Source: a virus
Reading direction: 5' to 3' (one strand)
IMG/VR virus record: IMGVR_UViG_3300021387_000133
Location: 1-41,909 of that record
Length of the DNA: 41,909 nucleotides
The translations under genes and the position numbers were made by a program. Positions within the stretch are counted from its first letter, which is position 1; each line of letters begins with the position of its first letter. A model generated the notes under the pieces. It worked only from the letters and a program-made list of their open reading frames with translations, had not been told where the DNA came from and did no database searches. Of this stretch, positions 1 to 41,909 are shown piece after piece.

Positions 1-107
1 GTTTGTTGAAACACTTCAAAAGTTCAACCTTGACGGCTTTCCTGTGCTTCATAATGCTTTATTTTATCAGGGTTTTTTCTGCTGTTCAATAGTTCAGTTC
101 CCACGGG
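1..107 (+). repeat. Left copy of exact 107-bp terminal direct repeat (assembly overlap or att core)
   Basis: Base-by-base identical to 41803-41909 by hand comparison. Confidence 0.95.
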
Positions 108-128
108 TCAGCCTGTGATTTTCTGAAA

Positions 129-156
129 TCGTGGGCAATAGGTGGGTTTTGCCCAC
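129..156 (+). repeat. 28-nt imperfect direct repeat flanking the 107-bp repeat (candidate integrase arm-type site; also a hairpin after the endolysin)
   Basis: TCGTGGGCAATAGGTGGGTTTTGCCCAC matches 41701-41728 (TCGTGGGCAAAATGTGGGCTGTTCCCAC) at 23/28 positions by hand count. It contains the inverted pair GTGGGCA/TGCCCAC. Confidence 0.4.
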
Positions 157-158
157 AA

Positions 159-1898
159 TCACCGCTTGACGTATGTACCGGACACAAACCCGGTCTTGTC
201 TTTGTAGGCCACAAGCAGCCATTTCACCCCGTTCACCGTGGTGTAATACCCGTAATTGTGAACCTTTGCCCCATGCGGTATCACATCAACAACGTTGTTT
301 TCAGTGATCTTCCCCGGCTCATATCTCAAATACAGACCATTGGCAGCGGTCACCTTGTACGCACCTGCAACGGACTTGTTGAAGGACTGTGCAAAGGCCA
401 CCTGCTTGACCGCTGCCGGTGCAGATGCCTTTTCATCAGCTTTCTTGGAAATGAACCCGGAATAAACAAACCCATACTTGCCGTTGTACTTGATGAAATA
501 CCAGATAGCACCGTCAGATGCCTGTATCTGATCACACACCCCAACAACAGCACCGTACTTCAGCGGACTGAAAGAACATTCTTTATATTCCCCACCTGCC
601 CATGTACGGACAGCAAGACCACCTTCAGCGGTAACAGTACCGTCCCAAAGAACTTTGTTCTTCACCGTGCCGGTGCTGTCTGTCTTGCCTTTGGTGTCAT
701 CCTCTGCCGGTGCAGGGGTTGTTTCCTGTGTTCCTGCTTTCAGTGCATAGTTCGGTAAACAATAACCCCTGATGTATCTGCCGTTTACGTTCAGATCACG
801 ATAACCAACAGCATCATTTTTGTTCCCTTCAATTATCTTGATGGTCTTACCGGAAACAGAAACCACAATACCAACATGATCAGGATAACCCACACAGTCA
901 GTGCTTGCATAGTTGCTGCCGTCCTTCCAATAGTACATGATCACGTCACCCGGTTTGGGGGTGTATGCGTCATTTTCCTGCCACCGTCCAAGTGCACGGT
1001 ACAGGTCAACCATAGCACCACAACCGCATTCAGTAGGCATGATATCAGTCAGACCACACAGAATGCTGATTGCAGAAACAAAGGTTGCACACCACGCATC
1101 AGAATACGTGACCTTATACCCACGGGGCAGTGTCTTCTGCTTGGTGTTGTATATGTCAATGATACGTCTGTGTGAACCGTCCGCTTCATTGCTGCCTAAA
1201 TACTTCTGTGCGGTGGTCACAACCTTCTGTCTAAGTTCGTTTTCAGTCATGCCGGTTTCATCCCTTTCCTTCAGGTGTTCAATGATCATGCTATAGACGG
1301 CCTTTTGCCTGCTGACATAATCCCCCACCTGATTGTCATTCGATTTATCAGCCGGGTCAGTACACAGTGCAGCATAAATGGTTGCAGCAGTGTACGGTGT
1401 TGCTGTTTTGGCAAGAATGCGTTTCAATGCACCGCTGCCACCGTGATGAATAATGTTGATGCATTCCACCATGCCACCTGCTGACATTTCCCCATATACG
1501 GCACTGATGGTCTTTTCATATTCATCAATCTGTTGCAGCATCAGCTGATCTTGACATTTTCTGCCGGTTTCGCTGTCAATAATCTTCCTGATACAGACGG
1601 CCTTTGCAGATGACTTCTGCACCCGGTAATTATTCCAATCAGCAGTGTCAAGGTCTTTACCAATACCGGCTGTGTCCAGTGTTTCAAATCCTGCTTTGTC
1701 TGTTGAACGGATCAGTTGCAGCAGGCGTTTTGCTTCAGCACCTAACCATTGACCTGCACCGATAGTGATAGCGGTTTCGCCATCACTAACGGCAAATGCA
1801 GGTACAAAGGCGGTGTAGTCACGCTTTCCATAAGCCTGACCGCCCGTTTCAACAGCATACAGGATGTTTTTGCAAACTTCCTTCTGCTGTTTATTCAT
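159..1898 (-). CDS. Multidomain endolysin: N-terminal glycosidase-like region, central CHAP/NlpC-P60-type peptidase, two C-terminal SH3b-like repeats
   Basis: 579-aa ORF directly after the holin. The central region has DAWCATFVS ... DHVGIVV ... IEGN, a Cys/His amidase arrangement. Two C-terminal ~65-aa repeats resemble SH3b wall-binding domains. The N-terminal domain function was not resolved by eye. Confidence 0.8.
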   Translation of the reverse strand: MNKQQKEVCKNILYAVETGGQAYGKRDYTAFVPAFAVSDGETAITIGAGQWLGAEAKRLLQLIRSTDKAGFETLDTAGIGKDLDTADWNNYRVQKSSAKAVCIRKIIDSETGRKCQDQLMLQQIDEYEKTISAVYGEMSAGGMVECINIIHHGGSGALKRILAKTATPYTAATIYAALCTDPADKSNDNQVGDYVSRQKAVYSMIIEHLKERDETGMTENELRQKVVTTAQKYLGSNEADGSHRRIIDIYNTKQKTLPRGYKVTYSDAWCATFVSAISILCGLTDIMPTECGCGAMVDLYRALGRWQENDAYTPKPGDVIMYYWKDGSNYASTDCVGYPDHVGIVVSVSGKTIKIIEGNKNDAVGYRDLNVNGRYIRGYCLPNYALKAGTQETTPAPAEDDTKGKTDSTGTVKNKVLWDGTVTAEGGLAVRTWAGGEYKECSFSPLKYGAVVGVCDQIQASDGAIWYFIKYNGKYGFVYSGFISKKADEKASAPAAVKQVAFAQSFNKSVAGAYKVTAANGLYLRYEPGKITENNVVDVIPHGAKVHNYGYYTTVNGVKWLLVAYKDKTGFVSGTYVKR

Positions 1899-1901
1899 GT
1901 T

Positions 1902-2330
1902 TTATTTCCCTTCATCCGTTTTCTGCTGAAGAATATTGATTGCCTTGGTAACGACTTCAGGCAGGGGCAGACCCATCAGACCGGCATTTTCTACAATGCT
2001 GATCAGTTCGTTTGCCATAAAGCCAATACACACGGTGTCCCTGATGTATGTGACACCTATTGCTAAATCAAGGCGGTGTGCAATCAGGACAAATAAAAGT
2101 GTCATGCCTTTCCTGCACAGACCTTTCCACCCGGCACGGCTTTCAAGTGCACCATTGTCTGACTTGTTGCTGTTCTTGAAAACGCCTGCAACGATCAGAC
2201 CAGAAAAATAGTCAATAGCCATGAAAATAATCAGGGTCATCAATGCTTCATCCCACCCCCCAAACAGGGATGCAATCAAACTACCAACTACCCCGATGAT
2301 GGTACAAGATAACTGTTTCATTCTTGTCAT
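1902..2330 (-). CDS. Holin (phage_holin_4 / TcdE-like family)
   Basis: 142 aa with several hydrophobic helices. The FMAIDYFSG and GWKGLCRKG motifs are typical of this holin family. It lies immediately upstream of the endolysin. Confidence 0.8.
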   Translation of the reverse strand: MTRMKQLSCTIIGVVGSLIASLFGGWDEALMTLIIFMAIDYFSGLIVAGVFKNSNKSDNGALESRAGWKGLCRKGMTLLFVLIAHRLDLAIGVTYIRDTVCIGFMANELISIVENAGLMGLPLPEVVTKAINILQQKTDEGK

Positions 2331-2354
2331 CCTTTCTGTTAGTTACTTGCGAAC

Positions 2355-2408
2355 GCAAAAACAACCGCCTGTGACCTCATATAACGGTCATATAGCGGTT
2401 GTTTTTGC
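2355..2408. terminator. 14-bp-stem hairpin between small tail-associated genes and holin (putative bidirectional terminator/attenuator)
   Basis: GCAAAAACAACCGC (2355-2368) pairs perfectly with GCGGTTGTTTTTGC (2395-2408). The 26-nt loop carries a motif repeated at 18648-18673. The T-runs lie inside the stem arms, so terminator function is uncertain. Confidence 0.4.
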
Positions 2409-2436
2409 TTCAATGGTAAATTGTTCACCTGTTGCT

Positions 2437-2580
2437 TCACTCACCGTCTGACGGCATTTCTGCCAGTTCGGGCAGGTCAAGGTCAATCAGAATTTCCTGC
2501 ACCTGTGCACGGATTTTCACCGGCACGTCAGCAATGGTCTTTTTGCCCTTGACAATCAGGGTTGCATAAATAACTGCCAT
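2437..2580 (-). CDS. Small conserved phage protein (short YAxLI-KG-K-T-VP type, as found between fibre and holin genes of Clostridia phages)
   Basis: The track ORF 2437-2646 is trimmed to the internal ATG at 2580 (MAVIYATLIVKGKKTIADVPVKIRAQV...), which is preceded by AAGAAGGTGAAAGAA. It is a paralogue of the ORF at 2636-2764. Confidence 0.5.
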   Translation of the reverse strand: MAVIYATLIVKGKKTIADVPVKIRAQVQEILIDLDLPELAEMPSDGE

Positions 2581-2635
2581 TTCTTTCACCTTCTTTCCGA
2601 GTAAGATATATATGAACCACATCATGGTGCATACC

Positions 2636-2764
2636 TCATTCATCAATCAGTTCCGGGTGTCCCCGTCTGATCAGAACTTCTTTGACTGCTTCCTTCAGCT
2701 TTGCCGGTACTTCAGAATAGGTCTTTCTTCCCTTGATGATCAGATCAGCATATACTTCTGCCAT
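2636..2764 (-). CDS. Small conserved phage protein, tandem paralogue (42 aa, below ORF-track cutoff)
   Basis: Hand translation gives MAEVYADLIIKGRKTYSEVPAKLKEAVKEVLIRRGHPELIDE*, with ATG at 2764 and TGA at 2636-2638. It shares the same motif pattern as 2437-2580. Confidence 0.45.
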   Translation of the reverse strand: MAEVYADLIIKGRKTYSEVPAKLKEAVKEVLIRRGHPELIDE

Positions 2765-2768
2765 GATA

Positions 2769-3032
2769 TCAACCCCCAATCAGTTCATACACATCACACA
2801 GTGCCATCTGTGTGTTTGTCACTTCCGTTGCCAGTTCTTCATTCTGCTGCTGAAGCAGTTTGATGTATTCATCCTTGTCATACTCAATCAGGGTGAAACT
2901 GAACCCTTCAAAGGTTTCTTCACCGTGGTCTTCTGTGACCGGCTGAATGTTCTGTGCAACGAAAACCTTTGTTGCTGTGATTTCCACATCAAGCGGTTTC
3001 ACGGTGCTTTGCTGCACTCCATAATTTTTCAT
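2769..3032 (-). CDS. Hypothetical tail-fibre-associated protein (XkdW-like by general pattern)
   Basis: 87 aa and acidic, with a C-terminal helical segment (QQQNEELATEVTNTQMALCDVYELI). Its ATG overlaps the RT stop (ATGA at 3029-3032). The function call is tentative. Confidence 0.45.
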   Translation of the reverse strand: MKNYGVQQSTVKPLDVEITATKVFVAQNIQPVTEDHGEETFEGFSFTLIEYDKDEYIKLLQQQNEELATEVTNTQMALCDVYELIGG

Positions 3033-4156
3033 GCTGCCTTTGCCCCTTTCTTGTTTGGTTCAATGTTGGTTTTATAATATTCATCTGCAAACGGTATCAG
3101 CGGTGTTATATACTTCTTTGTCAGTCTGAAGCTGTTGCAGTGTTTCAACCATCCTTGATATGAATGAATTGAACACCATTCTGAATAGTTCATCATCTTG
3201 CCACTTTCACACTTCTGCCTGATTGCAGTCATTTTCTGTTTCATGGTCATACAGGTGGACTTTCTCAGCAGGACATAATTCATGAATACCCTGTAACCAA
3301 GATAATCAACACCACGTACATAAGACGGGAATATTTGCCAATTTCCTTTGACCTGCAACCGCATATTTTCTTTGAAGTAAATCTTGATTTCTTCAATCAG
3401 CAGGTGCAGTTCTTCTTTTGTTTCCGCAAAAATAACAATGTCATCCATGTATCTGAAGTAATGCTTTACGTGCTTGACTTCCTTCATCCAGTGGTCAAAG
3501 TCACTGAAGTAGTAATTTCCAGAATACTGTGACAAGTAATTGCCTATAGGAATGCCGGTGTTCGGGTCAATGTCTTCTTCAAGCAGGTATATTTCAACCA
3601 AGTCTTCATCATCTGCCGTGTTGATGCTGTCAATAATTTCATCCAACAACCACAACAGATCATGGTCTTTGAACAGCCGTCTGAATTTCTGTTTCATGAT
3701 ATCGTGGTTGATGCTTTGGTAATAATGCCGTGCATCAATCTTCAGGCAGTATTGACACCCTTTCACATCATGCTGCATTGCATCAGTCAGGCGGTTCAGC
3801 CCCTTATGAATGCCCCTGTCAGGTATTGCACTGTATGTATCTGCTATCAGATGTTTGACAATGTACGGTTCAATCACCTGCAAGATTGCCCATTGTGCAA
3901 CCCGGTCAGGGAAATACGGCAGCTTGTAAATCTTTCGGTTCTTGTCTCTTTCCTTCTTGAAAAATACCTCATAATCTGATGTGTGATACAATCGGTTCTT
4001 CAGAAGGTATTGAAGATAATACAGGTAATAGTCAGGGCATTTGTCTATTTCCTTGACTTCCTTGTACCACCCTTTACCCTTCTTTGCGTTCTTATGCGCT
4101 AACCTCAAATTTTCAATATCACAAATTTTATCGAACAGGTTTCCTACACGCTTCAT
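3029..4156 (-). CDS. DGR-type reverse transcriptase
   Basis: 375 aa. The N-terminus (MKRVGNLFDKICDIENLRLAHKNAKKGK) is typical of DGR RTs. It has the IGNYLSQY (IGxxxSQ) motif and the YMDDIVIF catalytic YxDD box. A TR/VR pair with adenine-only differences lies immediately upstream. Confidence 0.93.
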   Translation of the reverse strand: MKRVGNLFDKICDIENLRLAHKNAKKGKGWYKEVKEIDKCPDYYLYYLQYLLKNRLYHTSDYEVFFKKERDKNRKIYKLPYFPDRVAQWAILQVIEPYIVKHLIADTYSAIPDRGIHKGLNRLTDAMQHDVKGCQYCLKIDARHYYQSINHDIMKQKFRRLFKDHDLLWLLDEIIDSINTADDEDLVEIYLLEEDIDPNTGIPIGNYLSQYSGNYYFSDFDHWMKEVKHVKHYFRYMDDIVIFAETKEELHLLIEEIKIYFKENMRLQVKGNWQIFPSYVRGVDYLGYRVFMNYVLLRKSTCMTMKQKMTAIRQKCESGKMMNYSEWCSIHSYQGWLKHCNSFRLTKKYITPLIPFADEYYKTNIEPNKKGAKAA

Positions 4157-4195
4157 TCTCCATCTTTCTGTATGCGTGAAAACCGGGTCTTCAAC

Positions 4196-4223
4196 CTTAT
4201 ACGAATGAGTACAAGTCTACCAA
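4196..4223 (-). promoter_or_regulatory. Putative sigma70-type promoter for the RT gene
   Basis: Minus strand reads TTGGTA (4223-4218), a 16-nt spacer, then TATAAG (4201-4196). It is flanked by the 14-bp direct repeats ATCTTTCTGTATGC at 4162-4175 and 4231-4244. Confidence 0.35.
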
Positions 4224-4319
4224 CACGGCAATCTTTCTGTATGCCTGAACAGTCACCTTTTGGATGCTGCACAGGTCTTTTCTGTTTTGCCAAGGGGCAA
4301 GGTTAAACAACTACCACAT

Positions 4320-4365
4320 TTTTATATAAAAACAGCAGGGACTTTCAATGTCATCCCTGCTGTTT
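4320..4365 (-). terminator. Rho-independent terminator immediately 3' of the DGR template repeat
   Basis: Perfect 12-bp stem (4330-4341 / 4354-4365) with a 12-nt loop. On the minus strand it is followed by TTTTTATAT. Confidence 0.7.
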
Positions 4366-4370
4366 CACGC

Positions 4371-4491
4371 ATTTACTAAGTGACTGCTGATATTCCGATT
4401 ACGATTACCAACACTATTATTCAGATTCCAATAGAAACTGCCTGCATTAGTGCCATTATTCCAATTACTGCCTAATTGAGCAATTCTTTTT
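4371..4491 (-). repeat. DGR template repeat (TR), non-coding
   Basis: 121 bp, collinear with 4621-4741 at a constant offset of 250 bp. It differs only where the TR minus strand has A. It is A-rich, with 11 AAT codons when read in the VR frame. Confidence 0.92.
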
Positions 4492-4551
4492 GTGGTTTCG
4501 TGCAGAATTAGTGATAATTTCAGCGGTTGTTCAACCTATATCTAAACGTGG

Positions 4552-6681
4552 TCAGGCAGCAAGCTGTTCTTCCCACGCATTGATATTTGTCTGATAGTCT
4601 TCTGCGTTCCGTGTCGGTACATACACCAAGCGACCGCCGATATTCCGATCACGATCACCAACACCATTAAACAGATGCCAACAGAAACCGCCCGCACTAG
4701 CGCCATGACTCCAACTACCGCCCAATCGAGCAATACGGTATCCGTTCAGGTCTGCGGTCACATAGTGGTAGTCACCAACCGGCAGTGAACTGTTTCCGGT
4801 GCATTCAGATGCCATGAACAACCAATCACATTTTGTACTGTATCCGATTGCGGAAATATAGCCGTTTGCGTTGGTCACGGTGAAACCGGCAGGTTCATAG
4901 TTTCCGTTGTTCTTACTTTCTGCAAAACTGAAGTCATTGCAGATATACGGCTGACCACCTTCCATGCTGCCATTACCCCACATATTGACACCATAGACAA
5001 ATTTCCAGATGTTACCAAAGAAGTTTTCTTTGCCACGCCACCGCATAGCGGTTTTGTTCGCTGCCGTTTCTGTGTAGGTTGTGCCGTTTCTTTCATTGAT
5101 GGTGCTTTCGGCACGGCCTGTGCCGTTTCCAATGCTTGCGGTACTGCCGGTCAAGCTGCTGTTGTTTGTGGTGTTCGGACTGTCAGAAATGCCGGTGACA
5201 CCTGCACTGATAGCATCCTGAAAGTTCATAGTTCCAAGTTCAATCATCATCAGCAACTGTTCAGCAGATACCAACTTGATCAGATCACCGTGGAAACCTG
5301 AACCCCGGTTCTGTGCCATCGTTTCAACGTTCGGCCTTGTCAGTCCCTGTGTCACACCTGATGCCGGTTTCACCCCGGCAATAGAACTGAACTTGTCCTG
5401 TGCCACCGCCATGACCTGCGCATCATCCGTGATGTATGCATTTTCAGAAACATCATACAGACAACCTTCATACGCACCGGTCAGGAAATAGTCAATTTCT
5501 TCACCGTTCGCATCATAAAAGGCCGGGTGCAGTCTGAACCCGGTACGGGCTTTCTGACTGACATAATAGTTTGCTTTTCTCAGATGGTAACCAATGCCGG
5601 TGTCAATCGGATCATAGTTGACAGGTGCAACCAGATAATAGAATTTAGGCTGATACACCATGACCTGACCCATGCTGCCATCTTCAGCATAATCATTGTC
5701 ACCGTACCAAGCAACAATAGTTCCGTCATCTGCCACGTTGCACAGTCTTCTGCCCCCATACATTGTGTACTGATCAAAGTCAGCACCGGCAGTCTTTCCA
5801 ACCGCACCTGCAAGACGGGTGTATGTCTTGTTCTCATAGTCAACAGACAGACCAAGTACATCTGTTGTGATGCCAAGGTACGCTTCAATATTTGCCACGC
5901 CTGCAAGAATTTCCTGTGCATTGAAGTTTTCAGACCTCAGTTCTTCAAGGTTTGAACTTGCTGAACTGTTTTCAGCCTGCAAAGACTGATACACGGCCTG
6001 TGCAGTTCCTGTTGAAGTTTCAAGGTTTGTTTTTGCGGTGTTAGCAGTCTGAACATCCGCTGCAAGGTCTGTCCGCATCTGATCAGCGGTATCAATGACA
6101 CCCTGCAACTGTGTCTTTGTACTGTTTGCAGTTGAAACAGCACTGTCAAGATTAGACTTGGACGTTCCTGCCGTACTGACAGAATTGTCAAGCTGTGTCT
6201 TTGCCGTTCCTGCTGCCGTGATGGATGCATCAAGGTTGGTCTTTGCGGTTTCAGCATTGGTCTTTGCCGTGTTCGCTGCTGCCGTTGCCGTTTCAAGGTT
6301 ACTTTTCGCCGTGTTCGCTGTACTTGTGGCAGAAGTCAGGTTTGTACGTGCGGTGTTTGCCGTGGTTGTAGCATTTTGAAGGTTGGTTTTCGCTGTGTTG
6401 GCAGTGTTGGTTGCACTGACCAGATTTGACTTTGCCGTATTACCGGCAGATGTGGCAGCTTCAAGGTCAGACGTGACCTGTTCCGCTGCTGCAACCTTAC
6501 CGTCAAACGCTTCAACCTGATCATCAACAGCGTCTTTGGCAGCGATCACATCAGCCTTTAACTGTGCATAGCTTTCATTATCATCATTGACCTTCACCAA
6601 GGCGTTGATGATAGATGAACGGACTTCTTCACCGTACACTGCATTTGCTATCTGATCAGTATAAGGTGTGATATTAGCCAT
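4552..6681 (-). CDS. Tail fibre / receptor-binding protein, DGR target with C-terminal C-type-lectin (FGE-like) fold region
   Basis: 709 aa. The N-terminus carries 14-aa coiled-coil-like repeats. The C-terminal part contains NFFGNIWKFVYG, comparable to the GNVWEW motif of CLec/FGE folds, and the VR-encoded segment GGSWSHGASAGGFCWHLFNGVGDRDRNIGGRLVY. It sits after the baseplate/tail-tip genes. Confidence 0.88.
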   Translation of the reverse strand: MANITPYTDQIANAVYGEEVRSSIINALVKVNDDNESYAQLKADVIAAKDAVDDQVEAFDGKVAAAEQVTSDLEAATSAGNTAKSNLVSATNTANTAKTNLQNATTTANTARTNLTSATSTANTAKSNLETATAAANTAKTNAETAKTNLDASITAAGTAKTQLDNSVSTAGTSKSNLDSAVSTANSTKTQLQGVIDTADQMRTDLAADVQTANTAKTNLETSTGTAQAVYQSLQAENSSASSNLEELRSENFNAQEILAGVANIEAYLGITTDVLGLSVDYENKTYTRLAGAVGKTAGADFDQYTMYGGRRLCNVADDGTIVAWYGDNDYAEDGSMGQVMVYQPKFYYLVAPVNYDPIDTGIGYHLRKANYYVSQKARTGFRLHPAFYDANGEEIDYFLTGAYEGCLYDVSENAYITDDAQVMAVAQDKFSSIAGVKPASGVTQGLTRPNVETMAQNRGSGFHGDLIKLVSAEQLLMMIELGTMNFQDAISAGVTGISDSPNTTNNSSLTGSTASIGNGTGRAESTINERNGTTYTETAANKTAMRWRGKENFFGNIWKFVYGVNMWGNGSMEGGQPYICNDFSFAESKNNGNYEPAGFTVTNANGYISAIGYSTKCDWLFMASECTGNSSLPVGDYHYVTADLNGYRIARLGGSWSHGASAGGFCWHLFNGVGDRDRNIGGRLVYVPTRNAEDYQTNINAWEEQLAA
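4621..4741 (-). repeat. DGR variable repeat (VR) within the tail-fibre gene
   Basis: Matches the TR except for ~27 substitutions by hand count, all at TR adenines. It ends 23 codons before the fibre stop codon. Confidence 0.92.
6016..6459 (-). repeat. In-frame ~42-bp tandem repeats (14-aa units, ...TANTAKTNLxxA...) in the fibre N-terminal shaft
   Basis: About 10 successive 14-aa units are visible in the translation (aa ~75-222). Examples are ATNTANTAKTNLQN, ATTTANTARTNLTS and ATSTANTAKSNLET. Confidence 0.8.
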
Positions 6682-6910
6682 CTATCTTTTCCCCTTTCTT
6701 TTCTTCCTGAACCTGCATCTTGTTATAGTCAGACACAAGTTCAAGGTTTTTCTGATTTCTGACCTGTGCAAGCAGGTCAAGCACAATACCTTCCATCAGG
6801 TATGCAGGCAAGGCCGTTTCTGCCTGCACCTGATTGAATGAAGCAATCATCATTGCCTTTGCATTTTCCATCATTACTGACAGGGGTTTCTGATTTTTGT
6901 TTTCACTCAT
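6674..6910 (-). CDS. Hypothetical protein between tail-tip protein and fibre
   Basis: 78-aa helical ORF packed tightly between neighbours and overlapping the fibre start. No recognisable motif. Confidence 0.5.
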   Translation of the reverse strand: MSENKNQKPLSVMMENAKAMMIASFNQVQAETALPAYLMEGIVLDLLAQVRNQKNLELVSDYNKMQVQEEKKGEKIDG

Positions 6911-6914
6911 CTGT

Positions 6915-9900
6915 TTAACCTCTCATGACGTTGTTGTTTGGTATTACAATAGGTACATCAGGCAGCGGTGTTTCTTTGGTTTCCTTTCCGCTTTCCAACT
7001 TTGCACAGAATGTTTTCTTGTCAAGCAGGGTGAACGGATCAGACCAAACCGGCACATCATAACCCATGTGCAGGTGTTCGCACAGTTCCTGAACTGCCTT
7101 GATGCAGTAATAAACCAATTTGTCAGCTTTCAACTGCAAATGCCCATCAGCGCACTGTTCAACAAGTTCAGGGGCTTTTTCCTGTATCTGCTGCGCAATA
7201 ATTCCAATAGTTTCATGTTCCCCGGATGTGACCCAATCAAATGATTTCAAGTCAATACCGTTGATGATATCAAGACCATTCACGGCAGTTTCTTCAATGT
7301 TCTTCTTCATACGTGCGTCAGAATCATTGGTATACCCCCAACCGTGAAGGTTCAAAGTAGAATAAAAGTCAATGCTTTTGTTGTTCCAAATCTTGAATTC
7401 TGAACCGGTGAACTGACAACAGGACGTTGATTTGTCACCGAGTGAAACACCACCTTCAGCCCATAATTTAATGCTGTTGCCGGTGTAGGAATAAAACCCT
7501 GCCCCGTCATTTATCCTGAAATATCCACCAAAATACACATAGTCACCAAAGTGAAAACCCTTCTGTGAAATCGTGTCATCACTGTAGTAGGCGAACATTG
7601 TTGTATATGTGCTTGCTGTTGATGAAGTCTTTCGTGCCCAAGCCATATAGCCGGTTGTGTATTCCAGATCAAAAACAAGACCTCTATATGTAGGTTTGTT
7701 TTGGAAACTGTTCGTTCCGATCTTTCCCAAATACACACCGTCACGGTAAAAATGTGAACCGTTGCTATTGTACTGTGCAACCATCTTGTGTGATGCTTCA
7801 ACGGCAGTGTCAAAAATCTTCAGCGCACCGCTTGAAAATTCAACATACTTTGATATGTTGTTCCATGCGATCTGAACAGAACTTGCAGACTGCTGAACTT
7901 TAGTTGAGAAATCAGCAGTGTTCAACTTCTTTTTTACTTCTGATGTAATTGCATCAGTTGTCACCTTGATCTGTGCTGACGTTGAATAACTTTTCAGTTT
8001 TCCGTCAACATACTGTTCAGCAGTTTCCTTTGCAGACAGCAACACAGCGTCACGGGTGTTCTGAATGGATGTTTCAACTTCTGACTTGGTATAATACTTT
8101 TTCAGTTCACCATCTGTGTATGTTTCAGCATCTGACCGTGCGTTTGCTTCAGCATCTGCAATTTCCCGTTCAACTGTTTCCCGGTACGTGACTGACAACT
8201 TTTCAGCAGAAACTGAACCGCCAACCAACCGTTCACCAACAATCTGACCGTCCATTGTGATTGCTGTTGCATATGTCCCGTTGTACCCGGTTGAAGAATA
8301 CCCCAAACCGTTCAGGTTCCAACGCCACACTTTCTGTGCCGTTTCAACGTCATCCGTGTCCATGATCAACTGTTCATTGGCAGTTGTCACCACATGACCG
8401 TGTGTTGCTGCCGTGATCAGTGCTGTTGCTTGGTCAATGGCCTGCTTCACGATCTGTGACGGTACAGGTATGTGGTCAGATATCTTCACCACATCAGATG
8501 ACTGTGAACTTGATTTACTTGTCAGTGTACTTTTCTGTGTCCCGTTCAGGATGATTTCATTTTCTGACGGTTTTGTCAGATTGATTTTCATGCCCGTCAG
8601 GGGGAAATTCCTGTCAATGCCGTGCAGGGGTGACCGTACATGAATACTGTCACCAATCTTGAACATTTCCATTTCAGCATCAGTCAGATGAAGGTCAACC
8701 GCCTTTGCTTCAATGGTCATGTTGTCAAACTGATAATCAGTCAGATACTTCTTTCCCTTGGATAACAGCATTTCAGGCGTGGTCACATCATCCCACTTGA
8801 CTACCTTCAGGATCAGACCATACTTTGCCACCGCATCAGCGTTTACAATGTAGTCAAGGCCGTTGTTCACACTTTTGATGTTCACACGTTCATCAAGTGC
8901 TGCAATCGTCCTTTCTTCCAATGACGCACCAAGGGGTATGATTGCCGTGCAGATATCCCGTAAATTGAACCCCCGGCTGATATCAAGCAGGTTTTCACCA
9001 AAGTCAATCTGTTGTGTGTTCACGTTGTCACTTGGTTCAGCCAAATAATCAATGTAGTGAACACCGTTTTCATTTCTGACCCGGATGTAACCGCCCAAAT
9101 TTTCAATCAGGTCTTCTTTGATTGCTGTCAGGGTGTTTTCATAGTTGGTATATCTGTACAGGCTGTCATTGTTATCAACAACCGTGACCATACCAACCTT
9201 GAACATTTTTCTGCTTTGATAGTTTGCAGGTACGTTGACCGTATACTTGAACAAAAGATTGCTTTTGTTTGCATATGGGTTGTGTTCTGATGTTATTGCA
9301 GTAGGATCAGACACGGTTGTTGCTGTGTAGTTTGGCAGTGTTGCAGCAGTGCCGTACATGGGTGAACCTGCGTCAGTCAGTCTTATGCTGTCAACCGAAA
9401 AACCATAAAAGCTGTTTACACTGTTATCAGTATGCCAATATACATATATTTCCGGTGACGGCAGCACGTATGTCTGACCTGCAACGGTGTTTGCCCTGAC
9501 TTTGTTCAGAACAACGTATGTCACACCGTCCTGCACATAGTACAGTGACAGGTTATCATACCTTTCACTTTCACCGGCACATTCTTCATTAAATTTGACA
9601 GCAACCTTGACTTCCTTCATCTGTTCGTTATGAATGGAAATCAAGGTTTCAAGATAACCCCTGACAGTCATGTCATGGTATTCTGCCGGTCTTTGAATAC
9701 TGTCATTCAAGTATGCAAGCTGTCCTTCACAATAGCACGTTCGCCGGTTGTAAAAGTCAGTGTTGTCTTCTACAATACGACCATTGAACAGTTCAACATC
9801 ATCTTGAAATACTTGAACTGTTGACAACATTCTAACCGGCACACCATATTGTGGGTGTGCCGGTGGTATCTTAAATTCAAAAGAACCTGATGCATTCAGT

Positions 9901-9986
9901 TCCGGTTTTACAACCGGGTTGATCAGCACAAGTTCTTCATCACGGGGGTCAAAGATAGGTATGTCATCACATAAAACACGATACAT
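6915..9986 (-). CDS. Tail-tip / tail-associated protein (Tal-like minor structural protein) with C-terminal S74 intramolecular-chaperone domain
   Basis: 1023 aa in the position after Dit. The C-terminus carries TNDSDARMKKNIE...LDIINGIDLKSFDW...IGIIAQQIQEKAPELV, typical of the self-cleaving peptidase S74 chaperone of phage fibres and spikes. Confidence 0.78.
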   Translation of the reverse strand: MYRVLCDDIPIFDPRDEELVLINPVVKPELNASGSFEFKIPPAHPQYGVPVRMLSTVQVFQDDVELFNGRIVEDNTDFYNRRTCYCEGQLAYLNDSIQRPAEYHDMTVRGYLETLISIHNEQMKEVKVAVKFNEECAGESERYDNLSLYYVQDGVTYVVLNKVRANTVAGQTYVLPSPEIYVYWHTDNSVNSFYGFSVDSIRLTDAGSPMYGTAATLPNYTATTVSDPTAITSEHNPYANKSNLLFKYTVNVPANYQSRKMFKVGMVTVVDNNDSLYRYTNYENTLTAIKEDLIENLGGYIRVRNENGVHYIDYLAEPSDNVNTQQIDFGENLLDISRGFNLRDICTAIIPLGASLEERTIAALDERVNIKSVNNGLDYIVNADAVAKYGLILKVVKWDDVTTPEMLLSKGKKYLTDYQFDNMTIEAKAVDLHLTDAEMEMFKIGDSIHVRSPLHGIDRNFPLTGMKINLTKPSENEIILNGTQKSTLTSKSSSQSSDVVKISDHIPVPSQIVKQAIDQATALITAATHGHVVTTANEQLIMDTDDVETAQKVWRWNLNGLGYSSTGYNGTYATAITMDGQIVGERLVGGSVSAEKLSVTYRETVEREIADAEANARSDAETYTDGELKKYYTKSEVETSIQNTRDAVLLSAKETAEQYVDGKLKSYSTSAQIKVTTDAITSEVKKKLNTADFSTKVQQSASSVQIAWNNISKYVEFSSGALKIFDTAVEASHKMVAQYNSNGSHFYRDGVYLGKIGTNSFQNKPTYRGLVFDLEYTTGYMAWARKTSSTASTYTTMFAYYSDDTISQKGFHFGDYVYFGGYFRINDGAGFYSYTGNSIKLWAEGGVSLGDKSTSCCQFTGSEFKIWNNKSIDFYSTLNLHGWGYTNDSDARMKKNIEETAVNGLDIINGIDLKSFDWVTSGEHETIGIIAQQIQEKAPELVEQCADGHLQLKADKLVYYCIKAVQELCEHLHMGYDVPVWSDPFTLLDKKTFCAKLESGKETKETPLPDVPIVIPNNNVMRG

Positions 9987-10685
9987 TTATAATGACCCCC
10001 CTTTGTAATTGATTTTTACTGTTCCATTTCCTTTGAAAGTCACATAATTGTCACCTTCCTGCAAACGGATATCATACATTTTGTTTTCACCAACCTTCAG
10101 GTTGTAGGTGTTACCGTTGTGTGTCACCGTCATTGCAGCAGAACAAATGAACGTTGGTGACACCACCTTACGCCTGTTTATGAGATTGGTGGTCAGCGTT
10201 CCCGATACAGTCACATCTGTTTTATGAATGATACCGTTTACAAAACTAAAGGTGTCCCAAATCCAAGGTTCGCTTGCAGAATTGACTTCAATCTTGTATG
10301 GTTCAACATCACATTCAACCACGATTGAACCAATCCGTCTGTTTGAAGCGAACTGATTGATTTTACACCGCCCGTAATAGTAAAAGGTTTTGTCAGCGTC
10401 AAGGATGATCTGCATTTTTTGACCATGCAGATAATTAGCCAGTGCAGAAAACGCATCTGACCAATACGTCAAAACGTTGGGTACAGTGAAGTTCAACGTC
10501 AGTTTCCTATTGTTGAACTTCACATCATCACCCAATGCTTCAGTCAGGTCAATGCTGCCGTTTCTCCCGATCACATCAACCGTTTCAGTCTTTGGTTCAG
10601 GCGGTGTCAGGTCTTTACTGGACAGGATCAGCCCAAAGTCATCATAACTGTGCTTTGTTCCAAATGTTACACCCGGTAAATTCAC
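9987..10685 (-). CDS. Distal tail protein (Dit-like, siphovirus tail component)
   Basis: 232 aa directly after the tape measure gene. Both size and synteny are typical of Dit. Confidence 0.65.
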   Translation of the reverse strand: MNLPGVTFGTKHSYDDFGLILSSKDLTPPEPKTETVDVIGRNGSIDLTEALGDDVKFNNRKLTLNFTVPNVLTYWSDAFSALANYLHGQKMQIILDADKTFYYYGRCKINQFASNRRIGSIVVECDVEPYKIEVNSASEPWIWDTFSFVNGIIHKTDVTVSGTLTTNLINRRKVVSPTFICSAAMTVTHNGNTYNLKVGENKMYDIRLQEGDNYVTFKGNGTVKINYKGGSL

Positions 10686-13288
10686 CCTCTATCCTTCCTT
10701 TCCCAAATTCTACCAAGTTCACCATCAATAGCAGGTGTCAGTTCACCCACAAGTGCACCACTGTCAAGCACAATAGAATGACCTGCAACCACCGCTGCCA
10801 AAATAGCATTCAGCAGTTTTTCAATCATTTCTGTGAGTGCGTCAACCTTTTCAGCAAGTTCAGTCTGTTCAAGTCTTACGCTTTCCCTGATATCATTCAT
10901 CAGGTTGCGCTTACCGTAAATCATTTCATCCCCTGCTTCACCACCGCCAAGTGCCTGACCGGTCTTTGGGTTCATTCCAAAGATGGTTGCATCACTCAGC
11001 ATGTACGGGTTCTGCATAGCTTTTTTATACCAAGACACACTGACGTGTGGCAGGGATATAGGGCCAAAATCAGACCAAGACACACTGAAGTGTGGCAGCT
11101 TGATTGACGGAAAACTGAAGTGTGCACCGGAAAAGAACCCCTTGATGCTGCTGATTGCATTGCTGACAAGGGTCTTTGCGCTGCTCATTGCCGTACTGAT
11201 TGAAGATTTCACAGAATTAAATTTACTCTGTGCCGTACTGACAACATTTGAAAATGCTGTGCTGACGTTGGTCTTAATGTTACTCAGTGACGTTGATATA
11301 CTTGATTTGATGCCAGACCAAGCCGTTGAAATAGATGACTTGATGCTTGACATTTTGCTTGTCACAGTGCTTTTCACGTTGTTGAACCCATTGCTGACGT
11401 TCGTTTTCACGTTATTCACTGCCGTGCTGACCGTGGTCTTCACGTTGTTCCAAGCTGTACTGATGCCGGTTTTAATCCCACTCATGACCGTTGTTATGGT
11501 GGTCTTGATGCCGTTCCACACGGTGGTTATGGTGGTCTTAATTCCATTTACTGTTGTGGTGACTGCCGTCTTGATAGCATTCCACACAGTTGTTACTGTT
11601 GTCTTGATACCATTTACCACCGTTGTGACCGTGGTTTTTATCGCATTCCAAACGGTGGTGATCACCGTCTTGATAGCGTTTACAACCGTGGTCACCGCTG
11701 TTTTTATGGCATTCCATACGGTTGTGACCGTGGTCTTTGTCCCGTTCACCGCTGTTGTTACTGCCGTCTTGATTGCATTCCATACCGTGGTAATAACGGT
11801 CTTGATTGCATTTACAACGGTGGTCACAGCGGTCTTGATGCCGTTCCACACGGTGGTTATTACAGTTTTGATGCCGTTCCATATAGTTGAAGCGGTGGTT
11901 TTTATTGCGTTCCATGCGGTTGACAGGAAGGTTTTGATTGCATTCACCACCGTGGTGATGACTGACTTGATGCCGTTCCAAACTGTACTGATCAGTGTTT
12001 TAATGCCGTTCCACGCTGCTGAAGCAACCGCCTTGATCACATTCCAAGCAGCAGACAGCACTATTTTCACATGATTGATAGCAGTCTGAACTATGACCTT
12101 GATACCTTCCCAAACCCCGGATAGTATCGTTTTGATACCTTCCCATGCCATTGACCAATCACCGGAAAAGACACCGGTCAGGAATGTGATAATTCCTTCA
12201 AATATCGGTTTCAGGCTGTTGTTCCAAAGGTTTATGATACCGTTGAACACGTTCTGAACTATTGGCAGAATGAACCCGTTGAAAACCGTCTGAAATGCAG
12301 GCCATAGAACTGTCATAATGAAGTTCTTGATTGCATCAAAACATGGTTTCAACTGTGTATCCCATACCTCTTTGATCTTGGTAAATGCTTTTGACACAAA
12401 ATCTTTGATTGCAGGGAACACGCTTTCAAATTTTTCATACAGCTTGCCTACAACCTGAACCGCTGTTGTTACCACCGTATTCAAAACCTTGAACACGGCA
12501 GACAGAACAGCCTGAATTTCAGGCATATGTGCAAGCACCCAGTTCAACAACTGCTGAACTATAGGCATGACTGATGCACCGATCTGTGTGACAACCGCAC
12601 CAAATGACCGTTCAACCTGATCAATGGTATCTGTCAGGTGCACACCTGCATCAATCGTTTCATCATCAAGCACCAAACCAAGGTCATGTGCCTGTTGACG
12701 CATTTCATCAACACTGCCTGCTGCACCGTTTAACAACGGCATAAGTTCTGAACCTGACCGCCCAAACAGTTCTGTTGCCAGTCTTGCCTTTTCGGTTTGG
12801 TTGTCCATCTTCTGCAAGGCATTCACAGTGTCAAAGAAAACTTCTTCCTGTGACCGCAATGACCCGTCAGAATTGGTGACTGCAACACCGAGTTTTTCAA
12901 ACTGTTCAACGTTGTTTTTCGTGCCAGATTTAGCACCATCCATTGCAGCGGTCAGGGTTTTCATACCCATCTGCAAGGTGCTGACAGATGTACCGGACTG
13001 TGAACAGATGAAATCAAGTTCCTGATATGCCGTTCTTGACACACCAATCTTCTGTGACATCTTGTCAACTGTGTCCGTGTTTGATGCTGCCTTTTTCGCA
13101 AATCCAACAACTGCCGTGCCTGCTGCCAGTGTAGCACCGCCGATTGCAGCACCCCACTTTCCAACGGTCTTGACACCGTTCTTCAGGCCGTCAGCAAAAC
13201 CACCTGCTTTTTCTGTTGTTTCTTCAATGGACTCATTTGCATCAGAATTGTCTATTGCGATAGTTCCAAATAGCTTGAATAAATCCAT
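10682..13288 (-). CDS. Tape measure protein
   Basis: About 868 aa, with the start trimmed to the ATG at 13288 (MDLFKLFG) behind GGGGTGAAAG. It has a long helical/repeat region and follows the G/G-T chaperones. Confidence 0.9.
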   Translation of the reverse strand: MDLFKLFGTIAIDNSDANESIEETTEKAGGFADGLKNGVKTVGKWGAAIGGATLAAGTAVVGFAKKAASNTDTVDKMSQKIGVSRTAYQELDFICSQSGTSVSTLQMGMKTLTAAMDGAKSGTKNNVEQFEKLGVAVTNSDGSLRSQEEVFFDTVNALQKMDNQTEKARLATELFGRSGSELMPLLNGAAGSVDEMRQQAHDLGLVLDDETIDAGVHLTDTIDQVERSFGAVVTQIGASVMPIVQQLLNWVLAHMPEIQAVLSAVFKVLNTVVTTAVQVVGKLYEKFESVFPAIKDFVSKAFTKIKEVWDTQLKPCFDAIKNFIMTVLWPAFQTVFNGFILPIVQNVFNGIINLWNNSLKPIFEGIITFLTGVFSGDWSMAWEGIKTILSGVWEGIKVIVQTAINHVKIVLSAAWNVIKAVASAAWNGIKTLISTVWNGIKSVITTVVNAIKTFLSTAWNAIKTTASTIWNGIKTVITTVWNGIKTAVTTVVNAIKTVITTVWNAIKTAVTTAVNGTKTTVTTVWNAIKTAVTTVVNAIKTVITTVWNAIKTTVTTVVNGIKTTVTTVWNAIKTAVTTTVNGIKTTITTVWNGIKTTITTVMSGIKTGISTAWNNVKTTVSTAVNNVKTNVSNGFNNVKSTVTSKMSSIKSSISTAWSGIKSSISTSLSNIKTNVSTAFSNVVSTAQSKFNSVKSSISTAMSSAKTLVSNAISSIKGFFSGAHFSFPSIKLPHFSVSWSDFGPISLPHVSVSWYKKAMQNPYMLSDATIFGMNPKTGQALGGGEAGDEMIYGKRNLMNDIRESVRLEQTELAEKVDALTEMIEKLLNAILAAVVAGHSIVLDSGALVGELTPAIDGELGRIWERKDRG
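11140..12080 (-). repeat. About 28 in-frame 33-bp tandem repeats (11-aa unit WNxIKTxxTTV) inside the tape measure gene
   Basis: The translation shows ...TVWNGIKTAVTTVVNAIKTVITTVWNAIKTAVTT... repeated many times. The most regular copies lie at about 11480-11990. Boundaries are approximate. Confidence 0.85.
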
Positions 13289-13292
13289 TCTT

Positions 13293-13625
13293 TCACCCCA
13301 CATCAGGTGTGAAATCAGTAAGCATATTCATAGAATTTGTAATGGTTGTTCCAATTTCCCGTTCAGTCACCTTTGTTGGACGGGCAGACTGTTCCAAAGA
13401 TGCCACCCAATCATCAAATGACTTGTCATACACCCGGTTCAGGTAGTATTCCCATAACTGATCATGGTCAACTTCATGCATCATCTTCATGACAAAATCA
13501 TAAAGTTGACCGGTCATAATCATCTGATCCAACAAAACAAGCGGACTTGCGTATCTTTTGAATAGCAAGTCCGCAAATTTCAGTTGACCTATTTGAGCAA
13601 TCTTGAAACAACCTTCATAAAACCC
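13293..13625 (-). CDS. T-extension of the tail assembly chaperone, reached by -1 frameshift from the G ORF (G-T fusion)
   Basis: The -1 frame is open from the slippery site at 13619-13625 through the track ORF 13293-13568. That track ORF only has a TTG as its nominal start. The position between gpG and the tape measure gene is canonical. Confidence 0.6.
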   Translation of the reverse strand, partial: GFYEGCFKIAQIGQLKFADLLFKRYASPLVLLDQMIMTGQLYDFVMKMMHEVDHDQLWEYYLNRVYDKSFDDWVASLEQSARPTKVTEREIGTTITNSMNMLTDFTPDVG

Positions 13626-14020
13626 TTGAATTCATCCTTTTTGATAACGTCAACGATCATTTCAAAGAACGTGTTCATGGGTAATGCCCTGATTTCATCG
13701 GTCTTCAGCCCTGACAGGCTTGCCAGAAACATATAAATGTCCTGTTCCACCCGGTCAAGGCTTGAAAAAATAATGTTTGCAATGTCCAGTGCCACGGTCA
13801 GACCTACAATGCTGACTTTATCATCAACCTTCTGTTCATTGTCATCACTGAACAGTTCACCAATCAGGCCGGTCACGTCTTCCCCTTTGAAAACTTCCAT
13901 GAACTGATTGACACCGATTTTTGACAAAATCTTTGCCATAGGAAACACATCCTGTGCGGTCAGATCACGCAACACAATTTCATCTTTCTTTGTGGCAGTC
14001 ATTTCAATGACTTCACTCAT
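13589..14020 (-). CDS. Tail assembly chaperone (gpG-like)
   Basis: 143-aa acidic protein located between the major tail protein and the tape measure gene. Confidence 0.7.
   Translation of the reverse strand: MSEVIEMTATKKDEIVLRDLTAQDVFPMAKILSKIGVNQFMEVFKGEDVTGLIGELFSDDNEQKVDDKVSIVGLTVALDIANIIFSSLDRVEQDIYMFLASLSGLKTDEIRALPMNTFFEMIVDVIKKDEFKGFMKVVSRLLK
13619..13625 (-). promoter_or_regulatory. Candidate programmed -1 ribosomal frameshift heptamer G_GGT_TTT
   Basis: The minus strand reads aaG GGT TTT atg in the gpG zero frame, which fits the X_XXY_YYZ pattern. It lies 10 codons before the gpG stop. After the slip the -1 frame is open into the downstream ORF. Confidence 0.55.
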
Positions 14021-14054
14021 AGGTCACAACCTCACTTTCATTTTTGGATTTCCG

Positions 14055-14666
14055 TCAACCAGATACTGCCGTGCTGCTGATTGTCGGATAATAAATGTGA
14101 TACGGCAGAATGGTGTGGTCACCGTCAAGTGCCTGATAGCATTCAAAGGTGTATTCACCAACCGTACCTTCTTTGTTCGCACCGGACAGGTCAAGACCGG
14201 ACGTGCAAAGTGCATTGTCCATGATGACAATGACGGGTTTCCCTTCAAGGGTCTTGCCAACAAAGGCAATGTTGTCCCAATAGTCACCTTCTGTAATGCT
14301 GCTTTTACTTTCGATCAGCGTAAATCCTTCAACTTCAGAATTACCGTCCTGACCAATCAGGGCAGCTTTCAGAATGTCCGGGGTGGTTTCCACAAAATTG
14401 ACCTTCATTTCTGCGGTTTCACCCTGCTTCACATCAAGCTGCTTGATCTTGACAAGTGCACCGTCAACTTCAACCGTCACAATTTCAGGCTGAATGGTGA
14501 AGGAAGAACCGCCAGACGTTGCACCTGCAAGGCTTTCTCTGAAGTTCCACGTCTTTTTTGTCTTGTCATAGGTCAGACCCTTGTGAATAGTTCCTGCACC
14601 GAACATGATCTTTTTCGGTGTATCTGTAGTGATACCGCTTGCAGGAATGGTGTTCGTATCAGCCAT
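14055..14666 (-). CDS. Major tail protein (non-contractile tail)
   Basis: 203 aa positioned before the chaperone pair. No sheath gene is present. Confidence 0.7.
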   Translation of the reverse strand: MADTNTIPASGITTDTPKKIMFGAGTIHKGLTYDKTKKTWNFRESLAGATSGGSSFTIQPEIVTVEVDGALVKIKQLDVKQGETAEMKVNFVETTPDILKAALIGQDGNSEVEGFTLIESKSSITEGDYWDNIAFVGKTLEGKPVIVIMDNALCTSGLDLSGANKEGTVGEYTFECYQALDGDHTILPYHIYYPTISSTAVSG

Positions 14667-14669
14667 ATA

Positions 14670-15050
14670 TCAATACCCCACTTTCCAAAATTTTACGGTT
14701 ACCCGTATTTCTATGCGCTTCAGATCAGCTTCACCCGTTGGAATAGGTAAAGCAGTTGCATAAAAAAGGACAACCCCTGAACCGCTGTCAAGGATTGCCC
14801 TGTATCCCCCAACCGGGGGAAACGCATTTTTCAATGTTTCCTGTACCTCTATGAGTTCCAACCAATCACCGGTTGTTGTCCCGGTTATAATCAGGGTTTT
14901 TTCTTCAAGGCCGTCTTCACGGTCATCTTCAAATTCTGTGAGACTTCCCACAAAATAAGGATATTGAACCGGGGCTGTCCAGTTCTCAAACTCATAGGGT
15001 ATGTTCAGTTCGTTCATCTTATTCTGAACAAAGTTCAACAGTTCTTTCAT
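14670..15050 (-). CDS. Tail completion / terminator-type protein (assigned by position)
   Basis: 126 aa located between the gp10-like protein and the major tail protein. Confidence 0.5.
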   Translation of the reverse strand: MKELLNFVQNKMNELNIPYEFENWTAPVQYPYFVGSLTEFEDDREDGLEEKTLIITGTTTGDWLELIEVQETLKNAFPPVGGYRAILDSGSGVVLFYATALPIPTGEADLKRIEIRVTVKFWKVGY

Positions 15051-15469
15051 CAGTTCAGCCCCTTCAACTGTTCTTCTGCCATCTGAATAATCTTTGATCT
15101 TTCACTTGCAAATGCGTTGTACATAGGCCGGTTTGGTGTCTTGCCGTGCGTGAAATGCCGGTTGCCTTTCGCATCCTCATACACCCACGGTGTTTTTCTA
15201 CCGTCACCGTTCAAGGCATACTGCCCTGTTCCGAATTCTTCCCATATCGCATTTTCATAGTTTGAACCAATGACAGCTTCTTTTGCACCCATGTCAACCT
15301 GATATTCATATGAACCACGGGTCTGACCCGTATCAACACGGCTGTTGCGCTTGATAGCAGCTTCAAGTTCACCGGCAGCTTCATTCAGAAACGCTTCACA
15401 CGCACTGTCAATAGCTGCTTTGACCTGTATGCTGTTATCTGTGAATGTGACCTTGTTTGCCATGATCAC
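15050..15469 (-). CDS. HK97 gp10-family tail-component protein
   Basis: 139 aa. The pattern FTDNSIQVKAAIDSA...AIKRNSRVDTGQTRGS resembles the HK97 gp10 family. Confidence 0.65.
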   Translation of the reverse strand: MIMANKVTFTDNSIQVKAAIDSACEAFLNEAAGELEAAIKRNSRVDTGQTRGSYEYQVDMGAKEAVIGSNYENAIWEEFGTGQYALNGDGRKTPWVYEDAKGNRHFTHGKTPNRPMYNAFASERSKIIQMAEEQLKGLN

Positions 15470-15888
15470 ACCCCCACACCAACATACCGCAAATAAATTT
15501 CAAGTTGTTCGTGCATTTCCATAGGGTCATCAATCAGCATGATTTCATAAACCACACCATTGACAACCATCCTTGCATTTTCGCTTGTCACACTGACCGC
15601 TTCACCCGGTTGGTCAGCTTTAATGATGCCCGTAAACAGATTGAACGGTGACCACAACCACCCCGGCTGCAAATCTGTCAGTTCCTGATAGTCACAAATA
15701 AAAACGTGCGTACTTTCCTGAACCTTTGCATTGTAGTTCATGATATTGCTGTCACCGGCTGACAAATCAAGCCAACCAAGGACGGCAGCAACATCTGACC
15801 ACCCATGCACCCGTTCACCTATAGCGTTCTTTGTGCCTGCATCCTTGACTTGCAAAACTGCATACACATTTCCACCAATACCCTGCAT
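15466..15888 (-). CDS. Head closure / head-tail joining protein
   Basis: 140 aa, assigned from synteny in the connector block. Confidence 0.6.
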   Translation of the reverse strand: MQGIGGNVYAVLQVKDAGTKNAIGERVHGWSDVAAVLGWLDLSAGDSNIMNYNAKVQESTHVFICDYQELTDLQPGWLWSPFNLFTGIIKADQPGEAVSVTSENARMVVNGVVYEIMLIDDPMEMHEQLEIYLRYVGVGV

Positions 15889-16415
15889 TAGAACCGTGCT
15901 TTCATGTATGGTGACAGGAAACCAAGCAATGAAACCGGGTAACCCATTACTTGATTGTTGATATCCTGATCATAATAGGTCACGGAATGCCTTGACAGCG
16001 TTTCAGCCTTGACACCAACCTTCTGCCGGTTTTTCTGTTCCCAGATCAGAAGATTTATAATACCCTGCCGAATATCAGCAGGGTATTCAACCTTTGTGAC
16101 CCGGTTGCAGTCAACACTGAACAGTGCCTTGTCAAGCCTGATTGCATCATCAAGTATTTCCGTGATGGTGTATAAACCATCATTGACCTGTGACTGTGTG
16201 ATTTCCACCCGGTCACCAACCTTCAGGAAGGGTGAACCGCCAAAAACACGGTTGTTCAGGCTTTTTCCTTCAAACCTGACCGCCCTGTTCTGAAAATTGT
16301 TGTGGGTGTATGCCCTGATCAGTGTTTCAACCGCATCAAGTTTTTCACACAGCGTGGTTTCATCAACCCCTTTGAATTCTTTCATTGAAGTCAATGTTTC
16401 AACCGGTATGATCAT
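15888..16415 (-). CDS. Head-tail connector (gp6-like adaptor)
   Basis: 175 aa. It is the first connector gene after the capsid block. Confidence 0.6.
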   Translation of the reverse strand: MIIPVETLTSMKEFKGVDETTLCEKLDAVETLIRAYTHNNFQNRAVRFEGKSLNNRVFGGSPFLKVGDRVEITQSQVNDGLYTITEILDDAIRLDKALFSVDCNRVTKVEYPADIRQGIINLLIWEQKNRQKVGVKAETLSRHSVTYYDQDINNQVMGYPVSLLGFLSPYMKARF

Positions 16416-16742
16416 TTATTCCACCGCCTTTTTCCGCTGCCGTCTTCCCTTCTTTGCCGGTTCAGTGGTATCAGGCGTTTCATCCTGTACCTGTTCCGGT
16501 TCAGTCTGTTCACCGGCAGCGTCATTTTCATCATCTGCCGGTTCAGTGGCCTTTGGTGTGATGCTGTCAAGCACCGTGCACTTTGCCCTTACTGACAGTT
16601 CTGAAAAGGTCACCGTTGGGGTTTCAGGCAGCGTCACCTTCTCACCAACGGTGAACCCGTCTTCATTCAGTCTGACAGTAAAGGTGTCACCATTGCAACC
16701 GATCAGATACGGCAGGCCGTTGATGATATAAAATCTAATCAT
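16416..16742 (-). CDS. Hypothetical head-module protein with acidic then basic C-terminal tail
   Basis: 108 aa, tightly packed after the capsid gene. Confidence 0.5.
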   Translation of the reverse strand: MIRFYIINGLPYLIGCNGDTFTVRLNEDGFTVGEKVTLPETPTVTFSELSVRAKCTVLDSITPKATEPADDENDAAGEQTEPEQVQDETPDTTEPAKKGRRQRKKAVE

Positions 16743-16760
16743 GGTAACACCTTCCTTTCA

Positions 16761-17783
16761 TCAGCCGTTGGACTTAATAACACCCATCCTGACGTTCTTA
16801 TGGTTGAACTTCAGGCTGTAGTTGGCAGTTGTACCGAGTTCTGCAAAAGTCGGGCTTTCCTTTGCGATCTGATCAACCGCAAGAGACAGGCCGTTCGGAT
16901 GAAGAACCTTGCCCTGCTTGGTATAGAACTTGTCAACACCGGCAGACGTTTCCGGGTCATAGTCGGTGGTGTACTGATTGTCATAGTTCGTCTTGTCAGC
17001 AGACAGGAACGCACCATCACCAAACAGATACGTGCTGTACACCGGCAGCGTACCGGAAGTGTCAACGGTGTAGTAGTCAGTGACCTTCACCAGTTTGCCA
17101 CCGATACGTGGCAGGGTGATTTCCTGCTTGATCACACCGCCAACGGTGTACTTGTCGTATTCAACAAGTTCAAGTTTCTTGTACGCTGCAAAGATAGCAC
17201 TGTGCATGATCAGCAGACCAAGACCGCCTGCCATATCACCAAGTGCAGCCTGTTCAGCGTCAATCAGCGTGGTTGCACCGATCTTGTTTGCAGCTGCTGC
17301 CGTGCTGCCAGATGCAGACAGGTCTGTAACATGATCAGACAGGGCAGACACACCAAGCACTGCCTTTGCAATGTTCATCAGTTCCTTTTCCCACACCTGC
17401 GTGTAGTAGTTCTGAATTTTGGCCTTGACGTTGCCAAGCGGATCAGCACCGGTCAGTTCATGGGTGAAATCCTTTGCCTTGAATGCTTTCATTCTCTGAA
17501 TGAGCATACAGGTCTGCTTTCCACCGGAAACCTCAACCGGCACGTTGTTGGTCATACCGTCATTGTTCAGCGCATCCATGCCCGTGTCAAACACGTTCAG
17601 GGGCTTATAAAACGGAATGGTTGCAACGTTACCCTTTGCACCGATAGCATCCATGATGGAATCATCCTGACGCACGATCCCGGACGCAAGGATTTCATTA
17701 CTCCAGAAATCACTTTCCTGCATCATGCCGGTGAAAACTTCTTCATCAAATTCAAAACCGCCAAAATTACCAGTTCTTGCCAT
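16761..17783 (-). CDS. Major capsid protein (HK97-fold)
   Basis: 340 aa following the scaffolding protein, preceded by a strong RBS. Confidence 0.82.
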   Translation of the reverse strand: MARTGNFGGFEFDEEVFTGMMQESDFWSNEILASGIVRQDDSIMDAIGAKGNVATIPFYKPLNVFDTGMDALNNDGMTNNVPVEVSGGKQTCMLIQRMKAFKAKDFTHELTGADPLGNVKAKIQNYYTQVWEKELMNIAKAVLGVSALSDHVTDLSASGSTAAAANKIGATTLIDAEQAALGDMAGGLGLLIMHSAIFAAYKKLELVEYDKYTVGGVIKQEITLPRIGGKLVKVTDYYTVDTSGTLPVYSTYLFGDGAFLSADKTNYDNQYTTDYDPETSAGVDKFYTKQGKVLHPNGLSLAVDQIAKESPTFAELGTTANYSLKFNHKNVRMGVIKSNG

Positions 17784-17815
17784 TTGTACATCTTCCTTTC
17801 ATGTATTTGTTTAAC

Positions 17816-18496
17816 TTAATGTGACAACTGATTGAACAGTTCAGGATTTTCATTCTTCAGCTTCAGACGTTCGCTGTATCCCATCTTATAGAACTGTTCC
17901 TTGGTGACCGTCTGCTGACCACCTGCCCCACCCGGCAGATTGTTTTCAAGAACCTTCTTACCACCTGCACCGTTTCCACCATTACCGGCAGCGGTGAACT
18001 GTGCCGGGTGCTGTGTCTTCAGCCCTGCAATCAGATCATCAATACCCTTGATCTTGTCATCTTCACCAAGTTCAAGGGTCTTGTTATCCGCTTTCAGCTT
18101 TTCCTGTGTCTTAAAAACAAGGTAATCAACGTCTTCCGCACCGGCCTGTGCAAGCGCAAACTTCAGTGCGTTTTCAACCTTCAGTCTCTGATTTTCTGCC
18201 TGTAAATCAGCAATCTGCTGTTCATATTCAGAAATCTTCTGCTGTAAAGCCTGATCTTTACCGGCAGACTTCTTCAGTTCTGCAATCAGGCCGTTTGCCT
18301 TTTCCAGTTCTGCCCTGCTGCCGGTCAGGTCAGTTTCAAGGGTGGTGTATTTGTCCTTGGACACATAACCCCCTTCTGAAAGATTGGCAAGTTTCACCTG
18401 CTTGTCTTTGTTCGCTTCATCACCGTTGTATGCAGTGATCTTTTCAGACACCTGTGCAAACAGGTCATCACCAAGAATGCTTTTCAGAAAATCCAT
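17816..18496 (-). CDS. Scaffolding protein (GP20-like)
   Basis: 226 aa and coiled-coil rich. The N-terminus MDFLKSILGDDLFAQV... is typical of Firmicutes phage scaffold proteins. It lies upstream of the capsid gene. Confidence 0.8.
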   Translation of the reverse strand: MDFLKSILGDDLFAQVSEKITAYNGDEANKDKQVKLANLSEGGYVSKDKYTTLETDLTGSRAELEKANGLIAELKKSAGKDQALQQKISEYEQQIADLQAENQRLKVENALKFALAQAGAEDVDYLVFKTQEKLKADNKTLELGEDDKIKGIDDLIAGLKTQHPAQFTAAGNGGNGAGGKKVLENNLPGGAGGQQTVTKEQFYKMGYSERLKLKNENPELFNQLSH

Positions 18497-18589
18497 CGTG
18501 TTCTTCCTTTCTTTTTGTTCGTGTTTTTATATCCGGTGTCACCGGGGAACAGCAGCATTTATATATCCGCATCTGCAAGCGGTAATGTA

Positions 18590-18618
18590 TCAAAAAAAGC
18601 ACCCTTTGTTGGGTGCTT
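18590..18618 (-). terminator. Rho-independent terminator between the MuF block and the scaffold/capsid genes
   Basis: The minus strand reads AAGCACCC-AACAAA-GGGTGCTT followed by TTTTTTT. Confidence 0.7.
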
Positions 18619-18703
18619 TCCTTGCAGTGTTATTTGCTTGCCCGTCAGACCTCATATATTGGTCATATAGGCGTTTTCTGTGTGTCCGTGGGTATTTCTT
18701 CAC

Positions 18704-18895
18704 CTAATACAGAACATCTTCATCTAAGGTCAGATATCCAAGGTCATACACATCTTTCTTTTTCTTGATGCATTCAGAAATGATCTTCAGTATTTCAGCA
18801 TCAGACCGGCCTGTCATCTGTGACCGGGGAAATGCGTCATCAAACACTTCTTCATACTGTTCCATTGCATCAAATAACTGTTGTCTGTCCATCAT
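18704..18895 (-). CDS. Hypothetical small acidic protein
   Basis: 63 aa. Its ATG overlaps the MuF stop. Confidence 0.5.
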   Translation of the reverse strand: MMDRQQLFDAMEQYEEVFDDAFPRSQMTGRSDAEILKIISECIKKKKDVYDLGYLTLDEDVLY

Positions 18896-20646
18896 TTAAC
18901 CCCCTTCATGATTTTCAGCATTGCCTGATAGCTGTTTGGCAAGTAGTCCTTCACATAATCCAGTTCACGACCACCACAAACTTCTGCACTCATCATATTA
19001 GCCCACATTTCAGATGCAGCTTCATACGTTCGTGCAATACTCTGTGTCTTTGCCTGATTGCTTGCGTCAAATCCAAGGGATTTGTAAACGCTTTGCAGTC
19101 CTTTATGGTCACCAAACTGTTTTGCAGCGTTGTATTTCCGGTTATAATACCGGTCACCATGCCCCCATGCAACCCGTTTTCCCAACAGGCCGTCAACAGC
19201 ATCCTGAACACCTGCTGAAGCGTCATCACCTTTCATTGCTTTCAGAATATCACCTGTCAACCGCTTCTGCAATTCAGCTTTATCCTGACGGACGGCAGCA
19301 AGAAATTCATCACTTGAACTTGCCACTTTTTTGAACTGTTGGGGGTACTGCAATGCACCGTGAATTGCGTCCATCTCTTTGAAGTGCACAGCATCACCAT
19401 AATCACACTTTGCATCAAAGAAATGACCATATTCATGTGCCACCGTGCTGTATTTACTCATACCACCGTCAATGTTTTGCTGTGACGGATATGAATATTC
19501 AATGTCATTCAGTGACGGGCTGTATCTTCCACCACCTGACTTGTACCGCACTGCCTTGACTTCATCCGCATGGTCATACATCCGTTTAACATCCGGGTTT
19601 GAATGATTTTGAAGCAGTTCAGTGTATTCCTGATAATCATCATCTTTCATTGAACCCTTCAGTTTTGATGTATGCTGAAGAAAATCAGGAACGTCAACAG
19701 TGTCAGCATCTTCAGGAAGGTTCAAATACTTTTCCCTGAAATCTTCAAACTGATCTGATTTATCAAGCCCAAAAAAATCAGCACGGTCTTTCAACGTGTC
19801 AAGTTCATCTTCATCCAACCCCCAAACGGCACGTTGCAGCAGGCAGCACCGGCAGTTGCAGTCTTCAGCAGGATCACCAAACCCACCCGGGTACTGTGCG
19901 TGAAGTCCCCCCGGCAGCGTGAATTCTTCATCAACGTCCACAATTACACCGTCAAGCTGTCGGTGTGTGTCCCGTGTCCGATCATCCAAGGTGCTGCACC
20001 ATTGCTTTTTGATCTTTGCACCGGTTTCTTGTGCTGCTTTCTGTGCGTCAAGTGTGGACTGCTGCTGAACCCTGTGACCTTCAGTTCGTGCAATCCTGAT
20101 TGTGTTGTTGATTGCCCTGTCAAACGGGCTGTTCATACCTTTGGCAATGTGCTGTGCTATATCACCCCAACTGCTTCCGTTCGCAACCCCCCGTGATACT
20201 TCAGCCCTGATTGATTTCTTCAGGTAATCAACGTCTTCACCCATACGGGTGTACAGTCCTTTTGAAATCTTGCTGTCAATATCCAGTGCCTTGACAACCT
20301 GTTTCTGATTGATGGGTACTGTGCAGGGTATTCCCTGTTTGTGCAGATCATACATCACACCGGTGTACCCGTTCGTGTAGCATTTCTGAAGATAGTCAGC
20401 AACGGTGGTGAACTGTTCAGACCCCATCTGATCAATGATACCGTCAAGCTGTTTCTTCAATGCCTGCTGATATTGTTTCTGCCAGATGATTGTTTGCAGG
20501 TTTTCAAGATCAGTACGGCCTGACAGGGCTGTAATTCTGTCAGCACAATCTTTTGATGCCTGCTTGTATACGGCCTGCAACAGCTTGATTGTGTGCTGTT
20601 CATCCCTGATGCCTGCTTGCAGCACTTCTTTCTGTGCTTTGTTCAT
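18892..20646 (-). CDS. Minor capsid protein: SPP1 gp7/MuF head-morphogenesis domain fused to a C-terminal HExxH metallopeptidase-like domain
   Basis: 584 aa. The N-terminal ~290 aa carry MuF hallmarks (RIARTEGHR, DDRTRDTHRQLDG, CNCRCC). The C-terminal ~250 aa contain AHEYGHFFD, encoded at about 19423-19438. Confidence 0.8.
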   Translation of the reverse strand: MNKAQKEVLQAGIRDEQHTIKLLQAVYKQASKDCADRITALSGRTDLENLQTIIWQKQYQQALKKQLDGIIDQMGSEQFTTVADYLQKCYTNGYTGVMYDLHKQGIPCTVPINQKQVVKALDIDSKISKGLYTRMGEDVDYLKKSIRAEVSRGVANGSSWGDIAQHIAKGMNSPFDRAINNTIRIARTEGHRVQQQSTLDAQKAAQETGAKIKKQWCSTLDDRTRDTHRQLDGVIVDVDEEFTLPGGLHAQYPGGFGDPAEDCNCRCCLLQRAVWGLDEDELDTLKDRADFFGLDKSDQFEDFREKYLNLPEDADTVDVPDFLQHTSKLKGSMKDDDYQEYTELLQNHSNPDVKRMYDHADEVKAVRYKSGGGRYSPSLNDIEYSYPSQQNIDGGMSKYSTVAHEYGHFFDAKCDYGDAVHFKEMDAIHGALQYPQQFKKVASSSDEFLAAVRQDKAELQKRLTGDILKAMKGDDASAGVQDAVDGLLGKRVAWGHGDRYYNRKYNAAKQFGDHKGLQSVYKSLGFDASNQAKTQSIARTYEAASEMWANMMSAEVCGGRELDYVKDYLPNSYQAMLKIMKGVK

Positions 20647-20909
20647 CAGATGACCAGTGTACCCTTGACAAGTTCTGCATCAGTACCACCCAATTCTAAG
20701 AACTTGCGCTGATACCAATTTGCCTTGTCTAAGTCTTCCTGACCGTTTTTCATATCAGCCCTGAACCGGTACTTGAACACGTTCAGCAGGCAGAACGCTT
20801 TCACCTTTTCAACACCAAAACGGTCAATCATTTCATCAATGCATTCTTTCTTTCCCGGCCTACAATAGTGTGCCGGGTGATTTACGTTGTCATACTTCAC
20901 CGCCTGCAC
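20646..20909 (-). CDS. DUF3310-family protein
   Basis: 87 aa with the pattern NHPAHY ... ECID ... NVFKYRFR ... DLDKANWY characteristic of DUF3310. Confidence 0.7.
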   Translation of the reverse strand: MQAVKYDNVNHPAHYCRPGKKECIDEMIDRFGVEKVKAFCLLNVFKYRFRADMKNGQEDLDKANWYQRKFLELGGTDAELVKGTLVI

Positions 20910-22381
20910 CCCCCTTCAGGATCATCAACCGGGTCTTCTTCAGGGACAATACCGGCAGCGTTCTTTGCAGCGTCATCCACTTCAGCAGCTTCATCAACCG
21001 GCAGCTTGTCACTGATTTCATCATAGTCAATGTCAAGGCATTCACAGATTTTCCTGATGATGGTTTCATCATCAATGGTATTTGCCAGTGACAGCAGCGT
21101 GTTCACAACCGTCTGCTTGGTCTGTGCTTCAGTCAGGTCAATCTGTGCGTTTTCCTGTTCATTGCTCATGACTTCATGGGTGAATTCAAAATAAACAGTG
21201 TCTGCCTGATAATCTGTACCGTTGGACTGATTGATTTCATCAACCACCACTTCACAGATTTTCCGCAAAAACCGTTTGATGTTTACTTCCAACCGCTTAC
21301 AGCGCAAATCCAACAGGGAATATGCTGCCTTGATTGCAATGTTGGTTGTGGCAGCGGTGTCCTTCAGTGCTGACAGGTTCAGCCCCATACCAAACCGGTA
21401 AATGTTCTTTTCATCCAGTTCCAACTTTGCCCTGCGACCTTCAACCGGAACATCAACCGTGAATGTCTCAATACCACCATCAGGTGATACACCAACAATC
21501 TTCTTGGTCTTCAGGTTCTGCTGAAGTTCATCAAGATTATGCCCCTGAAAACCCTTGACCACATAAATAGGATGGTCAAAGTCTTGCAGGTTGTTTGACA
21601 GGCTGCTTGCCATCAGATCATAGTCATCAATCAGGGGCTTGATGGGTTTCAGGTTGCTGAACTGCTTCTTGTTGTTGTCCAGTCTGAAGAACGGAATGAA
21701 ACCAAGGCCATCATAAAACGTCCGGTCATCCCCTTCTTCCTGATACAGAATGTGTGGACGGGGGTTGATCTGCTGTGAAGTGTCAACCATGATTTCACCG
21801 TCTTCATTCTGTTCATAGTAGTAGGTCTGTTGGTCATCCCAATCCTGAATTTTCTTAATCCTGTGACCTTCCTTGTCAACCCGGTCAATGTACCAGTAAA
21901 TCACATGGTCTTTCTGATCATCCGCAAACCGTCCTTCAACTTCAATAACACCGATACTGTCAGCCCTGATGAACTTCAACCGATCATCAGCACCCTTCAG
22001 GGCATACATATATGCAAACCCACGGTTCTGTGTGTCAGTAATCAGTTCAGTCAGTTCAGCAATGAAGTCATCATTGTAGTTGAACCGGTCATCAAGTTCC
22101 TTCTGCAAGTCAGGATCATCTGACAGCACGAACGGTTCACCGCTTGACAAGATGTACTGTGTGCCTTGATCAACCAGTTCCTTGAAAAACGGGTGCGGTA
22201 TCTTCAGGTTTGAACGGGTCTTGTCTTCAACAAGATCACCGTCAGTGTTGTAATAAAAAAGACGGTATCCCTTGATATCATGGTCACCATCATAATAGCG
22301 TTCACCTTCACGGGCAAACCGTTTCTTTGTGCTTGCTGCATCTTCATCAATGAAGGTCTTCAGTTCTTCAAGGGTCAGCAT
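20897..22381 (-). CDS. Portal protein (SPP1 gp6-type)
   Basis: 494 aa located downstream of the terminase. The N-terminal region FAREGERYYDGDHDI... is typical of SPP1-family portals. Confidence 0.85.
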   Translation of the reverse strand: MLTLEELKTFIDEDAASTKKRFAREGERYYDGDHDIKGYRLFYYNTDGDLVEDKTRSNLKIPHPFFKELVDQGTQYILSSGEPFVLSDDPDLQKELDDRFNYNDDFIAELTELITDTQNRGFAYMYALKGADDRLKFIRADSIGVIEVEGRFADDQKDHVIYWYIDRVDKEGHRIKKIQDWDDQQTYYYEQNEDGEIMVDTSQQINPRPHILYQEEGDDRTFYDGLGFIPFFRLDNNKKQFSNLKPIKPLIDDYDLMASSLSNNLQDFDHPIYVVKGFQGHNLDELQQNLKTKKIVGVSPDGGIETFTVDVPVEGRRAKLELDEKNIYRFGMGLNLSALKDTAATTNIAIKAAYSLLDLRCKRLEVNIKRFLRKICEVVVDEINQSNGTDYQADTVYFEFTHEVMSNEQENAQIDLTEAQTKQTVVNTLLSLANTIDDETIIRKICECLDIDYDEISDKLPVDEAAEVDDAAKNAAGIVPEEDPVDDPEGGCRR

Positions 22382-22727
22382 TCACAGCACCCCTTTCTGT
22401 GTATAATCTGCAAATCCGTTCAGCCAGGTGGTACATACCGTCAACATATGTCCCGTTGAAATCTGCAATCTGTTCTTCATCTGCCAGTTCTAACCTGACC
22501 GCATAGGAATATGCAAAAACGTGTGTCAGTTCATGTTCAACCGTTCGCCTGAACTGTACATAATCCAATGAACTGTCAAGGTACACTTCCAAGGTTCTGA
22601 AATCTGTTCTTCCAAAGATCACTTCATCACGATCTTCAGAACACAGTGCTGCATGATTTTGGTCAGTCATGTGAACCGTCCAATTCAGATCATTCAGAAC
22701 AAAAGTCATGTCATTCAATATAACCAC
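22368..22727 (-). CDS. Small HExxH (zincin-like) protein between terminase and portal
   Basis: 119 aa with VEHELTHVF. It overlaps both neighbouring genes, suggesting translational coupling. Confidence 0.55.
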   Translation of the reverse strand: MVILNDMTFVLNDLNWTVHMTDQNHAALCSEDRDEVIFGRTDFRTLEVYLDSSLDYVQFRRTVEHELTHVFAYSYAVRLELADEEQIADFNGTYVDGMYHLAERICRLYTERGAVNADP

Positions 22728-23977
22728 CCCACTTTCTTACGCCATCCTTCAACACCATACCGCAATGCTGCCATTGCATCATCCATGACCGGCACAGGTT
22801 CATCAAGGTATTCCCCGGTGCGTTCATCCTTTTTCCATTTCCACTGTTGAAGTTCCTTGATGGTATTCACACATTGTGGATGTACAAAAATACGCCTTTT
22901 GATGACCTTGCTGTCAGAAACAACGCCCTTCAGCCAATCAATCTGTGCGGTTTGATATTTCTTTTCTGATTGTTCCTTTGTGACAGCCTGTGCACAATAC
23001 CCGGCAGACTGCCACATCTTTATTCTGTCCGGTTCAGCACTATCACACCACATGGTGCGGTTGGTGGGAAATCCCTTGTTCTGAACCAATGGGATGATTT
23101 CTGACGTTTCCCGTTCATGCACATACACTTCATCAAGAATGTATATGTCATCATCCCGTGTACCAAGCAGCAGAACAGCGTTTGCATGATTGAAACCAAA
23201 GTCCTGACCGATAGCAACATCATCATAATCATTTATGTTGGTGCTGATATCTTCAATCTGCCAGTTGTGCAGGATCAGACCGCCGATTTCACCCCATTCA
23301 CCAAGGCCGTATATCTGATACCCTTCAGGATCAACTTCTTTTCTGCGCATCATACGTTCTTTGTATGCTGCATCTATGAACCTGTTCTGAAGGTACGTGC
23401 TGTGATGGGTCAGGACGTTCTTATCAGGCCGGTCAAAAAAGACCTTCTTTATCCAGTGATTTTTATTGACCGGGTTGAACGTCATCCTGATCTGATAGAA
23501 CTGCCCGTCAGGAAGTTCACCACGCAAACGGTCATCAATGATTTCAAAGTCAGACTGTGTGATTTCTGTTGCTTCTTCAATCCACACGTCAGTCAGCTTG
23601 CCCTTCTGAAATGTGATTGACTTCAACTTTTCACGCTGCTTTTCATCATTGACACCCCTGAATATGATCTGATTGCCATTGCAGCAAGTCAGCATCAGGG
23701 GTGACTGTTTGATTGTCCAATATCTTTCTGCATCCTGTCCGAATATGCGGTATATCGCACCGGTCAGTTCTGCATAGGTGCTGTCACGGTTGGTGATATC
23801 GGACTTTCTGACACATAACAGGTTTCTGCCTTTGTCCTTCATCAACCGCAATATGTAATTCTGTGCCGTGTCAACTGATTTCCCTGAACCGGCAGAACCT
23901 TTCATAACAATGTAGCGTTTCCGTGATCTGTCCACGGCTGCAAAGTTCCGGTTGGCAGGTGCTGTGAACTGCTTCAT
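22715..23977 (-). CDS. terL: Terminase large subunit (PBSX/Terminase_3-like)
   Basis: 420 aa with Walker A (KGSAGSGKS). It follows the small subunit gene. Confidence 0.9.
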   Translation of the reverse strand: MKQFTAPANRNFAAVDRSRKRYIVMKGSAGSGKSVDTAQNYILRLMKDKGRNLLCVRKSDITNRDSTYAELTGAIYRIFGQDAERYWTIKQSPLMLTCCNGNQIIFRGVNDEKQREKLKSITFQKGKLTDVWIEEATEITQSDFEIIDDRLRGELPDGQFYQIRMTFNPVNKNHWIKKVFFDRPDKNVLTHHSTYLQNRFIDAAYKERMMRRKEVDPEGYQIYGLGEWGEIGGLILHNWQIEDISTNINDYDDVAIGQDFGFNHANAVLLLGTRDDDIYILDEVYVHERETSEIIPLVQNKGFPTNRTMWCDSAEPDRIKMWQSAGYCAQAVTKEQSEKKYQTAQIDWLKGVVSDSKVIKRRIFVHPQCVNTIKELQQWKWKKDERTGEYLDEPVPVMDDAMAALRYGVEGWRKKVGWLY

Positions 23978-24483
23978 TCATCTGCACCACCTTCAGGTTC
24001 TTCCCCGTAATCAACGCCTATGTTGATATCCATGTCAGCATCAACTTTCAGTTTATCGCTGAACATTCCAAGGTGCTTACCAAGCAGTTCAAGGGCTTTC
24101 ATCTTGGATGACAGTTTTATTTCTCTTTCGATACCTCCACCGTCTTTGGTGGGAAATACTTTGACACGAACACTTTCTATGCAGGCAGTGTCTTCATCAG
24201 TTGCTGTGTCAAGCACCGTTGCATCTTCTGTGTCAACCACGTCCCGGATGTTTACGAATGCGATCTTTGCCAGTTCCTGAACAACCCTGTCCTGATTGAT
24301 GCCTGTTCTTTTTGATCTGTCCGCAATAGCCTTGTTGACAGCATCAGACACGTCAGGTCTGTCCAACAGTTCACTTGCAATAGACTTTGCAGTGTTCGGT
24401 GAATAACCTGCCCTGATTGCTGCCTGTGTTGCGTTCAGATCAATCAGGTATTCTTCAACAAACCGCTTTTGCTTTTTGGTCAT
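23974..24483 (-). CDS. terS: Terminase small subunit
   Basis: 169 aa. The N-terminus MTKKQKRFVEEYLIDLNATQAAIRAGYS is the classic Terminase_2 HTH. Confidence 0.88.
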   Translation of the reverse strand: MTKKQKRFVEEYLIDLNATQAAIRAGYSPNTAKSIASELLDRPDVSDAVNKAIADRSKRTGINQDRVVQELAKIAFVNIRDVVDTEDATVLDTATDEDTACIESVRVKVFPTKDGGGIEREIKLSSKMKALELLGKHLGMFSDKLKVDADMDINIGVDYGEEPEGGADE

Positions 24484-24596
24484 CCTGCAACACCTTCTTT
24501 CTGAAAAAACAAAGGTGTCCGGGGCAGTGTGAAGGAGGTCACCGGCCTATCTCCCCAAATAAACCGGATATGAGCACACACTGTTGTTCCCCGGAC

Positions 24597-24633
24597 GGAA
24601 AAAAGCACCCGTTCTGACAAATAAACGGGTGCT
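24597..24633 (-). terminator. Rho-independent terminator between the late regulator gene and terS
   Basis: 10-bp stem AGCACCCGTT / AACGGGTGCT (24604-24613 / 24624-24633), followed on the minus strand by TTTTTT. Confidence 0.7.
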
Positions 24634-24697
24634 TCACGTCAATTTTTGCAGCTTACATCATACCATGTTCAGCGGTTCAGGTATAGTTCAGAAAAAG

Positions 24698-25132
24698 TCA
24701 GGTTTTGTTCAGAACGTGATGGTATTTTTTTTCAAACGCCTGCAACGCATAACCGTGTAATTCAATGACATACTGCCGGTTATAGTTCATTTCAACGGCA
24801 ATTTTTTCCCATGACATAAACTGAAGATATCTTTTGTGCAGGATCAGTCTGAACCTGCTGTCCTTCAATCCGCTGATTTGTTCGCTGACTTTCAGCTTGA
24901 AATCAATCAGTTCATCTATTTTTCGGGTGATTTCACGTTCTTTTTCATCAATTTTTGAAAACAATGTTTCAAACCGTGCTTCACCGTTTACGCTTGTCTG
25001 TACCCTGTCACCTTCAACTGAAGGACTGCCGATGCAGTACATCATTTCTGTCAACTGTGCTTTGTCAGCAAGCATATTATTGATATCAGCATCAAAGTCC
25101 TTCACCTGCTGAAGATAATCTTTTGCGGTCAA
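24698..25132 (-). CDS. Putative late-gene transcriptional regulator (DUF1492 / sigma-70 region-4-like HTH)
   Basis: 144 aa. The C-terminal segment LILHKRYLQFMSWEKIAVEMNYNRQYVIELHGYALQAF resembles a sigma region-4 HTH. It lies directly upstream of terS, as do the RinA/ArpU-type regulators. Confidence 0.6.
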   Translation of the reverse strand: MTAKDYLQQVKDFDADINNMLADKAQLTEMMYCIGSPSVEGDRVQTSVNGEARFETLFSKIDEKEREITRKIDELIDFKLKVSEQISGLKDSRFRLILHKRYLQFMSWEKIAVEMNYNRQYVIELHGYALQAFEKKYHHVLNKT

Positions 25133-25152
25133 TTCTTCACCTTCTTTCTGCC

Positions 25153-25447
25153 GGTAACACTTATACTACACTTCTGCTACACTTGAATGAACGCAAGTGT
25201 AACCGTGAAAAGCCTTATAAAATCAAGGGTTTCGGGTGACAGGTAACACTTACTACACTTAAATCATAACTCTATTTATATATTCTTTTTTATAGGGGCT
25301 TTTTTACTCTATAATCAAAATAATAAAAGAATTTGATTTTAAGTGTAGTAAGTGTTACCACCCTTCAAAAACCCAGTAAAATCAAGGGTTTCAGCGGTTA
25401 CACTTAAATCAAAATCAAGTGTTACCAAGTGTAACCATCTGTTACCT
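25153..25447. repeat. Iteron/palindrome module A: GGTWACACTT and TACTACACTT iterons around a 22-bp perfect inverted repeat with an AT-rich 74-bp centre
   Basis: The inverted repeat is 25242-25263 / 25338-25359. Iterons lie at 25153, 25164, 25195 (inverted), 25396, 25418 (inverted) and 25428 (inverted). TAAAATCAAGGGTTTC occurs at about 25218 and about 25378. Confidence 0.85.
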
Positions 25448-25457
25448 TCACCACATT

Positions 25458-25679
25458 TCAGACCCCACCGGGCGGTGTATCATCAAGTTCTACCATGATT
25501 GCACCCAAACATTCACCTGCCAGTAACAGCAGTGAAGACACAACAACACCCTTCCACGAAAACGGTACTGTTGGAATGAGCGAACACAGGAACAGAACAA
25601 TGGTCATCAGCAGAAAGTTGAACTCAAACATGAAGATCAGTACAAGGACTTTACCAAACCCACCAAGATTATTAAACAT
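25458..25679 (-). CDS. Small membrane protein
   Basis: 73 aa from the ATG at 25679 (behind GGGGGTGA), with two hydrophobic helices. Confidence 0.5.
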   Translation of the reverse strand: MFNNLGGFGKVLVLIFMFEFNFLLMTIVLFLCSLIPTVPFSWKGVVVSSLLLLAGECLGAIMVELDDTPPGGV

Positions 25680-26331
25680 CCCTGTCACCCCCGTCACCGT
25701 TCATAATGTCATCCATGTACGGCAGATCAGAAAGAACCTTCACAAAGTCATTCCATTCATCAAGTTTGTGGCCTGTGCGCTGCCTGATCATACTTGCAGC
25801 GTTTTCATAGTCCATTGTCACCGTGCGCTTCTGATTGTAGGATGACGGCAGCAACTGTATCATCTGCCACCACCATTTTTTATCTTTTGTATTCAGATAC
25901 AGTTCCCTTGCAGTGTTCAGGTCTGCAATAGTCCTATGCATAGAACTGATGAACACGGCAGCATGATCATTGTCTTCAATCAGATGTTCCATGCTGAAAT
26001 CATCATCTGTGAATTCCTTTGCTGCTATCTTGTGCATAGTAGAACAGGAATTTGCCGTTGTCCCGACCTTGTACGTGTCAAATTCCTTCCACCAATACAG
26101 CGGTGCGGTGATATCCATTGACACGAAAATCTGACGCATATACTTACGGTGTTCAGTCCCTGCCCTGAACAACTTATGCATCAACTGTTGGTCAGCGCCA
26201 CCCATGCGGAACACACCGCCTTCAAGATCAAAGATGGTATCAGCCCTGTCCCATGAATTCATAGGGTTGCGCATACCACGCATTGCATGATTGAACCCCC
26301 ACACATTTACATCATCCACACGTATCATCAT
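25672..26331 (-). CDS. ThyX-like (flavin-dependent thymidylate synthase fold) protein with a non-canonical signature motif
   Basis: 219 aa. The layout by eye resembles ThyX (EH...F.S.DITAP... then LLPSSY..R...). However, no RHR tripeptide and no SxRY element are present. Confidence 0.45.
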   Translation of the reverse strand: MMIRVDDVNVWGFNHAMRGMRNPMNSWDRADTIFDLEGGVFRMGGADQQLMHKLFRAGTEHRKYMRQIFVSMDITAPLYWWKEFDTYKVGTTANSCSTMHKIAAKEFTDDDFSMEHLIEDNDHAAVFISSMHRTIADLNTARELYLNTKDKKWWWQMIQLLPSSYNQKRTVTMDYENAASMIRQRTGHKLDEWNDFVKVLSDLPYMDDIMNGDGGDRDV

Positions 26332-26342
26332 TCATACCCCTT

Positions 26343-26702
26343 TCAGTAAATCAGCACCGGTGTCCAGTCAGGAACAGTCCGGTAAATGTCAACAAGATCA
26401 TCAGCAGCAATGTTCAGACCAAGGTTTTCTATTTCAGCAACCGTCCTGACTTGCGGTGTGGTCACTTCCTGCTGAACAGTGCAGTTGTAGTGCTTCAGCG
26501 GTGTTATTGCCCGGTACAGACCAATCAGGCCGTTGCCGGTGTCGATCATGACAAAGTAGTCATCAGCATCATAGTGAAGTTCCTGACGGTTCATTGCTTC
26601 AATGACCGCCTGCCGTCTGTTGTACTGCCTGACCGCACCACCCAAATACAAGCAGGTCACCAAGATCAGAACCCAACATATCAGTTCAATCTTTCGTTTC
26701 AT
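26343..26702 (-). CDS. Hypothetical membrane-anchored protein
   Basis: 119 aa with an N-terminal TM helix. Confidence 0.5.
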   Translation of the reverse strand: MKRKIELICWVLILVTCLYLGGAVRQYNRRQAVIEAMNRQELHYDADDYFVMIDTGNGLIGLYRAITPLKHYNCTVQQEVTTPQVRTVAEIENLGLNIAADDLVDIYRTVPDWTPVLIY

Positions 26703-26887
26703 CCGTGTATATCCTCATTCATAACCATTTCAAGTGCATCTTTTGGTATCTCAAACGTGTACCCGTCAAGACTGCTGCCAAGTTCAAGCAACACCCGGTC
26801 ACCTTCTTCCTTCAGGTTACATTTGACCAAGAATGCCCCGTCAATCTGATTGTCATTTACAATGATGTTCACGGTCATGCAGATCAC
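26699..26887 (-). CDS. Hypothetical protein
   Basis: 62 aa with overlapping start and stop codons within the operon. Confidence 0.45.
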   Translation of the reverse strand: MICMTVNIIVNDNQIDGAFLVKCNLKEEGDRVLLELGSSLDGYTFEIPKDALEMVMNEDIHG

Positions 26888-27216
26888 CTTTCACTTTCCG
26901 GTGTTACCTTGAAACCTATGCCGGTGTAGTCCAAAACCATCTGTTCATATTCTTCAACTGTCCATACCCCTTCATTGAATTCTTCATAGTAGTCTGTCAG
27001 GTATTCAGCGAATTCAGGCAGACGTTTCTTTGAACCCCACCCGTATTTTTCACGCAACACCAACACAGGAAGTGCGAACATCAGCACCATAGCGTGGTGC
27101 AATGCTTCATTCATTGCCTTTTTCTTGATTTCTTCAATCTGCTGAACATTCAGGTTGTAGGTCTTTTCACTTTTGGCAGCTTCACGCTGCTGCCGTCTGA
27201 TTTCTGCCCTTGTCAT
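26884..27216 (-). CDS. Hypothetical protein
   Basis: 110 aa, located in the operon. Confidence 0.5.
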   Translation of the reverse strand: MTRAEIRRQQREAAKSEKTYNLNVQQIEEIKKKAMNEALHHAMVLMFALPVLVLREKYGWGSKKRLPEFAEYLTDYYEEFNEGVWTVEEYEQMVLDYTGIGFKVTPESER

Positions 27217-27416
27217 TTGAACACCTTCCCTGTCTTTTTGTGCTTAAATGTTACCCGTCCAACAATTTCAAACCCTGCAAAACCGGCAATATCCCGGAAT
27301 ATGTGAATAAGTCTGTGAACAGCAGCGTCCTGTTCTGCATCTTCTTTCACCTGTGCCTGCATTCCAAAGAATGCTGTCGGGTCTGCATATCCTTCACTGT
27401 TCTTGTACCCCATCAT
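27213..27416 (-). CDS. Hypothetical protein
   Basis: 67 aa, overlapping the primase stop. Confidence 0.5.
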   Translation of the reverse strand: MMGYKNSEGYADPTAFFGMQAQVKEDAEQDAAVHRLIHIFRDIAGFAGFEIVGRVTFKHKKTGKVFK

Positions 27417-29317
27417 TCAACGTCCCTTTCAAATACCCGTTTGTTTTTACCCCCTATTTTTTTCGGTACTGACTTCAGGTGCAACCGCTTGCACAACTGC
27501 TTGCAGAACACAATCTTTCCCATAGGGTTCATGTTGTTTTCTGCACAGAACACGGTGTAAACCCGGTAAATGTCTTCTGTCGGTTCATGCAGAATGTCAT
27601 CAAGTTCATATTCATTCAGGAATGCAAGAATGGGGTTGTTTTCTTCTTCATAGCTGTCAACCTGTCCCTGAACCTTTACGGACTTGGTGAATTCATCGTT
27701 TTCAAGTATCCGTTTCAGACCTTCTATGCCCAACCTGATCAGATATTCAATACACTGTTCCTTGATCAGATCATATTTAATGAACGGCCTGTATTCCGGG
27801 TCAGGTGATCCGTCAGACAGATACTTTGAAAAACGGGCATTGAACGGTATAATTATCAACCGCCTGAGAACAGCACCGGTCTTGTCCTTCATCCTTGGAA
27901 TGTCATTTGCTGAAAACAGCAGTTTGACATACGGGTTGAATTCAAAGGGGTCTTGTCCTTTTCTTTCTGCCTTGATACGGTTGCCGGTCACAACCTTCTT
28001 GAACATTGCAACCTGATTACCCTGTAAGAAATCATCACCGATATCATCACCAATGTTTGCCAGTTTCCCGAACATCATTGAAGTGCTGAACCTGTCCCCC
28101 AATTCTTTCAGGTCAAGTGCTGAAATGTTTTCTTCTCCAAGTATGGCCTTGACCACATCAAGGAAGGTTGACTTTCCGTTTGACTTGTCCCCGGTCAGAA
28201 TGAATGCCTTGCCCAATTCATTACGCCTGTACATACAGTAACCAATGCATTCTTCAAGTAATGCCCTGATTTCTGCATCACCGCATGACAGCCGGTTCAG
28301 GGTCTTGTCACCAAGTTCATCATATGCAGAAGGGTTGTAATTCCAATCAATGCGGTTGGTCAGAACAATGTCAGGTGATGGTTCGATCAGTTCCCCGGTC
28401 ACCAAGTTCAGAACACCGTTCCTGAATGCTATGTATTTAGCGTCAGCCTGCTGAACAGGGTGTGCAATCAGTTCCATGTAATCAATCACTTCCCGTCTTG
28501 CGGTTTTCTTCAGGTTCGGAATATACCCGATCATGGTTTTTGCTATGTCTTTGTACCCCTGCCAGTAAAGGCCGTCACGGTATACGTGCAACTGACCGTT
28601 GATCTTGACCACATGACACACATTCACCATGTATGCAGCGAACTTGTCAAACAGGAAGGTGCTGCCCTTGTAGAACACCGGCTTTTGGAATGCGTCATCA
28701 CGCAAGACGGTTTCAATTTCTTCATCAGGCAGCGGTGACTTCAGGATGTATTTGTTGATGATCCTGATTGTTTCCCTGCTTTCATCCACATTGAAATCAT
28801 TGGTCTGAAGGTTCAGGATGTAGTTGAACAGTTCCTGATTTCTTCCGTCCCCTTCACCCATGTCAATGAAGTCAGGCACACGTTTCAGCGGTTGCAGCCA
28901 TTTTGGTAATTCTTGGTATTTACCACCTTCTTCAATATCCCATTCAATGAACCGTTCTTCATGGTTGTACTTCAGGACTTCATAACTGTTTTTTGTACCC
29001 ACCTTGATATCAGCTTTCAGACCAATAGCAAGTGAAACCTTGGTGTAACACTGTTTCACTGCCGTGTTCCTGAACAGGAAGTGTCTGCCCCGTGACGTTT
29101 GAATGACCCTGCAATCAAGCTGCATATCATCCACTATCTGCATCAGAATTTCAGACTGCTTCTGATCATCAATATCAATCAGTATCACGTCTTTTGCCAG
29201 TACACCGGCATATTCAGGAAGGTCTTGCACATCTTCCAAGGTCTTCAGGTCAGAACGGCCTTTGAACTTTTCTATACATTCTTTGTCTTTGGTTTCTACA
29301 TATCCCCTGTACAGCAC
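27413..29317 (-). CDS. Primase-helicase (P4-alpha / D5-family NTPase with N-terminal primase-like domain)
   Basis: 634 aa with Walker A GDKSNGKST and an N-terminal acidic LIDIDD motif. The overall architecture matches phage/plasmid primases of the P4 family. Confidence 0.8.
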   Translation of the reverse strand: MLYRGYVETKDKECIEKFKGRSDLKTLEDVQDLPEYAGVLAKDVILIDIDDQKQSEILMQIVDDMQLDCRVIQTSRGRHFLFRNTAVKQCYTKVSLAIGLKADIKVGTKNSYEVLKYNHEERFIEWDIEEGGKYQELPKWLQPLKRVPDFIDMGEGDGRNQELFNYILNLQTNDFNVDESRETIRIINKYILKSPLPDEEIETVLRDDAFQKPVFYKGSTFLFDKFAAYMVNVCHVVKINGQLHVYRDGLYWQGYKDIAKTMIGYIPNLKKTARREVIDYMELIAHPVQQADAKYIAFRNGVLNLVTGELIEPSPDIVLTNRIDWNYNPSAYDELGDKTLNRLSCGDAEIRALLEECIGYCMYRRNELGKAFILTGDKSNGKSTFLDVVKAILGEENISALDLKELGDRFSTSMMFGKLANIGDDIGDDFLQGNQVAMFKKVVTGNRIKAERKGQDPFEFNPYVKLLFSANDIPRMKDKTGAVLRRLIIIPFNARFSKYLSDGSPDPEYRPFIKYDLIKEQCIEYLIRLGIEGLKRILENDEFTKSVKVQGQVDSYEEENNPILAFLNEYELDDILHEPTEDIYRVYTVFCAENNMNPMGKIVFCKQLCKRLHLKSVPKKIGGKNKRVFERDVE

Positions 29318-29318
29318 G

Positions 29319-29798
29319 TCACCACCTGCTTTCTTTGAACTGCTGTACAGTCAGCAAGTTTGCCTGCAACCTTTTCAGCTTGCTTGACAGCCGGGTGAAT
29401 TCTGATCTTGTGTCACTGACCTGTGTCTGAAGTTCTTTCTTCTTTTTTCGCATCTGTTCAAGTTCTTCTTTCGTGACCGGCACACCGTTGACTTTCTTCT
29501 TTGCCTTGATGCACCTTTTCAGTTCTTCAAGTTCTGTCTTCACCGTGACGTGATCATTTGCACACTGCTTTGCAGCAGCCTTGGTTTCAGGTATTGCGCT
29601 GTTCAAATAGTTCAGCATCAGTTCAACATTCTGTTCAATTCTTGACCATTCACAATCTTTCTGAATGACCCTGAACAGTTTTTTCAGGTCATTGGTTGGT
29701 GCAGGAAAAAAAAATTCAAAGTTTATCCGCATTTCACCCCGTGAACCTGACCCATTTATACAGTCAAGTGTGTCCCACTTGATCATCAGATCATTCAT
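29319..29798 (-). CDS. Hypothetical coiled-coil protein
   Basis: Trimmed to the ATG at 29798 (MNDLMIKWD), which overlaps the polymerase TGA as ATGA. Confidence 0.5.
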   Translation of the reverse strand: MNDLMIKWDTLDCINGSGSRGEMRINFEFFFPAPTNDLKKLFRVIQKDCEWSRIEQNVELMLNYLNSAIPETKAAAKQCANDHVTVKTELEELKRCIKAKKKVNGVPVTKEELEQMRKKKKELQTQVSDTRSEFTRLSSKLKRLQANLLTVQQFKESRW

Positions 29799-31672
29799 AG
29801 TGTCACCCCGTAATCTTTCAGCCTGTCCTTTGCCTTGTTGATATACCATTGCTTATCAAGGTATACCGGGCAATGAATTCCCGTGATTTCATCATTCCAG
29901 ATGAAACAGCAATCAGGCGTATTCCCGAATTTGTCACGCTTCACTTTCCCTTTGAAGTGCTTGCACTTCAGAATTCTGCCGTATCCCGTTTTTTGTGCTG
30001 CAAACACCCGGTATGACTTATATGTGAATTTCTCTGACCGTATCTGATCATGGTCAATGATTTCATGTTCCACCCATTCATATTTGTCTGACAGCTTCAC
30101 AACCTTCTGAAACTGTATCAGGTCATCACATTCACCAATGGTCTGTTCAACCGGTGTCCGGTGCACCATGTATTCAACCAATGCCCTGTTCAGTATGGGC
30201 AGATCATTGTCAATGGGTGACAGTTCTTTCACATATGCCCCCTTGCGTTCAACCTTCCCGTCTGCATCAATCCAAAGGTAATTGTTCACGTCCTTCTGAT
30301 AGATTTCTGCAATCACGTCCAGTCCCAACAAGATACTGCACTTGTCTGTGCTGCAACGGGTTTCCCAATCAAAACAGATATCATCCACCATATCAAAGGC
30401 CGTCTGTCTGTCGGGTATCCTGATAATCAGGCCGTCCGTGTTGGACTGTATCAGTTCAAACCCCGGTACAGCTTCAAGGTGTTCAATCAGGTCAAGCAGC
30501 ATCAGTTGACCATTGATACACATACAGTTGTTGTTTCGTGGGTCATATGCCGGGTTTGTTGCGTCCTTCATTGCCCCTGACAGGGCATTCAGCAGTTTTT
30601 TATACGGGGCTTGTTCTTTCTTTTTTCCCTGTGCTTTCAACTGCATCCTGGTATCATAAACGTGCTTGTACTGTTCCGGTGCATCAGCAGCCCTTGTGAC
30701 CAAATCCCATGCAATCAGCATTGACGGGTAATATGACCCCACATCAACGTGTAAAATCAGGCCGTCCAGATGCACCGGTTCGGCAATCGCACCGTGCAGG
30801 CCACCAAACCCGAACGTGTGCGGTATCCCTGCAATGTTGGTTTCTAATGACTGCTTGTAAAAATCCCGTTTCAGTGTCCATTCATCAGCCGGGTGACCTT
30901 GACCGGTTCTTGCCAATTCTTCATTGAATTCAAGTGAATACTTGATATCTTCCTGTTTCTGCCTGAACCAGTCCATCACATACCTGTACTTGGTCAATTC
31001 GATGCACGGCAGGAAGTAATAATCAAATTCATCTTTGAAATTCCGCTTGCTGCACTGAAGCACTTTTGACGTGATCCGTGCTTCAGTATCCCCCACACAG
31101 TTCAAGGGCAGGTCAAACGCCTTGACAATACCCATCTGTGCGTCATATTCAGACTTGCGCTGCATGAATACCTTCATGGTTTCTTCAACGTCATGCCTGC
31201 AATAGAAAATGGTCTGCTGAATTTCTTCAGGTGTCAGTTTCCGGTCAATGTTGAACGGCACATCAGTTTCTTTGATGTTTGAACCAAGGAAACCTTCAAG
31301 GGTCTTCAATCCTATTGGTGGGTTTGGCATTACATCATAGTTGTTCAGCGGTATTTTTCTAAGAAGGCTTGAAAACTGCCACGGTTCTTTTTTGTCAACT
31401 ATGATCCAGTCATTTAGTTCTTTCGGGTTCAGACCACACAGAATGCACTTCAGGATATATGCGTCATAGTGTCTGCTGTTGAACCCCACCCACACATCAG
31501 CCTTGTTCCGGTTGTAAATGTCCTGCAACTGATCCTTGTTGTTCACAATGACATATTCCTGCCGGGTCTTTGTGTCGATGATCACAACCAACCAGTCATA
31601 TTTGAAGACTTCAAAGTCATAGAACAGCACCTGTTTTTCACCTTCTTTCCGCTGATCACCCCGGCAGATCAT
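29795..31672 (-). CDS. Family B DNA polymerase
   Basis: 625 aa. Exo motif FYDFEV, motif A DVGSYYPSM (DxxSLYPS-like), motif B KKLLNALSG and motif C SNTDGLII are all present. Confidence 0.8.
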   Translation of the reverse strand: MICRGDQRKEGEKQVLFYDFEVFKYDWLVVIIDTKTRQEYVIVNNKDQLQDIYNRNKADVWVGFNSRHYDAYILKCILCGLNPKELNDWIIVDKKEPWQFSSLLRKIPLNNYDVMPNPPIGLKTLEGFLGSNIKETDVPFNIDRKLTPEEIQQTIFYCRHDVEETMKVFMQRKSEYDAQMGIVKAFDLPLNCVGDTEARITSKVLQCSKRNFKDEFDYYFLPCIELTKYRYVMDWFRQKQEDIKYSLEFNEELARTGQGHPADEWTLKRDFYKQSLETNIAGIPHTFGFGGLHGAIAEPVHLDGLILHVDVGSYYPSMLIAWDLVTRAADAPEQYKHVYDTRMQLKAQGKKKEQAPYKKLLNALSGAMKDATNPAYDPRNNNCMCINGQLMLLDLIEHLEAVPGFELIQSNTDGLIIRIPDRQTAFDMVDDICFDWETRCSTDKCSILLGLDVIAEIYQKDVNNYLWIDADGKVERKGAYVKELSPIDNDLPILNRALVEYMVHRTPVEQTIGECDDLIQFQKVVKLSDKYEWVEHEIIDHDQIRSEKFTYKSYRVFAAQKTGYGRILKCKHFKGKVKRDKFGNTPDCCFIWNDEITGIHCPVYLDKQWYINKAKDRLKDYGVTL

Positions 31673-31701
31673 ACCGGGGTGACCTTTGCTATTCCTGAAC
31701 C

Positions 31702-32175
31702 TTAATCTTCAATGATTTCCTTGATGGTGATGCTGTTGAATGCGTTCGGGTCATAATCCACCCGGTACGTCAGTTCAAGTTCTTCCAATGCTTCAGCAAT
31801 GTCATCAATCATACCTGCAAACTGCTTGTAGGTCTTGAACTTGGTGCTGATCAGTTCGCCGTCTTCATCCTCTGCTTCAAGTTTGGCAAGCCATCCTTCA
31901 GCAGATGCAATCATTCTGCCGTCATTCTTTGTGCCGTAAATGACACGGTTCATGAACAGGTGCTGACCCTTGAACTTGCCTTTCAGGATTTTGGCAGAAA
32001 CCTTCAGCATAGGCCGGTTGTCATTCTTGGTCAGTCCAAGTTCGATCTTGTCAAACTGCACTTCATATGATCCTTTGGGAATTTCAGGAAAATCACTGTT
32101 GCGACCTTCAGAAATGTCCTTCTGAAGCTGTTCACTATCCACTGCCTTGTCAAATTCATTCCAATTCACTGCCAT
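31702..32175 (-). CDS. DUF669-like protein (possible ssDNA-binding partner of the AAA_24 ATPase)
   Basis: 157 aa, in the usual position next to the AAA_24 gene. Confidence 0.5.
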   Translation of the reverse strand: MAVNWNEFDKAVDSEQLQKDISEGRNSDFPEIPKGSYEVQFDKIELGLTKNDNRPMLKVSAKILKGKFKGQHLFMNRVIYGTKNDGRMIASAEGWLAKLEAEDEDGELISTKFKTYKQFAGMIDDIAEALEELELTYRVDYDPNAFNSITIKEIIED

Positions 32176-32199
32176 TGTTCTGTTCTTCCTTTCTTTGAA

Positions 32200-33279
32200 T
32201 TATCTTCTTCTGCGTGTTCTGCGTGTTGCAGGTGCTTCTTCATCAGCGGTTTCTTCCTGTTCGGCCTGCTGTGCTGCAAGTTTGGCTTTCGCTTTCTCAA
32301 ACGCTGCCTTTGCCCCGGTCATAGGTGCATCATCTTCAGCGTCTTCAGCAGAACCGCCCACAATCGCACCTGTTCCGGTGTCCACGTCAGCAACTTCAGC
32401 CTTGCCCCGTTTCCGTCTGCTTGCCCTCTTTTCAGGTGGGTTCATAGCACCTGCGAATTCATCAAACGGCACTTCTTCATCAACCCCTTCAGGGATGTTC
32501 ATGAATTCAGGCAGTTCATCATCTCCCTGGTCTTCAACCTTGACAGGCGGTGTCTGATCATCGTCAGCTTTTTTTCTTGACCGCTTGCGCTTACCCGTGG
32601 CCTGTTCCGGTGTCACGTCAGATGCAGCAGCTTTGTCCTGCATTGCCATGACTTCATCAGACACAGCACCGTCAAATTCATAGTAGTTCTTGATCTTTTC
32701 ATCAACATACTTCAGGTCATTTTCAATAGCGAATGACGGAAACATACCAATGGGTGACTTCACGGTGTCCTTTCCGCTGTTCTGTGTCAGAAAGTTGTAC
32801 TTGCCATCAGACACAGACGTTTTCAGAACAATGGTGCACGTCCCTTCAACATTGATGCACTGATCAATCAGTTTTCCCATAGTCTTGAACTTTTCGTTGC
32901 CGTCCTGATCCCGTTCAATGTGTCCAAGCAGGTAAACAATCTTGTCTTCCTTCAGGGTGTTGATGAAATGCAGCAGGTTGAAGAAATTCTGTGCCATTTC
33001 ACTGAACTTGTCATAACCACGTTCTGTGACCCTGCGCATGAATTCATTGCCCATCAGATACTGTGCATCATCAATGACAATAGATGTTTTCTTGGTGTCC
33101 CTGATGAAATCTTCAATTTCATCATAATCATCACTGTTCAGCGTTTCGGTGAACCTGCCCTTGAACGGCAGCGGTTTCCCTGCCACGTTCACAAGGGCAA
33201 TTTCATCCTTGCCAAAGTTCCGCATACTTGCAGATTTTCCCGTACCGGATACACCCAAAATCAATACTGAAATACCCAT
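32200..33279 (-). CDS. AAA_24-type ATPase (Sak4/RecA-like) with a long charged low-complexity C-terminal tail
   Basis: Walker A GVSGTGKS and Walker B IVIDDAQ. The C-terminal ~150 aa are Asp/Glu/Ala/Arg-rich and end in RRTRRRR. Confidence 0.75.
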   Translation of the reverse strand: MGISVLILGVSGTGKSASMRNFGKDEIALVNVAGKPLPFKGRFTETLNSDDYDEIEDFIRDTKKTSIVIDDAQYLMGNEFMRRVTERGYDKFSEMAQNFFNLLHFINTLKEDKIVYLLGHIERDQDGNEKFKTMGKLIDQCINVEGTCTIVLKTSVSDGKYNFLTQNSGKDTVKSPIGMFPSFAIENDLKYVDEKIKNYYEFDGAVSDEVMAMQDKAAASDVTPEQATGKRKRSRKKADDDQTPPVKVEDQGDDELPEFMNIPEGVDEEVPFDEFAGAMNPPEKRASRRKRGKAEVADVDTGTGAIVGGSAEDAEDDAPMTGAKAAFEKAKAKLAAQQAEQEETADEEAPATRRTRRRR

Positions 33280-33303
33280 ATTCTTGACCTTCCTTTCTTT
33301 TAA

Positions 33304-33975
33304 TCAGCAAAACGGTAAATCTTCCGGTTCACCGGTTGTCAGTGCTTTAGTTTCCTGAACCTTGCTTGCCCACATATCAGCCCAATGAAGAATAAGCATC
33401 AGCGGTGTTTCATGCCCCTGCACATCATATTTCATAGAACCATACAGGCCGTCATGATACAGAATTGCATTCTGTTCTTCTTCCGTCAGGTCAATGTACA
33501 TCCAAGCAATGATGACTGACCTGATGCAGTGATCAACGTGCAGCAGTTCTTTGTTGATTTCAAAAGGCTTGCTTTCTGACTGCTTATATTTCTGTTCCGG
33601 GCTTGCCTTGGTGGGTTTCCCGTCCTTGATCATGTTCGGTACATAGTACGGTTTGTCAAACTGACCACACTTGCCAAGGTCATGAAGTGCTGCTGCAATC
33701 ATCACACTGTCATGAACCTTGTTGTATTCTTCAGCACCAAACAGGCACAGACCCAACTTTTCAGCATTTTCCATGACGTGCCGGGTGTGGTGTACAAGTC
33801 CATACTTGCAGGACAGGTGAAACTGACTGCTGCAAGGTGCTTCAAAGAACCCGATTTCATCCATGTAGTCAACAAGGTTTTCAATCCCTTCACGCTTGGT
33901 TGCAAGCAGCCTGTCAACCACATACTTTCTGTTATCCAATGTTTCAGCCATGTTGTTATTCATCCTTTCTATCAC
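33304..33975 (-). CDS. HD-domain phosphohydrolase
   Basis: AALHDLGK and additional His/Asp residues. The start codon is uncertain. Confidence 0.7.
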   Translation of the reverse strand: MIERMNNNMAETLDNRKYVVDRLLATKREGIENLVDYMDEIGFFEAPCSSQFHLSCKYGLVHHTRHVMENAEKLGLCLFGAEEYNKVHDSVMIAAALHDLGKCGQFDKPYYVPNMIKDGKPTKASPEQKYKQSESKPFEINKELLHVDHCIRSVIIAWMYIDLTEEEQNAILYHDGLYGSMKYDVQGHETPLMLILHWADMWASKVQETKALTTGEPEDLPFC

Positions 33976-34358
33976 TTGTAAATATCATCAAGTTTCTTGA
34001 ACGGCCTGCCGTTTGTGGTTTCCCAATATCCCGTCATCAGATCACCCTGAAACCGTTCAAACCCTGACGGGTAAAGGAAACACGCATCACCGCCACTGTC
34101 CCTGATCCTGTTGGTATTCAGCTTCTGAAGGTCTGACGGCCTGCCGTGTTGGGCTTTCAGTTCGATTGCAAGGAAGTGACCGTTGATATTCAAGATCATG
34201 TCAGGGATACCGCTTTTCTGATATCCACCACCCCATACCTTGAAATACCAACCAACCGCCTTGACCGTCATCTTGTCTTCAGGAAAACCGGCAGGGTATA
34301 CACCGATCTTGTGCAGCCATTTCTTCAGCCGGTTTTCAAGGTTCTTTTCTTCAGCCAT
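33972..34358 (-). CDS. VRR-NUC domain nuclease
   Basis: GIPDMIL...FLAIELK is a PD-(D/E)xK core. Confidence 0.7.
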   Translation of the reverse strand: MAEEKNLENRLKKWLHKIGVYPAGFPEDKMTVKAVGWYFKVWGGGYQKSGIPDMILNINGHFLAIELKAQHGRPSDLQKLNTNRIRDSGGDACFLYPSGFERFQGDLMTGYWETTNGRPFKKLDDIYK

Positions 34359-34370
34359 CCTTCACCCCCG

Positions 34371-34706
34371 TCAGAACTTCTTGCCGTGCAGATACGGCCT
34401 TGTCAGGTTGAATTCATGCTTTTCCTTGATAGCTGCTTCAAGATCAATGTTGTAGTAGTCAGCCATGTCAAAACATCTGATGACCACATCTGCCAGTTCT
34501 GCCGGTACACCTTCCGGTTTCCCGTCTTCCCGGTAATAGGTTTCTGTTGCAGAATGTCCTGACCGGAATTCTTCAAGCACTTCAGAAACTTCACTGTGAA
34601 TGAGTGCAACAAAGTCCGTGGGGGTGTTGTTCACTTCCCTGAACCCGTGCTTGCGGTTATTCAGACCAACCGCCTTGATGAAGTTCCTGATGTTCAAATC
34701 AGCCAT
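34371..34706 (-). CDS. MazG-like nucleotide pyrophosphohydrolase
   Basis: Trimmed to the ATG at 34706 behind AAAGGAAG. Carries the EVSEVLEE and ELADVVIRC motifs. Confidence 0.7.
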   Translation of the reverse strand: MADLNIRNFIKAVGLNNRKHGFREVNNTPTDFVALIHSEVSEVLEEFRSGHSATETYYREDGKPEGVPAELADVVIRCFDMADYYNIDLEAAIKEKHEFNLTRPYLHGKKF

Positions 34707-34890
34707 TTTTATACTTCCTTTCGTAATAGTCTTCATTCACCCAAAAGAACAGGTACAGCCAAAGAAGGTTAAAGCACAGCACCTTGAAATAAATCCAATC
34801 AGGGCTGTCAATGCAGCAGGCACAGAAGATTGCAGACAGGCCGTTCAACCATGTGATGGTTTTAAGAACTGTATTTTTCAAACAGCGCAT
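34699..34890 (-). CDS. Possible small membrane protein
   Basis: 63-aa hydrophobic ORF filling the junction between the SNF2 and MazG-like genes. It overlaps the SNF2 3' end. Confidence 0.3.
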   Translation of the reverse strand: MRCLKNTVLKTITWLNGLSAIFCACCIDSPDWIYFKVLCFNLLWLYLFFWVNEDYYERKYKNG

Positions 34891-36127
34891 CAGTATAATC
34901 CTTTCTCATTTTCAGTGTTTGATATATGTCTATTTCCACGCTTGACCTGCACAGCAGGTAATAATAGAAACAGGTCTTTTCCTGCCCAATCCTGTGAATA
35001 CGTTTCTTTGACTGTTCAAACAGTTCAGACCGTTCAGGAAGGGTGAAATATATGATTTTGTTCGCTTTCTGAAGGTTCAACCCCATTGCACCGGCCTGAT
35101 ACTGAATGAAGGTGATTGACTGTTCACTGTGTTCATACTGTTCAAGGTCTTTCACTGAACCGTTGACAACTGACACCGGCCTTTCTGCCTGCCGTGCTAT
35201 CTGTTGCAGGGCTGTCAGTTCTTCATTGAAGTTGTAGAACACAATCAGTCTGTCTTCTGTGCTGCCGATCAGATCACCAAACGCCTGCAACTTGTCAGGG
35301 TTGTAATGACCGCACAACTGCCGTGCATACAGGCGTTTGGTCAATCCGGTGTCACCAACAAATTGATGACCTGCAACTGTGATCAGACAGGTTTTCATGA
35401 ACCGCTTATACTGTGCAGATGCCTTGACGAACAGATTGATATGCTGTTGCTTTGGCAAATCCATCACTTCATCAGTCTTCATGAACACTGCCCCGTGTGC
35501 TGCAAGTTTGGCTTTCAGCCGGTCAACGTTCTTGTACCCGGTTATGACCGGAATGTTGAAACCTGATCCCGTGTCAATCCATTCCTGCACAACATACTGC
35601 TGATAGAACAGTTTCTTGCTGATCCCCCAACCAAGCAGGTGAAGTTGTGACCATAGCTTTTCATACTTGCCTGCCGTGGGTGTACCGGATAACAAAATCA
35701 CGCTTTCCGGGTGCATCTGAAGCACATATTTTGACCGCTTTGCTGTTTCGTTCTGTATCATAGAACTTTCATCAAGCATCATGGTGAACCCGTCTATATG
35801 ACTGAAATATGACCTTCTGAACAGCAATTCATAATTGATCACACCCACCACGTCAGCACCGGCAGCAACCACGGCCTGAAACTGTTCAATCCCCTTCTTT
35901 GCCGTCAGATCAATGACGGTGTAACACGGGTAATAGGTGTTCATGTGGTCAATCCAATCCTGAACCTTTGACTTCTGACAGATGATCAGATTGACCTGAT
36001 TGTTTTGCAGGTACATCTTTTCAGCCCCTACAAATGTTTTGCCCAAACCCATGTCAAGGTAATATGCACAGCGGTTGAACCCTTCTGTCAGGTCAAGTGC
36101 TACTTCCTGATGTGGGTACAGCTTCAA
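34862..36127 (-). CDS. SNF2-family helicase
   Basis: 421 aa with GLGKT (motif I), MLDESS (motif II) and C-terminal helicase motifs (QAGAMGLNL, RIHRIGQ). Confidence 0.85.
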   Translation of the reverse strand: MKLYPHQEVALDLTEGFNRCAYYLDMGLGKTFVGAEKMYLQNNQVNLIICQKSKVQDWIDHMNTYYPCYTVIDLTAKKGIEQFQAVVAAGADVVGVINYELLFRRSYFSHIDGFTMMLDESSMIQNETAKRSKYVLQMHPESVILLSGTPTAGKYEKLWSQLHLLGWGISKKLFYQQYVVQEWIDTGSGFNIPVITGYKNVDRLKAKLAAHGAVFMKTDEVMDLPKQQHINLFVKASAQYKRFMKTCLITVAGHQFVGDTGLTKRLYARQLCGHYNPDKLQAFGDLIGSTEDRLIVFYNFNEELTALQQIARQAERPVSVVNGSVKDLEQYEHSEQSITFIQYQAGAMGLNLQKANKIIYFTLPERSELFEQSKKRIHRIGQEKTCFYYYLLCRSSVEIDIYQTLKMRKDYTDALFEKYSS

Positions 36128-36521
36128 GTTCTTCCCCTTCCTTCAGGTCAGCGTCAGGCAGAACAACGTCACACGCACCGCCTTTGCACTTGCCTTTCTT
36201 CACCTGATATTCAGTATGTGTCTTGATGACCTTTTTCAGCTTGCTGTTGCTGCCGAACATCCGCTTTGCCAGTGCAGCAGTAAAGGCCGTGTAATCATCA
36301 AGAGTTGCACCCGGTTCAGGCTTGACAATGGTCTTTGTGCCGTCACCCCAAAACACAACGGTGACATTGCCGTTCTTCAGAATGCGTTCGGGTGTGGCAA
36401 TGGTCTGATAAAGGCTTGATTTCAGTTCATCAAGCACGTTCCTGACAGACGGTGTATATGCCTTGTTCACTTCCTTGGTAACGTCCGGTACACACAGACA
36501 GTTGACGTGTTCATTCATCAT
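36093..36521 (-). CDS. Hypothetical protein
   Basis: 142 aa, located in the early operon. Confidence 0.5.
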   Translation of the reverse strand: MMNEHVNCLCVPDVTKEVNKAYTPSVRNVLDELKSSLYQTIATPERILKNGNVTVVFWGDGTKTIVKPEPGATLDDYTAFTAALAKRMFGSNSKLKKVIKTHTEYQVKKGKCKGGACDVVLPDADLKEGEELEAVPTSGSST

Positions 36522-36757
36522 GCGTTTCTTCCTCTCTTTCTCTGATTTTTGCGCTTCAGAACGTAATACATAGGTTTCTTGTTGGCTTTCAGATACACCT
36601 GAAACAGCGTTGCCCCGGTAATAAACCCGTTGGGGTTCTTTGCCTTGCGTGTGCCGTTGGAATAATCCCGGTCTTCATACGCCTGATGTTTCAGTGCTTC
36701 ACGTCTGACCTTCCTGATGAACGTCAGATCATGACAAATTTCCTTGTACTGCTTCAT
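36518..36757 (-). CDS. Hypothetical basic protein
   Basis: 79 aa with a Lys/Arg-rich C-terminus. Confidence 0.5.
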   Translation of the reverse strand: MKQYKEICHDLTFIRKVRREALKHQAYEDRDYSNGTRKAKNPNGFITGATLFQVYLKANKKPMYYVLKRKNQRKRGRNA

Positions 36758-37161
36758 ATGGTCACCCCCTCAATTTCTGCAAACCGTTTTGCATTGATCC
36801 AGTACACCCAACCTTCACCACGTCCACGGACGGCATACCCCCACGGGAAAACACCGTCTTGCAGGCCGTTTGCTATAGCTGCCCTTGACAGCCCCATCAG
36901 CTTTGAAACTTCCCTGATGGTCAACCGGGCAATCTTTCCATCCGCTGCCGGTACTGCTGCAACAGTGTCATCAGCTTTGAAATAGTCCGGTTCAAGTCCA
37001 AGTGCTTCAGCAATGTCGCGCTGCCGTTCATCTGACGGGGTGTTCTTCCCCGAACAATACTGACTGATTGCGCTTTTGCTGATCCCGGTCAGCCTGTGCA
37101 GTTGGGTTTGTGTTATGCCCGTGCTGCACAGCACATCATTCAACTTTGTCTGAAAATCCAT
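36754..37161 (-). CDS. DNA-binding protein with XRE-type HTH plus a second excisionase/MerR-like HTH
   Basis: The first HTH is TQTQLHRLTGISKSAISQYCSGKN. The second is LTIREVSKLMGLSRAAIANGLQDG. Confidence 0.7.
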   Translation of the reverse strand: MDFQTKLNDVLCSTGITQTQLHRLTGISKSAISQYCSGKNTPSDERQRDIAEALGLEPDYFKADDTVAAVPAADGKIARLTIREVSKLMGLSRAAIANGLQDGVFPWGYAVRGRGEGWVYWINAKRFAEIEGVTI

Positions 37162-37176
37162 CTGTTCATCCTTTCC

Positions 37177-37195
37177 GGTTGATTATCAATCAACC
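37177..37195. promoter_or_regulatory. Operator-like palindrome GGTTGATT-ATC-AATCAACC
   Basis: The 8-bp arms are perfect. It has the same consensus as 39183-39201 and lies in the gap between two HTH genes. Confidence 0.6.
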
Positions 37196-37410
37196 TCTGT
37201 GCTAAAAAAAATAGTTATGATTTCCTCATCTGTCAAATGCAGCAGGTCACGCAACACCATGATTTCAGATGCAAGGAAACTTGTCACGTTGTTGACCTTG
37301 TTCATAAATCCCTGATAGGTCAGGTCACACTTCTGTGCCACGAATGACAGCTTGTACCCTGCATTATCAATCTTCTTCCGTAACGCTTCAGTGTTCGTCA
37401 AATTCTTCAC
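37186..37410 (-). CDS. Small Cro-like HTH protein (start uncertain: GTG 37410 or TTG 37401)
   Basis: The longer track ORF overlaps the 37388-37606 ORF. AAGGGGG lies just upstream of the proposed starts. KLSFVAQKCDLTYQGFMNKV looks like an HTH. Confidence 0.5.
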   Translation of the reverse strand: MKNLTNTEALRKKIDNAGYKLSFVAQKCDLTYQGFMNKVNNVTSFLASEIMVLRDLLHLTDEEIITIFFSTEVD

Positions 37411-37606
37411 CCCCTTCACCCGGCATAGGGCTGTTGTTGTACTGTCTCTGTATCCTGACAATAATGCCCCCATCAGGCAGCACTGTCTTTGAAATGAACT
37501 TGTATTGCTGCTTTCGTGCATCAAGGCCGTCAAGAAACCGTTCCAGTTCCTTCAGGTTGTTGAACCTGATGACCTGATCAATACAGGCCGTCAGAACCTT
37601 GTACAT
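37388..37606 (-). CDS. Hypothetical protein
   Basis: 72 aa, located in the operon. Confidence 0.5.
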   Translation of the reverse strand: MYKVLTACIDQVIRFNNLKELERFLDGLDARKQQYKFISKTVLPDGGIIVRIQRQYNNSPMPGEGGEEFDEH

Positions 37607-37999
37607 TCAATCACCTTCTTTCCTGATAAAATCCAGTTCATAGGCTTTCAGTTCTGTTTCAGTCAGTTCACGGGTGTAAACCAGAACATCATGATATCTG
37701 CCCGTTGGGTCATCCATTCTGTGATGAAACCCCACCAACGGTTGACAACCCGGACTGAACCCACGCAACCGCATACCGTAATAGTAAAACACCTTTTCAC
37801 CTTCTTTCTGAATGAACCTGACCTTGCAGGCCGGTTGGTTTTGTTCCCGTGCTTGTGTATGCTTGCAGATGTACCCCCTTCTGTGTCGGAATGTTCCGGT
37901 TGCTGCAATGTCACACGTTCCCCAAATTTCACTGTGTCTTGTCCAGTGTTGGCAGTCCTTACAGCGTGAAGGACTGCCCCTGATTGTATTGCCGGTCAT
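37607..37999 (-). CDS. Hypothetical Cys-rich protein
   Basis: 130 aa with an N-terminal CKDCQHW...WGTC segment. RBS GAAGGTGA. Confidence 0.55.
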   Translation of the reverse strand: MTGNTIRGSPSRCKDCQHWTRHSEIWGTCDIAATGTFRHRRGYICKHTQAREQNQPACKVRFIQKEGEKVFYYYGMRLRGFSPGCQPLVGFHHRMDDPTGRYHDVLVYTRELTETELKAYELDFIRKEGD

Positions 38000-38009
38000 C
38001 AGATCACCT

Positions 38010-38201
38010 TCAATCTACAAAGGTATGCTTGATGAAATCATAGATGCCGATTTCAACCCCCGGTGCTTTATTGTTCGGGTACTGTGTGACCACCGCCCTG
38101 TCATCATCCAACGGGGTGACGGTAATGCACCCCGTCTTCTTGTAACCAAGGGAAATCATTGCCTGCCTGACTTCCTTCTTCATATCGTTCAGGTTCATCA
38201 T
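38010..38201 (-). CDS. Hypothetical protein
   Basis: Trimmed to the ATG at 38201 (MMNLNDMKK). Confidence 0.5.
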   Translation of the reverse strand: MMNLNDMKKEVRQAMISLGYKKTGCITVTPLDDDRAVVTQYPNNKAPGVEIGIYDFIKHTFVD

Positions 38202-38212
38202 CACACCACCTT

Positions 38213-39124
38213 TCACGCTGCAACAACCTTGCATCTTGTCAGAACCGTCTGCTTGTCACCCTTGTATTCAGAAAGTTCCTTGACCTTTCCGCTGATCTGT
38301 ACACGGTCACCTTCCTGAATGGGTCTGTAGTGTTCACCGTCTTTACTCATGTCAATGTAGGTTGAAGTCTTCCACACAACAAGGTTGCCGTCATCATCAG
38401 AAAAGGTGTATACGTTGACGGTGGATGTTCCCCACATACCCGGTGCGTGTCTGATTTCATACTGTCCCCTTCTGACTAACGTTGCCTGAACCGTGATCTT
38501 GTCACCAACAGCACCGATGTAGTCAGACGGTTTGACCCCGTTCAGCTTGTCAAACGCTTCTTTCTTCCTGCTTTCCCACTCTGAAGCATCCAGTTCCTTA
38601 AACATCACCCTGCCCCATGCGGTGAAGGTTGCCACTTCATCAAATGCGACCATAAGCAGCAAAAACCCTTCAACCGGGTGATCAATGTGCCATCCAAGAA
38701 CCCCGTGCCACTTTGCACCTGCTTCTTTGATTTCATCTTTCCGTGAAAAGGTGTTACCAAGGAACAACCAAGTGTTGCCGTCAGAAGAAAACCCGTTCTG
38801 CTTCAGTGATGCAGCCTTGTTGCTTTCATACTGTTCCTTGCGCTGTTCTTCCAACTGTGCAGCCTTCTTTGCTGCTGCCTTTGCACGTCTGTCTGCAAGT
38901 TTGGCAGCGTATTCAGGCGTGTATTCCTTGACGGTTTCAAGGACTGTCCCTGTACCAAGGCACTTGTAACATACGGCATTGTCAGGCCGTGCAGGTACTA
39001 ACTGCCCGTTGCATGTGCCGGTTGCGAACCATCCACGACCATTGCAACGGTCACACTTCCCTTGCTGCTGAAAATACTTTGTGCCGTTGCGGTCTACTTT
39101 AATAAGAACCCTTGACCCTGACAT
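38213..39124 (-). CDS. First early gene: DnaJ-type zinc-ribbon (CxxCxGxG x2) N-terminus, coiled-coil linker, beta-rich C-terminal domain; function unknown
   Basis: 303 aa with CDRCNGRG and CYKCLGTG. It lies immediately downstream of the early promoter/operator region. Confidence 0.6.
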   Translation of the reverse strand: MSGSRVLIKVDRNGTKYFQQQGKCDRCNGRGWFATGTCNGQLVPARPDNAVCYKCLGTGTVLETVKEYTPEYAAKLADRRAKAAAKKAAQLEEQRKEQYESNKAASLKQNGFSSDGNTWLFLGNTFSRKDEIKEAGAKWHGVLGWHIDHPVEGFLLLMVAFDEVATFTAWGRVMFKELDASEWESRKKEAFDKLNGVKPSDYIGAVGDKITVQATLVRRGQYEIRHAPGMWGTSTVNVYTFSDDDGNLVVWKTSTYIDMSKDGEHYRPIQEGDRVQISGKVKELSEYKGDKQTVLTRCKVVAA

Positions 39125-39160
39125 ATTTATTCATCCTTTCTTGGTGACCTGCTGCAACAG

Positions 39161-39237
39161 GTTGATTGAAATCTTTCCTTTCGGTTGATCATTGATCAAC
39201 CATGTCAAGAATATCATAGCGTTGATTGAATGTCAAC
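39161..39237. promoter_or_regulatory. Operator cluster of the lysis/lysogeny switch
   Basis: Perfect palindrome GGTTGATCA-T-TGATCAACC at 39183-39201. GTTGATTGAA occurs at 39161-39170 and 39221-39230. GTTGA-N7-TCAAC lies at 39221-39237. Confidence 0.65.
39208..39236 (-). promoter_or_regulatory. Putative early (leftward) promoter
   Basis: The minus strand reads TTGACA (39236-39231), a 17-nt spacer, then TGATATTCT (extended -10, 39213-39208). The palindromic operator lies just downstream. Confidence 0.5.
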
Positions 39238-39264
39238 TATATTTTTGAAAAAAAGCAAATCAAG

Positions 39265-39293
39265 TTGATTTTCAAGTCATTTCACATTATAAT
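39265..39293 (+). promoter_or_regulatory. Putative repressor-gene promoter
   Basis: TTGATT (39265-39270), a 17-nt spacer, then TATAAT (39288-39293). It overlaps a TTGA-TTT-TCAA half-palindrome. Confidence 0.55.
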
Positions 39294-39334
39294 GAACGTG
39301 GGGCAAACTATAATTCAAGGAAGGGGTTGAAGTG

Positions 39335-39760
39335 ATGAACAAAGATGAACTGTTGCTGATCTTGGGGCAGAACATCCAATACTATAGATTACAGCATGGA
39401 TGGTCACAGGTTGAACTTGCTAAACGGTGCGGTTGGTCTGAAGGTGCTGCTGACAGTGGCAAATCAACCATATCACGCATTGAACACGGCAGATCAGATA
39501 TTCAAGCATCGAAAATCAAGACCCTTGCAGAAGTGTTTGGAATTAGCCCCTGTGACCTTCTGCAAGTATCAGAACAGGTTCAGAATGAACTGAAAGTCTG
39601 TGAACTGTTTGAAAAATGTTATGGTGGTGAAGCGTTCAAGGCTGTTCAACAGTTCTTGAAATTAGATGATGCGGACAGAAAGACCGTCACCAGAATGATG
39701 ACCGTCATGTTGGCAGATGAAAAATATATCAACCAAGCAACAGGGTCATACGCAGGGTAA
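39335..39760 (+). CDS. CI-like repressor (XRE-family HTH)
   Basis: HTH segment WSQVELAKRCGWS...TISRIEHGRSD. It is divergent from the early operon. RBS AAGGAAGGGG. The start is ATG 39335 or GTG 39332. Confidence 0.8.
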   Translation: MNKDELLLILGQNIQYYRLQHGWSQVELAKRCGWSEGAADSGKSTISRIEHGRSDIQASKIKTLAEVFGISPCDLLQVSEQVQNELKVCELFEKCYGGEAFKAVQQFLKLDDADRKTVTRMMTVMLADEKYINQATGSYAG

Positions 39761-39802
39761 ACAATGTCATCTATGTAGATTTTTCAGAAAGAAGGTGAAA
39801 AC

Positions 39803-39946
39803 ATGAAGGGCTTTAGTTGGAAACGTGCACTTGGTATCACGGATGCAAAAAGGAAGGTTGCAAAAATCACCGGCATACCAACCACCAAGCAGGGCAGGAA
39901 ACAAAAAGCACAGCGCACCCTTTGGAAAATGCTTTTTGGCAAATAA
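39803..39946 (+). CDS. Small basic protein (47 aa, below ORF-track cutoff)
   Basis: Hand translation gives MKGFSWKRALGITDAKRKVAKITGIPTTKQGRKQKAQRTLWKMLFGK*. It is preceded by GAAGGTGA at good spacing and is co-oriented with the repressor and integrase genes. Confidence 0.5.
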   Translation: MKGFSWKRALGITDAKRKVAKITGIPTTKQGRKQKAQRTLWKMLFGK

Positions 39947-39947
39947 C

Positions 39948-40190
39948 TACACTTGGTAACAGGTGGTAACACTTGAATACTACACTTAAAAGTCAGTATT
40001 TATGCCGGTTACTACACTTACTACACTTAAAATCAAATTCTTTTATAAAATGGAAAATTGAAGAATTGAACCTTGAAAAATAAATATTATATAGAGAATG
40101 GTATTTTAAGTGTAGTAAGTGTTACCTGTTACGGGGAAACCGCATAAAATCAACGTTTCTGCCGGTTACACTTGGTAACAGGTGGTAACA
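39948..40190. repeat. Iteron/palindrome module B, paralogous to module A
   Basis: A 24-bp perfect direct repeat TACACTTGGTAACAGGTGGTAACA occurs at 39948-39971 and 40167-40190. A 20-bp inverted repeat (40014-40033 / 40103-40122) surrounds an AT-rich 69-bp centre. The 30 bp at 40015-40044 are the exact reverse complement of 25325-25354. Confidence 0.85.
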
Positions 40191-40342
40191 GATGACTACA
40201 CATGAAAAGACCCGGCTGTTGCAGCAACCGGGTCAAGGATGAATAACCATGATCACAGTCAAAGGATGAATGCAAAGATGGTCAGACAAATCAATTATAT
40301 CATCCTGACTGTGAATTTACAATCAGGAAGGATGGTGTTTCT

Positions 40343-41617
40343 ATGCAAGGATCAGTCAGAAAACGGGGCAATACTTGGTCATACCGGTTTGACCTTGGTG
40401 TGGTTGATGGGAAACGGCAGCAGAAGGAAAAAGGCGGTTTCAGGACAAGGAAGGATGCTGAAGCTGCACTTGCAAAGGCCATGTCAGAATATAATCAGGC
40501 CGGTCTTGTCTTTGAACCTTCAGAAGTGTCTGTTGCTGATTATCTTGACCAATGGTTTGATATGTACTGCACCAATAATCTGAAGTACAACACACAGGTT
40601 GGGTATCTCAGGATCATTGAAGGTCACCTGAAACCGGCCTTTGGTCATTACAGACTAAAGGCATTGAACCCGACCATCTTACAGCAGTATGCCTTTGACC
40701 TGAAAAACAAGGGTCTTGCAAAAAGCAGTGTTGACGGTATCCTGACCACATTTCAGGCAGCACTTGACTATGCGGTTGAACCCCTGCACTACATTTCACA
40801 GAACCCCATGCACCCGGTCAGATATCCAAAGATTGAGAAACAGCCCCGTGAACGGATCATCTTGACCTTGGACGAGTGGCAGCGGATCATTGACCGGTTC
40901 AGGGGTACACGGTATGAAATACCCCTGATGATAGGGTTCTACACCGGTATGCGGATCAGTGAAGTATTTGCTTTGACGTGGGATGATATCGACCTTGAAA
41001 AACGGCAGATCACAACGGACAAGCAGATTGTGAAAAGAAATTTTGGTGCTGATGTTCGCAGGGTGGTTGAAAAGAAGGGCAAGAAAGAACAGCGGTCATC
41101 ATGGTATTTTGAGACACCCAAAACCCCCAATTCAATCAGAACGGTGACTATTGGTGACACACTTTATCAGGCATTGAAGGAAGAACAGAAACGGCAGCGC
41201 ATCAATGAATTCAAGTATGGTGAATACTACACCGTTCATGTGCTGAAGAAAGAAAAGGATGAAAAGAACCGTGATATCTTCCGGGTTGTGCCGGTTCAGA
41301 AATGTGTTGAAAGTCAGTTGCCCCGTGTCAAGATGGTCTGCATTGCTGAAAACGGGCAGTACACTTCAACGGACAGTTTCAAGTATGCTTCAAGGGTCAT
41401 CCACCATGAAATGCAACTTGCCTTTGATTTTCATTCACTCAGACACACCCACGCCACACTGCTGATTGAAGCAGGGGCAGATGTAAAAGACGTTCAGTGC
41501 CGGTTGGGTCATTCCAACATTTCAACCACCTTGAACACGTATGTGCATGATACTGAACAGATGCAGAACAAGACTGCTGATATCTTTGAACAGATCACTT
41601 CCCGGAAAACCTCATAA
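40343..41617 (+). CDS. int: Tyrosine integrase
   Basis: 424 aa with an N-terminal arm-binding-type domain (RKRGNTWSYRF). The catalytic region reads HSLRHTHATLL...GHSNISTTLNTYVH. Confidence 0.92.
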   Translation: MQGSVRKRGNTWSYRFDLGVVDGKRQQKEKGGFRTRKDAEAALAKAMSEYNQAGLVFEPSEVSVADYLDQWFDMYCTNNLKYNTQVGYLRIIEGHLKPAFGHYRLKALNPTILQQYAFDLKNKGLAKSSVDGILTTFQAALDYAVEPLHYISQNPMHPVRYPKIEKQPRERIILTLDEWQRIIDRFRGTRYEIPLMIGFYTGMRISEVFALTWDDIDLEKRQITTDKQIVKRNFGADVRRVVEKKGKKEQRSSWYFETPKTPNSIRTVTIGDTLYQALKEEQKRQRINEFKYGEYYTVHVLKKEKDEKNRDIFRVVPVQKCVESQLPRVKMVCIAENGQYTSTDSFKYASRVIHHEMQLAFDFHSLRHTHATLLIEAGADVKDVQCRLGHSNISTTLNTYVHDTEQMQNKTADIFEQITSRKTS

Positions 41618-41628
41618 ACAAAAGAAAA

Positions 41629-41669
41629 AGGTGCTGACAGTTCAACCTGTTCAGCACCTTCTTTGTGTT
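41629..41669 (+). terminator. Terminator hairpin after int
   Basis: AGGTGCTGA / TCAGCACCT stem, extended with one bulge, followed by TCTTTGTGTT. Confidence 0.55.
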
Positions 41670-41670
41670 C

Positions 41671-41695
41671 AGGGGTGAAAATCACCCGTTTTTCA
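41671..41695 (+). terminator. Second hairpin with T-run after int
   Basis: GGGTGA-AAA-TCACCC followed by GTTTTTC. Confidence 0.5.
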
Positions 41696-41700
41696 TATTT

Positions 41701-41728
41701 TCGTGGGCAAAATGTGGGCTGTTCCCAC
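41701..41728 (+). repeat. 28-nt imperfect direct repeat, partner of 129-156 (candidate arm-type site)
   Basis: TCGTGGGCAAAATGTGGGCTGTTCCCAC. In the circular form the two copies flank the 107-bp repeat. Confidence 0.4.
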
Positions 41729-41802
41729 ATCGTGAGCAGTCCAAAACCCTGATAAATGCTTATTTTATGCGGTTCAGCAGGCACACGGTTTCTATGTGTA
41801 TA

Positions 41803-41909
41803 GTTTGTTGAAACACTTCAAAAGTTCAACCTTGACGGCTTTCCTGTGCTTCATAATGCTTTATTTTATCAGGGTTTTTTCTGCTGTTCAATAGTTCAGT
41901 TCCCACGGG
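41803..41909 (+). repeat. Right copy of the exact 107-bp terminal direct repeat
   Basis: Identical to 1-107. Confidence 0.95.

Follow-up and report, generated by a model that had tools for sequence, protein, structure and literature searches.

The locus lies in the tail/lysis module of a phage represented by the window (the whole stretch of DNA analysed, 41,909 nt). A tail fibre gene carrying VR near its 3' end, the non-coding copy TR and a reverse transcriptase (RT) gene follow one another in the order target gene-VR-TR-RT, which is a known architecture (Table 1). VR and TR are separated by only 130 nt, and a spacer of 214 nt lies between TR and RT. No third copy of the repeat was found within the window when TR-adenine positions were treated as wildcards. 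The contig ends overlap by 107 nt, and the contig is thus circular. Integrase, repressor-type HTH, holin and CHAP lysin genes are present; the first two agree with the temperate lifestyle proposed in an earlier note on this DNA. The phage is circular, ~41.8-kb, temperate and siphovirus-like, with hosts among gut Clostridia (Oscillospiraceae or relatives). An Oscillospiraceae MAG contains an RT that is 99% identical, and further Bacillota genomes contain relatives.

Table 1. Features of the locus, with positions in the window.
Feature	Position	Strand	Remarks
RT gene, 375 aa, intact	3029..4156	-	Pfam RVT_1 E 3.5e-16; phrog_1423 E 3.4e-112
P1 3' strand TTCACGCAT and conserved A-rich ACAGAAAG	4164..4180	-	Consensus, covariation
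P5, conserved interrupted helix CCGTGTTGGTAG...hairpin...GGTTGAAGACCCGG	4182..4229	-	Unpaired GGTAG and GTTGAAGA conserved
P3, small hairpin TTGCC-CCTT-GGCAA, then A-rich AACAGAAAAG	4277..4300	-	(Near-)invariant columns, covariation
Long-range duplex, 3' strand AGTTGTTTAACC	4301..4312	-	Abuts P3
P2, 11-bp hairpin ACAGCAGGGAT / GTCCCTGCTGT, 10-nt loop, then U-run	4332..4363	-	Directly after TR; fold predictions
P1 5' strand ATGCGTGAA	4364..4372	-	3' edge of TR; pairs with 4172-4180 (TTCACGCAT)
TR, bounds of the earlier note	4371..4491	-	Non-coding; scripted tally, machine repeat search, alignment of relatives
IMH*-like TR 3' end GCAGTCACTTAGTAAAT	4371..4387	-	17 nt
Long-range duplex, 5' strand AGGTTGAACAAC	4526..4537	-	Upstream of TR, just past fibre stop codon; pairs with 4301-4312
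Target gene, 709-aa tail fibre	4552..6681	-	phrog_5302 'tail protein' E 2.5e-83
IMH-like VR 3' end GCGGTCGCTTGGTGTAT	4621..4637	-	G+C above TR counterpart; five fixed differences from TR
VR, bounds of the earlier note	4621..4741	-	Fibre residues 647-687

The earlier note had aligned TR and VR by hand without gaps at an offset of 250, with mismatches only at template adenines. Machine alignment confirmed the former, and in a scripted tally of the minus strand all 27 mismatches over the 121 nt fell on template adenines, 44 in number, and none on a template C, G or T. The changes from TR to VR were A>G (18), A>T (5) and A>C (4), and six of the 27 occupy third codon positions. Were 27 mismatches placed at random, all would fall on the 44 A positions with a probability of 1.0e-15; a conservative 115-nt core, with 38 A and 23 mismatches, gives 1.7e-14. 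A repeat search returned a two-copy direct repeat, 4370-4484 and 4620-4734 (115 nt, 80% identical, spacing 250). The 11 AAT codons described in the template are present. Of the template codons only AAA and AGA could mutate to stop; both lie inside a doubtful A-run at the 5' end.

The repeat is real but its bounds had been overstated. The outermost 7-8 nt of TR at the 5' side (4484/4485-4491) are this A-run, where a mismatch at A is trivial, and the differences there are the same in all ten near-identical relatives compared. Thus, the homology probably ends at 4483/4484. In addition, five of the 27 mismatches (TR 4373, 4374, 4377, 4381 and 4385) are fixed in all ten relatives and belong to an IMH-like block that the hand count had included. 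They look like IMH versus IMH* differences and not like ongoing mutagenesis. By analogy with the IMH/IMH* of other DGRs (PMC7290462, PMC5758913), 4621-4637 may act as an IMH-like element. The mutagenic span, which is the part varying among relatives, runs from 4388 to 4477 in TR and from 4638 to 4727 in VR.

The RT gene is preceded by a ribosome-binding site, GGAGA, 5 nt upstream of the ATG. The motifs quoted for the enzyme were located at residues 204 (IGNYLSQ) and 236 (YMDD), and [I/V/L]GxxxSQ is the motif of DGR (diversity-generating retroelement) RTs (PMC7826257). The best PDB match, nearly full-length, was the Bordetella phage DGR RT 8ub7_A (E 6.5e-30, residues 2-334), whereas retron-type and group II RTs gave E values of 7e-11 to 5e-8 in the same comparison. 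The 8ub7 RT has 328 aa, and its numbering (I181...Q187 in PIGSLTSQ, YMDD 213-216) agrees with that of published bRT. Residue 74 of the window RT is an arginine aligned with R74 of bRT, and the counterpart of I181 is also present; both bRT residues are published promoters of adenine mutagenesis (PMC7826257). Signature and closest solved relative thus bear out the assignment to DGR-type RTs. The nearest relatives in IMG/VR are 72-77% identical. Among deposited phages none exceeds 50%, the closest being Psychrobacillus phage Perkons (49.5%).

The N-terminal half of the fibre is an alanine/threonine-rich shaft of 42-nt (14-aa) repeats (repeat families D1/D2), and its C-terminal 279 aa form a variable-protein domain. 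The quoted VR peptide is present, and GNIWKF lies at residue 556. No Pfam family covers the C-terminal domain, and no sequence-level match to TaqVP was found with a family profile. A CLec-type fold had been suggested for this region. The AF2 model of residues 431-709 (pLDDT 96.1) shares the fold of the DGR variable proteins TaqVP, Mtd and TvpA, which PMC6328139 describes as C-type-lectin folds. In Foldseek searches the best PDB match was TaqVP 5vf4 (E 4e-8, probability 1.0, TM 0.50 on query), with weaker matches to Mtd (E 0.09-0.6) and TvpA (E 0.25). In BFVD the matches were tail collar fibre proteins of gut phages (best E 1e-26). With 1784 clusters at 50% identity, the family of this domain is very large.

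Variation of VR was assessed among the ten relatives, so that the polymorphism is that between assemblies from different samples. VR columns vary at 26 of the 44 TR-A positions against 6 of the 77 non-A positions, while TR is essentially invariant: it is the same in nine of ten copies (L001, L047-L053), carries a single change in L055 and is chimeric-looking in L056. The earlier note had named a complete lack of VR polymorphism across related genomes, together with RT frameshifts, as evidence against its reading; the hypervariability at TR-adenine columns speaks in favour of that reading. At the protein level, the 15 members of one 90%-identity cluster differ mainly within residues 647-687. 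Five of the proteins (P0124, P0128, P0130, P0131, P0133) have nearly the same backbone substitutions, yet 10-15 of their VR residues differ from the window protein, and their VRs also differ among themselves. Since nearly identical fibre backbones carry different VRs, DGR activity is very recent relative to the divergence of the genomes. G occupies the silent TR-A site 4443 (GCA>GCG) in every one of the ten VRs; protein-level selection does not explain this, and it is a hint that the VRs were not rewritten wholly independently. The six varying non-A columns make the pattern not purely A-specific and fit low-level non-A errors or ordinary mutation. In two contigs the break lies at VR or TR. More widely, about 25 related viral loci carry a repeat of ~110 nt just upstream of RT, in which adenines of the copy nearer to RT account for 93-100% of the mismatches; the sole exception is L018, with 80%.

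The helices P1, P3 and P5 of the spacer RNA are supported by covariation. Overall 82.2% of cells pair, against 28-41% with slid partners; double changes occur in 18 of the 30 pairs, and the covariation score was reached by 0 of 500 shuffles. P1, a candidate template:primer duplex, has 9 pairs, of which 6 are changed on both sides, and 81.7% of its cells pair. By analogy with the Bordetella RNP, whose TR:Sp duplex is cis-priming (bioRxiv 10.1101/2023.10.23.563531), adenosine 4171 is a candidate for the cis-priming nucleotide. P5 has 14 pairs, 9 of them changed on both sides, with 82.8% of cells paired. P3 is the most conserved RNA element, found by regex scan in 38 of the 42 loci with enough upstream sequence and present down to loci with RT 33% identical; it shows the compensatory changes GC>AU, CG>GC and UA>CG. 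The long-range duplex has 12 contiguous pairs in the window and a mean of 9.5 in 22 non-redundant loci, compared with 5.8 for shuffled strands. Its partner sequences vary between loci, and in most of them it stops where the P3 hairpin begins; the 'cPRT stop' duplex of Bordetella is its candidate counterpart. Hairpins of other sequence, which do not align, occupy the position of P2 in L007, L016, L018, L029, L030 and L046. P2 is terminator-like, as a hairpin and U-run between TR and RT could stop transcription before the distal spacer elements. Taken as a set, the duplex at the TR 3' end, the duplex to TR-upstream sequence and the hairpin followed by adenosines resemble RNA elements of the Bordetella phage DGR.

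In the mechanism proposed, an RNA that begins at ~4540, just past the fibre stop codon, and extends to 4157 at the start of RT would fold. TR-upstream sequence would pair with the spacer beside the small hairpin and its adenosines, and the 3' edge of TR with the distal end of the spacer. RT, presumably acting independently of Avd, would copy TR from this duplex and misincorporate opposite adenines. The cDNA would then take the place of VR 4638-4727, with the fixed IMH-like end, which is richer in G+C, as its guide. As a result, about 20 residues of the C-terminal domain, mostly AAT-encoded, would be recoded and receptor specificity may be changed.

No avd gene was found; 18 small ORFs of the window were tested, and none gave a match to an Avd family. 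To our knowledge, the sole biochemically characterised DGR RT needs Avd. The DGR could be active while relying on a trans-acting or unrecognised accessory, such as the 87-aa ORF at 2769-3032 or a host factor, and hence not be accessory-free. The overlap of this ORF with the RT stop codon is 4 nt, and 32 related loci, in which RT identity falls as low as 51%, have it in synteny directly after RT. Conservation of Avd proteins is poor, which makes the profile test insensitive here, and the 117-121-aa ORFs between VR and TR in L037 and L040 also lack Pfam or NCBIfam matches. However, the 87-aa homologue survives beside a dead RT in L072/L073, and in L075/L076 it is followed by a Phage_XkdX gene, the usual small-gene place after tail fibres. 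It is missing from phage Perkons despite the same target-gap-RT layout, and wherever RT is <48% identical, though A-specific TR/VR pairs remain there. A published profile search of cassettes of this kind did not detect a remote avd (PMC5758913). Dependence on such an accessory is thus considered unlikely.

The TR/VR pattern and the polymorphism of relatives might instead record past activity, with a window copy that no longer retrohomes. Decay is common in the family, and some relatives are therefore certainly inactive: Clostridium phage CS266P3 keeps VR, TR and the P3 hairpin beside a 13-aa trace of RT, an internal deletion in L072/L073 joins P3 to RT residue ~265, and the RT cluster includes truncated members of 282 and 320 aa. 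Incomplete cassettes are the majority in crAss-like phages (PMC7290462), and for the window copy the polymorphism is that between assemblies, not within a sample. Nevertheless, the window encodes a full-length RT that keeps every catalytic and signature motif, and the gene has its ribosome-binding site. Its TR, spacer helices and IMH-like end are intact, and relatives with different VRs have exactly the same ones. The very recent activity deduced from different VRs on nearly the same backbone also argues against a fossil, which is very improbable. A tandem duplication of the fibre 3' end, shaped by diversifying selection or gene conversion beside an unrelated RT (group II intron, retron or defence), was the remaining candidate. 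The predominance of A>G transitions would suit it, and the top NCBIfam match of the RT is a group II intron RT/maturase model (E 2.1e-25), followed by Drt3a, Drt2 and retron RT. All these matches are far below curated cut-offs, though (for example 89.6 bits versus 300), and in the PDB ranking the DGR RT precedes the best retron-type match (E 7.4e-11) by ~19 orders of magnitude. The motif is IGxxxSQ and not QGxxxSP, and an Rfam scan of the window found neither group II intron RNA nor retron RNA. Changes at one base only, third codon positions included, are beyond what selection can impose, and the A-specific pattern recurs in ~25 independent loci. With every mismatch at a template A and a DGR-type RT, the duplication is effectively refuted. 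The locus is very probably a functional, Avd-less DGR.

The DGR of Bordetella phage BPP-1 (mtd-avd-TR-brt) shares with this one the adenine-specific transfer from TR to VR, a homologous RT with the motif and residue equivalents given above, and a tail-fibre target with C-terminal VR, Mtd being among the structural matches. Unlike BPP-1, the window lacks avd, its VR-TR gap is short, and its short IMH-like block is followed after VR by only a weak DNA hairpin. The spacer is longer than that of BPP-1 and has the extra conserved element P5, and P2 occupies the place of the Avd-binding stem-loop of the Bordetella RNA. The match to Mtd is weak, whereas that to TaqVP of Thermus aquaticus, which is a DGR variable protein and has a C-type-lectin fold (PMC6328139), is strong; TaqVP is the best solved match, but is only 17-18% identical in sequence and not a phage fibre.

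The closest likeness in layout is to Avd-less 'Architecture A1' or lineage 3 DGRs (Wu et al. 2018, PMC5758913), such as the crAssphage LMMB DGR (PMC7290462), with the order target gene-VR(IMH)-TR(IMH*)-RT and no avd; RT identity to the window is only ~38-43% (38.5% for LMMB), and lineage 3 is a candidate placement. In LMMB-type DGRs, too, the target is a tail (collar) fibre of a phage and VR is C-terminal, fibre models of crAss-like phages match the window fibre domain structurally, and decayed cassettes are frequent in both families. The window phage is ~42-kb, temperate and of Clostridia, whereas crAss-like phages are ~100-kb and of Bacteroidota. Tail-fibre DGRs of temperate gut phages, known from human and animal gut metagenomes, are of the same class and diversify the distal fibre domain; compared with these the window shows nothing fundamentally different and adds one more clade. 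A DGR without an Avd helper is a kind of system already known, of which this locus is a clean new example. As judged from sequence, it is an apparently active DGR of a temperate phage that would rewrite the receptor-binding tip of its tail fibre.

The template repeat (TR) and variable repeat (VR) proposed for a diversity-generating retroelement (DGR) were recovered by an independent repeat search of the window as a two-copy direct repeat of 115 nt, with 80% identity and a spacing of 250. In a gapless comparison at this offset, identity fell away beyond ~4370-4484. The VR encodes residues 647-687 of the 709-aa tail-fibre ORF, and the TR lies inside the 395 nt that separate the fibre stop (4552) from the start of the reverse transcriptase (RT) gene (4156). 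A scripted tally was carried out on the minus strand over 121 positions. It gave 27 mismatches (A>G 18, A>T 5, A>C 4), and 27/27 were located at an A of the upstream, non-coding copy, which contains 44 adenines and, in the VR frame, 11 AAT codons. The probability of all 27 mismatches landing on the 44 A positions by chance is 1.0e-15, and for the same adenine restriction in the conservative 115-nt core it is 1.7e-14. The gapless alignment and the restriction of all mismatches to template adenines, both claimed in the earlier note, are confirmed as written by the repeat search and the tally. No third copy was detected when both strands of the window were scanned with the TR-adenine positions ignored.

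The boundaries of the repeats were compared in the DNA of ten relatives (the window, L001, L047-L052, L055 and L056). The variable stretch is limited to TR positions 15-104 of the 121 originally assigned, and VR columns varied at 26 of the 44 TR adenines vs 6 of the 77 non-A positions. At the 3′ end, five TR/VR differences within the last 17 nt are the same in 10/10 relatives. The VR version of this end (GCGGTCGCTTGGTGTAT) is higher in G+C than the TR version (GCAGTCACTTAGTAAAT); compared as IMH and IMH*, the VR carries GCGGTCGC and the TR GCAGTCAC, the VR again being richer in G+C. IMH is located at the 3′ end of the VR and IMH* at that of the TR (PMC7290462; PMC5758913). By this analogy the block fits the form expected of IMH vs IMH*, with a putative role in homing. 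A strong DNA hairpin following the VR, as in Bordetella, was also looked for; only a weak GGTG-TATG-TACC element was found, whose conservation is not convincing. The last 7-8 nt at the 5′ end form an A-run with four fixed differences, which is probably outside the true TR/VR homology. Since the five 3′ and four 5′ differences are fixed among the relatives, ~9 of the 27 mismatches are fixed boundary differences. The adenine rule holds for all 27 mismatches, but these ~9 do not count as live mutagenesis.

Coordinates of the features of the window (P1, P2, P3, P5 and the long-range duplex are predicted RNA elements around the TR and in the TR-RT spacer).
Feature	Position	Strand	Remarks
Terminal direct repeat	1-107 and 41803-41909		exact, 107 nt
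Lysin	159-1898
87-aa ORF	2769-3032	-	overlaps RT stop codon by 4 nt
RT, 375 aa	3029-4156	-
P1	4364-4372 with 4172-4180		TR 3′ edge; followed by conserved ACAGAAAG, then RT ribosome-binding site
P5	4182-4229		interrupted helix; conserved unpaired GGTAG and GTTGAAGA
P3	4287-4300		hairpin TTGCC-CCTT-GGCAA, then adenosines; even in loci with 33% RT identity
Long-range duplex	4301-4312 with 4526-4537		second strand upstream of TR
P2	4332-4363	-	hairpin directly after TR, then U-run
TR	4371-4491	-
VR	4621-4741	-
Two-copy repeat from repeat search	4370-4484 and 4620-4734
Variable stretch	TR 4388-4477 / VR 4638-4727		ten relatives
Fixed 3′ differences	TR 4385, 4381, 4377, 4374, 4373
5′ A-run	4484/4485-4491
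Silent template A	TR 4443 / VR 4693		GCA>GCG, Ala
Fibre, 709 aa	4552-6681	-
Fibre shaft repeats	5990-6450	-	residues ~70-250
Early-region small ORFs	33972-34358, 34371-34736, 37607-37999	-
Integrase	40343-41617

Variation of the VR was also seen at the protein level. The window fibre falls in a 31-member cluster at 90% identity, and in the 15 members read the differences concentrate in residues 647-687. Five of the related proteins (P0124, P0128, P0130, P0131, P0133) have almost the same backbone substitutions, while each has 10-15 VR residues unlike the window protein and their VRs are also unlike one another. The VR differences are always at columns with TR codons such as AAT and AGT, and GGRLVY is constant. 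The TR itself is identical in nine relatives (L001, L047-L053), with one base changed in L055. The VR polymorphism across relatives by which the earlier note wished its reading to be judged is therefore present both in the protein cluster and in the DNA of the ten relatives.

Some details of these sequences were observed alongside. The silent template A of the table is G in 10/10 VRs. This is unexplained by selection at the protein level and suggests either context-dependent misincorporation or VRs that are not fully independent rewrites. Two short Logan contigs start at the repeats, L053 right at the VR end and L054 inside the TR; these starts fit assembly breaks at VR heterogeneity or at the TR/VR repeat, and are suggestive only. 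In L056 (TR ends ~1478, VR ends ~1228), the TR has 11 A-to-N changes and one T-to-G in its 5′ half, and the VR of this contig retains TR-like adenines at five of the changed sites. An assembly cross-over between the repeat copies is most likely responsible for this pattern, the alternative being retrohoming into the TR itself.

The RT ORF matches Pfam RVT_1 and phrog_1423 'reverse transcriptase' (E 3.4e-112). Among all PDB sequences its best match is the 328-aa RT of 8ub7 (8ub7_A; E 6.5e-30, residues 2-334 vs 3-316). This is the RT of the Bordetella phage DGR (bRT), as its numbering places I181 and Q187 in PIGSLTSQ and YMDD at 213-216 as published; bRT is described in PMC7826257 and bioRxiv 10.1101/2023.10.23.563531. 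The motifs IGNYLSQ (residue 204) and YMDD (236) are present, the DGR RT signature being [I/V/L]GxxxSQ (PMC7826257). Residues of the window RT also align with R74 and I181 of bRT, the published promoters of adenine mutagenesis (PMC7826257). By motif and by closest structural-database relative, the enzyme would be a member of the DGR clade, which agrees with the type named in the earlier note.

Other identities for the RT were weighed against this assignment. Retron-type and group II intron RTs do match the protein, ranking behind 8ub7 at E 7e-11 to 5e-8. With the NCBIfam models, it scored 89.6 bits for group_II_RT_mat (cut-off 300), 54.8 bits for the defence RT Drt3a (cut-off 200) and 37.6 bits for retron St85 (cut-off 235). 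A group II, retron or defence identity is also contradicted by the IGNYLSQ motif, since QGxxxSP would be expected for it. In the window, no Rfam family at all was above its gathering threshold, group II intron and retron (msr-msd) RNAs included, and ARAGORN gave no tRNA genes. The RT is thus best placed with the DGR enzymes.

DGR variable proteins carry the VR in a C-type-lectin (or Ig) fold. The 709-aa fibre matches phrog_5302 'tail protein' (E 2.5e-83), and its gene is located between that of a Prophage_tail/Peptidase_S74 protein and the RT, with holin and CHAP lysin past the RT. The N-terminal half is made of 42-nt repeats, with database matches of the coiled-coil type only. The shaft repeats are 42-nt (14-aa), tandem-like, of TANTAKTNL type and rich in Ala/Thr/Asn. 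Over the C-terminal 280-440 aa, no Pfam/NCBIfam family was obtained even at E 10, and profile searches of PDB sequences with the C-terminal domain returned coiled-coil or low-complexity noise alone. When the last 279 aa were searched exhaustively, 1784 clusters at 50% identity were obtained, in which the domain is joined to many different N-terminal regions. RGKENFFGNIW, which contains the GNIWKF element pointed out in the earlier note, is the most conserved stretch of the family. An AlphaFold2 model of these 279 aa, built on an alignment of 95 of the 1784 clusters, reached pLDDT 96.1 and pTM 0.90. An earlier model of residues 270-709 with 38 close homologues (pLDDT 31.5) was discarded; a diverse alignment was needed for success. 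Foldseek comparison with the PDB matched the model to TaqVP, the Thermus aquaticus DGR variable protein (E 4e-8, probability 1.0), and more weakly to Mtd variants (E 0.09-0.6) and Treponema TvpA (E 0.25); canonical C-type lectins gave insignificant scores alone (E 1 or higher). The best matches among viral models were gut-phage 'tail collar fiber' proteins and crAss-like phage fibres. The confident model and its matches to TaqVP, Mtd and TvpA support the proposed C-type-lectin-type fold, and the VR-bearing domain is predicted to have the fold of DGR variable proteins.

RT relatives with 29-77% identity are encoded in 45 IMG/VR loci, and in ~25 of them an automated detector picked up a repeat of ~110 nt immediately upstream of the RT. 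The fraction of mismatches at adenines of the RT-proximal copy was 93-100% in all but one locus (L018, 80%). Where RT identity is ~48% or more, the VR-to-TR offset is 180/181-272 nt; such offsets are too short for a gene between VR and TR, which in the window are 130 nt apart. Among the more distant loci, either the offset is 531-558 nt and a 117-121-aa ORF occupies the position of the usual accessory gene avd, or two VRs are present. In a Pfam and NCBIfam search of 18 small window ORFs there was no Avd-family match, an insensitive test that also missed the Avd-position ORFs of two such distant loci (L037, L040). As the profile test is weak, it is the architectural argument that bears the weight of Avd absence. 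An avd gene occurs in ~74% of DGRs and is not strictly defining. The core order target gene-TR-RT without an accessory gene is that of the Avd-less lineage 3 / Architecture A1 DGRs (Wu et al. 2018); Architecture A, which the absence of avd matches, makes up 29% of the surveyed DGRs, and Avd-less cassettes are well documented (PMC5758913).

Similar layouts are seen in known phages. The crAssphage LMMB, a lineage 3 member, has the same TG-VR(IMH)-TR(IMH*)-RT order and a tail-collar fibre target (PMC7290462), and its RT is 38.5% identical to that of the window, an indirect hint at a possible place of the window RT in lineage 3, whose VRs are of class CLec3. Among deposited phages the closest RT is that of Psychrobacillus phage Perkons (49.5%), with the layout target-gap-RT in common. 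The exact TR had 0 matches in IMG/VR and JGI metagenome contigs, and the close relatives were retrieved by exact look-up of the protein of the 87-aa ORF. Decayed cassettes were also encountered. The cultured Clostridium phage CS266P3 (OP172777.1; L057/L058, record 1-540 and 46742-47855) has a homologous fibre gene, 63% identical and cut by the record origin; it keeps a VR (~12-132), a TR (~250-370, 104/121 nt identical to the window TR) and the P3 hairpin, with a 13-aa trace of the RT. CS266P1, P2 and P4 match the TR DNA at 94-96%. In L072/L073 (3850-4500), an internal deletion fuses VR, TR, P2 and P3 to RT residues ~265-366, and the RT cluster of the window includes truncated members of 282 and 320 aa (P0140, P0149).

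The 87-aa ORF was considered as a substitute accessory factor. It is syntenic 3′ of the RT in 32 related loci, and its only match is phrog_18126, to which no function is assigned. Against such a role, a 50%-identical homologue is kept in L072/L073 beside the RT cut to ~265-366; the ORF occupies the XkdW/XkdX position, a Phage_XkdX gene coming after it in L075/L076; and neither Perkons nor the more distant of the Avd-less loci carry it. No homologue was found in deposited phages by tblastn. The best reading of the ORF is a small gene of the tail module, not a component of the DGR.

The 214-nt TR-RT spacer plus the upstream flank of the TR folds better than shuffled sequences (z = -3.1). RNA elements were identified by comparison of 16 diverse loci. 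P5 is strongly conserved and covarying (CYGTTTTGGTAG...GTTGAAGAAYCGG). When P1, P3 and P5 were projected on a MAFFT alignment, 82.2% of cells were paired vs 28-41% with the partners slid by 1-3 columns, a figure somewhat favoured by drawing the structure from one aligned sequence. The counts of double changes are less affected by this; double-sided changes were seen in 18 of 30 pairs, and the covariation score was reached by 0/500 shuffles. For P1, RNAduplex z-scores against shuffles did not discriminate on such short strands, and pairs were counted on the alignment. In most close relatives the long-range duplex consists of 10-14 contiguous pairs, formed by unrelated sequences; it ends exactly at the base of P3 in most loci examined, and averages 9.5 contiguous pairs vs 5.8 for shuffled strands. 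P2 is an 11-bp G+C-rich hairpin with a 10-nt loop followed by UUUUUAU, and was missed by a simple terminator scan because of the loop length. From its sequence, P2 looks like an intrinsic terminator and could split the transcripts into TR-only and read-through forms.

[quoted passage not shown] A duplex of the TR 3′ end with the spacer, one of the upstream-of-TR sequence with the spacer, and a stem-loop with adenosines after it are all present in the window family. The elements correspond in kind to those of Bordetella, and by analogy may be equivalent in function. For P5, no counterpart was found in the available part of the Bordetella description (bioRxiv 10.1101/2023.10.23.563531).

The exact terminal overlap closes the contig into a circle of ~41.8 kb, and contigs of 41.85-42.17 kb recur in several samples. 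Lysin and integrase, at opposite ends of the contig, become neighbours across the circle junction as in the relatives, where the integrase is ~340 nt beyond the lysin. The integrase (phrog_1, E 1e-79) and two HTH_3 regulators support the temperate lifestyle suggested in the earlier note, as judged from gene content. An Oscillospiraceae MAG contains an RT of 99% identity, and RT relatives of 56-78% identity come from Lachnospiraceae, Catenibacterium, Faecalibacterium prausnitzii (on the chromosome) and Lawsonibacter. Small ORFs of the early region have weak to moderate Pfam matches, namely VRR-NUC and MazG-like (both sub-threshold) and the DarA_C 'defence against restriction' C-terminal domain (E 1.6e-11).

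The locus is a genuine DGR, and the analysis supports the interpretation of the earlier note. Its class is already known, namely the Avd-less phage DGRs with the order target-VR-TR-RT that diversify tail-fibre tips of C-type-lectin fold, and no new principle is involved; as an example of this class, the cassette is very clean, complete and apparently active. To our knowledge, prokaryotes have no other natural system for the targeted hypermutation of proteins than DGRs, and those of phages determine host range. Avd is required by the one DGR known to us to have been dissected mechanistically. The practical value of the window cassette lies in its Avd-less design, and the covariation-backed RNA map makes Avd-less cDNA priming and stopping testable with a small construct. 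The source is a recurrent ~42-kb temperate phage of gut Clostridia, natural VR variants of which are already in public data. A two-part system could interest those who engineer DGRs for directed evolution. A tentative and rather doubtful reading is that the Avd-less clade runs mutagenic retrohoming with RT and RNA alone, P5 and the post-TR hairpin taking the scaffolding role of the Avd pentamer. In this reading, the 214-nt spacer keeps the Bordetella-type priming duplex, the stop duplex, and the hairpin with adenosines. If true, the cassette would be a compact two-component DGR of RT and ~390 nt of RNA, and would provide a defined RNA model for a mechanism only postulated by the 2018 survey (Wu et al., PMC5758913).

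Follow-up and report, generated by a model that had tools for sequence, protein, structure and literature searches.

The window analysed here, a 41.9-kb phage sequence (41,909 nucleotides in full), contains a DGR cassette in which the tail-fibre gene and the reverse transcriptase (RT) are separated by a stretch, positions 4157-4551, with no ORF of 60 aa or more (the longest there is 46 aa), and the question that it raises is what this stretch does. The preliminary description saw in it a terminator followed by a promoter for the RT, bracketed by direct repeats, and all of the features on which it drew are present in the sequence where it placed them. It appears likely, however, that 4157-4551 is the noncoding RNA of an Avd-less target-TR-RT DGR, not a terminator-plus-promoter gap. 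That judgement is a joint one, covering the DGR RNA itself, the roles given to its helices, the reading of the hairpin as a leaky terminator, the promoter as coincidental and the repeat as private; what has been established directly is that the sequence features are there, that the helices are conserved and covary, that the Rfam motif RT-17 matches and that no Avd profile does.

All of the elements described here lie on the minus strand. The DGR target is the 709-aa tail-fibre ORF at 4552-6681, which has a PHROG tail protein match (2.5e-83) and carries the variable repeat (VR, 4620-4734) close to its 3' end. The 375-aa RT at 3029-4156 matches Pfam RVT_1 (3.5e-16) and a PHROG RT family (3.4e-112), and its translation contains IGNYLSQY; the SQ motif (motif 4, ...IGxxxSQ) is a hallmark of the DGR RT clade. 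Its nearest relatives are phage DGR RTs, BPP-1 bRT among them, with identities of 99% to the RT of an Oscillospiraceae MAG, 38-43% to crAss-like phage RTs and 29% to BPP-1 bRT. The template repeat (TR, 4370-4484, 115 nt) begins some 64 nt past the fibre stop, close behind it as had been described, and forms a repeat pair with the VR, with which it is 80% identical in register. Their 23 mismatches are all at TR adenines, 23 of the 38 adenines being affected, and this pair together with the adjacent DGR-clade RT identifies the cassette as a DGR. TR/VR pairs were found in 111 relatives, with a VR-to-TR gap of just 25-185 nt in about 100 of them. A nucleotide search of a phage collection found TR-like remnants in Clostridium phages CS266P1-4 and matched no part of the locus except the TR.

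The layout had been called non-canonical, but a target-TR-RT order with no accessory gene is already known as Architecture A and is also found in about 100 of the 111 relatives. Architecture A accounts for 75 of 372 DGRs, and Lineage 3 is without avd (Wu et al. 2018, PMC5758913). The cassette resembles Architecture A1 / Lineage 3 in having target(VR)-TR-RT on one strand, with the core order TR-RT and neither avd nor any other accessory gene, the assignment to Lineage 3 resting on similarity and shared RNA, not on phylogeny. It is not of the canonical BPP-1 type (Architecture B, avd-TR-RT), as it encodes no Avd. The absence of Avd, which had been proposed from ORF sizes, stands: Pfam scans of all 112 ORFs of 70-230 aa gave no bAvd or IVP match, nor did Pfam scans at E<=1 of 20 Avd-sized genes, while the BPP-1 Avd, used as a positive control, scores 7e-36. 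No Avd is thus detectable in the 41.9-kb phage by profile HMMs applied to the phage only.

An acidic 87-aa ORF at 2769-3032, overlapping the RT stop and belonging to the function-unknown family PHROG 18126, follows the RT in nearly all relatives; among homologues found independently, 75 of 79 have an RT just upstream, and tblastn of the phage collection gave no match to it. As a substitute accessory protein it is ruled out by two DGR-less relatives, L134 and L187, in which a homologous fibre gene (62-66% identical to that of the window) is followed directly by the 87-aa gene, with neither TR nor RT; another relative, L144, has a remnant of the RT. Because of this order, and of that remnant, the ORF is taken to be an ordinary phage gene, ahead of which the DGR cassette sits.

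Folding and covariation of 4157-4551, which the preliminary description had suggested as a check, revealed conserved RNA helices that covary; the hairpin that it placed after the TR proved optional. In a structure-blind MAFFT alignment of 32 relatives, 87.7% of cells over all helices are paired, vs 69.7% after shuffling (none of 500 shuffles was as high), and the covariation score is 0.49 vs 0.18 in shuffles; slid controls are 24-41% paired. RNAalifold recovers the stop duplex, the small hairpin and P4, described below, and local permutation tests gave z = 16.5, 14.2 and 7.6. The MFE folds of the window reproduce all of the helices (z = -2.8 and -3.6).

The stop duplex, a 12-bp complementarity between 4526-4537 and 4300-4311, is absent from the preliminary description. 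Its 5' strand, U1 (AGGTTGAACAAC), lies between the fibre stop and the TR, and its partner S1 (GTTGTTTAACCT) lies in the spacer next to S2 (TGTGGT), the two occupying 4300-4318. Across the 32 relatives 94.8% of its cells are paired, with compensatory changes at 7 of 10 pairs. In all, 57 distinct sequences of this helix were seen, and it is predicted both by MFE folding and by RNAalifold. Two further upstream elements have tentative partners. The conserved GCUGA(U) of U3 (4520-4524) is complementary to AUCAGC in the TR, and this possible helix is 76.5% paired with weak covariation (7 compensatory cells vs 1.6 expected); U2 (ACCACA, 4491-4496), just 5' of the TR, may pair with UGUGGU at 4313-4318, that is S2, a helix that is in the MFE fold and for which matching pairs can be seen by eye in relatives L052, L008, L054 and L020. 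Downstream of S1 comes a small hairpin, TTGCC-CCTT-GGCAA, followed by an A-rich run (4277-4300). This opens the RT-17 motif, and the Rfam RT-17 alignment covers it; compensatory variants in relatives include UGCC/GGCA, UACC/GGUA and UGGC/GCCA. The 15-base hairpin motif was found in at least 119 viral contigs, with a DGR-type RT 79-293 nt downstream in 85 of 118. Twelve bases on the 5' side of the TR would be paired with the spacer just ahead of an NCUU hairpin and A-run, and by analogy the stop duplex, small hairpin and A-run are the putative counterpart of the BPP-1 cPRT Stop.

Further into the spacer, the MFE folds show a variable hairpin, P3 (4244-4275), inserted in the RT-17 core; it has other sequences in close relatives and is missing from many relatives. 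The P4/P5 domain follows at 4182-4229, with P4 formed by GCCG-T-GT and AC-C-CGGT and P5 by CTTGTAC/GTATAAG. P4, which encloses a sarcin-ricin-like internal loop (UGGUAG / UUGAAG) as well as the apical stem P5, belongs to the RT-17 consensus and is 98.4% paired in the 32 relatives, with compensatory changes at 6 of 6 pairs. By its resemblance to BPP-1, P4/P5 is a probable counterpart of the RT-binding stem-loop; with the small hairpin it makes up the Rfam RT-17 motif.

The last conserved helix, P1, also missing from the preliminary description, is a perfect 10-bp complementarity between 4363-4372 (ATGCGTGAAA), which spans the TR 3' end and the bases just past it, and 4172-4181 (TTTCACGCAT, followed by a conserved ACAGAAAG), the candidate primer strand. 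It would be a long-range helix joining the TR 3' end to the final spacer bases ahead of the RT start. In the 32 relatives 77.6% of its cells are paired and 7 of 9 pairs show compensatory changes (anchored permutation test, z = 7.6), with its outer positions pairing in only about half of the relatives. No partner of the TR 3' end covaries with it except this one at the spacer 3' end. A BPP-1-like primer strand, UGUGG beside S1, was considered and rejected, because downstream of the one TR segment with which it could pair there are still A positions at which TR and VR differ.

The TR/VR differences at A end exactly at the 5' edge of P1: 52 of 58 relatives keep the A at position 0, and position -1 differs in 47 of the 58. 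This pattern points to P1 as the template:primer duplex, with cDNA synthesis probably beginning at its 5' edge. The preliminary description had found no IMH-like block here, as the A substitutions ran to the end of the repeat, yet the last 16 nt of the TR and VR show the same fixed differences in nearly all relatives. Within the IMH*-like block at 4370-4385 (AGTCACTTAGTAAATG, with GGTCGCTTGGTGTATG as its VR counterpart), the TR-to-VR changes fixed across the 58 relatives are A>G at -9 (50 relatives), at -5 (47) and at -2 (43), and at -1 there is A>T in 38 and C>T in 8; two of the fixed difference positions are synonymous. With fixed differences that include synonymous sites, this 16-nt 3' block is consistent, as far as the sequences go, with the IMH/IMH* pattern, although the block is not identical between TR and VR. 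Selection or IMH rules, and not the initiation site, may be what lies behind these fixed differences, most of which are A>G. P1 crosses the stop duplex, giving a pseudoknot topology, and each of the two helices may form in place of the other instead of together with it.

The Rfam motif RT-17 (RF03020) was reported as an RT-associated motif, with no role given in its description (Weinberg et al. 2017, PMC5737381). In the window the small hairpin, P4/P5 with its UGGUAG/CGAA loop and the GCAnACAa tail match its consensus. The covariance model scores 31.3 bits (E = 4e-4), below the gathering threshold of 40.4 bits, so that an Rfam search of the window at that threshold gave no match; the score is low because the P3 insertion and a duplicated tail interrupt the motif, all of whose helices are nonetheless present. 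Relatives reach 41-68 bits, and 7 of the 19 scanned are above the gathering score. The consensus draws the conserved ends, including the GCAnACAa tail, as unpaired, whereas here the ends pair on either side of the TR.

With the elements of the BPP-1 DGR RNA (RF03022, Phage_DGR/RT-10) defined as by Handa et al. (bioRxiv 10.1101/2023.10.23.563531), there is a similar set of elements in the window: a duplex between the region upstream of the TR and the spacer, then a short tetraloop hairpin with adenosines (the cPRT Stop), a putative RT-binding stem whose loop is sarcin-ricin-like, and a duplex between the TR 3' end and the spacer. Loop 3 of RT-17 and loop 8 of RT-10 (BPP-1) are both of the sarcin-ricin type (PMC13085918). 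The differences are that there is no Avd here and no obligatory Avd-binding stem-loop, and that the TR-pairing spacer strand, which in BPP-1 lies 2 nt before the stop strand, is here at the spacer 3' end, hence the pseudoknot topology; the RF03022 model found no match in the window.

Closer parallels come from two other phages. crAssphage LMMB has the target-TR-RT layout, and its authors place its RT, which is 38.5% identical to that of the window, in Lineage 3 (PMC7290462). Its spacer has the stop duplex, the small hairpin, the GUGUUGGUAG and CGAAGGCUC motifs and P1. It is a Bacteroides crAss-like phage, however, where the window is from a Bacillota (Oscillospiraceae) siphovirus, and its terminator-like hairpin lies ahead of the DGR RNA, right after the fibre stop, rather than between TR and spacer. 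Psychrobacillus phage Perkons (MT325768) has the closest RT of any isolated phage (49.5%) and again a target-TR-RT layout, with the motifs UGGC-ACUA-GCCA-AAAC, GUGUUAGUAGG and CUCGAAAACUCGG in its spacer; it differs in being a 137-kb phage of a soil Bacillota host, in having no terminator-like hairpin after the TR and in not being annotated as a DGR.

The hairpin directly after the TR (4326-4365), on which much of the earlier reading turned, is real: a perfect 12-bp inverted repeat, 4354-4365 / 4330-4341, with a 12-nt loop and TTTTTAT at 4326-4332. It is predicted by MFE folding, with a stem of -21 kcal/mol, and went unlisted in a terminator scan that admits only loops of 3-8 nt. Stem and T-run recur in relatives with unrelated sequences, a hairpin being found at the same site in 22 of 55 representative relatives and absent from the other 33; the relatives' hairpins are GC-rich (-6 to -25 kcal/mol), with an A-tract 5' and a T-tract 3'. 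The DGR-less relatives have no such hairpin behind the fibre gene. The 12-nt loop is long for an intrinsic terminator and the T-runs are weak in several relatives. Hairpin and T-run are most likely, on their sequence, an optional, leaky intrinsic terminator, apparently inserted in the linker that joins P1 to the stop strand, the place taken in BPP-1 by the Avd-binding stem-loop.

That position suggests another reading, close to the alternative which the preliminary description allowed for, a structural or regulatory element of the DGR RNA: the hairpin may be a structural stem-loop of the RNP, successor of the Avd-binding one, with the RT or a host factor as its ligand or with a stabilising effect on the RNA. 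It sits just where Sp 3-33 of BPP-1 does, directly after the TR, a site occupied by a stem-loop in 207 of 278 Avd-containing DGRs (Handa et al., bioRxiv 10.1101/2023.10.23.563531), and the stem has been maintained through covariation-like turnover. A hairpin missing from 60% of the representative relatives, including the close L004 group (73% RT identity), cannot be essential, though, and its stems are perfect and show none of the flipped-out bases that have been described where a stem binds Avd; the A-tract and T-tract flanks resemble those of bidirectional terminators, and no Avd is present. A structural role is therefore unlikely.

As a leaky terminator the hairpin would limit how much fibre-gene transcription runs on into the spacer, the RT and the lysis genes. 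A promoter scan of the minus strand found no consensus promoter downstream of the hairpin, so the RT and lysis genes need such read-through. An ArpU/DUF1492-like gene lies at 24698-25132; because of it, late promoters may not be sigma-70-like, and the sigma-70 promoter scan is weak evidence. The helices bridge the hairpin, and a working template therefore needs spacer RNA from past it. The earlier proposal that TR RNA is largely uncoupled from the RT runs against these covarying helices, which tie together sequences on either side of the hairpin. A further reading is a split DGR RNA, in which a fibre-TR RNA ends by termination at the hairpin, a spacer-RT RNA begins directly behind it, and the two are reassembled in trans through U1:S1, U2:S2 and P1, all three of which bridge the hairpin; TTGAAA-16-TATAAA can be read across the hairpin loop and T-run (4321-4348), and most hairpin-bearing relatives have an A/T-rich, ATATAAA-like stretch behind the hairpin. 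The -35-like hexamer is not conserved, however, an A/T-rich linker is also found in hairpin-less relatives, there is no promoter at the level of the scan, and folding in cis is a simpler account of the same helices, so that a split RNA seems very improbable.

The promoter proposed for the RT, TTGGTA (4218-4223), 16 nt, TATAAG (4196-4201), is there as a pair of hexamers but is probably no promoter. It matches at 9 of 12 positions, the second hexamer lacking T at position 6, and was not called by the promoter scan; as shuffled sequence gives about 8 qualifying sites (>=9/12) per 5 kb, the match is no better than chance. TTGGTA falls in the conserved UGGUAG loop of RT-17 and is kept even in relatives without the preceding hairpin, and TATAAG forms the 3' side of stem P5, a variable stem in which the relatives' sequences differ freely; the hexamers are thus not conserved as such at the 16-18 nt spacing of a sigma-70-type promoter. 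This position inside RNA elements and the chance-level match speak against the promoter, which was rejected and is regarded as coincidental. The model built on it -- an efficient terminator, a TR supplied solely as the 3' tail of the fibre mRNA, an RT expressed from its own promoter and an uncoupled supply of the two -- draws on a hairpin and T-run that are real and recur in relatives, on a TR that does lie within the fibre 3' UTR, and on the fact that in some DGRs TR and RT need no co-transcription (Wu et al., PMC5758913). Besides the failure of the hexamers and the 33 relatives without a hairpin, it faces the difficulty that a transcript from about 4190 would miss S1, the small hairpin and the 5' strand of P4, all of which covary with their partners, and it is considered very unlikely.

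The direct repeats said to bracket this promoter are likewise genuine as sequence. The exact 14-mer extends to 19 nt with one mismatch, and the repeat is beyond chance (2000 shuffles of the region gave no repeat as long as 14). The distal copy (4231-4249, TTCAGGCATACAGAAAGAT) duplicates the P1 3' strand and the CAUACAGAAAG tail; the proximal copy (4162-4180) overlaps the P1 3' strand and the purine-rich stretch ahead of the RT start. As a design feature they do not hold up, since apart from the window only its 99% twin L051, a near-identical MAG, has them, with nothing similar to the 19-nt repeat in about 104 other relatives. A feature of the family is thereby ruled out, and what the repeat amounts to is a duplication of the P1 3' strand private to these two. 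It might still have a function, the distal copy giving the TR 3' end another, slightly mismatched partner and so tuning mutagenesis as an alternative primer strand or a decoy: it is complementary to ATGCGTGAA at 9 of 10 positions, is far beyond chance, and is the copy to which Rfam aligns the 3' tail of RT-17. Its restriction to one lineage, the fact that pairing at the distal copy would put P4/P5 outside the closed domain, and the equally good explanation by recent neutral duplication make such a role distinctly improbable.

About a quarter of DGRs function without Avd. To our knowledge no one knows how they do so, and all of the mechanistic and structural DGR work that we know of has been on the Avd-dependent BPP-1. 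The published survey of DGR RNA elements likewise covers Avd-containing DGRs only (Handa et al., bioRxiv 10.1101/2023.10.23.563531). A broader reading, which as a whole is tentative and best regarded as possible rather than probable, is that in Avd-less, Lineage 3-like DGRs RT-17 does not stand alone as a motif but is the centre of a pseudoknotted DGR RNA, and that its supposedly unpaired ends clamp the template, its 5' end pairing upstream of the TR and its 3' tail, GCAUACA, with the TR 3' end. The primer strand would then have shifted from mid-spacer, its place in BPP-1, to the spacer end beside the RT start codon, and the freed Avd-binding site would have been reused in some lineages as a terminator gating the complete DGR RNA and the RT. 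In genome annotation the label that fits the interval is DGR RNA, in place of a terminator/promoter gap. The locus and its roughly 200 relatives offer a concrete, testable RNA model for Avd-independent priming, specifying the bases of the stop duplex, a putative RT-binding loop and a predicted cDNA start, and giving the orphan motif RT-17 a proposed role; with an optional terminator-like hairpin placed between template and spacer, gut phages may have a simple throttle on their self-mutagenesis.

The whole of a temperate, siphovirus-like phage appears to be present in the window; its reverse transcriptase (RT) is 99% identical to one carried by an Oscillospiraceae MAG. On the minus strand the tail genes are followed by the fibre gene (4552-6681), a 395-nt gap (4157-4551), the RT (3029-4156), an 87-aa acidic ORF (2769-3032; PHROG 18126, function unknown) overlapping the RT stop codon (ATGA), XkdX-like small ORFs, and then a holin and CHAP endolysin. 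The 87-aa ORF follows the RT in nearly all relatives, and directly follows the fibre gene in DGR-less ones. The template repeat (TR, 4370-4484) and the variable repeat of the fibre gene (VR, 4620-4734) are 80% identical, with 23 of 23 differences at TR adenines; from its sequence, the DGR looks active.

All the features first described are in the sequence, and the interpretation given to them is supported in part. The gap is free of ORFs of at least 60 aa. No Avd was found in the phage: Pfam gave no bAvd or IVP match for all 112 window ORFs of 70-230 aa, nor for 20 Avd-sized genes at E ≤ 1, while BPP-1 Avd, the positive control, scored 7e-36. The layout, which the preliminary description called non-canonical, is nevertheless already known. 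Architecture A (TR-RT, no accessory gene) comprises 75 of 372 DGRs, and Lineage 3 lacks avd, with none found elsewhere in those genomes by profile searches (Wu et al., PMC5758913); crAssphage LMMB, arranged TG-VR-TR-RT, has been published as a member of Lineage 3 (PMC7290462), and its RT is 38.5% identical to that of the window. The VR-TR distance is just 25-185 nt in about 100 of the 111 related loci having a TR/VR pair. The window element is an Avd-less DGR of known kind, with an RT-17 spacer RNA. Two more distant relatives (L038 1569-1934 and L041 733-1086; RTs 42-44% identical) have a 117-121-aa ORF between target and TR, the usual place of avd; it has no Avd Pfam match, belongs to PHROG 19665 (function unknown), and could be an accessory protein of another type.

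The gap is a structured DGR RNA, with a fixed series of elements across relatives whose RTs are 42-99% identical. A stop duplex pairs 4526-4537, upstream of the TR, with 4300-4311 in the spacer between TR and RT, directly 5' of a small hairpin, UGCC-NCUU-GGCA, then AAAAC; the duplex takes 57 different helix sequences among relatives, and the hairpin has the compensatory variants UACC/GGUA, UGGC/GCCA and CGCC/GGCG. A conserved UGGUAG ... UUGAAG internal loop and P5, a variable stem at the apex, lie within helix P4, while the long-range helix P1 joins the TR 3' end (4363-4372) to 4172-4181, just before the conserved CAUACAAAG and the RT start. Folding and comparison with relatives, proposed at the outset, bore this structure out: when 32 relatives were aligned with MAFFT, blind to structure, 87.7% of cells are paired vs 69.7% in shuffles (0 of 500 as high), the covariation score is 0.49 vs 0.18, and sliding partners by 1-3 columns leaves 24-41% paired. 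By helix, pairing and compensatory changes reach 94.8% and 7 of 10 pairs for the stop duplex, 77.6% and 7 of 9 for P1, and 98.4% and 6 of 6 for P4. RNAalifold predicts the stop duplex, small hairpin and P4, and minimum-free-energy folds of the window's own sequence reproduce all helices. Permutation tests of helices gave z = 16.5, 14.2 and 7.6, the small hairpin's 100% pairing there being partly by construction, since the regular expression that selected the loci required it. Directly 3' of the upstream stop-duplex strand, a conserved GCUGA(U) (4520-4524) is complementary to TR UCAGC (4393-4397; codons AAU-AUC-AGC) and changes together with it (L073 ACCGAU/AUCGGU, L093 GCCGAU/AUCGGC, L087 AUUGAU/AUCAGU); this pairing, at 76.5% of cells, is statistically weak.

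The TR/VR differences at the 3' end are nearly identical across all 58 relatives examined: A>G at position -9 in 50, at -5 in 47 and at -2 in 43; at -1, A>T in 38 and C>T in 8; and at position 0, the first base of P1, an unchanged A in 52. Selection on the protein does not explain positions -5 and -2, because both are synonymous. This block looks like an IMH/IMH* pair, and TR/VR homology stops at the edge of P1, consistent with P1 being a template:primer duplex at which cDNA synthesis may start. A primer beside the stop strand, as in BPP-1, is excluded: the one stretch of TR that it could pair with has, downstream of it, A positions at which VR differs. If P1 does serve as the primer duplex, the RNA would have a crossing topology unlike that of BPP-1.

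These helices also account for the proposed separate RT promoter. TTGGTA-16-TATAAG does lie at 4223-4196, but TTGGTA is the conserved sarcin-ricin-like loop and TATAAG the 3' strand of P5 (CTTGTAC/GTATAAG); it matches at 9 of 12 positions, without the T at position 6, a promoter scan makes no call there, and shuffled sequence yields about 8 sites per 5 kb that qualify in the scan. That scan found no consensus promoter on the minus strand from the TR to the end of the endolysin gene, which is weak evidence, since late transcription here may depend on an ArpU-like regulator. A gene at 24698-25132 (minus strand) matches DUF1492 and, weakly, sigma-70 region 4, and resembles ArpU-type phage late transcription regulators, so late promoters here may not resemble sigma-70 sites. 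A better match than the proposed one, TTGAAA-16-TATAAA, lies at 4321-4348 (minus strand), with TTGAAA in the loop of the hairpin after the TR and TATAAA in and after its T-run; TTGAAA recurs in the hairpin loop of one relative (L052), the -35 not being conserved in others. The 14-mer direct repeat is real, extending to 19 nt with one mismatch (0 of 2000 shuffles reach 14). Its proximal copy consists of the P1 3' strand and CAUACAGAAAG, and its distal copy lies after P3, another helix of the gap; it is a private duplication, found only in the window and its 99% twin (L051), with nothing similar in about 104 other relatives.

The perfect 12-bp hairpin after the TR (4330-4365), followed by TTTTTAT, is present as reported. 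A GC-rich perfect stem (6-16 bp, -6 to -25 kcal/mol) occupies its site in 22 of 55 representative relatives, with unrelated sequences, usually an A-tract 5' and a T-run 3'; the other 33 have only a 10-45-nt linker. Relatives that possess the stem are scattered over the range of RT identities, and there is none in DGR-less relatives, where the 87-aa gene comes straight after the fibre gene. The hairpin is thus an optional element that goes with the DGR cassette and is kept as a structure. Its probable role is that of a leaky intrinsic terminator, or of an attenuator, leaky because the RT and essential lysis genes lie downstream without a detectable promoter; the main alternative is a purely structural or stabilising role. 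The suggested uncoupling of the TR RNA from the RT is not supported: the stop duplex and P1 bridge the hairpin, so that, by analogy with BPP-1, a transcript ending there would lack all that priming and processivity need. The hairpin's 5' arm (CAGCAGGGA) opens with the CAGCAG that is also present in the TR (4388-4396, AUCAGCAGUC), and its 3' arm, ending in CUGCUG, could pair with the TR instead; hairpins of several relatives also start CAGC or CAGG, and the sharing may reflect alternative pairing or hint at the hairpin's origin. In crAssphage LMMB, a long, almost perfect stem-loop and its T-run (~2105-2195) directly follow the fibre stop, so that in this lineage the terminator-like element comes before the whole DGR RNA, ahead of both the stop-duplex strand and the TR.

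In Clostridium phages CS266P1-4, sequence resembling the TR (92-96% identity to that of the window) is followed by the spacer hairpin motif (OP172777.1, ~5001-5110; OP172775.1, ~5001-5054), with no RT close by; CS266P1 has the first half of its TR replaced, and these loci look like DGR remnants. No RT was detectable downstream in 25 of 118 viral contigs with the TGCCNCTTGGCAAAAC motif (L211-L328). L144 (~3049-3290) keeps TR and spacer, its RT being reduced to about 30 codons fused into the 87-aa gene. Decay of DGR cassettes thus seems common. L035 and L036 have a broken RT frame (RT region from 4001; an N-terminal ORF of 132 aa and, in a different frame, one of 247 aa) with TR, spacer and VR intact. 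In L029, the DGR RT is followed about 2.4 kb further downstream by a group II intron (7564-7778; Rfam group-II-D1D4-6, 87.7 bits).

From the small hairpin via P4/P5 to the GCAnACAa tail, the core of the RNA is RT-17 (Rfam RF03020), first described as a motif that accompanies RTs and whose role was unknown; of the RT motifs only RT-10 had been linked to the BPP-1 DGR, and service of the others in other DGRs was speculation (Weinberg et al. 2017, PMC5737381). RT-17 is above its gathering score in 7 of 19 relatives scanned (41-68 bits), whereas in the window P3 and the duplicated tail break up the motif and hold its score to 31.3 bits (E = 4e-4), Rfam aligning the RT-17 tail to the distal repeat copy. 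Searching for the 15-base hairpin motif by itself brought up at least 119 viral contigs, and a DGR-type RT begins 79-293 nt downstream in 85 of 118. Crassphage LMMB and phage Perkons share the window's RNA elements. In the BPP-1 RNA (Handa et al., bioRxiv 10.1101/2023.10.23.563531), the counterpart of the stop duplex together with its short hairpin and adenosines is the cPRT Stop, that of P4/P5 the bRT-binding stem, and that of the 12-bp hairpin's site the Avd-binding stem-loop (Sp 3-33); sarcin-ricin-type loops occur in both RT-17 and RT-10, by JAR3D (PMC13085918). The RT-17 consensus draws both conserved ends unpaired, whereas in the window and its relatives both pair with TR-flanking sequences. 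The locus adds two points: these long-range pairings would make RT-17 a clamp on the template, and, by analogy with BPP-1, an optional terminator-like hairpin may occupy the former Avd-binding site.

Follow-up and report, generated by a model that had tools for sequence, protein, structure and literature searches.

A non-coding gap of 325 bp (positions 25133-25457) in this viral genome is packed with short repeated words which return 14.5 kb away, and the question raised by the locus is what such a pair of repeat clusters does and which protein reads them. The window, as the whole stretch of 41,909 nucleotides under analysis is called here, repeats its bases 1-107 at 41803-41909, a terminal overlap of 107 bp which indicates a circularly assembled genome. 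It is the circular genome of a temperate, siphovirus-like phage from Clostridia, probably of Lachnospiraceae, and relatives of its integrase are found in genomes of Lachnospiraceae and other Clostridia. The minus strand carries nearly all of the genes: an early operon runs from 39124 down to 25458 and encodes an SNF2 helicase, a nuclease, Sak4, SSB, PolA and a primase-helicase, and the late block comprises the DUF1492 late regulator (24698-25132), terS, terL and the structural genes, with holin and lysin at its end. The plus strand encodes cI (39332-39760) and an integrase with an arm-binding domain (40343-41617). The gap lies between DUF1492 and the last early ORF (25458-25697, minus strand).

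Megablast of the region against GenBank phages gave no match, Pfam had no match among the small ORFs that separate the primase-helicase from the gap, and Rfam found no match in the window, so the repeats are not accounted for by any described, curated RNA family. GC skew, whose cumulative minimum is near 39 kb, follows the direction of the genes and is of no use for placing an origin.

The repeats themselves are far from random. GGTWACACTT has 10 exact matches in the 41.9 kb of the window, where 0.2 are expected and no shuffle reached 10; seven of them fall at 25153-25436 (hereafter module A), three at 39965-40173 (module B), and none elsewhere, the word being confined to the two modules and not scattered. 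The word TACTACACTT is found seven times against 0.01 expected, always within the modules, and the combined occurrences of both words extend only over 25153-25446 and 39945-40193. With all variants counted (GGTWACACTT, NNCTACACTT and GGTAACAGRT), each module contains about 12 iterons in both orientations. An earlier reading, made from the sequence only, had described the gap as filled with GGTWACACTT in both orientations, and this description holds, as do its positions in general, the two given as 25418 and 25428 lying at 25417 and 25427. Its account of the centre of module A also stands: a perfect inverted repeat of 22 bp (25242-25263 / 25338-25359) encloses a spacer of 74 bp with a GC content of about 18-20%, compared with 45% genome-wide, and the 16-mer TAAAATCAAGGGTTTC is present twice, at 25218 and 25377. 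The ends of this AT-rich core are polar (TTCTTTAT... / ...AAGAATATATA) and conserved among relatives. The features of both modules, together with the proposed iteron-binding protein, are collected in Table 1.

Table 1. Coordinates of the iteron modules and of the candidate initiator in the window
Feature	Position	Strand	Description
Module A outer iterons, late-gene side	25153-25204		GGTAACACTT 25153 (+), TACTACACTT 25164 (+), TGCTACACTT 25175 (+), GGTTACACTT 25195 (-)
Module A imperfect palindrome P1	25207-25233		GAAAAGCCTTATAAAATCAAGGGTTTC; includes the 16-mer of the earlier reading; kept in relatives with other iterons
Module A inner iteron pair	25242-25263	+	GGTAACACTT and TACTACACTT; left arm of the 22-bp inverted repeat
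Module A AT-rich core	25264-25337		74 bp, about 18-20% GC; putative DNA-unwinding element
Module A inner iteron pair, reversed	25338-25359	-	right arm of the 22-bp inverted repeat
Module A conserved palindrome P2	25369-25392		AAACCCAGTAAAATCAAGGGTTTC
Module A outer iterons, early-gene side	25396-25446		GGTTACACTT 25396 (+), GGTAACACTT 25417 (-), GGTTACACTT 25427 (-), GGTAACAGAT 25437 (-)
Primase-helicase	27413-29317	-	634 aa; Pfam D5_N, DUF5906, Pox_D5; PriRep5 homologue; proposed iteron binder
Primase-helicase C-terminal domain	27416-27697	-	residues 541-634 approximately; winged-helix-like; proposed iteron recognition
Module B outer iterons	39945-39987	+	AACTACACTT 39945, GGTAACAGGT 39955, GGTAACACTT 39965, TACTACACTT 39978
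Module B inner iteron pair	40010-40028	+	TACTACACTT, two copies
Module B AT-rich core	40029-40107		79 bp, about 18-23% GC; collinear with the reverse complement of the A core
Module B inner iterons, reversed	40108-40133	-	TACTACACTT, GGTAACACTT, CGTAACAGGT
Module B conserved palindrome	40136-40159		GAAACCGCATAAAATCAACGTTTC
Module B outer iterons	40164-40193	+	GGTTACACTT, GGTAACAGGT, GGTAACAGAT

Module B is a true paralogue of module A. In local alignment it scored 112 against the reverse complement of A and 70 against the same strand, with a maximum of 32 in 200 shuffles, which bears out the earlier claim that architecture and words recur 14.5 kb away; the better score with the reverse complement indicates that the inner units of the two modules are mutually inverted. 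Both cores have the same polarity relative to their downstream gene. The modules had also been said to delimit the early region exactly, and this is right as an approximation: module A fills the junction of early and late genes, and module B comes after cI and a small ORF, in the interval from the cI operon to int and just upstream of int.

Two other sets of regulatory signals were noted in this part of the genome. Palindromic operators of the form GGTTGAT-N5-ATCAACC occupy the divergent cI/cro promoter region (39183-39201 and 39220-39238), and a further perfect copy (37177-37195) stands just upstream of a second HTH gene (36754-37161); as had been stated from the sequence, the operators at 39183 and 37177 are built of words distinct from the iterons. 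Between int and module B there is a conserved small antisense unit (40203-40322, minus strand), with a promoter TTGTAA-17-TATAAT carrying a TG extension (40322-40294) and an intrinsic terminator (40234-40209). Its -10 box is invariant and its hairpin is kept with compensatory changes in the relatives L204, L310, L307 and L314. The predicted antisense RNA, of about 80 nt, is directed against the int leader, and its transcription would stop just before module B.

About 190 related viral contigs were collected by scans that took the SNF2 helicase, primase-helicase and integrase as queries, and the module recurs in well over 100 related viral contigs, in prophages and in the cultured Paenibacillus phage Wanderer. 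The layout is shared: outer iterons, a palindrome, an inner pair, an AT core, the inverted inner pair and again outer iterons, with a core of 75-100 bp in the relatives and conserved polar ends. The iteron words are specific to each phage, among them CTTGAAC, GTTACGG, GTTACAG, TGTAACT, GGTAACA, CTGGTAC and AGCTACA, with ACTACAC in L280, and on sequence they may all be read as variants of one theme of about 10 bp. The comparison with related phages that had been proposed earlier therefore separates a constant part, formed by the architecture, the palindromes and the core ends, from words which differ by phage. None of the records examined annotates an origin.

The position of the module varies with respect to neighbouring genes. 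In most close relatives, module A lies 20-45 nt before DUF1492; in a group with AGTTACA iterons it lies after that gene, between DUF1492 and terS; and in L163, L174, L177 and L273/L274 it begins at or just after the stop codon of the primase-helicase. In phage Wanderer, whose primase is 47% identical, a module with GTAACAGAT iterons starts from the primase stop codon and is followed by sigma-like late regulators. In the window, 1,966 bp with six small ORFs separate the primase-helicase stop codon from module A, downstream of it, and module B lies about 10.6 kb upstream of the primase-helicase start. A second module is frequent in the clade (L195/L228, L199/L233, L243 with L310, L269 with L307, L248 with L322), and its position accompanies the integrase type of the window: L174 has a different integrase and no module in its int-cI region, which is covered by the contig. 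Single-module relatives comprise L174, the small element L274 and apparently L163 and L177, where no second module was found within 7-8 kb upstream. The polarity of module B is the same as that of A in L310 and inverted in L322 and the window, and in several relatives its iteron variants form a looser mixture than those of A, which suggests that B may be a weaker or differently used site. Such variability of position and orientation is what would be expected of an autonomous cis element.

Some further arrangements were met during these scans. Within a few kb, contigs of 10-13 kb (L272-L274 and L246) combine int, sometimes cI, a primase-helicase whose C-terminal domain is divergent, and a module of AGCTACA iterons. 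In appearance they are PICI-like satellites, related to the full phages and sharing with them the types of integrase and initiator. In unrelated viral contigs with the word CTACACTT, the cluster adjoins primase/helicase genes of several families, the tandem-word scan behind this result being mostly unspecific and its informative loci being clusters in both orientations, selected by design. In many relatives (L124-L191) the SNF2 gene is directly preceded by long same-strand tandem arrays of variable length, in which AACAGCGG or a variant of it is repeated up to 24 times; arrays of this type were not detected in the window.

The palindromes which flank the inner iterons are a conserved element of their own, present in the three copies of Table 1 as well as in L049, L280 and L334 (5890-5925 / 6050-6080). 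Between outer and inner iterons, their shared imperfect form consists of (G)AAACCCTTG, 7-10 AT-rich bases and CAAGGGTTT(C); a strict palindrome expression caught one copy in the window, and a conserved half-site with a degenerate partner is the better description. The palindrome is unchanged where the iterons differ, including in a phage whose primase-helicase is only 28% identical, and folding prediction gives small hairpins in single-stranded DNA. A host factor may recognise it, or else a conserved region of the initiator.

The protein most likely to read the iterons is suggested by homology. The primase-helicase matches PriRep5 of SaPI5 (PDB 7OLA/7OM0) with E=2.7e-38; the alignment covers residues 243-608 and takes in part of the C-terminal domain. 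A profile of this domain finds the PriRep5 C-terminal domain with E=1e-5 and then, weakly, the winged helices of RFX5 and Cdc6/Orc1. Its single-sequence AlphaFold model, of low confidence (pLDDT 54), shows only a helix-helix-beta-hairpin topology.

Covariation points to the same domain. Across 58 relatives, with iterons scored on module A and with pairs which are not phylogenetically independent, the similarity of iteron sets correlated with the identity of the C-terminal domain at a Spearman rho of 0.56, compared with 0.37-0.41 for other segments of the primase-helicase. Among the roughly 222-224 pairs with C-terminal domains at least 95% identical, none had different iteron sets. At the same threshold, different sets accompanied 90 of 317 pairs for DUF1492, 80 of 203 for o67, 126 of 360 for PolA and 66 of 175 for terS; DUF1492, o67 and PolA were accordingly rejected as specificity determinants. 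Iteron identity tracks the C-terminal domain of the primase-helicase and not DUF1492, terS, PolA or o67, which points to this domain as the iteron reader. The clearest single case is a natural swap: the primase-helicases of L235 and L253 are identical over residues 1-528 and differ by 13 substitutions within 529-625, in the part predicted to form the recognition helix and wing. Between the two, the iteron goes from GTTACGG to GTTACAG, and DUF1492, terS and PolA are 96-99% identical. Moreover, among the sequences displayed, the wing motif SVP(K/R)K occurs only in the window and L280, both with ACTACAC iterons. This covariation also lends support to the earlier proposal of a second DNA-binding specificity, apart from that of the cI/cro operators.

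Taken together, the homology to PriRep5, an architecture identical to that of the SaPI ori and the covariation of iterons with the C-terminal domain argue that modules A and B are iteron-type replication origins of the SaPI/P4 class, a reading to which a probability of about 70% is assigned. The core of the earlier hypothesis, that of origin iterons bound by a P4/D5-type primase-helicase, is thereby well supported. In the mechanism envisaged, the primase-helicase would act as a self-loading SF3 helicase whose C-terminal winged helix recognises iterons of about 10 bp (GGTWACACTT, TACTACACTT and GGTAACAGRT), oppositely oriented on the two sides of an AT-rich core of 74-79 bp. Two hexamers, one per side, would assemble, melt the core and move outward, and the primase domain would prime, perhaps at the small conserved palindromes flanking the inner iterons. 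One initiator would serve two origins, or a primary and an auxiliary origin, rather than two halves of one; binding, melting and firing, like any division of labour between A and B, are inferred from these comparisons.

The sequence-only reading had gone further and compared the pair to ori and crr of satellite phage P4. Such an obligatory bipartite origin, with A and B both needed in cis, the primase-helicase looping the 14.5-kb early region and a single initiation site, would suit a genome in which the same words form two clusters and a P4/D5-type initiator is encoded; two-module genomes are frequent, as listed above, and in P4 crr lies just downstream of the alpha gene, with ori several kb away. 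Yet each module has a full origin anatomy, L174 and L274 have a single one and L163 and L177 show none within the 7-8 kb upstream, the mutual orientation of A and B is not the same in every relative, and the iteron mix of B is in some genomes loosely matched to that of A. The P4 analogy in this strict form is not supported by such a pattern and is judged unlikely; complete modules, single-module relatives and variable relative orientation favour two origins over an obligatory pair. Control of transcription, also named earlier, would make the cores promoters of the late regulator (A) and of int (B), and the repeats operators for DUF1492, another HTH protein or the primase-helicase. The location of the modules suits this, since in most close relatives 20-45 nt separate the end of A from DUF1492 downstream of it, B stands about 150 nt before int, the window cores share their polarity relative to the downstream gene, and weak hexamers are present in them (TTGATT-18-TATAAA and TTGAAC-16-TATATA). 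On the strand of the downstream gene, however, a promoter scan detected no consensus promoter within the core of A or of B, and its sole matches in the modules, 25355-25382 (plus) and 40132-40103 (minus), read away from that gene. Furthermore, the module follows DUF1492 in the AGTTACA group, directly follows the helicase gene in small elements composed of int and primase-helicase as well as in L163, L174 and L177, and differs in the polarity of B towards int between L310 on one side and L322 and the window on the other; near-identical DUF1492 proteins coexist with different iterons, and the cI/cro operators use different words. Co-regulated promoters fit these data worse than origins do and are improbable as the principal function, although the weak hexamers in the AT-rich cores make an additional transcriptional role possible.

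A role in recombination or packaging, with B as attP or an array of Int arm sites, A as pac or cos, or the pair as inversion sites or cruciform insulators, is very improbable. It could appeal to the proximity of B to an integrase with an arm-binding domain and of A to terS, to the mutual inversion of the modules, and to the gene order of L258, which fits an inversion of the segment between them; nothing specific speaks for cruciform insulators, an alternative of the earlier reading which fits worse than origins do. Exclusion of DUF1492 and terS as iteron readers by the covariation argues against both a pure late-promoter and a pac-site reading: terS proteins 98-99% identical coexist with different iterons, on which ground a pac/cos site was rejected, and many relatives have their module far from terS or next to int only. 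Against attP stands the prophage L204, on a 272-kb Sporofaciens contig, where the equivalent module is intact upstream of int and host genes (a TrmA-like methyltransferase, an HD/OB protein and HtrA) directly follow int; module B is not split by integration and was rejected as attP or arm-site array. The int-lysin gap (41617-41909 and 1-158), where attP would be expected, contains a separate pair of direct repeats, CGTGGGCAAWAKGTGGG (41702-41718 and 130-146), and probably represents the attP with arm-type sites. In L258 (13446-15236 of contig IMGVR_UViG_3300029716_000068), and also in L330, the early genes, o67, the iteron module and int are all on the same strand; this order could stem from an inversion of the cI-plus-early segment by recombination between modules, or equally from an assembly mis-join at the repeat.

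If A and B are origins, the presence of two complete, inverted copies around the cI-plus-early segment may serve more than redundancy, although this is a speculative and unlikely proposal. Origin B lies about 1.5 kb from attP, behind a conserved terminator; the conserved RNA antisense to the int leader is encoded next to it. B might start replication while the prophage is still integrated, or link int expression to the level of the initiator, and the entire early module of 14.5 kb might be inverted by recombination between the two copies, an order of genes seen in contig L258. In the same proposal, the palindromes beside the inner iterons would be entry hairpins for the primase.

The assignment proposed here gives a concrete candidate origin to temperate phages of gut Lachnospiraceae and related Clostridia, a large group on which there has been hardly any work, and it extends to cultured relatives such as Paenibacillus phage Wanderer. 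The swap between L235 and L253, with 13 substitutions and one iteron base, points to the winged-helix residues which read the iteron. Uses can be foreseen in the study of initiator-origin specificity and of incompatibility between co-resident phages and satellites, and in shuttle replicons for gut Firmicutes that are hard to transform, and the additional module beside int opens a question on two-origin phage genomes that is within reach of study.

Among known systems, the staphylococcal pathogenicity islands offer the closest comparison. SaPI Rep proteins are SF3 helicases that load themselves and recognise iterons through a C-terminal winged helix, with a specificity that differs between elements, and the SaPI ori contains 6-12 iterons, with at least two opposed iterons on each side of a central AT-rich region of about 80 bp (PMC9371898). 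The window resembles it in its homologous SF3 initiator, which matches PriRep5 (7OLA) including the C-terminal domain, and in modules of about 12 iterons with at least two opposed iterons per side around an AT-rich centre. It differs in being a 41.8-kb temperate phage of Clostridia and not a satellite, in iterons of about 9-10 bp as against 5-6 bp, and in the distance of about 2 kb between module A and the initiator gene, whereas the SaPI ori immediately follows rep; placement directly after the initiator gene does occur in L163, L174, L177, L273/L274 and Wanderer. The window also adds the conserved palindrome (G)AAACCCTTG...CAAGGGTTT(C) between outer and inner iterons, and a second complete module next to int, a duplication frequent in relatives. 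As entry hairpins for the primase, the palindromes would constitute a feature not described for SaPI origins.

In phage P4, the alpha protein unites primase, SF3 helicase and a C-terminal winged-helix origin binder in one polypeptide (PMC2777425). The window has, like P4, two separate iteron clusters, with the primase-helicase as their proposed common binder, and differs in that both of its modules are complete and single-module relatives exist. The primase of alpha is of DnaG type, the P4 iteron is TGTTCACC, which resembles AAGTGTTACC of the window, and crr is a pair of direct 120-bp repeats which is not known to form a complete origin and on which ori depends. In the origin oriV of plasmid RSF1010, two small palindromes, ssiA and ssiB, stand on either side of the iterons and AT-rich region and serve as primase entry sites; palindromes stand beside iterons and an AT-rich region in both cases, and by analogy those of the window may have the same role, although the RSF1010 proteins (RepC, RepA and RepB') are unrelated to those of the window. 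A precedent for two origins is found in Bacillus phage SPP1, whose oriL and oriR are far apart, each with initiator-binding repeats beside an AT-rich segment, and are both bound by G38P. Like the window, SPP1 is a Firmicute siphovirus with two distant origin-like regions and one phage initiator; G38P, however, is a replisome organiser which recruits the DnaB-type helicase G40P via a loader, and has no known homology to the SF3 primase-helicase. The class proposed for modules A and B, a SaPI/P4-type origin with an SF3 initiator, is known in kind and is placed here in full-size temperate phages of gut Clostridia.
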